Assembly (NCBI GenBank): GCA_030668875.1
Contig: DAOVER010000028.1
Span: 1-32,000 of the forward strand
DNA: 32,000 bases
Direction: 5' to 3'
From: Candidatus Heimdallarchaeota archaeon
GTDB taxonomy: Archaea > Asgardarchaeota > Heimdallarchaeia > Heimdallarchaeales > Heimdallarchaeaceae
This document shows, piece after piece, positions 1-32,000 of this stretch (its first letter is position 1; each line of letters opens with the position of its first letter). The notes under the pieces are model-generated. The model was not told the DNA's origin. It saw only the letters and a program-made list of their open reading frames with translations, and made no database searches. Both the position numbers and the translations under genes were made by a program.

Positions 1-1031
1 GCAGCAATCGCTAAAACGGGTATGGCTAATAATGCATACAGAGATACACCGACTGAATCATTGTCAGTTATACCAATAACTGGATCATGAACCAGTTTTA
101 AGTTATCACCATAGTTTGGATAGACTAAGAATAGATTAATGAATTCTCTACCGAAAGCATGACCAATTCCATAAGAAGAATCTTCACCAAAGCTTGCTGC
201 AGTAGTATTTACATCTACTGTATCAACATAGGTTCCATCTTCATCAAAAACATCAGCTTCAGGAGTCCAAGCGAAATAACCCTTAAGATCATCACCATCA
301 TCATCGTAAAAACCAACACCATCTCTTGTATGATTAGCTGTCCTGTCAGTAGTATTAGCTTGATCAGGCATGGTTGCTGATTGAGATTCTTCAGGCACAT
401 TAACTCTATCCCCAAGTTGTACTCTACTTCTAAAGTGATTTTCGTGAACCTTAACATGAAGAGCTAAACCAGCTGCGTCATTACTAAAAGTCCAACCATC
501 AATAATGATATCGAATTTAATTTCCTTGAGACCTTTAACTTCATGAGTGTATTCAATATCATCAATAGTTTGTGTAACAGTTACATCCTCTAAGTACACA
601 TGATAAACAAAGATAAGGGTAGCTCCATTGTCAAGTTCTGAAGAAGTTTGTGTAACAGTTATTTCATTTGTGGTGTTAGTAATATCCAAAGCCCAAGTAA
701 TCTGATCAGAAGCTAGATTATAGACTTTACCACCTAATTCATCCTTTGAATCTATTATTAGATCGTCTCCATACAGTTCGGTAATATAATGAAAACTAAC
801 ATGAAAAACCTCTGTATTTTTTCCTGTTTCAGATGCAGAACCTAACCAAAAATAGATATCAGGTTTTCCAGAATGCATTTTAACTTTAATATTTGAAGTT
901 TCTATGTACATTGATCCTTGTCTGTTTTCAGCACCCATATTAGAAGAAGGCACTGCAACAGCGGTTGATAGAGTAGAAACAAAGAGAACTCCAACTATTG
1001 CCATCATAATAATTTTATTTTTGGAAATCAT
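1..1031 (-). CDS. Secreted/cell-surface glycoprotein with signal peptide and C-terminal membrane anchor (3'-partial, at least 343 aa; not in ORF track)
   Basis: Hand translation from ATG at 1031 is stop-free to the window edge: MISKNKIIMMAIVGVLFVSTLSTAVAVP...EIKFDIIIDGWTF...GYFAWTPEADV...LKLVHDPVIGITDNDSVGVSLYALLAIPVLAIA. It has a hydrophobic N-terminal signal, an acidic beta-rich body, 5 N-x-S/T sequons, and a hydrophobic segment starting at the edge. Confidence 0.9.
   Translation of the reverse strand, partial: MISKNKIIMMAIVGVLFVSTLSTAVAVPSSNMGAENRQGSMYIETSNIKVKMHSGKPDIYFWLGSASETGKNTEVFHVSFHYITELYGDDLIIDSKDELGGKVYNLASDQITWALDITNTTNEITVTQTSSELDNGATLIFVYHVYLEDVTVTQTIDDIEYTHEVKGLKEIKFDIIIDGWTFSNDAAGLALHVKVHENHFRSRVQLGDRVNVPEESQSATMPDQANTTDRTANHTRDGVGFYDDDGDDLKGYFAWTPEADVFDEDGTYVDTVDVNTTAASFGEDSSYGIGHAFGREFINLFLVYPNYGDNLKLVHDPVIGITDNDSVGVSLYALLAIPVLAIA
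567..661. repeat. 17-bp exact direct repeat AGTTTGTGTAACAGTTA (567-583 and 645-661) inside the surface-protein gene
   Basis: Two identical copies 78 bp (26 codons) apart and in frame; each encodes TVTQT on the minus strand. Confidence 0.85.
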
Positions 1032-1070
1032 TTTTATCAATTATCTATAGAAAAGCATAGTATATGAGAA

Positions 1071-1129
1071 GTTGCATTTTACTTCGTTGCATGACAGAAA
1101 GAGGTTAAAATGCAACGTTGCGCAACGTT
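1071..1129. promoter_or_regulatory. Putative operator array of GTTGC/GCAAC half-sites
   Basis: GTTGCATTTT (1071-1080) and AAAATGCAAC (1107-1116) form a perfect 10-bp inverted repeat. GTTGCA recurs at 1086-1091. GCAACGTTGC (1112-1121) and AACGTTGCGCAACGTT (1114-1129) are perfect palindromes. All lie in the 98-bp gap upstream of the surface-protein gene. Confidence 0.65.
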
Positions 1130-2176
1130 TCACTCTATTACTGTTCGACCGTCATCAGTCAAATAAACAACATAGGTTCTTCCCCAACGTTCTCTTTTAA
1201 TCAAACCCCTCTCTTCCAGGGGAACAAGGTTCCGAGAGATTTTAGATTTAGAATAACCGGTAATTTCACACAAATCTCTTTGAGAAATCTTTCCTTTTTT
1301 ATCGTAGACTATTTTGATAAGAGCTTTTTGATTTTCACTTAACAACACTCTTCCAAGTTTCTGTATTGCTTTCTTTTCTCGATAACGAATTAACCAAGTT
1401 GTACTTGCAACGCCAAGGAATATTCCACCAATCACACCGAAAAAGAATAAACTGTAACTAGATGTAAGAAAACTAGATTCAGGTTCAAGAACGATTGGTT
1501 CATCAAAACGAACCAAGAAGAATGGATTAGAGGAGCTAGATAAATTAGTAAACATCCAAGAGACGATAATTCGGTTTTTTATTAGAATTTGTGTTGCGTT
1601 CAATGGATAGAAAGGGGATAAACCTCCGTCGGAATCGTGTATAAAACTTCTTTCTGGTAGGATTATAGAAAAAGTATGTGCTAGAGTAAAATGGGATATG
1701 GTAGAATAAAATTCAAAATAATAGAAAGATGGGTCAGATTCAGTTAATGCCAATGGAGTAATTATATCATATTTTACGACAAAACTTGAAGTTTCATTCT
1801 GTTCAACATCATATCTAAAATTGACTTCAATTAAATTGGAAGTATTAGTAATAGGATACCAGTTATAAATCAAATTACCCTCAGCATCTTCGATAATTAT
1901 GGTATTTATAGAATGGTTTAACCACAAATTGATTGAACTAATAGGTAAAGGATTAAGATTTTCTATAACAAAGGATTCACTCATAGAAACTGAATTAATA
2001 GAGAAAATATCGACTGAAGCAATATGAGAACGGATGGTTATTAGAGATGTAGAATCAACAGAAACATTACTAGTTGATTCTATTTGTCCTTGGATCATAG
2101 CACTATTTGGATTTAACATCATCACTCCAAAGACAGCTAAGATAGTTAATATTGTGAAGTAAGTTCTAGTCCTCAA
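1130..2176 (-). CDS. Membrane-anchored winged-HTH transcriptional regulator (COG2512-like): signal/TM, extracellular domain, TM, cytoplasmic wHTH
   Basis: N-terminal hydrophobic segment; beta-rich ectodomain with 6 sequons; TM (SLFFFGVIGGIFLGVASTTWLI); C-terminal wHTH LSENQKALIKIV...ISQRDLCEITGYSKSKISRNLVPLEERGLIKRERWGRTYVVYL. TTG start uncertain. Confidence 0.85.
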   Translation of the reverse strand: MRTRTYFTILTILAVFGVMMLNPNSAMIQGQIESTSNVSVDSTSLITIRSHIASVDIFSINSVSMSESFVIENLNPLPISSINLWLNHSINTIIIEDAEGNLIYNWYPITNTSNLIEVNFRYDVEQNETSSFVVKYDIITPLALTESDPSFYYFEFYSTISHFTLAHTFSIILPERSFIHDSDGGLSPFYPLNATQILIKNRIIVSWMFTNLSSSSNPFFLVRFDEPIVLEPESSFLTSSYSLFFFGVIGGIFLGVASTTWLIRYREKKAIQKLGRVLLSENQKALIKIVYDKKGKISQRDLCEITGYSKSKISRNLVPLEERGLIKRERWGRTYVVYLTDDGRTVIE

Positions 2177-2254
2177 GTTAAAAGAATTTAAACATACGAC
2201 TAAAAAAGAATTTCCATATGAAGAATAAAAGAAAAAGGAGAGATATTACTTCTC

Positions 2255-3754
2255 TTAAGTTGGTTTAGTATCTGAAATTTCGCCTTGTAGTGCAGCTGCT
2301 TCTATCTCAGTTTGTGTTCTCATACCTTGTTCTAGATACTCTTCTGCCCATTTTTTCCTGATTTCATCCGAAGGAAGTTTAACAAAATATGTTATAACTA
2401 AACCTATGATTAGCAATACAATAAGGAAAGATAGTGCAACAGAAAACGTTCTCCAAGGTTTACCTTGTGCTGCAAAGTAATCATAGAATGAAGCGATCAA
2501 ACCGCCCCATATTAAAAATGCGACAGAAGCATTCAATCGTCCTGTTATGTAGGAAAATCCTACATATTCACCTACTTTACCAGGTGGAGCTAATTTTAGG
2601 ATCATTACCCGCTGTACAACCCACGTTGCACCTATTCCAACGCCGACTGAAATCATCATAATAAAAGTTAAAACGAACATTAAACTGAACTCTGGAACAA
2701 TGCTCTTTTCACCAAACCATATCGCAAAAGCTCCACATGTCATTCCTACTAAGTAAAGTGTTCCAACAATGTATACGGTAACTTTTGGACCTATTTTATC
2801 ACCTAGCCAACCAATAATTGGTATGATAATTATTGCCAATACTACTACCGGTAATTCTAGAATTAAAGATTGGCTCTCTGGAAATCCTATCCCATCCCGT
2901 AATACATTCAAAATTATCAGATTCGCTGTGTTAGCCACATCTACAATGAAGAAAAATCCAATTATGAACAGGAACATATTTTTGTGCTGTCGAATATCTC
3001 TGAAAGTTCTGTAGAGCTGCCCAAAGGAATCGCGCATAAGATGTTTAAACTTTATTTTTTCTTTCGGTCTTGTTTTCTCCTTTGTAAAGAAGAATGGTAT
3101 CATAAACAGTAAGAAAAGTACTGCAGCTGCTACATAGGTTAACCATTCTCCATAATACCCATAATTTACAGGTCGATACCAGATATTTCCATTAACCACA
3201 TGTGCTGTTGGATCGGCATTAGGGTCTCCTAGAGGGCTATAGATGAAGTTCATTAGAAGGAGTAAGCCTATTGCGGGGATTATACTAACCCATCCTAGAC
3301 CCATTGCAAATCCAGAAGTTTTGCCTATGTCTTTCTCAGCTGCAAGTGTTGGTATCATTGCATCATATGCCGATAAGGCAGCCCAATAACTTAGATTAGC
3401 TAGAATAAACAGCGTCATTACTACAACCAAATCTTTCTTTATCCACAGTAAAGAAGACGTTATCAGTGTTAAAGCTGTAATCGAAATAACCCACGGTTTT
3501 CTTTTGCCCATCCTATCCATCATTGCACCAAAAAGGGGAATTAGAGCAATTACTAGTATTTGACTTAAAGCTTGAACTGTTGTAAAGAATACTGTTGCTC
3601 CATCATAAGTCATCTCATATTCTTTTTGACCTATAATCTGGATATATCTCAAAATGATAGTTGATTGAATAATTTGAGAATATACGGTATTTGCTACATC
3701 AAAGAATGAGAAAAGGAAAATGTTTTTCTTATTAGTTTTTTTAACAATACTCAT
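2255..3754 (-). CDS. MFS transporter, Atg22/UMF1-like family
   Basis: About 12 hydrophobic segments; FSFFDVANTVYS N-terminus; MFS loop motifs GAMMDRMGKRK and GWLGDKIGPK; AYDAMIP; GEYVGFSYITGR. Confidence 0.85.
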   Translation of the reverse strand: MSIVKKTNKKNIFLFSFFDVANTVYSQIIQSTIILRYIQIIGQKEYEMTYDGATVFFTTVQALSQILVIALIPLFGAMMDRMGKRKPWVISITALTLITSSLLWIKKDLVVVMTLFILANLSYWAALSAYDAMIPTLAAEKDIGKTSGFAMGLGWVSIIPAIGLLLLMNFIYSPLGDPNADPTAHVVNGNIWYRPVNYGYYGEWLTYVAAAVLFLLFMIPFFFTKEKTRPKEKIKFKHLMRDSFGQLYRTFRDIRQHKNMFLFIIGFFFIVDVANTANLIILNVLRDGIGFPESQSLILELPVVVLAIIIIPIIGWLGDKIGPKVTVYIVGTLYLVGMTCGAFAIWFGEKSIVPEFSLMFVLTFIMMISVGVGIGATWVVQRVMILKLAPPGKVGEYVGFSYITGRLNASVAFLIWGGLIASFYDYFAAQGKPWRTFSVALSFLIVLLIIGLVITYFVKLPSDEIRKKWAEEYLEQGMRTQTEIEAAALQGEISDTKPT

Positions 3755-3803
3755 AATAAACGATTTCTTGCTGTTAAACTATAATATAAGCTTTTTGTGA
3801 AAT

Positions 3804-4682
3804 CTAATTTGGAAGAATTTCTTTAATGAAATCCTTAAGAGATTGTGCAAATTCCTTGACTCCAGGTCGAAGATGCATATAATTGTAACCAGGAACCTCA
3901 AGGATCCTAGAACCTTCTATAGCTGTAGAGATGTTATCAGAAAAACTGACTGTATGTAGAGCATCTTTAGAATCTTTAGTAATCAATGCAGGGGCAGTAA
4001 TTTTTTCGTAATCAACCATTGCATTCCATTTTGAGATACTTATGGTCTTTTTCCACCTCATTGCATTTGCACCACAAATGAAGCCTTGGTAATTATTTCG
4101 TTGAAAACCTTCTGGGATAATTAATCTTATCCAAAGTTTAACAATTGGAAAAGCTATGTATTGCAGGACAAAGGAGGGGATGACATATGCTAACCAAAGT
4201 ATCTTTCTGGGTAAGATGAATTTAATTGAAGGTCCAATGAAGACTATACCTGCTGGGTTCAGTCCATAACCAACCATTGCTCTTGCCAATGTACTACAAC
4301 CAAAACTTGCACTAATAACAATCAATTTTCTTTCTTCGAATTTAAAATGGTCGACGATTTCCTTTATATCTTGACCGAGTCTGTCCATATCTGCCTTATG
4401 ACCCCATTTCACTTTGGAAGTACTCTTCTCTCTTGAATCAAAAACGTAAAAATCGTAATAGGGTGCAAGTTCATCCCAAAGATCTGTCCAGCTAGGAACA
4501 TCTGTACTGAAACCTGGGCCAAATAAGATAGTTATACCATTAGGATTCTTCTCTGGTTTAGAATAAAAACAAAGCAGTTCAGCACCGTCACTCATAGTAA
4601 CATATTCTTTGATTGATTGATTCCAGAATGTTTTTTCTTGCGAATATGTTTCCTGCTCAGGAGCATAGTTGTCTTCACTCAA
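3804..4682 (-). CDS. Alpha/beta hydrolase (SREKS-motif paralog 1)
   Basis: ILFGPGF oxyanion strand; FDSREKSTS; nucleophile elbow ISASFG; candidate acid KDALH and C-terminal His (NYMHL). TTG start. Confidence 0.75.
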   Translation of the reverse strand: MSEDNYAPEQETYSQEKTFWNQSIKEYVTMSDGAELLCFYSKPEKNPNGITILFGPGFSTDVPSWTDLWDELAPYYDFYVFDSREKSTSKVKWGHKADMDRLGQDIKEIVDHFKFEERKLIVISASFGCSTLARAMVGYGLNPAGIVFIGPSIKFILPRKILWLAYVIPSFVLQYIAFPIVKLWIRLIIPEGFQRNNYQGFICGANAMRWKKTISISKWNAMVDYEKITAPALITKDSKDALHTVSFSDNISTAIEGSRILEVPGYNYMHLRPGVKEFAQSLKDFIKEILPN

Positions 4683-4910
4683 TATAATCGATTTACAGAA
4701 GATTATTCTTGTTTTAAGATTTTGGATGAATCAGTGTATTAACTCATAATATTGATTTATCTATATATCTAATACTTCTATATGAAAATTTGGAAATTAA
4801 TAGTTGGAATTTTTCTATTAGCAACTTTCATCAACATTCATAATGCTGATATGTTATTAATTGTAAACGCTAACAAGTTTTAATAACTAGTATTTTTTGT
4901 TAGGAGAAAC

Positions 4911-5666
4911 ATGCACGATTCTAAACCTTTTGTTGTTGTTGCAGCTGGCTTTGGTAATTATACTCGAGAGTATCCTGCTTATGCTAAGAAATTTGGTAGA
5001 GAGAATGTGGTCTGGACCAGCAATTACAAGCGGTATACTGTTGAAGACCATTTAGAAGAACTAGAATCCAAAATACCAAAAGATAAACCTTACATTCTTG
5101 TAGGTCATAGTTTGGGAGGTTCTATCATTATAGAGCTGATGAGCAGAAAGCCACTAAATAATTGTCAAGGGGTTAGCATTAATGGCGCTTCTAGAATGGT
5201 TCTTTCTCATTGGTTTCTCAATTTCTTATTTTATTTACCTGTTCCCATTATTTACTCGTTTTTTGCCTTGATGGTTATTTTGTTCCCTTTAAATTTTGTT
5301 CTAACTGGGTTCAATCTACACAAAGCAAAACAATCATCCTTTGAAGGGATAATTAGACTAATCGAAAATGGTGCAAGAGAAATCAAAAAAGAGTATAATT
5401 TTTGTCTAAGAAAAATAGGTAGAGAAGTTACAAGTATTCATAAAGAAAACTTAGACATTCCAACTTTATTCCTTCATCTTGAGAAAGAAATGATGGTTGA
5501 TGAAGAAGATCTAAAACTAACAAAAGAGATGTACAAGAACAAGAGAGTTAAAATCATCAAATCTGATACTATGCATCTTACACATGATTTTGATTATGTT
5601 GTTGCAGATTTAATTGGAGAGGAATTGGATTTCTTTAGTTATGAAAAAATCCCTAAGTCTAGTTGA
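4911..5666 (+). CDS. Alpha/beta hydrolase (lipase/esterase-like)
   Basis: YILVGHSLGG GxSxG motif; LEKEMMVD acid region; C-terminal DTMHLTH; hydrophobic cap segment. Confidence 0.8.
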   Translation: MHDSKPFVVVAAGFGNYTREYPAYAKKFGRENVVWTSNYKRYTVEDHLEELESKIPKDKPYILVGHSLGGSIIIELMSRKPLNNCQGVSINGASRMVLSHWFLNFLFYLPVPIIYSFFALMVILFPLNFVLTGFNLHKAKQSSFEGIIRLIENGAREIKKEYNFCLRKIGREVTSIHKENLDIPTLFLHLEKEMMVDEEDLKLTKEMYKNKRVKIIKSDTMHLTHDFDYVVADLIGEELDFFSYEKIPKSS

Positions 5667-5697
5667 ATTTACTTGAAGTTCTTTCCTTTCTCTTGGA

Positions 5698-6906
5698 TTA
5701 TTTCATAGCTTTGTCACACATTTCACCTGGAGATTGTTTCTCTTCTTGTTTAGTGGAATAATACCTGTTTCTCCAAGAAACTTTATTCCCAAGAGCTCCA
5801 TTCAGCAATGAAATGAGAATTATTGAGATAACTACAGCCATAGCTATAGGGTAAAAAAGGACGAAAATAATATTGTTTTTTCCTCTTTTTCTCCAATATA
5901 GATAATAAGCTAATCCCCAAATTAGATATAAGAGGATGTTTACAATAATCCCCACAAAATAATCCCAGATCATCCAGGAAGTTGGATTGACAATAGAGAT
6001 TACTAGAAAATAAGGTGCAGTTAAACAATAGATTAACCAGCAGATGATTAATAAAACTCTCCAAAATGGAAGAGTGTTAACTCCTCCCCAAATTGCCCGT
6101 TTAAAAGCTCTAAAGAAGTCAATGAACTTTCCTGGATACATTCTTGTTGAGACTATTTTTGTATTATCGATGAAGAACAGTTTCTGTTCTTTTTCCTTAC
6201 AAAGTTTAGCTAATGCAACATCTTCAACAAGAGAGGAACTTATAGCTAGATGACCACCTAATTTCTCATAACCTTTTCGAGAAAACATCATGTACTGACC
6301 ACTTGCCATATATGCAGATTTATCATATGGATTGTTTATTTTGTCTCTAGGTCCACCACCAATATAACTTAGGAAGTACATAAAACCCACTAAGTACTCA
6401 AACCATTTCTCTGCTTTTTGATAAGGAAATAAGGATAATAGTGTTGTATCTGTCGAAAGGAGATGCTCAACAGTAATTTTCAATGACTTTGGAGTATGCT
6501 CTGTATCTGCATCAGTAAACAAAAGAATTTCACCTTTCGAGGCTTGGTATCCGACATAGCACCCGTAAGATTTTCCTACCCAACCTGTAGGTAAATTTTC
6601 ATCAATAATTACGTTGACACCATATTCTTTTGCAATATCTGTGGTTCTATCTTTTGATCCTCCATCAACTACAATTATTTCTAGATTTTGATAGTCTAGA
6701 GCTGTTAAACTTTTCAAACATTTACCAATGTTATTTTCTTCCTCTAAAGTTGGAACTATAACACTTACAAAAGGCAACTCATAATCTGGTAAATTGAGAT
6801 ATTCCCAACCATTTCTGCTATTTCTTATAATATTTGATAAGTAGATGAAACAACTACTAACAATCAAGATATAGAGAGTTTCAAAGATAAAGCCCAATTC
6901 AACCAC
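5698..6906 (-). CDS. Membrane GT2 glycosyltransferase (HpnB/CrtQ-like architecture)
   Basis: VSVIVPTLEEE, VVDGGSKDRT, PTGWVGK, LFTDADT (DxD), GQYMMF, EDVALA; one N-terminal and about 3 C-terminal TMs; no QxxRW. GTG start. Confidence 0.85.
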   Translation of the reverse strand: MVELGFIFETLYILIVSSCFIYLSNIIRNSRNGWEYLNLPDYELPFVSVIVPTLEEENNIGKCLKSLTALDYQNLEIIVVDGGSKDRTTDIAKEYGVNVIIDENLPTGWVGKSYGCYVGYQASKGEILLFTDADTEHTPKSLKITVEHLLSTDTTLLSLFPYQKAEKWFEYLVGFMYFLSYIGGGPRDKINNPYDKSAYMASGQYMMFSRKGYEKLGGHLAISSSLVEDVALAKLCKEKEQKLFFIDNTKIVSTRMYPGKFIDFFRAFKRAIWGGVNTLPFWRVLLIICWLIYCLTAPYFLVISIVNPTSWMIWDYFVGIIVNILLYLIWGLAYYLYWRKRGKNNIIFVLFYPIAMAVVISIILISLLNGALGNKVSWRNRYYSTKQEEKQSPGEMCDKAMK

Positions 6907-6997
6907 TTACAAAGATAATAAATTCATATGTTTAGCTGTTATTTATAATATTTTTCTTTTGTATTAAAATAAAGAGAGAGAGGATATTTCTCACAAT

Positions 6998-8623
6998 TCA
7001 GTGATAAATATGTTCCTCATAGTAAATTTTTGGTTTAAACACCTTAATGGATATAGCCAAGAAGGGCAGGATAAATCCTAATGTTAATCCAATAACTGCG
7101 AAAAGAGTAAAAAAGAAGTTTCGATAATATGGTTCAGGAAGATAACAAAAACTTAGAGTATAATAGTAACATAGTTGTTGTAAAATCGAATCAACTGTCA
7201 GAAACAGAAAGAAAATGCCTACTACATTAAATATTGCTCCATATCTATAAATCGGTATTTTCTTATTCCATTTTGTTTTTCCCGGTATCATATTGTGTTT
7301 TCCAAATAGACCTTTGAAAGCAGGTATCAAGAAGAAAGGAGCAGTAAAACTTCCGAAAAGTAAGAAGAAAGGTACATACCATACTTTGAGGGGGAATGTT
7401 GCAGAGTTCATTGTATACATTGTAGTAGCTGAAATTGTTGCAAAGTAGATGATGAAAGTCAGTGAAAGGATTATAATTAACCACCATTGTCCTAATGTAG
7501 CAGCCCTAACCAAGGGTATTCTTAGTAAGTATATTATTGCATAGAATATTCCAAGAAAATAAAATGAAGTTGCAGCTACAACCAAAAGAGAAGAAAGCAC
7601 AATATCGAGGGATTGTCTTAATTTCAGTTTTCTTTTGAGAGTATGTTTGATTAATTTACCAGCATAATCATGCATTATCCCTGATTGACCTGTGAACCAT
7701 CTAAAGAGTTGGCTGATTTGGTGTGCCATAGTTTCTGGAACCAATGACATAGATCCTATTTCATCAAGGAAATAGCCTTTCTTTCCTTCCATTATTAAAT
7801 TAACAGAATGGTCAAAATCTTCTGTCATTTTCCCTTCAGGAATTGGATAGGCGTAATCTCTTCTGAAACAGGCTGTAGAGCCACTGTAAAGAACAGTTCC
7901 GATTTTCCGTCTAGCGTTTTCAGAGCAAAATTGTTGAGTTAAACTCATTGCTTCCCAAACATGTAAGAAGTTTGTAACATTTCTAAATCCAAACTTTGCT
8001 TGAATAAATGCAAATTCTGGATATTGGTCCATTATAGCAGCAAATTTTGCCAGAATATCTGGTTTTGGAATATGATCAACATCAAAAAATGCGATAACAT
8101 CTCCACTAGTTTTTGGTATAACAAGGTTTAACATATGCGCTTTAAACCTATCATTTTCTTCATAATAGTAAATCGCATTGTGTTTCTCACTTAGTTGTTT
8201 GCTCTGTTCTCTTAAATTTTCATCTGGACTATCATCAGCGACCCAAACCTCGTAATTGGAATATGTTTGTTCTGTGAAACCAATCAAGGTTTCTTCTAAT
8301 ACAATTGGTTGAACATTATGGATAGGAACAATAACACTAATCTTTGTTTTTCCAGTTAATGCTTCTAAATTATAAGGAATTTCACCAACACGTAACACCC
8401 CGTCAATTAGTTGAATAGCAAAATAAAGAGCAATAAAGAAACTGATAACTTCTATTATAAGAGCTAAGATATTTAGAATCATCCCCCCTACAGTCAATGG
8501 TTCATGAGTACCAATGTTAAGAATAATATTGATGAGAGACCAAACAAAATATGTTGCAATGGAACAATATAATATATAACCAATGATATGATTAATTCGG
8601 CTCCAGATTAATCTTCTATGCAT
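6998..8623 (-). CDS. Processive cellulose-synthase-like GT2 glycosyltransferase, paralog A (541 aa)
   Basis: VADDS, RFKAHMLN, FFDVDH, VFIQ-equivalent FAFIQ, MTED, QLFRW (QxxRW); 2 N-terminal and several C-terminal TMs. Start moved from the track's TTG (8629) to ATG 8623 because of colinearity with paralog B and TATA spacing. Confidence 0.9.
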   Translation of the reverse strand: MHRRLIWSRINHIIGYILYCSIATYFVWSLINIILNIGTHEPLTVGGMILNILALIIEVISFFIALYFAIQLIDGVLRVGEIPYNLEALTGKTKISVIVPIHNVQPIVLEETLIGFTEQTYSNYEVWVADDSPDENLREQSKQLSEKHNAIYYYEENDRFKAHMLNLVIPKTSGDVIAFFDVDHIPKPDILAKFAAIMDQYPEFAFIQAKFGFRNVTNFLHVWEAMSLTQQFCSENARRKIGTVLYSGSTACFRRDYAYPIPEGKMTEDFDHSVNLIMEGKKGYFLDEIGSMSLVPETMAHQISQLFRWFTGQSGIMHDYAGKLIKHTLKRKLKLRQSLDIVLSSLLVVAATSFYFLGIFYAIIYLLRIPLVRAATLGQWWLIIILSLTFIIYFATISATTMYTMNSATFPLKVWYVPFFLLFGSFTAPFFLIPAFKGLFGKHNMIPGKTKWNKKIPIYRYGAIFNVVGIFFLFLTVDSILQQLCYYYTLSFCYLPEPYYRNFFFTLFAVIGLTLGFILPFLAISIKVFKPKIYYEEHIYH

Positions 8624-8645
8624 AAACAAGGTTAGTGCAGAAGGA

Positions 8646-8654
8646 TATTTAAAT
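8646..8654 (-). promoter_or_regulatory. Archaeal TATA box (TTTAAATA) of GT2 paralog A
   Basis: Lies 23-31 nt upstream of ATG 8623. The same 9-mer TATTTAAAT occurs at exactly +1760 (10406-10414) upstream of paralog B while the flanks have diverged. Confidence 0.7.
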
Positions 8655-8757
8655 ATTCAGACTTGAATTTAAGTTTCTAATAGCCAATAAAACAGAAAGA
8701 ATGCTTAAGTCACAAGAAAGATTAGTTTACTTATATTTCTATCCTACCAATAAATAG

Positions 8758-10383
8758 TTAATGGTAAATATGCTTGTCCTCATATATTTTAGTTTTAAAA
8801 TGTTTTTTTGTTATTGCCATGAAAGGCAAGCAAAATGTTAGAGTAAAACCAACCAAAGCGAACAACAAAAAGAAGAAATTTCGATAATAAGGTGCAGGAA
8901 GATAACAAAAACTTAGAGTATAATAGTAACATAATTGTTGTAAAATCGAATCAACTGTCAGATACAAGAAGAATAAACCAGCGACAGTATATATAGATGC
9001 AATACGGAAAATTGGTATCTTCTTATTCCACATTGTTTTGCCTGGAATAAGCTTGTTTTGACCAATTAAGCCTCTAAATGCTGGGATAATGTAAAAGGGT
9101 GAAATCATACTACCAAAGGATAGGAAAAATGGTATGTGCCAATATTTCAGTGGAAAGGAAGCTGAATTCATTGAATATATTGTAGTTGCTGTTATTGTAG
9201 CTAGATAAATTATAGCTGTTAACGCTGTAATTATTATTAACCAGATATGACCTAAATCCCATGCCCTAACTAATGGAATTCTTGCAAAGTAAATGATACC
9301 GTAAAGAACACTTAATGTGTAAAATGAAGTTGCTCCAACCACAAGAAATGAAGAAAAAGCAATGTCAATTGCTTGTTGCAATTTTATTTTTCTCTGAAAA
9401 ACAAGTTTAACCAATCTACCTGCATAATCAAACATAGCTCCAGATTGACCAGTAAACCATCTGAACGATTGTGAAATCTGATGAGCCATAGTATCTGGAA
9501 CTAAAGACATAGATCCTATCTCATCTAAGAAATATCCTTTCTTATTGTTGAAAATTAAATTCAAGGATAAATCATAATCTTCTGTCATTTTTTCTTCAGG
9601 TATTGGAAAACAATCTTCTCTTCGAAAAATTGCTGTTGTACCATTATAGAGAACTGTGTTAATTTTCCTTCTAGCGTTTTCAGAACAAAAAGCTTGCATC
9701 AAACCCATAGCTTCCCAAATATGCAGACGATTTTCTACATTTCTGAAACCGAATTTTGCTTGAATAAAAGAATATTCTGGATACTGTTCCATAATAGCTA
9801 CAAATTTATCAAGAATTCCTGAAGTTGGGATATGATCAACATCGAAAAAAGCAATTAAGCTACCTTTGGTTTTGGGAATAACAATGTTTAACATACCAGA
9901 TTTGAAACGTTTATTATCTTCAAAATAATATTTTACATCATATTTCTCGCAAACTTTCTTACAAGCTAATCTTAGATCTTCATTTGGACTATCATCAGCA
10001 ACCCAAAGATCGAAATTTGGATATGTCTGAAGACTAAATCCTTTAATTGTTTCCTCTAAAACGCTCGCATGAACATTATGAATAGGAACGATTACACTAA
10101 CTTTTGTTTCACCAGTGATTTTATCAACATCATATGAAAATTCTCCGACTTTTAGAACTCCATCTATCAATTGTATTGCAAAATAAAGAGCGAAAACAAA
10201 CCCAAAAATCTCAACAAATAAAGCAAGTATGTTGAGTATTTGACCTCCTACAGTCAATGGTTCATGTGTACCAATGTCAAGTAAAATATTGATGAGAGAC
10301 CAAACTAAATATGCTGCAATGAAACAATACAATATAAAACCAATAAAGTGGTTCACTCTACTCCAGGATGTTCTTCGAATCAT
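8758..10383 (-). CDS. Processive cellulose-synthase-like GT2 glycosyltransferase, paralog B (541 aa)
   Basis: VADDS, RFKSGMLN, FFDVDH, MTED, QSFRW (QxxRW); colinear with paralog A at an offset of 1760 bp. Confidence 0.9.
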   Translation of the reverse strand: MIRRTSWSRVNHFIGFILYCFIAAYLVWSLINILLDIGTHEPLTVGGQILNILALFVEIFGFVFALYFAIQLIDGVLKVGEFSYDVDKITGETKVSVIVPIHNVHASVLEETIKGFSLQTYPNFDLWVADDSPNEDLRLACKKVCEKYDVKYYFEDNKRFKSGMLNIVIPKTKGSLIAFFDVDHIPTSGILDKFVAIMEQYPEYSFIQAKFGFRNVENRLHIWEAMGLMQAFCSENARRKINTVLYNGTTAIFRREDCFPIPEEKMTEDYDLSLNLIFNNKKGYFLDEIGSMSLVPDTMAHQISQSFRWFTGQSGAMFDYAGRLVKLVFQRKIKLQQAIDIAFSSFLVVGATSFYTLSVLYGIIYFARIPLVRAWDLGHIWLIIITALTAIIYLATITATTIYSMNSASFPLKYWHIPFFLSFGSMISPFYIIPAFRGLIGQNKLIPGKTMWNKKIPIFRIASIYTVAGLFFLYLTVDSILQQLCYYYTLSFCYLPAPYYRNFFFLLFALVGFTLTFCLPFMAITKKHFKTKIYEDKHIYH

Positions 10384-10405
10384 GAAGTGATTAAAAAAGA
10401 ATTGC

Positions 10406-10414
10406 TATTTAAAT
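10406..10414 (-). promoter_or_regulatory. Archaeal TATA box (TTTAAATA) of GT2 paralog B
   Basis: Lies 23-31 nt upstream of ATG 10383; position conserved with paralog A. Confidence 0.7.
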
Positions 10415-10490
10415 CTTGATACATAGATACTAAAAACAAATCCTCACAAAATCAACTAAGTTATAAATAACTAAATTCATGTTATTTAAG

Positions 10491-11276
10491 ATGGCAATTC
10501 CAGATAATCATCCTAGAGCAGAATCATTGCGAATACGCGAAAGAATCATAGAGGGTATGCATGAAAAAGTGGTTGCTGAAGCAGGACTAATAGCTCATGG
10601 TCGTGGGGAAGCTTACGATTATTTGTTAGGAGAAAAAACACCAAACTATGCTCAAAAGCAACAAGAGGTTGCAGTTGCTATGTTATTAACGTCAAAAAAA
10701 CCTGTGATTAGTGTTAACGGAAATATAGCAGCTCTCTGTCCAAAAGAAATAGTTCAGTTTGCTGAGACTACTAGAGCAGCACTTGAAATTAATTTATTCT
10801 ATAGAAGCGAGGAGAGAATTAAAGCAATTACTAGTGTTTTGAAAGAAGCGGGAGCAAAAACAATTCTTGGTGCTGATCCTGAATATCATGAGACTTTAGA
10901 AGAGATATCGCATTTAAGAAGAATAGTTGATATCAGAGGTATATATTCTGCCGATGTAGTTCTTGTTCCGCTTGAAGATGGAGACAGAACCATGGCACTT
11001 CGAAGAGCAGGTAAAAAAGTGATAACGGTTGACCTGAATCCCCTTTCTAGAACTTCTCTATGGTCTAATATCTCGATTGTTAATAATGTTACTAGAGCAA
11101 TACCAGAGATGATTGAGGAATCCTTTAAGCTAAAGGAGAAAAACTCTGATGAATTAAAAGATTTAATAAATGACTTTGACAATTATAAATCACTTCAAGA
11201 ATCGCTTAATTTCATGTCTTCAAGATTAAGAGATTTAGCTGAAGGAAAATTGGAAGACCCAACAAAAAACCTATGA
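10491..11276 (+). CDS. pps: 4-phosphopantoate--beta-alanine ligase (archaeal phosphopantothenate synthetase)
   Basis: IPDNHPRAESL, GLIAHGRGEAYDYLLGE, VISVNGN, LEINLFYR, VLVPLEDGDRT, VDLNPLSRT are signature motifs of the archaeal PPS family. ATG 10491 is preferred over 10479 because TTATAAAT at 10461-10468 gives typical spacing. Confidence 0.92.
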   Translation: MAIPDNHPRAESLRIRERIIEGMHEKVVAEAGLIAHGRGEAYDYLLGEKTPNYAQKQQEVAVAMLLTSKKPVISVNGNIAALCPKEIVQFAETTRAALEINLFYRSEERIKAITSVLKEAGAKTILGADPEYHETLEEISHLRRIVDIRGIYSADVVLVPLEDGDRTMALRRAGKKVITVDLNPLSRTSLWSNISIVNNVTRAIPEMIEESFKLKEKNSDELKDLINDFDNYKSLQESLNFMSSRLRDLAEGKLEDPTKNL

Positions 11277-11286
11277 GTTGTAAAAA

Positions 11287-12090
11287 ATGATTAAGAAAGT
11301 TACTATAAAAAATCTTCAGAAAATGAAGGAGGAAGGAGAAAAAATCACTATGATTTCAGTTTATACCTATCCTTTGTCTAAGATAATAGATCAGATGGGT
11401 ATTGACACTATTTTAGTTGGAGATTCATTAGGTATGACTATTCTTGGTTTTGAAGATACACTTAAGGTAACTTTAGAAGATATGATACGTCATACTCAAG
11501 CTGTTTCTAGAGGAGCAGAACGCGCTCTTGTGATTGGTGATTTACCCTTTCTTTCCTACGGATTAAGCAAAGAAGAGACAATTAAACATGCAGGAATGCT
11601 AATCAAAGAAGGAAATTGCCAAGCGGTGAAATTAGAAGGTGGAGAAGAAAGAACAGAAGAGATTCAAGCACTTTTGGAAATCGGAGTTCCAGTGATGGGA
11701 CATATAGGTTTAACTCCAACTTATGTGAACAAATTCGGTGGATTCAAAGTACAAGGTAAATCACAAATAGCAGAAACCAAACTTCTAGAAGATGCTATCA
11801 AGCTGGAAGATGCTGGAGTATTCTCTATAGTTATAGAATCTGTCCCTTGGAAATTAGCCAAACAGATAACAGAAGAACTTACAATACCAACCATTGGAAT
11901 AGGAGCAGGTGAATACTGTGATGGTCAAGTTCTCGTAATTGATGACTTGATTGGGCTATCTCTAATTGATAAGCCAAAATTTGTTAAGAAATATGCTAAC
12001 GTCCAAGAAATTGTGAAGAAAGCAGTAAAGGATTTTATCAACGAAGTTAAAGAAGGAAAATATCCTTCAGAAGAATTTAGATATGGTTAG
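11287..12090 (+). CDS. panB: 3-methyl-2-oxobutanoate hydroxymethyltransferase (ketopantoate hydroxymethyltransferase)
   Basis: LVGDSLGM, AVKLEGG, MGHIGLTP, PTIGIGAG, DGQVLVIDD, PKFVKKYA. Confidence 0.97.
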   Translation: MIKKVTIKNLQKMKEEGEKITMISVYTYPLSKIIDQMGIDTILVGDSLGMTILGFEDTLKVTLEDMIRHTQAVSRGAERALVIGDLPFLSYGLSKEETIKHAGMLIKEGNCQAVKLEGGEERTEEIQALLEIGVPVMGHIGLTPTYVNKFGGFKVQGKSQIAETKLLEDAIKLEDAGVFSIVIESVPWKLAKQITEELTIPTIGIGAGEYCDGQVLVIDDLIGLSLIDKPKFVKKYANVQEIVKKAVKDFINEVKEGKYPSEEFRYG

Positions 12091-12984
12091 TTAGAGTTTC
12101 TTAACTGTTAAATTACATATTGTTTCTTGCACAAGGTTAGGATGATCAGGTAAGTCATCAGGATCTTTGTATAGGATAAATATTCCATCCCCTAACATTA
12201 TTTGACTAATAATGAGATTTTCAGTTTTATACCTATTCGTGAAATCTATAACATTTGGAGTGGCTAACATAGAAGAAATAGCGAATTGTTCAGAGGCTAG
12301 ACCAAAGTTCCTGATTGTTGGTTCATCGACTATTTCTTGGAGAAATAATTTACCTACACTGTTGATTTTTTCTTTCCATTTCTTATTCTTTATAATCGAT
12401 TTTGTGCTCATTTCACCAAAAGATAGAGTTGCCACCTTGTATTGATTACTGAGTAGGTTTTCTGCTTTTCCGATAAAAGGAGCACCTTCTAAGGTTCGGT
12501 ATTCCCAGCCTCCTTTGTGTAGTGCTAGAACATCTCCCAACCCCCCACCTTCAATAATTTCAGCAGTATGTGCAATTTGATATAGTTCTTGTTCATTCAG
12601 ACTAAGTTTCAATAGATCATTAAGTGCAAATGCACAGCTTAGAGCTCCAGATGCACTTGCACCATATCCAGCTGATAAAGGAATCTCAAATTCATGATGA
12701 ATTGAAACGCCAAATTCACCTCCATTATTTGATTGAGCTAATTTCATACAATGATTGAGTACATATCTTGAGATATTTGCGAGCTTTACATCTACTTCTT
12801 TTTTATTGAAAAAAAAGTGATTTTCATTATCCTCGGAAAATCTAACTGTTGTGGTTGTTCCTCGAGATATTGAAAATCCAGCTCCTCGGGATCCTCTTCT
12901 CAATGGGTCTATGTTTTCATCATAGATTGCAAAGAGACCCGAAATATGAGAAGCTACCCAATAGTTTGTCATTTGATCACTCAT
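12091..12984 (-). CDS. pok: Pantoate kinase (GHMP kinase family)
   Basis: HISGLF, GSRGAGFS, GHMP motif PLSAGYGASASG, AHTAEI..GGGLGDV, MLGDGIF; adjacent to pps/panB/panE. Confidence 0.88.
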   Translation of the reverse strand: MSDQMTNYWVASHISGLFAIYDENIDPLRRGSRGAGFSISRGTTTTVRFSEDNENHFFFNKKEVDVKLANISRYVLNHCMKLAQSNNGGEFGVSIHHEFEIPLSAGYGASASGALSCAFALNDLLKLSLNEQELYQIAHTAEIIEGGGLGDVLALHKGGWEYRTLEGAPFIGKAENLLSNQYKVATLSFGEMSTKSIIKNKKWKEKINSVGKLFLQEIVDEPTIRNFGLASEQFAISSMLATPNVIDFTNRYKTENLIISQIMLGDGIFILYKDPDDLPDHPNLVQETICNLTVKKL

Positions 12985-13958
12985 AACAACGATTTGAATT
13001 CTAAAATGGCTAATTCTTCAGGTTCACTTCTATCAGAGAGTGTTTTTATTATAGAAACAAGCTTAGAATTAATTGGTGCCTCTACATTTTCGCGTTTGCT
13101 GATTTCTAGAAATTTCCCATTAAGATAATCTATTTCAGTTTGAACGCCTTTTTCGAGATCCTGAAGCATAGAACATTTATTATCTGAAGTAGTTCGAGCA
13201 ATTTTATTAATAGTTTCAAGAGCATCTGATCTGGATATAGTCATCATATTTGCAAGAATTGCTATGAGTTCATCTACAATTCTTTCAATGAGATCTAGAA
13301 GTTGTTTGTCTTTGAGGATATCTCCGTTTTTCAGTTTTGTAATAGAACCAATAGGATTGATAGTCGAATTTACTATTGCTTTGAGATAGTAGTGATATGC
13401 AAAATTGTTATTCAAGTCTTCAGGAATTAAGGCTTCCAAACCTATAGATAACAACAATGTTTTCCATTTCTCTATTTCTTTAACATCAGTATAATTAATA
13501 ACTCCAAGTTTAGTTTCCCCGATAGCTATTTCAGTAACACACTCTTCACCTCGAAATGCACCTATAGATGATACTGCACGAGTAATCTTCCAATCTTTTT
13601 CTTTTTCAGTAAAAGGTTTCTCAACATCAATACCGTTTTGAAATAGCAAAATAGATGAATCATCATCCATATAATCGACTAGATAATCAGCTAAAACTTG
13701 ATTATTATATGCTTTTGTTGCTACAATACACTGCTTGAACTTGCTTTTTTCAGGAAGAAACTCATACACTTCTGCCTTATGTAATTTAGGAGCTTCATCT
13801 GAAATTAATTGGACAAATAATCCTCTTGTACTTATATCTTTGGTTCCTCTTTTGGAAGTCAAACATACTAGTGTTGCATTCTTTCTCTCTAAACGAGAAA
13901 AAAGTATAGAACCAATAGCTCCTAATCCAGCGATAAGAATTGTGTTTTTCCTACTCAC
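12981..13958 (-). CDS. panE: 2-dehydropantoate 2-reductase (ketopantoate reductase)
   Basis: GLGAIGS Rossmann motif, FQNGI, YLKAIVNSTINP, CSMLQDL, TEIDYLNG; GTG start; 4-bp ATGA overlap with pok. Confidence 0.93.
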   Translation of the reverse strand: MSRKNTILIAGLGAIGSILFSRLERKNATLVCLTSKRGTKDISTRGLFVQLISDEAPKLHKAEVYEFLPEKSKFKQCIVATKAYNNQVLADYLVDYMDDDSSILLFQNGIDVEKPFTEKEKDWKITRAVSSIGAFRGEECVTEIAIGETKLGVINYTDVKEIEKWKTLLLSIGLEALIPEDLNNNFAYHYYLKAIVNSTINPIGSITKLKNGDILKDKQLLDLIERIVDELIAILANMMTISRSDALETINKIARTTSDNKCSMLQDLEKGVQTEIDYLNGKFLEISKRENVEAPINSKLVSIIKTLSDRSEPEELAILEFKSLL

Positions 13959-14037
13959 AGAATAGAATAATTGTCAGCTTAATATAAGGTTTTTTTAGAG
14001 TTCACCTATTATATCATGAAATTAGAACCATTTATAG

Positions 14038-14082
14038 GTAAAATAAAAAATAAAAAATTAGAAATAGAAGAAAAAGGAAAAT
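14038..14082 (-). terminator. Pyrimidine/T-rich archaeal-type terminator downstream of ferritin
   Basis: The minus strand reads as T-runs (TTTTCCTTTTTCTTCTATTTCTAATTTTTTATTTTTTATTTT) directly after the ferritin stop. Confidence 0.5.
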
Positions 14083-14574
14083 TTATTCTTGTGACTCTTC
14101 TCTAACAACATGATGATCAAAATTGAAGTCGTTCTTGTAGCCTTTATACCTATCAATTAGAGCCATAGCGTTGTCTTCTTCCTCAACTTGTTCCTCAATG
14201 AACCATAGTAATAAGGGGAGAGTAGAGTATTCTTTGATTTCTTGTGCAAGTTCATATAATTCATTAATCTTACTTGTAATGAACTGCTCATGTTCCAATG
14301 TAGCTTCTAATATTTCCATAATATTAGACCAATCTTGTTTTTGTTCTCTCAATACGGGGTAATGTACTTTTCCTCCTCTTTCAAGTATATGAGATTTAAA
14401 CTTCATTGCGTGAGCAAATTCTTCTTTTGCTTGATTTGCAAACCAATCCGCTAGTTTAACTAGAGTTCTTTCTTCAAACCAGTTTGACATTCCTAAATAG
14501 ATATATGCTGATTCTAGCTCATCTCCAATCTGTTTATTGAGAGCTTCATTCATTTTCTCGCTGATATTTGCCAT
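14083..14574 (-). CDS. ftnA: Non-heme ferritin
   Basis: Four-helix-bundle ferroxidase ligands: ELESAYIY, QAKEEFAH, LEHEQFIT, WFIEEQVEEE; 163 aa. Confidence 0.93.
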   Translation of the reverse strand: MANISEKMNEALNKQIGDELESAYIYLGMSNWFEERTLVKLADWFANQAKEEFAHAMKFKSHILERGGKVHYPVLREQKQDWSNIMEILEATLEHEQFITSKINELYELAQEIKEYSTLPLLLWFIEEQVEEEDNAMALIDRYKGYKNDFNFDHHVVREESQE

Positions 14575-14720
14575 TGTTAAAACCTAACTTTATTCTGAGA
14601 TTTTATTAGAAAGAGTGTTTTTAAATAATAACATTGTGCAAGTTTTGTGTACACCTTAGAAACTTGAAGAAAAACGTTGATAGCCATAAATTTATTTAAA
14701 TCTTAGATAATTGATTATAT

Positions 14721-15953
14721 ATGTCACACCCATCAAGTTCAATCATTGGAACAGAAGGAAATGAGCTTCAGGATAAGGTAGTTATTCATTGTATAACAAG
14801 TTCGATTTCGTGTTTTCTTGCTCCCCAGATATCAAGAAAGTTGATGAGACATGGGGCTAGAGTTATTCCAGTCTTATCCCCAGAAGCAGCGAAGTTTGTA
14901 GACCCCATGATTTTTGAGTGGGCTACAGGAGAGGTTCCTATAACTGAAATCAAAGGTAAAGTTGAGCACGTAAAATATGCTGGTCTTGCTGAAGAGGGAG
15001 CAGATCTTATTTTAGTAGCTCCAATTACTGCCAATTCGATTTCCAAAATAGCTAATGGTATAATGGATACAGTTGTATCTTTAATGACAGGAACAGCTTT
15101 AGGAAATAAAATCCCGGTTATTATGGTTCCTACTATGCATGAAGTAATGATGCATAATCCAGCAATTGAAGAAAATATTGATAAACTGAAGAATATGGGT
15201 GTTATTTTTGTTAATCCTAGAGTAGAAGAAGAAAAAGCAAAAATTCCTGAAAATGATGAAATAGTTGATTTTTGCATTAAAGAGATTTACAGTAATTCGT
15301 TAAAAGGTAAGAAGGTTCTCATAAATGCTGGACCGACTCGAGCATATATTGACGGTATAAGGTTCATATCAAATCCTTCTTCTGGTAAAATGGGATATGC
15401 TTTAGCTTTAGAATCTTGGTGGAGAGGAGCTGAGGTTAAGTTAATTTATGGAACCACACTCTTACCACCACCGAAGGTTATTGAAGATAAAGTAAAGGTC
15501 ACATCAGCTCCTGAAATGTATGATCAAGTGATGAATGCACTCAAAGAAGACCAGTATGATTATGTTATTCTAGCAGCTGCAATGAATGATTTTGAACTTG
15601 AAGAAGTACGTAATGGGAAAATATCTTCTACATCAGATTTAGAGATTAAACTAAAACCAACTAAGAAATTAGCAGATGTAGTTAAGGAAACATCACCCAT
15701 TTCACAACTAATCCTTTTCAAAGCAGAGTATAAGAAATCAGATGAAGAGTTAAAAGAAATAGCAACAAAGCGTATGCAAAATGCTAATGCAGATCTGATA
15801 GTTGCTAACGATGTTTCAAAGAAGCAATATGGTTTTGAGAGCGATCTAAACAAGGTATTGATTATACCATTTGAAGGAGAATTTCAGGAGAAAGAAGGGA
15901 CTAAACTACAGATTGCTAAATGGATATTGGATGCAATTGAGAAAATAGAATAG
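14721..15953 (+). CDS. coaBC: Bifunctional phosphopantothenoylcysteine decarboxylase / phosphopantothenate--cysteine ligase
   Basis: APITANSISKIANG, PTMHEVM, NAGPTRAYIDGIRFISNPSSGKMG, AAAMNDF, LFKAE, IVANDV. Confidence 0.96.
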   Translation: MSHPSSSIIGTEGNELQDKVVIHCITSSISCFLAPQISRKLMRHGARVIPVLSPEAAKFVDPMIFEWATGEVPITEIKGKVEHVKYAGLAEEGADLILVAPITANSISKIANGIMDTVVSLMTGTALGNKIPVIMVPTMHEVMMHNPAIEENIDKLKNMGVIFVNPRVEEEKAKIPENDEIVDFCIKEIYSNSLKGKKVLINAGPTRAYIDGIRFISNPSSGKMGYALALESWWRGAEVKLIYGTTLLPPPKVIEDKVKVTSAPEMYDQVMNALKEDQYDYVILAAAMNDFELEEVRNGKISSTSDLEIKLKPTKKLADVVKETSPISQLILFKAEYKKSDEELKEIATKRMQNANADLIVANDVSKKQYGFESDLNKVLIIPFEGEFQEKEGTKLQIAKWILDAIEKIE

Positions 15954-15958
15954 ATCAT

Positions 15959-16429
15959 TTATTCAACATTTTTTCCTGAAAGATATATACTAGAAAATTG
16001 AAATCTAAAACTCTCTGGCAAATATTTTTTCAAGTTTTTCAAGTTTATGAACATCTTTGTAAAATGCTTTAAATCTTGATTTTCTATAGCTTCATCTAAT
16101 GTTATCCAATCAAACTCTGAATGTTCCCAATCAAGTTTAACATCTCCAGTGATGTATTTACAGTAGTAGGAGATGAAGACCATAGGAAACTCTTTACTAC
16201 CTCTATAAAAGAAACCAGTATCAACTGGCATTATAACTTCCACATCTAAACCAGTTTCTTCTTTAACTTCTCGCACAATTCCTACATTAGGAGATTCTTC
16301 AGCTTCTAATCTACCTGTGACAGTTTCCCAAGCATTAGGTCCAAAATCTCTTTCTGATGATCTCTTCATGATAAGATATTTCCCATCCTTTTCAATTAAA
16401 GCAGCCATCCCAACATAGACTTGTTTCAT
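15959..16429 (-). CDS. Nudix hydrolase (MutT-like)
   Basis: Nudix box GRLEAEESPNVGIVREVKEETGL; LDWEHSEFDWI. Confidence 0.9.
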   Translation of the reverse strand: MKQVYVGMAALIEKDGKYLIMKRSSERDFGPNAWETVTGRLEAEESPNVGIVREVKEETGLDVEVIMPVDTGFFYRGSKEFPMVFISYYCKYITGDVKLDWEHSEFDWITLDEAIENQDLKHFTKMFINLKNLKKYLPESFRFQFSSIYLSGKNVE

Positions 16430-16533
16430 ATCAGATTTTAAAATACAGTTATAATAAATTTTTGTCTTGTTGTCATACTAACTACCATTATATCAGTTTA
16501 AATGGACAGATCTAGGCGAATATTACGGGAGTT

Positions 16534-16541
16534 TTTATAAG
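16534..16541 (+). promoter_or_regulatory. TATA box (TTTATAAG) of tnpB
   Basis: Lies 21-28 nt upstream of ATG 16562, the same spacing as for host genes. Confidence 0.5.
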
Positions 16542-16561
16542 AATCTCTAGATAAAGAAAAG

Positions 16562-17809
16562 ATGGCTAAAGTTCCTAGGGTAGAATGTATAGAAGTAAAG
16601 TATCAGCCTAGTTTAAGCAAGCTTTGTCATCAAGTAAAAAATCTCTATAATCGAGCGAATTTTCTGATAAAAACCTCCTTGAACAAAAAGAACAAACTCC
16701 TATTCTACAATGATCTCAACAAACTACTCAACCATGAAGAGTGTTATCGTGTTCTCCCTGCGCACACTGCCCAACATACCCTCAAACTCCTTTGTCGAAA
16801 CTGGAAGGGGTATTTCCGAGCAATGAAGGAGTGGAAAGTCAACCCTGGAGCTTTTTTCGCTATGCCCCGTCCACCTAATTACAAAAAAAAGGATGGGGAA
16901 GTGGTAGCTATTTTCACTAACCAACAAGCAAGGATTGTTAATGGATGGTTGGTTTTACCTAAAAAAGTGGGATACTGTTACAAAACACGATTGACCTCTC
17001 ACACTGATTTACGAGAGGTGAGAATCATTCCAAGAAGAGTGGGGTATACCCTAGAATTAGTCTATCAGAAAAGCTTACCTAAACTCCGTAAAAAGTTGAT
17101 ACGGAAAGGCGGAGTTGATTTAGGGATGATCAACCTTACTACCTTTGTGGATAACCTCGGGGGTCAACCGATTGTTATCAAGGATGCAGGGAAAGGAATA
17201 AAATCCATAACCCAATATTATCTAAAAAAGCAGAAACAGTTACAAATTCAATATGCTCAACAGCAAAGACAACAACTACAAGGAAAAAATAAACACAGCT
17301 ATGGTCATGCTTACTATAATCTCCGAGAAAAGTGGAGGAAAAAACTAAAAGATGCTATACACAAACTCACCTGTTATTTGGTCGATTTGTGGGTGGAAAG
17401 AGGTCTCCACGAGGTCATCATCGGCTACAATGAGAAGTGGAAACAAGGAGTGCAATTCTGGAAGAAGATCACTCAGATGTTCGTTACCATTCCCTTTCTA
17501 CGTATCATCAACATCTTGAAGTATAAGGGGGCAGAACGAGGGATAAAGGTAGAGATGATCCCCGAAAAATATACTTCAAAGTGTAGTTTCCTTGACAATG
17601 AATTCCCAAAAGCTAGGAAAAAATACGCTGGTCGTAGAGTTACTCGGGGGTTGTTTCGTTCCGCTCACGGCTACTTAATCAATGCTGATGTCAATGCTGC
17701 ATACAACATTTTACTCAAAAGCGATCCGAAAGCCTTGCAAAGACGCAGGGTGAACGGGGTAGGAGGATACGTGATGTATCCACTCAGAGTGAGTATAGAA
17801 CATCTATGA
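16562..17809 (+). CDS. tnpB: TnpB RNA-guided endonuclease family protein (rearranged RuvC-II, no CxxC zinc finger)
   Basis: KNLYNRANF, PRPPNYKKK, VRIIP; RuvC-I GVDLG (D186); VIIGYNEKWKQ with Gly at the canonical Glu position; PEKYTSKCSFLD (E335); RuvC-III INADVNAAYNI (D376). Confidence 0.95.
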   Translation: MAKVPRVECIEVKYQPSLSKLCHQVKNLYNRANFLIKTSLNKKNKLLFYNDLNKLLNHEECYRVLPAHTAQHTLKLLCRNWKGYFRAMKEWKVNPGAFFAMPRPPNYKKKDGEVVAIFTNQQARIVNGWLVLPKKVGYCYKTRLTSHTDLREVRIIPRRVGYTLELVYQKSLPKLRKKLIRKGGVDLGMINLTTFVDNLGGQPIVIKDAGKGIKSITQYYLKKQKQLQIQYAQQQRQQLQGKNKHSYGHAYYNLREKWRKKLKDAIHKLTCYLVDLWVERGLHEVIIGYNEKWKQGVQFWKKITQMFVTIPFLRIINILKYKGAERGIKVEMIPEKYTSKCSFLDNEFPKARKKYAGRRVTRGLFRSAHGYLINADVNAAYNILLKSDPKALQRRRVNGVGGYVMYPLRVSIEHL

Positions 17810-17893
17810 TGAGCTATATGTTGAACTCTAAGAAAGACACTCGACTAAAGTTGTCCTTATATGACAACATGACAAAAACTCATCATATTTCAA
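17765..17893 (+). ncRNA. Putative omegaRNA/reRNA scaffold of TnpB (boundaries uncertain)
   Basis: Stems GGATAC/GTATCC (17765-17781), ATAGA/TCTAT (17795-17807) and GTTGTC/GACAAC (17850-17868), plus a perfect 9-bp long-range helix TATGATGAG (17805-17813) / CTCATCATA (17879-17887). The position overlapping the tnpB 3' end matches known omegaRNAs. Confidence 0.5.
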
Positions 17894-18009
17894 GTTAACT
17901 CAAAAGATAGAGGATGTTAGTAAAACTGAATATATAACCAAAAAGATAATAATAAGCGTTACCAAACTGAAACACATAAAACCGAATATGTTCTGGAAAG
18001 CGGAGTAAA

Positions 18010-18810
18010 ATGGGAAACAAAGACAAAGATAATTATGAAGCCTTTAAAATTTCAAATATTAGAAAGGCTGCATCTGAGGTTTATATCAATCTAGAGAAGA
18101 AACATAATGTTCATGCACTAGTTGATTTTGATATTACAGAAACACGTAAAATGATAAAACAACATTTTGAAAAAACTGGAGAGAAATTATCTTTTTCAGC
18201 ATTTATGATTAATTGTGTGGGGAAAGCAGTCTCAGATAATAAAAGAGTACATGCTCTAAGAAAAAATAGAAGAAAATTTATTGTATTCAATGAAGTAGAT
18301 ATTGCTACGATAGTTGAAAGGGAGATAGAGGGTGAATCTTGGCCTATTTTGTATGTTATAAGATCTGTAGATAAAAGATCATTAAGAGAGATACACAATG
18401 AAATCCGTAATGCTCAAGTTGCAAAAGAGATTACAGATGATTTTCAGAAACAGATTGATTTCTACCTAAAATTCCCTCGACCTTTAAGACTATTGTATAG
18501 AAGGAGGATTCAAAATAATCCAAAAGTCCTAAAAAGCTATGTAGGCTCTGTCTTAATTACATCCGTAGGAATAACTGCACTTAATGGGGGATGGGGTATA
18601 CCATATGTGGGACATCCACTAGTAATAACCATTGGTGGGATAGAAAAGAAACCTAAAGTTATCAAAGATAAGATAGAAGTCAGAGAATGTTTAAATGTAA
18701 CTCTAACCTTTGATCATGATAATCTTGATGGGGCACCCGCTGCAAGATTTACAGCAGAGCTTAAGGAATTAATTGAAAATGGTTATGGATTAGCAGGGAT
18801 AGCTAACTAA
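18010..18810 (+). CDS. Stand-alone 2-oxoacid dehydrogenase E2-type acyltransferase catalytic domain
   Basis: VDFDITE, FSAFMINCVGKAV, VDIATIVER, GSVLITSVG, LVITIGGI, LTFDHDNLDGAPAARF (HxxxDG); 266 aa with no lipoyl or E3-binding domain. Confidence 0.88.
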   Translation: MGNKDKDNYEAFKISNIRKAASEVYINLEKKHNVHALVDFDITETRKMIKQHFEKTGEKLSFSAFMINCVGKAVSDNKRVHALRKNRRKFIVFNEVDIATIVEREIEGESWPILYVIRSVDKRSLREIHNEIRNAQVAKEITDDFQKQIDFYLKFPRPLRLLYRRRIQNNPKVLKSYVGSVLITSVGITALNGGWGIPYVGHPLVITIGGIEKKPKVIKDKIEVRECLNVTLTFDHDNLDGAPAARFTAELKELIENGYGLAGIAN

Positions 18811-18850
18811 ACATAAACCTATTAAGATTACAAAATTTCAAATCTATTAG

Positions 18851-19741
18851 TTGGTAGAACATTTGAATATTGATAAACTTGTATTAGCAGATTCTAAAAA
18901 TGTAAATCAATATACTCTAGATGAAATTAGAAATAAAATCATACTTGGTGATGCTCTAGAAGTACTGAAAAAAATCCCAGATGAATCTGTCGATCTTGTT
19001 TTTATAGACCCACCCTATTTTTTACAACTACCAAAAAAGAAACTTGTTCGTTGGAACGTTAAAACAAAAGTAGAAGGTGTGGAAGATGACTGGGATAAAT
19101 TTGAATCTTTTGAAGAATATGATTCATTTATTGAAAATATACTCTCTCAAACAAGTAGAATAATGAAAACGAATGCTACATTATGGATTATTTCAACTTA
19201 TCATAGCATTCATCGTATCGGGACGATAATGCAAAATCTAAGATACTGGTTACTCTCAGAAATTGTGTGGATCAAAAATAACCCCATGCCTAACTGGTTA
19301 GGAGTGAGGTTCACCAACGCAACAGAAACGATTATCTGGGCAGTGAAGGATAAACAATCTAAGAAATATACTTTCAATAAAGAATTGGCAAAAGAATTCG
19401 GAATAGGAAAAGTAGGAGCTAACGTTTGGGTAATTCCTCTCTGTACAGGAAAAGAAAGAATAAAGAAAGAAGATGGAGAAAAACTTCATTCAACCCAAAA
19501 GCCTGTTGAACTACTTAAAAGGATTATATTGACAACGTCAAATGAAGGAGATTTGATACTTGATCCTATGGCAGGTACAGGTACAACTGGGCATGTAGCA
19601 AAGGAACTAAAGCGAGATTTTGTAATGATTGAAAGAGAGAAGAAGTACATTGAAGGTATGAAGGAAAGATTCAAAATTGCTCCAAATATAAAGGATAGAA
19701 AAAAAAGTAGTATAGAAGAGGAAGTTGAAAAAAATTCTTAG
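18851..19741 (+). CDS. Beta-class N6-adenine DNA methyltransferase, CcrM/M.HinfI-like, orphan
   Basis: Motif IV FIDPPYFLQL precedes motif I LDPMAGTGTTG; NPMPNWLGVRFTNATETIIWA and VWVIPLCTGKERIK..GEKLHSTQKP are CcrM/HinfI-type segments. TTG start. Confidence 0.88.
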   Translation: MVEHLNIDKLVLADSKNVNQYTLDEIRNKIILGDALEVLKKIPDESVDLVFIDPPYFLQLPKKKLVRWNVKTKVEGVEDDWDKFESFEEYDSFIENILSQTSRIMKTNATLWIISTYHSIHRIGTIMQNLRYWLLSEIVWIKNNPMPNWLGVRFTNATETIIWAVKDKQSKKYTFNKELAKEFGIGKVGANVWVIPLCTGKERIKKEDGEKLHSTQKPVELLKRIILTTSNEGDLILDPMAGTGTTGHVAKELKRDFVMIEREKKYIEGMKERFKIAPNIKDRKKSSIEEEVEKNS

Positions 19742-19772
19742 TGTAAAGAAAAAGAAAGAGGAAATGTGAGAG

Positions 19773-21806
19773 TTATTTCTTATGTATGTTGAACCAATCA
19801 ATAATTTTTTCTAATCTATCTTGCATATGTTTGGGTTTACCTGACCTGCTCAATTCATGTCCTTCCTCTGGGTAACGGATAAGCTCTGCTTTAATTCCTA
19901 ATTTGAGAAGTGAGGCAAAATACTCTTCTCCTTGAGATATTGGAACCCTAAAGTCATTTTCAGAATGAATAATCCTAGTAGGTGTTTGAACTTTATCGAC
20001 ATAAGCTATCGGGGATAATTTCCACATCTCATCTAGGTCTTCCCATGGAAATGCACCAGTTTCGTCTTTGGTAAATTGCGTGATATCTGTTGTGCTCCAA
20101 AAACTAACAAGATTGTAAACCCCTCTTTGTGGAGCAGCTGCTTTGAATCTTTTATCATTACCAATTATCCAAGTTGTCATATATCCACCATACGAACCTC
20201 CAGTAATAAACAAATTATTTTCGTCAACATATCCCTTTGCGACAGTTTGATCCACTCCCATTAGTAAATCATTTGCAGGTTCTGTTCCCCAATTAGCAAC
20301 AACATAACGGAAATCATAACCCCTACCACTAGACCCTTGGGGATTACAGTAAAATATTACATATCCTTGTGCTGCAAAATACTGGAACTCAAACCACATT
20401 GTTCTTTCATGTGGTGACCAAGTAGCATGTGGTCCTCCATGAATTTCAAGGATTAAAGGATATTTTTTGTTTGAATCAAAATTGGAAGGTTTAATTATCC
20501 ATCCTTGTATCTCTTTTTGCTTGTCACCTGTGTATTTTATTTCTTCAGTAGTTGCTTGAGTTCTTTCTTTTAACCAATCTTTGTTAGATTCCCATATAGT
20601 TTTAGTTACTTTGTAAACGTAATCATATACCTTTAATTTGGAAGGTTCTTTGACATTCGAGACATTTAAAAGAATAAGTCCTTGTTCTGCATCAACGTCA
20701 TAAGAAAGTATTTGATAATCTCCAAGTACCACTTTTTCTAATGTTTCTCTTTCGATGCTATAACGGTAGAGTATATTTCTTTCCCATTCATCCACAACAA
20801 AATATAAGTAGTCTGTTTTTGAATCAAATAAAGCTGAAAAAGCATGGTTATCTATCGATTCTGTAACTAGTTTTTCTAACCCAGTTTCTATATTCAGTAG
20901 TTTTATTTCAGCATTCTGAGTTGATGCTTCATCTGTGGTTAATATTGTATCATATGCTAACCATAACCCATTTGGCGAGATTGATAAACTTGTTCCGAAA
21001 CCAAGAGCAGATTTAAGTTTTTTGACTTTTTTACTTTCAACAGAGATTTCTTCTATCAGAAATTCATATAAATCATTCAACTGTCCATCTTCTTTTTGTT
21101 TAGCAGCATATAATTTTGTACCATCCTTGCTTAGGATTGCTGAAATATAGTTAAATTCACCATCAGTAATTCTGCGAGATTCCCTAGTTTCTAAGTCTAA
21201 AACGTAAAAATGACTGATTTTATCATCCATAAAGGATGTCTCTTGTCGATAAACAATTTTCTGGACAACTCGAGGGTCAACTTTTTTCTTTTCAGCTTCT
21301 TCTTGTTTTAGTTTTTTGACTTTCTGATCAACCTCTGATAATTCTTGAGGTTTCTCTTTTTCTTCATGAGCTTTATCTTCGTCATTTTGTTCTTCAATGC
21401 TAACTCTATGTGAAAAAGTAATTTTTTTACCATCTAGAGACCAATTAAATGAATTTACTCCATTAGGCATCGTGGTGTATTTAATAGATTCTCCACCATT
21501 TATGGGCATTATATATAATTGTGATTTTTCCTTTTTGCCTCCTCTTTTACTAAGGAAAGCTATGGATTCTTTGTTCGGAGAAAGTTTCATAGATTGATCT
21601 TGTGATGAACCACTAGTGAACTGCTTGGGTTTGGCATCTTCATCACCTTGTAGAAAAATAGCTGAATTATGCTTATTTTCTTTGATGTTGAGTTTTTGTT
21701 CTTCAAATAAATATCTTTTTCCTGGAAGGATTTGAACCTTCATTATATTTCTAAGCAAGTATAAATCTTCTATTGAAATGTCCTTTAATTCCATCTTTAT
21801 CATCAC
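19773..21806 (-). CDS. S9 family serine peptidase (acylaminoacyl/dipeptidyl peptidase-like, beta-propeller plus hydrolase)
   Basis: EIHGGPH, CNPQGSSGRG, catalytic Ser GGSYGG, Asp HSENDFRVP, His EEGHELSRSG; propeller repeats (LSPNKESIAF, WSLDGKKI). Confidence 0.95.
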   Translation of the reverse strand: MMIKMELKDISIEDLYLLRNIMKVQILPGKRYLFEEQKLNIKENKHNSAIFLQGDEDAKPKQFTSGSSQDQSMKLSPNKESIAFLSKRGGKKEKSQLYIMPINGGESIKYTTMPNGVNSFNWSLDGKKITFSHRVSIEEQNDEDKAHEEKEKPQELSEVDQKVKKLKQEEAEKKKVDPRVVQKIVYRQETSFMDDKISHFYVLDLETRESRRITDGEFNYISAILSKDGTKLYAAKQKEDGQLNDLYEFLIEEISVESKKVKKLKSALGFGTSLSISPNGLWLAYDTILTTDEASTQNAEIKLLNIETGLEKLVTESIDNHAFSALFDSKTDYLYFVVDEWERNILYRYSIERETLEKVVLGDYQILSYDVDAEQGLILLNVSNVKEPSKLKVYDYVYKVTKTIWESNKDWLKERTQATTEEIKYTGDKQKEIQGWIIKPSNFDSNKKYPLILEIHGGPHATWSPHERTMWFEFQYFAAQGYVIFYCNPQGSSGRGYDFRYVVANWGTEPANDLLMGVDQTVAKGYVDENNLFITGGSYGGYMTTWIIGNDKRFKAAAPQRGVYNLVSFWSTTDITQFTKDETGAFPWEDLDEMWKLSPIAYVDKVQTPTRIIHSENDFRVPISQGEEYFASLLKLGIKAELIRYPEEGHELSRSGKPKHMQDRLEKIIDWFNIHKK

Positions 21807-21945
21807 AATATTATTATTTAAAAATATCAGTTCTCTTTTAATACCTTTTGCAAAAAAAAGATTATAAGTAGAATTTAGCTCATTAATTCAGGAATTTTCG
21901 TGAAAATTTAAATAGGGAAATTATCAATTACATTTACAGTGACTC

Positions 21946-24321
21946 ATGGCCTTCATAGATAAATATCATAAATTTCTTGAGAAATATAAAATCATCGTAA
22001 TAGTCATCTGGTGCATAGTATTAGGATTTAGTGCTTGGTTAGGTCCAAGGTTTTTAGATTCAACATCTTCAAATTTTGATCCTCCAACGGGTTCACCCAG
22101 CCAATTAGCAGAAGAGGTTCTTGAGGCTGAATTTCCTGAATTTACTAATGAAACAAGTGTTGTCATACTAATTAGGATGAAAGATGAAAACGTATCAATT
22201 ATCAACACAGAAGTAGAAGTGTTCTGTCAAAATGTTACGGATATCACAGATGAGTATACTGATCAAACAATAATAATTTCCATTTTAAATTACTATATTT
22301 TTACTGATTTGGGTTTCATTTCAGCAGCAGGAAGTTTTGTCTCAGACTCAGAGAGATCTATGCTATTTATCATAGATTTAAAGCTTGAAGGAGAGAGTAG
22401 TATAATTGATGATTTCATATACTATCTAAGGGATAACCTTGCTTCCATAGAAAAAGAAGATAATGAATTTGATGCATTCCTGACAGGATTTACTGCAATG
22501 TATATGGATATGAAGGAAGTCACTCAAGAAGATCTAGCTTTGATGGACATTATTGTTATTCCGATTGCAATGCTGGTTCTAGCTTTTGTCCTTCGAAGTT
22601 TGAAATTAATGATTTTACCCATTCTCTCAATGGCGATAAGCATTCTAACATCTTACTTGATAATGTACCCCTTAGCACTTACATTGAACATTTTCTCTTT
22701 TGTTCCATCTATTATGATGAGTCTTGTCATTGCTCTATCAATTGATTATTCACTTTTCCTACTTACAAGGTATAGAGAAGAAATCCTAAAAAACAATGAT
22801 AATTCAAAAGCCACAAAACAGATGAGTCAACATGCAGGTCACACAATTATGTTGAGTGGATTAACATTAGCAATAACTTTTCTTGGGTTGGTATTTTTCC
22901 CATTAGAACTTCTTTCAACAATAGGTTTAGGGGCCACAGTTTGCATTATTACAACACTTATAGTTAATCTAACACTCACTCCTTCATTGCTTCTAACCTT
23001 TGGAAAATTCTTTAGTAAATTGAGATGGTATAGAAAGAGCAAAGGAATAAAAGAAGGGGAACTTGAAGATTATAAGAAAAAGGATTTGGTTAATCAAGCG
23101 AAAAGCATCTGGTATAGAATAAGTAAATTCTCGACTAAATATGCTCTAGTCGTTATCTTAGTCATAGTAATATTAACAATTCCCATTTCAATTCAAGTTT
23201 TCAAGTTTCAAAGATCAATCGATTTCAATCAGATTCTTCCTAGAGGTGTTGATTCTCGTGAAGCATATATAGCTATGCAGGAGGATTTTGCCCCTGGACA
23301 AATTATTCCTTTCTATATAATCATTGAAACAAATGAAACAAATGGGCTAAACACTTCTTCATTCTTCTATACAGCTAAAGACTTGATACATGATATTGCT
23401 AATGAAACGGCAGTATTCAATGAAAGTTTCGTATCAATAGTCAGGATAAATGACATGGAGCTTCCATACTTCAGTAGTATACAAATGTTGCTTGATCCTT
23501 CAAATACAGGTGAATTTGGTATGATTTACAGAGCCATCTATAGTAAATATACAAATGAAGAAAATTCAACAACAATCATGGAAATCCAAACTCCATTTGA
23601 TCCTTGGGGAGATGATGCAGAGAGTTGGATAAAACAAACAAGACTTATTTTAGAACGATACGAGGAACAAACCGGATATAAGCTATATCTAGCCGGAGGA
23701 TCAACGGTAATGGTTGACGCAATAGATAAGGTTTATGAGTTGTTTCCACTAATGATTTCTATTACAATAATTGTTGTCTATATCCTGATTGGGTTAATGT
23801 TCAAGTCAGCTTTCATACCTTTGAGATTGATATTCACAATCGGTATCACTTTATCCTTCATTTATGGATTAGGAGTATTGGTTTTCGAAACATCTTTCCT
23901 AAATAGCGTAATTTCTCCCCTGCAAGATATCAATGCTTTCTATTGGTTAGTACCTATCATGGCATTTTCAATTCTTATTGGGCTTGGTCTTGATTATGAC
24001 ATTTTCTTACTTTCTAGAATATCAGAATATAGAGATAAAGGATACTCAGATAAAGCAGCAATTCACAAGGGAATGTACAAAACGGGAAATATCATATCAT
24101 TCGCCGGCATAATAATGGCCATTGCATTTTCGGGTCTTCTTCTATCAAAGGAGATGGTTCTTAATCAATTTGGATTTATGCTATGTATTGCAGTTTTAGT
24201 TGACACCTTTATAGTGAGAACTATACTAGTACCTGCAATTATGTCAATTGCTGAAAAATGGAATTGGTGGCCAACTAAGAAACCTGAACCTACAAAAAAT
24301 GAAAATGATGTGGAGATATGA
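21946..24321 (+). CDS. MMPL/RND family transporter
   Basis: Two repeats of TM + ectodomain + 5 TM; ALSIDYSLFLLTRYREE and GLGLDYDIFLLSRISE signature motifs; RTILVPAIM. Confidence 0.93.
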   Translation: MAFIDKYHKFLEKYKIIVIVIWCIVLGFSAWLGPRFLDSTSSNFDPPTGSPSQLAEEVLEAEFPEFTNETSVVILIRMKDENVSIINTEVEVFCQNVTDITDEYTDQTIIISILNYYIFTDLGFISAAGSFVSDSERSMLFIIDLKLEGESSIIDDFIYYLRDNLASIEKEDNEFDAFLTGFTAMYMDMKEVTQEDLALMDIIVIPIAMLVLAFVLRSLKLMILPILSMAISILTSYLIMYPLALTLNIFSFVPSIMMSLVIALSIDYSLFLLTRYREEILKNNDNSKATKQMSQHAGHTIMLSGLTLAITFLGLVFFPLELLSTIGLGATVCIITTLIVNLTLTPSLLLTFGKFFSKLRWYRKSKGIKEGELEDYKKKDLVNQAKSIWYRISKFSTKYALVVILVIVILTIPISIQVFKFQRSIDFNQILPRGVDSREAYIAMQEDFAPGQIIPFYIIIETNETNGLNTSSFFYTAKDLIHDIANETAVFNESFVSIVRINDMELPYFSSIQMLLDPSNTGEFGMIYRAIYSKYTNEENSTTIMEIQTPFDPWGDDAESWIKQTRLILERYEEQTGYKLYLAGGSTVMVDAIDKVYELFPLMISITIIVVYILIGLMFKSAFIPLRLIFTIGITLSFIYGLGVLVFETSFLNSVISPLQDINAFYWLVPIMAFSILIGLGLDYDIFLLSRISEYRDKGYSDKAAIHKGMYKTGNIISFAGIIMAIAFSGLLLSKEMVLNQFGFMLCIAVLVDTFIVRTILVPAIMSIAEKWNWWPTKKPEPTKNENDVEI

Positions 24322-24386
24322 TTTGAAGATTAATACATAGAGAAAAAACTAAGTTTATTAACAAGTTTAGGCATTTCTAAGTTTGC

Positions 24387-25283
24387 ATGGATGATATGTT
24401 TCTAAAGAATCTTCCACTTTCTTCGAGGGAGACAGTTGATTTCTCCATATTCCCTTGGCTTGAACTAGATTATGTTGAAGTAGAAGAAGGAATACATCTT
24501 CGAGTATTCAAGATCAAATGTAAAAAATCGATTTCAAAGATTAATATTGTTGTAGTTGCAGGTCTTTGTTCTAATTTCTTAGGATGGATTGATATTGATA
24601 ATGAGCTTTCAAATATTGGTGATATCTATCATATTGAATCTAGAGAAAAAAGTTCTGCTATGCATTACAAAAGGAAGATAAGTTATTCAATGGAGAGATA
24701 CGCGACAGACATAAGTAAAGTAGTTGAGCACTACAATTTGAATGAAGAAGGCTTCTATTTATTTGGTGATTCTTTTGGATCAGAAGTTGCTGTAAAATAT
24801 CTGGATAGGGGATATCATCCTCCAAAAGGTTTGATCCTTATCAGTCCTGAGGCTAGTTTTTCATTCTCAGGTTGGATGAAGGTTCTTTTTAGGTTACTCC
24901 CTCACTGGTTATTTTATTTTTTCAAACCGTTATTAAAATTCATTCTAAAGTATCTTAGAACGGACATGAAAAATGATCCAGGTTCTTACTATCTAAACAA
25001 AAGGAATATTGTTACAAGTAATCCCAAAAGGATGAAGAATTGTGCGATGAATTTATTTTACTACAAATCAGACGCAGATTACTCTGTTATCAAATGCCCA
25101 ACCTTCATAATTGCTGCATCTACAGACAAAATGCATACTTTTGAAAAGAGCATTGATGTTGCTAAGAGAATTCCAAATACAACATTTGAGGATGTAATCC
25201 ATTATCAAGAAACGCACAGTAGAGAAACTGCTACAAAAATTTCTATATTCATTCTTGAAGTAGAGAAGGAAATTCAAGAATAA
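24387..25283 (+). CDS. Alpha/beta hydrolase (SREKS-motif paralog 2)
   Basis: VVVAGL, IESREKSSA, nucleophile elbow FGDSFGS, ASTDKMH, QETH; homologous to 3804-4682. Confidence 0.78.
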   Translation: MDDMFLKNLPLSSRETVDFSIFPWLELDYVEVEEGIHLRVFKIKCKKSISKINIVVVAGLCSNFLGWIDIDNELSNIGDIYHIESREKSSAMHYKRKISYSMERYATDISKVVEHYNLNEEGFYLFGDSFGSEVAVKYLDRGYHPPKGLILISPEASFSFSGWMKVLFRLLPHWLFYFFKPLLKFILKYLRTDMKNDPGSYYLNKRNIVTSNPKRMKNCAMNLFYYKSDADYSVIKCPTFIIAASTDKMHTFEKSIDVAKRIPNTTFEDVIHYQETHSRETATKISIFILEVEKEIQE

Positions 25284-25434
25284 ATTCAGCATATTTCGAA
25301 ATAGTCAATATGAGTCTAAATCCTCTTCCTTCCACTAATTTTCTTTTTTCCAAATTTCAAAATATTACCCATTAATAAACGGGCTCGAAGAAAAACGACA
25401 TTCCACCAAAAGGGAAAAAATGAAGAGAGAAGTA

Positions 25435-27300
25435 TTAGAAATATACCACTCCAACAAATCTCCAGAAGAATGGTAGAACAAAGGCAATCAGCAATAAACC
25501 GAAAATGTCAACTACCGAACCTATTCTTGCCATTTCTCTAACCGTATATTTACCTGTACTGTAAGCAATCATCGTTGGTGGCGTACCCTGTGGAAGCATA
25601 AAGTCCACACTTGATCCTATTGCTGCAACAACAGCTAAAAGGACGGGATCTATCCCGAATAGTAAACCTAACGGGATAACTAATGGTACAAGTATTGCAG
25701 CTGAACCAGTGTTTGAAGCTATGAACGTAAGAAATACACCAAGTATTGCGATCATAGCTATGAATAGAATTTTGTGTGCAATATTCAGATTCTCTAAAGA
25801 AAATGCAATCATATCTCCAGCTCCTGCTTCCGTTAAGACTACACCTAAAATTAAACCTCCACCGAAAATCAATATAGCATTCCAATTGAGATCATTTACA
25901 TCTCTTCCTTCTAATATTTTTGAACCACTAAATAATGTGGGAATAAATAACATAAATGCAGCAAAAAGAGCAACAACAGAAGAAGAGAAAGTTGGGAATA
26001 AGTATTTCTTAATCGTTCCTTCTAAGAACCATAGAATTAAAGCTAGTAAGAAAACTACTAAAACATAAATTTGTTTTTTATTTAGATGACCCATGTTATC
26101 CAGTTCCTTCTTAACTGCTGATTTTGCGTTGGAAATACTTTCTTTTGGTACTTCTGGTTTCATTATGAACCAAAGATATAGCCAAACTAAAGGTAACATC
26201 AGCAAAACTATTGGTAATCCAAAAATAAACCATTCAATAAATGTTATATGAACATCAGCGTATTGAGCAAGCAAAGCTATAGCAATGGGGTTTGCTGGGG
26301 TACCTATAGCTGAACCAATTCCACCTATGGACGCACTGTAAGCAATACCTAAAATTAGTGCTTTTCCATATCGATCGATTTTTTCTTCTTCAATCTCCTT
26401 ATTCACTTTGAGTTTATCTGTAACAGCTACCGCTATAGGAATCATTGTTGCAGCGGTAGCAGTATTACTCATAAACATTGAAAGAACAGCTGTAACAACC
26501 ATCATTAGCAACATCAAGATTTTTGGGTTGTCAGGACTAATTTTTACAATATTGAGAGAGATCCATTTATCTACTCCAGTCTTGTTCATTGCTTTTGAAA
26601 TTATAAAACCACCGAGAAATAGAAAGATGACAGGTTCAGCAAACGGAGCAAGTAAACCTTTAGCACTTAAGCTAAGAAATATCACACCAAAAATTGGTAT
26701 CATTATACTTGTTGCAACTAGAGGAATAGTTTCCATCACCCAGAGAATACCAACGAGAAACAACAATGTAAGAACTGCATTTGTTTTATACGGTAATCTG
26801 AAAGTAAATATCACCCATTCCTGGTTTATATGATCCTCTTTTATAGAAGATGCTGGTAAAGTAAGATCTAGTCCCTCAATATTTTCATCCGTTTCTATAC
26901 ACCTTATATCTATGCTAAAATTGCCAATAACCGGTGTTTGAGATACAGTTGTATTTGTTTCATCTGTTATTGAGACACGAAAAATGAGTTGTTGATCATA
27001 ACCTATCTCTATAACTGGAGAATATGCCAACAATAGTGTAAAATTGTTTCCTAAATCGTGAGTTTCTATTATTTCAGGATAAGTTGAGCTATTAGAAATT
27101 AGAAAAGTGAAGTTTACTTCAGCTGTATATACATGAGTTATATTACTATCATCCTTATAGTCATATCTTGCGTGCAAAGTAGCTTCATGATTGCTGATGT
27201 CAACTGTACCACGAGCAAATACCATAGTGAGTGTAATCGCTACAATTAACATAGTAAGTGTAACACCAAGTTTAGTCGCTTCTTGTTTTGTTATTTTCAT
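25435..27300 (-). CDS. DASS/SLC13 sodium-coupled di-/tricarboxylate (or sulfate) symporter with extracellular insertion
   Basis: METIPLVATS, FLFLGGF, SMFMSNTATAA, GSAIGTPANPIA, ASNTGSAA, FMLPQGTPPT. Confidence 0.93.
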   Translation of the reverse strand: MKITKQEATKLGVTLTMLIVAITLTMVFARGTVDISNHEATLHARYDYKDDSNITHVYTAEVNFTFLISNSSTYPEIIETHDLGNNFTLLLAYSPVIEIGYDQQLIFRVSITDETNTTVSQTPVIGNFSIDIRCIETDENIEGLDLTLPASSIKEDHINQEWVIFTFRLPYKTNAVLTLLFLVGILWVMETIPLVATSIMIPIFGVIFLSLSAKGLLAPFAEPVIFLFLGGFIISKAMNKTGVDKWISLNIVKISPDNPKILMLLMMVVTAVLSMFMSNTATAATMIPIAVAVTDKLKVNKEIEEEKIDRYGKALILGIAYSASIGGIGSAIGTPANPIAIALLAQYADVHITFIEWFIFGLPIVLLMLPLVWLYLWFIMKPEVPKESISNAKSAVKKELDNMGHLNKKQIYVLVVFLLALILWFLEGTIKKYLFPTFSSSVVALFAAFMLFIPTLFSGSKILEGRDVNDLNWNAILIFGGGLILGVVLTEAGAGDMIAFSLENLNIAHKILFIAMIAILGVFLTFIASNTGSAAILVPLVIPLGLLFGIDPVLLAVVAAIGSSVDFMLPQGTPPTMIAYSTGKYTVREMARIGSVVDIFGLLLIAFVLPFFWRFVGVVYF

Positions 27301-27320
27301 TTCATAACGCCTTTAAATTT

Positions 27321-28211
27321 TTAGTAAAACTCCTCTGTTATAATATCTATTTGCTCATCTGTTAAATCTAAAGGAGCTTGAGCAGGAATAATCCCTTGGT
27401 TCAGAGTATAATCTCTTTCTTCATATGTTGTTTTATTCTCAATTTGATAGAAAATACCAATAGGGATTTTATCTTTTATGAAAACTTGACTCCCTAGGTC
27501 TAAAGCTCCAGAGAAATTTTCTTTATCATGACCCGTGTCTTCAACTTTGTATACTTTCTGTCTGAAATAGTCAAAAGTTTGATTCTTGTTAAACGTTATA
27601 CATGGACTTAACACATCAACATAAGCAAATCCTCTATGGGCAATAGCTTCTTTGATAATCCAACTAAGATGTTTAAGGTCGCCTGAAAAGCCTCTAGCAA
27701 CAAAAGTAGCTCCAGCTGCTAGAGCAACAGAAATGGGATTAAGAGGGTTCTCAATAGATCCACGAGGAGTTGTTCTAGTAATAGTTCCAACTGGTGTGGT
27801 AGCACTTGCTTGTCCAGTAGTTAAACCATAAACATAATTATTTGAAACAATAGTAATAATGTCAACATTTCTTCTACAAGAATGTAGAAAATGGTTTCCA
27901 CCAATACCGTAGATGTCTCCATCTCCACCATAAACCATAACTGTGAGTTTTGGATTTGCAAGACGAATTCCAGTTGCTGTTGGAATACCCCTTCCATGAA
28001 GTGTTTGTAATCCATAAACTTTGAGAAAATTCGGTATATGTGATGAACAACCGATTCCACTAACGACAACAACTTCCTCTTGGGGGATTTCAAGTTCAAT
28101 CAATGCTTGTCGAATTGCTCTCCACTGAGAAAAATTCCCACAACCAGGACACCAGGTTGGTTTAAATGAACTTTCAAAATCCTTCAAAGATAAAGTATAT
28201 TCTTCACTCAT
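27321..28211 (-). CDS. korB: 2-oxoacid:ferredoxin oxidoreductase beta subunit (TPP-binding)
   Basis: WCPGCG, SGIGCSS, LHGRG, GGDGD..GIGGNH, NYVYGLTTGQAS, SPCITFN. Substrate specificity cannot be determined from sequence. Confidence 0.92.
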   Translation of the reverse strand: MSEEYTLSLKDFESSFKPTWCPGCGNFSQWRAIRQALIELEIPQEEVVVVSGIGCSSHIPNFLKVYGLQTLHGRGIPTATGIRLANPKLTVMVYGGDGDIYGIGGNHFLHSCRRNVDIITIVSNNYVYGLTTGQASATTPVGTITRTTPRGSIENPLNPISVALAAGATFVARGFSGDLKHLSWIIKEAIAHRGFAYVDVLSPCITFNKNQTFDYFRQKVYKVEDTGHDKENFSGALDLGSQVFIKDKIPIGIFYQIENKTTYEERDYTLNQGIIPAQAPLDLTDEQIDIITEEFY

Positions 28212-29952
28212 TCTTGACTACCTCCATTGCTTTTCCAACAATTTGTGACGGGATTATAGGTTCTCCATCCCACCGTAGTAATTTATGTTCAATTGAAACA
28301 CCTGTTTTCATTCTTATGAAATCTCTCAATTGTCCTGAGAAGTTCTGTTCAACAATCATTTTTCTTTTTGAATTGACTAATATCTTTTTTACTTCATCTG
28401 TATGAAAAGGTGTTATGTATTTTATATGTAGATGATTAGCTTTAATTCCTTCTTCACTTAATTGAAGGATAGCTTCTTTTACAATGTTAACTGTAGAACC
28501 CCAAGAAATTAGTGTTATTTCTGCATCAGCAGGTCCATCTAATTTAGGTTGATCAAGTTCTTTAACTAAGTAATCTAACTTCCTCATTCTTTTCTTTACC
28601 ATTTCCACTCTTATAGGTAAAGTGTCAGGTAAACCAGCTAACGTTGATGCAATAGATGTTCCCTCTTCTGTTCTCTCACTAGAACCTGTGAAGAACATAC
28701 CATTTTTTGTTCCTGGAATTGTTCTTTTAGAAACACCAGTTTCTGTTATTTCATATCTGCGGTAATTTTCATCGGGTTTTTCTATGATGTTATATCGTTG
28801 ATTCTTTCGCTTTAATTCTAATTTTCTTACTGTAGCATTCAATTCTGATAAGTACAAATCAAGTAGAACTATGACTACAACTTGATATTTTTCAGCAATT
28901 TCCACTGCTTCTGAACCAACCTTAAAAGCATCTTCTACTGTACTAGGGGCAATTATTACTTTAGGAAATTCTCCTTGACTAGCTCCGAAAGCTTGGAACA
29001 AATCAGCTTGTTCAGTTTTTGTAGCCATACCTGTTGATGGTCCAGCTCTTTGAGAGTTTATTACTACAAGAGGTATTTCTTCTATTCCAGCCATACCTAT
29101 TAATTCAGTCATCAAAGAAAAGCCTCCCCCAGAAGTTCCTGTAGCAGCTCTTGCACCACAATATGCAGCACCTATTGCCATTCCAACAGCAGCTATTTCA
29201 TCTTCTGTTTGTTTAACAATCATCCCAAGTTTTGGAAGATGCTTTGTTAAATAATGTACAATGCTTGTGGCTGGTGTCATTGGGTAACCAGAATAAAATT
29301 TCAATCCAGCTGAAAGCATTCCAAGCGCTATTGCTTCGTTTCCAGAAATAATCATTTGCCTTGCTTTGCCAAATTTATGTTTCTCCCATATTGGCAACCA
29401 GCTGTTTTCCTCAGCAAATTTTATCCCTTTATCTAAAGCTTCATAGTTTGTAATTATTACTTTTTCTCCCTTTCCACCAAATTGTTCTAGTATAACTTCT
29501 TTTATTAATTCAACGTCTAAGCCTAGGAGATGACTTATTGCACCAAAACTAACAATGTTTTTCAAAACTTTCAACTTCGATATTTCCTTAATTATTGCTG
29601 ATAAAGGAATTCCTAGTTTAACTATATCTTCTGGATAATCAAACTCATCTAGATCTATAATATCTTCATCGTAAATTACCATTGCGTTTGCATTTACAAG
29701 TGGTTTGTGAAGTTTTGCAACATGTTTGTTGAGGAGAACTATAATATCTGCATCCTCACCAACAGAGAGAACTTCATTGTGACTAAAACGAATTTGATAA
29801 GAATTATATCCACCCCTTATAACTGATTGATAGCTTCGAAAAGCTAACACATTAAAATTATGCATTTTGAGAATCTTCCCAAAAAGCAACCCAAGAGACA
29901 CTAAACCATCTCCAGCACTACCAACAAAACGCACAGCAAGATCTTTTTTCAT
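28204..29952 (-). CDS. korA: 2-oxoacid:ferredoxin oxidoreductase alpha subunit (gamma-alpha fusion)
   Basis: GSAGDG, IRGG, YSGYPMTPAT, QTEDEIAA, TGTSGGGFSLM, RAGPSTGMAT, SWGST, EQNFSGQL. ATG 29952 has a GGAGTG SD 6 nt upstream (track uses GTG 29961); 8-bp overlap with the beta subunit. Confidence 0.93.
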   Translation of the reverse strand: MKKDLAVRFVGSAGDGLVSLGLLFGKILKMHNFNVLAFRSYQSVIRGGYNSYQIRFSHNEVLSVGEDADIIVLLNKHVAKLHKPLVNANAMVIYDEDIIDLDEFDYPEDIVKLGIPLSAIIKEISKLKVLKNIVSFGAISHLLGLDVELIKEVILEQFGGKGEKVIITNYEALDKGIKFAEENSWLPIWEKHKFGKARQMIISGNEAIALGMLSAGLKFYSGYPMTPATSIVHYLTKHLPKLGMIVKQTEDEIAAVGMAIGAAYCGARAATGTSGGGFSLMTELIGMAGIEEIPLVVINSQRAGPSTGMATKTEQADLFQAFGASQGEFPKVIIAPSTVEDAFKVGSEAVEIAEKYQVVVIVLLDLYLSELNATVRKLELKRKNQRYNIIEKPDENYRRYEITETGVSKRTIPGTKNGMFFTGSSERTEEGTSIASTLAGLPDTLPIRVEMVKKRMRKLDYLVKELDQPKLDGPADAEITLISWGSTVNIVKEAILQLSEEGIKANHLHIKYITPFHTDEVKKILVNSKRKMIVEQNFSGQLRDFIRMKTGVSIEHKLLRWDGEPIIPSQIVGKAMEVVKNE

Positions 29953-30020
29953 GTTAAACACTCCGGCTTTAGATTCTGTTTAGCACTGTTCTTAGGGAGT
30001 ATATAAAATGTTTTGAATGA

Positions 30021-31133
30021 CTACAAAATTCCCGTGCCGAACCATACCAACAATGCAATTTCTGCTGGTAAAAAAATCAGTGCAATTATGGTCATAATAG
30101 CGATAAATCTGCTCGTTAACAATTCATCTAATTTAAAGAATTTTGCATAAGCAGAATTAGCAACAGCAGGAGGAGCCATAGTTTGTATGATTAAGGGTAT
30201 TTTTGCTACCAGGGGAATAGGAATAAAAAATATGGGAACAATACTAAGTAGACCTCCACCAAACCTAGAAAATATCCCTCTAAGTAGTACAGGTTCTTTC
30301 CATTCCTCTTTCTTAGGGAATCGGAAACTCAAACCAACTATAACCAACATTAAAACCATTGTGAAATCTCTAAATATCTCTGAGGCAATATGTACTTTTG
30401 TTTCCACAAAACCTGTAGTAAAAAATAAGATTAAACTTTCATCTATCAATCCTAACAGGATTTGTTGAGTATCCATATTGACATATCCAATTGTAAAACG
30501 GAGTATTAAACCTATGATCATCCCAATTGTTGGTGGAAACAGAAGAAGCCTTTTAAGTATTTGAAAAATGGATTTTTTTGAACTTAGATCAGAATTTGTT
30601 CCATAATGTATTCCCAAGTAAACCCCAAAACTGTTTCTTAAGATGGTTTGTGCTAGAAGATATAGAGAAGCAGCTAATATTCCTTCAGCTTGATACTGGC
30701 TTGGTAAAATACCGATGATTATTGGAAAAGGGAAGAATAAAGCATTCATAAAACCAGATGATGTTATTTCAGCTCCCTTCTGTGCCATGGAAATTTCTTC
30801 AATGGTAGAAACCTCCTCATCACTCATTGAAGCTTTCTTCTTAGCATTTGAAATCTCTTTTAGTTTTATGAGAATAGAGTTGAGTATCATTGGAACCATT
30901 GTTCCTACAACAGTCATAGAAGCTATTAACCACCAGTTAACACCAGTAAAAGTATCGATACTAAGAAATACCATAATGAGAAGAATAGGAGTAAAAATAT
31001 TCAAGCCCACAAATAATATCCATTTACCTACTTGATCGGCTTTTGACCATTTTTGGAGCAACATACCAGCTCCTATACCTACATAGATTATACCTACTCT
31101 TAATGCTAATTCAAGCAGATAATGTAAAACCAT
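30021..31133 (-). CDS. AEC (auxin efflux carrier / malate permease-like) family transporter
   Basis: About 10 TMs; two crossover motifs GFMNALFFPFPI and QTMAPPAVANSAYA; FPPTIGMIIG. Confidence 0.8.
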   Translation of the reverse strand: MVLHYLLELALRVGIIYVGIGAGMLLQKWSKADQVGKWILFVGLNIFTPILLIMVFLSIDTFTGVNWWLIASMTVVGTMVPMILNSILIKLKEISNAKKKASMSDEEVSTIEEISMAQKGAEITSSGFMNALFFPFPIIIGILPSQYQAEGILAASLYLLAQTILRNSFGVYLGIHYGTNSDLSSKKSIFQILKRLLLFPPTIGMIIGLILRFTIGYVNMDTQQILLGLIDESLILFFTTGFVETKVHIASEIFRDFTMVLMLVIVGLSFRFPKKEEWKEPVLLRGIFSRFGGGLLSIVPIFFIPIPLVAKIPLIIQTMAPPAVANSAYAKFFKLDELLTSRFIAIMTIIALIFLPAEIALLVWFGTGIL

Positions 31134-31211
31134 TAAAAAAGAGTGATTGAAGGGGATTAATAAACCTTTTAATTTTACTATTATCCCTTTTCTTTCTTCT
31201 CTTCTATTTCA

Positions 31212-32000
31212 CTAAACGTAAATTTCTCTTAGGTTGGACAATAAGAGTGCATAGATGGGATTTTTATCTTTTTCAGCAACATCCTTAGCAACCAGCATCT
31301 CACTCAGATTTTGTGTAGTTTGTAAAATTACTGTTGGTGCGGTTGTTTCAATTAAGGGTAGTTGACGAATTTTCATTCCCTGAAGAGAAGTATTGTATTG
31401 AACACATATTTTTGATAGCACTTTGCACTCTTCTTCAGCAGAGATCATATCTCCAACACTATCTTGCAACCAAGAGAGTGTGCCACCCTTAGTCAGACTC
31501 ACAAGCCATAGAAGAAGAGAAAAACCGTGCAAACTACTACTATTACCCAGAAGAATGTATTGATTGATAAACTCAAGTAGCATTCCAAGAGAATTTAATA
31601 TCTTTTTATCTTTCTCAAATAGTTGAACAGTTAATATGAAATCTTTCTGAAAATCACTAATATCTTTCTTATATTTTGCATCAATTTTAAGGAATTTATC
31701 TCTTTCTTCCTTCATTTCTTCAAATTCTTTGTCAATAATATCCATTTCTTCAAGAATTACATCAAGTTCAGCCTGTTTGTCTTTTCGTACTTTCAAATCT
31801 TTGACATAGTTAACGACCATTTCAGTAATAGCAGTCTGCTTTTCTTTTATTTCATCTTCTGAGGATTCAATTTTTTCTGCTAAAGCATCCTTTCCTTGCA
31901 TTGCCAGGTTTGTTTGCTTTTGCCATTTCATTCCTCCTTCAAGAACTTTGGATGAAAGGATTTTTTCAATTGATTTTGCTAACAGATATTTCCTATACTT
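31212..32000 (-). CDS. Hypothetical protein with coiled-coil segment, probably 5'-partial
   Basis: The frame is open for 23 more codons upstream of ATG 31931 to the window edge (KYRKYLLAKSIEKILSSKVLEGG). E/K-rich heptad-like stretch followed by a helical domain. Confidence 0.7.
   Translation of the reverse strand, partial: KYRKYLLAKSIEKILSSKVLEGGMKWQKQTNLAMQGKDALAEKIESSEDEIKEKQTAITEMVVNYVKDLKVRKDKQAELDVILEEMDIIDKEFEEMKEERDKFLKIDAKYKKDISDFQKDFILTVQLFEKDKKILNSLGMLLEFINQYILLGNSSSLHGFSLLLWLVSLTKGGTLSWLQDSVGDMISAEEECKVLSKICVQYNTSLQGMKIRQLPLIETTAPTVILQTTQNLSEMLVAKDVAEKDKNPIYALLLSNLREIYV

Follow-up and report, generated by a model that had tools for sequence, protein, structure and literature searches.

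The tnpB gene that lies between two inverted repeats in this archaeal DNA raises the question of which kind of mobile element it belongs to, and of which enzyme would recognize the ends of that element. In the window (the whole stretch of DNA analysed, 32,000 nucleotides from Candidatus Heimdallarchaeota archaeon), the repeats are found as 19-mers at 16459-16477 and 17860-17878, 84 bp before and 50 bp after tnpB, with an inverted match of 18/19; none of 300 shuffles of the flanks gave an inverted 19-mer match above 16/19. An earlier note on this DNA, whose repeat coordinates are confirmed, had considered such repeats atypical for IS607 elements and had proposed either a non-autonomous inverted-repeat element that captured tnpB and is moved in trans by a DDE transposase, in parallel with the capture of Fanzors, or an architecture for the binding of a transposase or repressor. 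The locus contains a tnpA-less, IS607-like TnpB element of Asgard archaea, and the reading that we prefer, at a probability of roughly 0.5, is that this is an IS607-type element which a serine recombinase moves in trans by crossing over at AT.

Boundaries, empty sites and target

At this locus the source genome (a 3.2-Mb draft with 34% G+C, 92% complete) carries a tnpB-only insertion sequence of 1434 bp, with TTAT directly before it and TCAT as its own right tip, the neighbors of tnpB being a minus-strand Nudix gene and a 2-oxoacid acyltransferase-like gene. The features that delimit the insertion are the following.

16453..17886, plus strand: the whole element, tnpB-only (empty sites, a metagenome contig, multi-copy alignments).
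16449..16452, plus strand: the target and presumed TAM, TTAT, in the left flank, of which the AT at 16451-16452 is common to the right junction (flank statistics, empty sites).
15959..16429, minus strand: the Nudix gene, with the insertion point some 23 nt 5′ of the start codon (Pfam NUDIX; uninterrupted orthologous loci in three sister genomes).

The Nudix/acyltransferase locus is uninterrupted in three sister genomes (G010, G016 and G002) with flanks that are 84-91% identical, and in these empty sites 16450-16453 is joined to 17885-17888 with a 3-nt ambiguity, ATA. The empty form also occurs in a contig from a sediment run (X4), which skips the 1434 bp from 16450 to 17885, again with a 3-nt ambiguity, at a depth of 4.7 versus about 18-30 for the flanks; it is the only such contig among those examined from the four metagenome runs with the locus. 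Sister genomes provide empty sites for two more insertions, on contigs C31 and C91, which makes three separate insertions in all: at the C31 junction the ambiguity is AT alone, and the C91 junction is compatible with AT, a few additional bases being common by chance. The single AT of the empty site is therefore what is found at both junctions, and the statement of the earlier note that there is no target-site duplication stands, with this dinucleotide as the exception. As AT is present twice, the sequence is the same under a 2-bp duplication and under a crossover at AT.

Other copies and empty alleles, which the earlier note had suggested looking for, do exist. A BLAST search of the region against the source genome gives more than 40 pieces and a protein search 30 matches, so that about 30 copies can be counted alongside the empty sites of the three insertions, and in the source-genome copies tnpB begins about 110 nt after the left end. 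Many copies are situated at contig ends, where the assembly breaks in the repeat. In multi-copy alignments, similarity stops at two points common to all copies, after (T)TAT on the left and on the right after ATCAT, which terminates 46/46 right ends (as CATCAT in 45 and as TTATCAT in one) with unrelated sequence beyond. Together with the empty sites and the metagenome contig, these alignments, in which the repeat is conserved between copies, set the exact ends at 16453-17886. The element thus runs past the 19-mers by 6 nt on the left and 8 nt on the right, and the TTTT-TG...CA-AAAA that had been taken for its termini is not terminal; the TG...CA is internal, 11-12 nt inside the tips.

Of 23 congeneric genomes, 19 have the family, whose members are very numerous in Heimdall MAGs and, as far as seen, confined to Heimdall-group archaea. 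The four related loci in metagenome contigs are all solo. Between species with 84-93% identity in the flanking DNA, insertions may be present in one and absent in the other.

The target is biased. Among independent left flanks, T is found at -1 in 38/38 and at -2 in 29/38; among right flanks, the base at +1 is a purine in 34/46 and that at +2 is A in 32/46 (p = 5e-7). This makes the target, TYAT|RA, a quasi-palindrome similar to the core of the circle junction CATC-AT-GATG that is predicted when the two tips of the element are joined. The two sides differ strongly at the first position, T at -1 being found in 38/38 against A at +1 in 18/46 (p = 4e-10).

The inverted repeats as ends of the element

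The 19-bp repeats form the core of imperfect inverted repeats of about 30 bp, which reach the tips when the junction AT is included.

16451..16482, plus strand: the left inverted repeat, counted from the junction AT, with TTGTC at 16462-16466 and 16470-16474 (repeat search, end comparison).
17855..17886, plus strand: the right inverted repeat with its CATCAT tip, with GACAA at 17863-17867 and 17871-17875 (repeat search, copy alignment).

A repeat search extends the pair of 19-mers to 28 nt at 86%, and the ends of the 16453-17886 copy, read inward from the junction AT, have 23/27 and 24/30 matches; in other copies the match from end to end is up to 30/40, and some of these start with ATGATG at both sides. 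The two TTGTC units per repeat with a period of 8 bp, which had been correctly described before, occupy positions 12-16 and 20-24 of both AT-inclusive ends. This motif is kept in copies whose TnpBs are 63-93% identical in amino acids, as well as in Heimdall MAGs of other species, and the two ends of a copy vary together, given that own left and right ends match better than cross pairs (22.8 versus 21.7 of 32, a value reached in 4 of 20000 permutations). The spacer CTCC, for example, is present at both ends of locus L013 and likewise at both ends of L027, and in one good assembly identical 24-mers are found at several element ends.

Away from tnpB copies and their remnants, neither a pattern scan nor a profile scan across the source genome found any end-like sequence, and a MITE family was looked for and not found. 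The remnants include an internally deleted copy of 67 bp on contig C36, plus solo left ends or right ends. A host transcription-factor site was considered for the repeats and rejected, because the full motif is confined to the element ends, the remnants and the 67-bp copy.

At the left end, consensus pairing gives 0 pairs in 20 sequences, that is, there is no conserved hairpin, and neither an RNA nor the recognition of a hairpin can consequently explain the left repeat. Its best interpretation is that of a putative protein-binding site on duplex DNA, and the earlier note is supported to the extent that both ends, judging from their sequence, look like protein-binding sites. That the repeats are the functional ends of a mobile TnpB-only element is, in our opinion, very nearly certain.

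Such ends are less foreign to IS607 than had been supposed. Elements of the IS607 family have been described as lacking strict terminal repeats, although close to their tips they have an inverted repeat that is imperfect (Chen et al., 2018, PMC6188088); TnpA binds short direct repeats, two adjacent motifs being protected at the right end of IS1535, there is no target-site duplication, and GG is found at the termini and in the target (PMC6188088). The element studied here resembles IS607 of H. pylori, IS1535 of M. tuberculosis and ISC1926 of Sulfolobus in its imperfect inverted repeats composed of short direct repeats, in the lack of a target-site duplication, with one dinucleotide common to both junctions and to the target (PMC6188088), and in a TnpB that groups with those of serine-TnpA elements. 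In contrast to them, it has no serine tnpA upstream of tnpB in any copy, its core is AT instead of GG, its repeats run to the tips, these have two units with a period of 8 bp instead of four to five at about 10 bp, and it has TTAT as its target, T being invariant at -1. Among the distant solo relatives and H. pylori IS607, inspected visually and with an inverted-repeat scan, some have short inverted repeats of their own (14/16 in L103), in single copies whose boundaries cannot be set.

TnpB, its relatives and the predicted guide RNA

The remaining features of the element concern the nuclease and the RNA that would guide it.

16562..17809, plus strand: tnpB, 415 aa, RNA-guided nuclease family, with D186/E335/D376 (Pfam OrfB_IS605, Cas12f1-like_TNB).
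16532..16540, plus strand: the TATA-like box TTTTTATAA, putative promoter of tnpB, about 26 nt before the ATG (conserved block; archaeal promoter geometry).
17717..17886, plus strand: predicted omega or right-end RNA scaffold over the 3′ end of tnpB and the right end (invariant blocks, compensatory stems).
17850..17868, plus strand: right-end hairpin GTTGTC-7 nt-GACAAC, with the inner unit of the right repeat as its 3′ arm (compensatory variants).
17887..17906, plus strand: right flank, predicted guide segment of the omega RNA, with an assumed length of about 16-20 nt (TnpB biology, PMC10711439).

In an alignment of 40 proteins the residues D186, E335 and D376 are invariant and TnpB is predicted to be active as a nuclease, its canonical glutamate position being taken by G288 and E335 lying at the alternative position, which immediately precedes the YTSK motif. 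The same alignment lacks a CxxC zinc finger, the RuvC-I motif reads D-L-G, and a PDB sequence search with TnpB gave no match at E <= 1e-3. The alternative glutamate position has been found in a separate clade of the TnpB tree (Yoon et al., 2023, PMC10711439). With the ISXfa1 TnpB and the E_alt clades of those authors our TnpB has in common the glutamate before YTSK and the expectation of a right-end RNA that continues into the flank; it differs in its D-L-G versus the D-P-G of the “pro-Fanzors”, in the loss of the zinc finger, and in a TAM that is presumably TTAT versus GGG. It should be added that the link to an IS607 TnpA is given for the D-P-G sub-clade of pro-Fanzors only (PMC10711439), and that the TnpB found here is outside that sub-clade.

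The relatives were surveyed in the eight nearest clusters at 50% identity, of which two (P0122, 46%, and P0133, 43%) directly adjoin a tnpA with a Resolvase domain, the other six being solo and none linked to Y1. The best tnpA-linked matches in a plasmid collection are IS607 of H. pylori and of Campylobacter, and with the IS607 TnpB there is 35% identity over 95% of the length. Sequence comparison of this kind supports a position of TnpB in the clade linked to serine TnpA (IS607), the linkage being that of nearest matches and not of a tree. As to names, the NCBI label of one family member is IS607/ISTvo1, and several sources label proteins of the family as IS200/IS605 TnpB.

Upstream of the gene, the block GTTTTTATA is nearly invariant across 20 aligned left ends, and a promoter role may be attributed to the TATA-like box. 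Pairing between the 5′ and 3′ ends of the tnpB mRNA was considered as well and rejected, the conserved TATA box being downstream of the left repeat.

At the other end of the gene, its last 150 nt or so contain long stretches in which no nucleotide varies, along with additional stems that show compensatory changes, and the identity of synonymous codons peaks in the last 25 codons. The right-end hairpin covaries among 38 distinct right ends, with GTAGTC/GACTAC, CTTGAC/GTCAAG, CTTGGC/GCCAAG and TTAGTC/GACTAG as variants. This pattern is the signature expected of an omega RNA, the guide of which would start after CATCAT; in Rfam no family matches the right-end RNA, CRISPR-DR appearing at the chance level of E = 0.68. 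The family would also offer a compact TnpB of 415 aa without zinc finger, with the alternative glutamate, a presumed TTAT TAM and a well-delimited predicted guide RNA.

What might move the element

There is no transposase in cis in any copy of the source genome, hence the element is non-autonomous, and conserved symmetric ends on a non-autonomous element imply that it must be moved in trans. In this the earlier note was right, although not in its choice of a DDE enzyme, as no DDE element with these ends was found; nor was there an autonomous partner of any kind with the same repeats in genome-wide pattern and profile scans. The search can be widened without a different result: 34 related loci have no tnpA up to a distance of 3 kb, 30 serine-tnpA loci of the order have no TnpB of the family in cis, and 46 genomes of the order, draft MAGs that are 63-95% complete, yielded no cognate enzyme, whether in cis or in an element with the same ends. 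Y1_Tnp (PF01797) was not found in the source genome or in 23 congeners; elsewhere in the order the same model does detect it, in two other families, and the Y1 loci of those sister families have neither a TnpB of this family nor its end motifs. DDE_3 (IS630 type) and Cas1 were not found in the source genome, which has four DDE_Tnp_1 genes with nothing resembling the element ends around them. Genes for IS607-type serine TnpA, with an HTH and a resolvase domain, are present in the source genome (on C15, C48 and C87) and in 17 of 23 congeners. This resident enzyme always precedes a different TnpB-like gene of 638 aa and belongs to another IS607-like element, whose ends, ACCGTAGTCAAC... and ...AACGTGCGT, contain AACTTG repeats and differ from the TTGTC ends.

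In the reading to which we give even odds, the TTGTC pairs would be putative binding sites of a recombinase that binds double-stranded DNA, the likeliest candidate being a serine TnpA that has an HTH at its N terminus and is supplied in trans. This recombinase would excise the element as a circle, with the palindrome CATC-AT-GATG as its junction, and the circle would be re-inserted by a crossover at the AT of a TYAT|RA site. The right-end repeat would have a second role as the 3′ part of the omega RNA scaffold, with the covarying hairpin 18 nt from the guide, and TnpB with its omega RNA would cut the vacated site, TTAT plus flank, so that the element is restored by recombination. It is because of this proposed cutting of TTAT plus flank that T at -1 would be invariant on the left only, and the asymmetry at positions -1 and +1 fits selection by a TnpB that requires TTAT beside the left end for re-homing.

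Several points speak against the serine recombinase. No copy of the family has a tnpA in cis, and the resident serine TnpA element has other end motifs, with the result that its recognition of the TTGTC ends can only be presumed. The core is AT, not GG, and being palindromic cannot by itself set the orientation; the period of the units is 8 bp versus the phasing of about 10 bp reported for IS1535; and copies are present in genomes such as G012 (11 copies) and G005 (7 copies), where no serine TnpA was detected. Across the genus, copy number was compared with the occurrence of a serine TnpA, and the relation proved too noisy to be of use.

The explanation that comes next, an improbable one, is that a DDE transposase acts in trans on a non-autonomous element with inverted repeats, the two ATs then being a 2-bp target duplication. 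It would have in its favor ends that are symmetric over about 30 bp up to the tips, an AT at both junctions that is formally compatible with such a duplication, and the four DDE_Tnp_1 genes of the source genome. There is also a precedent, in that prokaryotic TnpBs are found inside inverted-repeat DDE transposons and solo TnpBs may have the ends of autonomous elements (Altae-Tran et al., 2023, PMC10691335), all DDE-linked TnpB branches having inverted terminal repeats (PMC10691335); the IS630-linked DDE-6 branch, and the Fanzors of transposons with terminal inverted repeats, are similar to our element in the repeats that bracket the gene (PMC10691335, PMC10711439). However, end-like sequences exist only at tnpB copies and remnants and not around the four DDE genes, no gene of DDE_3/IS630 type and no Cas1 was found, and a TA duplication is excluded, since most right flanks start with G. 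Moreover, the strong asymmetry at -1 and +1 argues against a simple symmetric DDE insertion, which would not alone produce a target so oriented (p = 4e-10), and the nearest transposase-linked relatives of TnpB are linked to serine enzymes and not to DDE. The element thus departs from the DDE-linked TnpBs in having no DDE partner in the searches made, no duplication other than the possible one of AT, an oriented target and a TnpB of the serine-linked clade. On the same evidence, to which the internal position of TG...CA contributes, the capture of tnpB by a DDE transposon is not supported, and neither is the parallel with Fanzor capture, quite apart from the fact that DDE-linked TnpBs had already been described (PMC10691335).

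Slightly less probable again is that host factors, or a kind of recombinase or transposase that has so far had no link to TnpB, recognize the ends without any of the three known partners. It would account for the lack of such a cognate enzyme in the 46 genomes, at the same time as the family still varies in presence and absence between species with flanks 84-93% identical and has identical 24-mers at several ends. This is, however, an argument from absence in draft MAGs of 63-95% completeness, and the IS607 model fully accounts for the geometry of the ends. The broader formulation, that the tnpB-only family spread across an entire Asgard genus while lacking a partner of its own, be it Y1, serine or DDE, and that its TTGTC/AT ends are used either by a recombinase new to TnpB or by an unrelated IS607-type serine TnpA, we hold to be similarly doubtful.

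The least likely candidate is an IS200/IS605 element of the IS1341 group, moved as single-stranded DNA by a Y1 HUH TnpA, with TTAT and TCAT as cleavage sites and the likeness of the repeats as a by-product of hairpin recognition: the family would resemble that group in being tnpB-only, multi-copy and inserted, with no target-site duplication, on the 3′ side of a conserved tetranucleotide to which the one at the right tip is related, in the subterminal right-end hairpin with compensatory changes that overlaps the guide RNA, and in the names that several sources have given to its proteins, but the ends are symmetric, the left one consists of two direct TTGTC units with 0 consensus pairs instead of a hairpin, no Y1 TnpA was found in the genus and the Y1 loci of the sister families lack this TnpB and its ends, the TnpA-linked relatives are all of serine type, and the right-flank bias at +1 and +2, unexpected if a 5′ tetranucleotide were recognized on single-stranded DNA, favors recognition of duplex DNA.

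Since its boundaries are exact, empty sites exist for it, some 30 copies are available and its symmetric ends have a defined motif of two units, the family, in a host lineage that seems to be without the usual Y1 enzyme altogether, is a clean case for how solo tnpB elements, which are very numerous, move. If it were true that the serine TnpA of another element moves it, this would be cross-family parasitism among IS607-type elements, and the crossover rule of IS607 would be extended from GG to AT.

For the neighboring gene there may also have been a consequence, since it is plausible that the insertion altered a putative Nudix promoter. TTATAA at 16449-16454, earlier read as the TATA region of Nudix, is made up of the target TTAT and the first two bases of the element.

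Insertion site and neighbouring genes

The target of the element, TTAT(A/G)A, itself resembles a TATA box, and the window copy entered it some 23 nt before the point where the Nudix reading frame starts (window 16430-16460). As seen from the Nudix gene, all the sequence upstream of the insertion point has been replaced by the element in this copy, and the junction at its left end remains an A/T-rich, TATA-like stretch. Two genes downstream of the element lies a gene for an N6/N4 DNA methyltransferase (window 18851-19741), and methyltransferase genes are also found on both sides of a related solo TnpB (locus L099, on a JGI contig); that both should have such neighbours is probably a coincidence.

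Variant copies and remnants

Altered forms of the element in the source draft genome include (contig:positions):
C36:29957-30023, 67-bp copy, internally deleted
C31:26604-28038, copy sharing 88% identity with the one in the window
C56:19244-19336, right-end remnant

In the 67-bp copy, the outermost 50 nt or so of the left end are fused to the final 17 nt or so of the right end, with TTTAT on the left. The tnpB of the C31 copy is frameshifted near codon 273; the frame is open in most other copies across the genus. In the remnant the GACAA unit occurs three times where two is usual, one 8-bp unit having been gained, and the number of units can therefore change by slippage.

A second IS607-type family and its solo ends

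The same genome harbors another IS607-type family, unrelated to the element under study, in which a serine TnpA (196 aa, HTH and resolvase) is followed by a 638-aa TnpB-like gene, with all four loci outside the window:
C48:36104-38849
C15:30694-31483
C87:1-2378
C37:1963-4079

One end reads ACCGTAGTCAAC... and the other ...CATAACGTGCGT, and AACTTG repeats are present. The final 86 bp of this element also occur as many solo copies, on more than 20 contigs and at 94-99% identity, for example:
C83:33629-33712, just past the window
C91:28225-28310
C31:97-185

This sequence is GC-rich and contains the hairpin CCCCTCA...TGAGGGG, and the solo copies look like a miniature derivative of the IS607-type element, bearing its guide-RNA end. 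Contig ends often lie about 55 nt from them.
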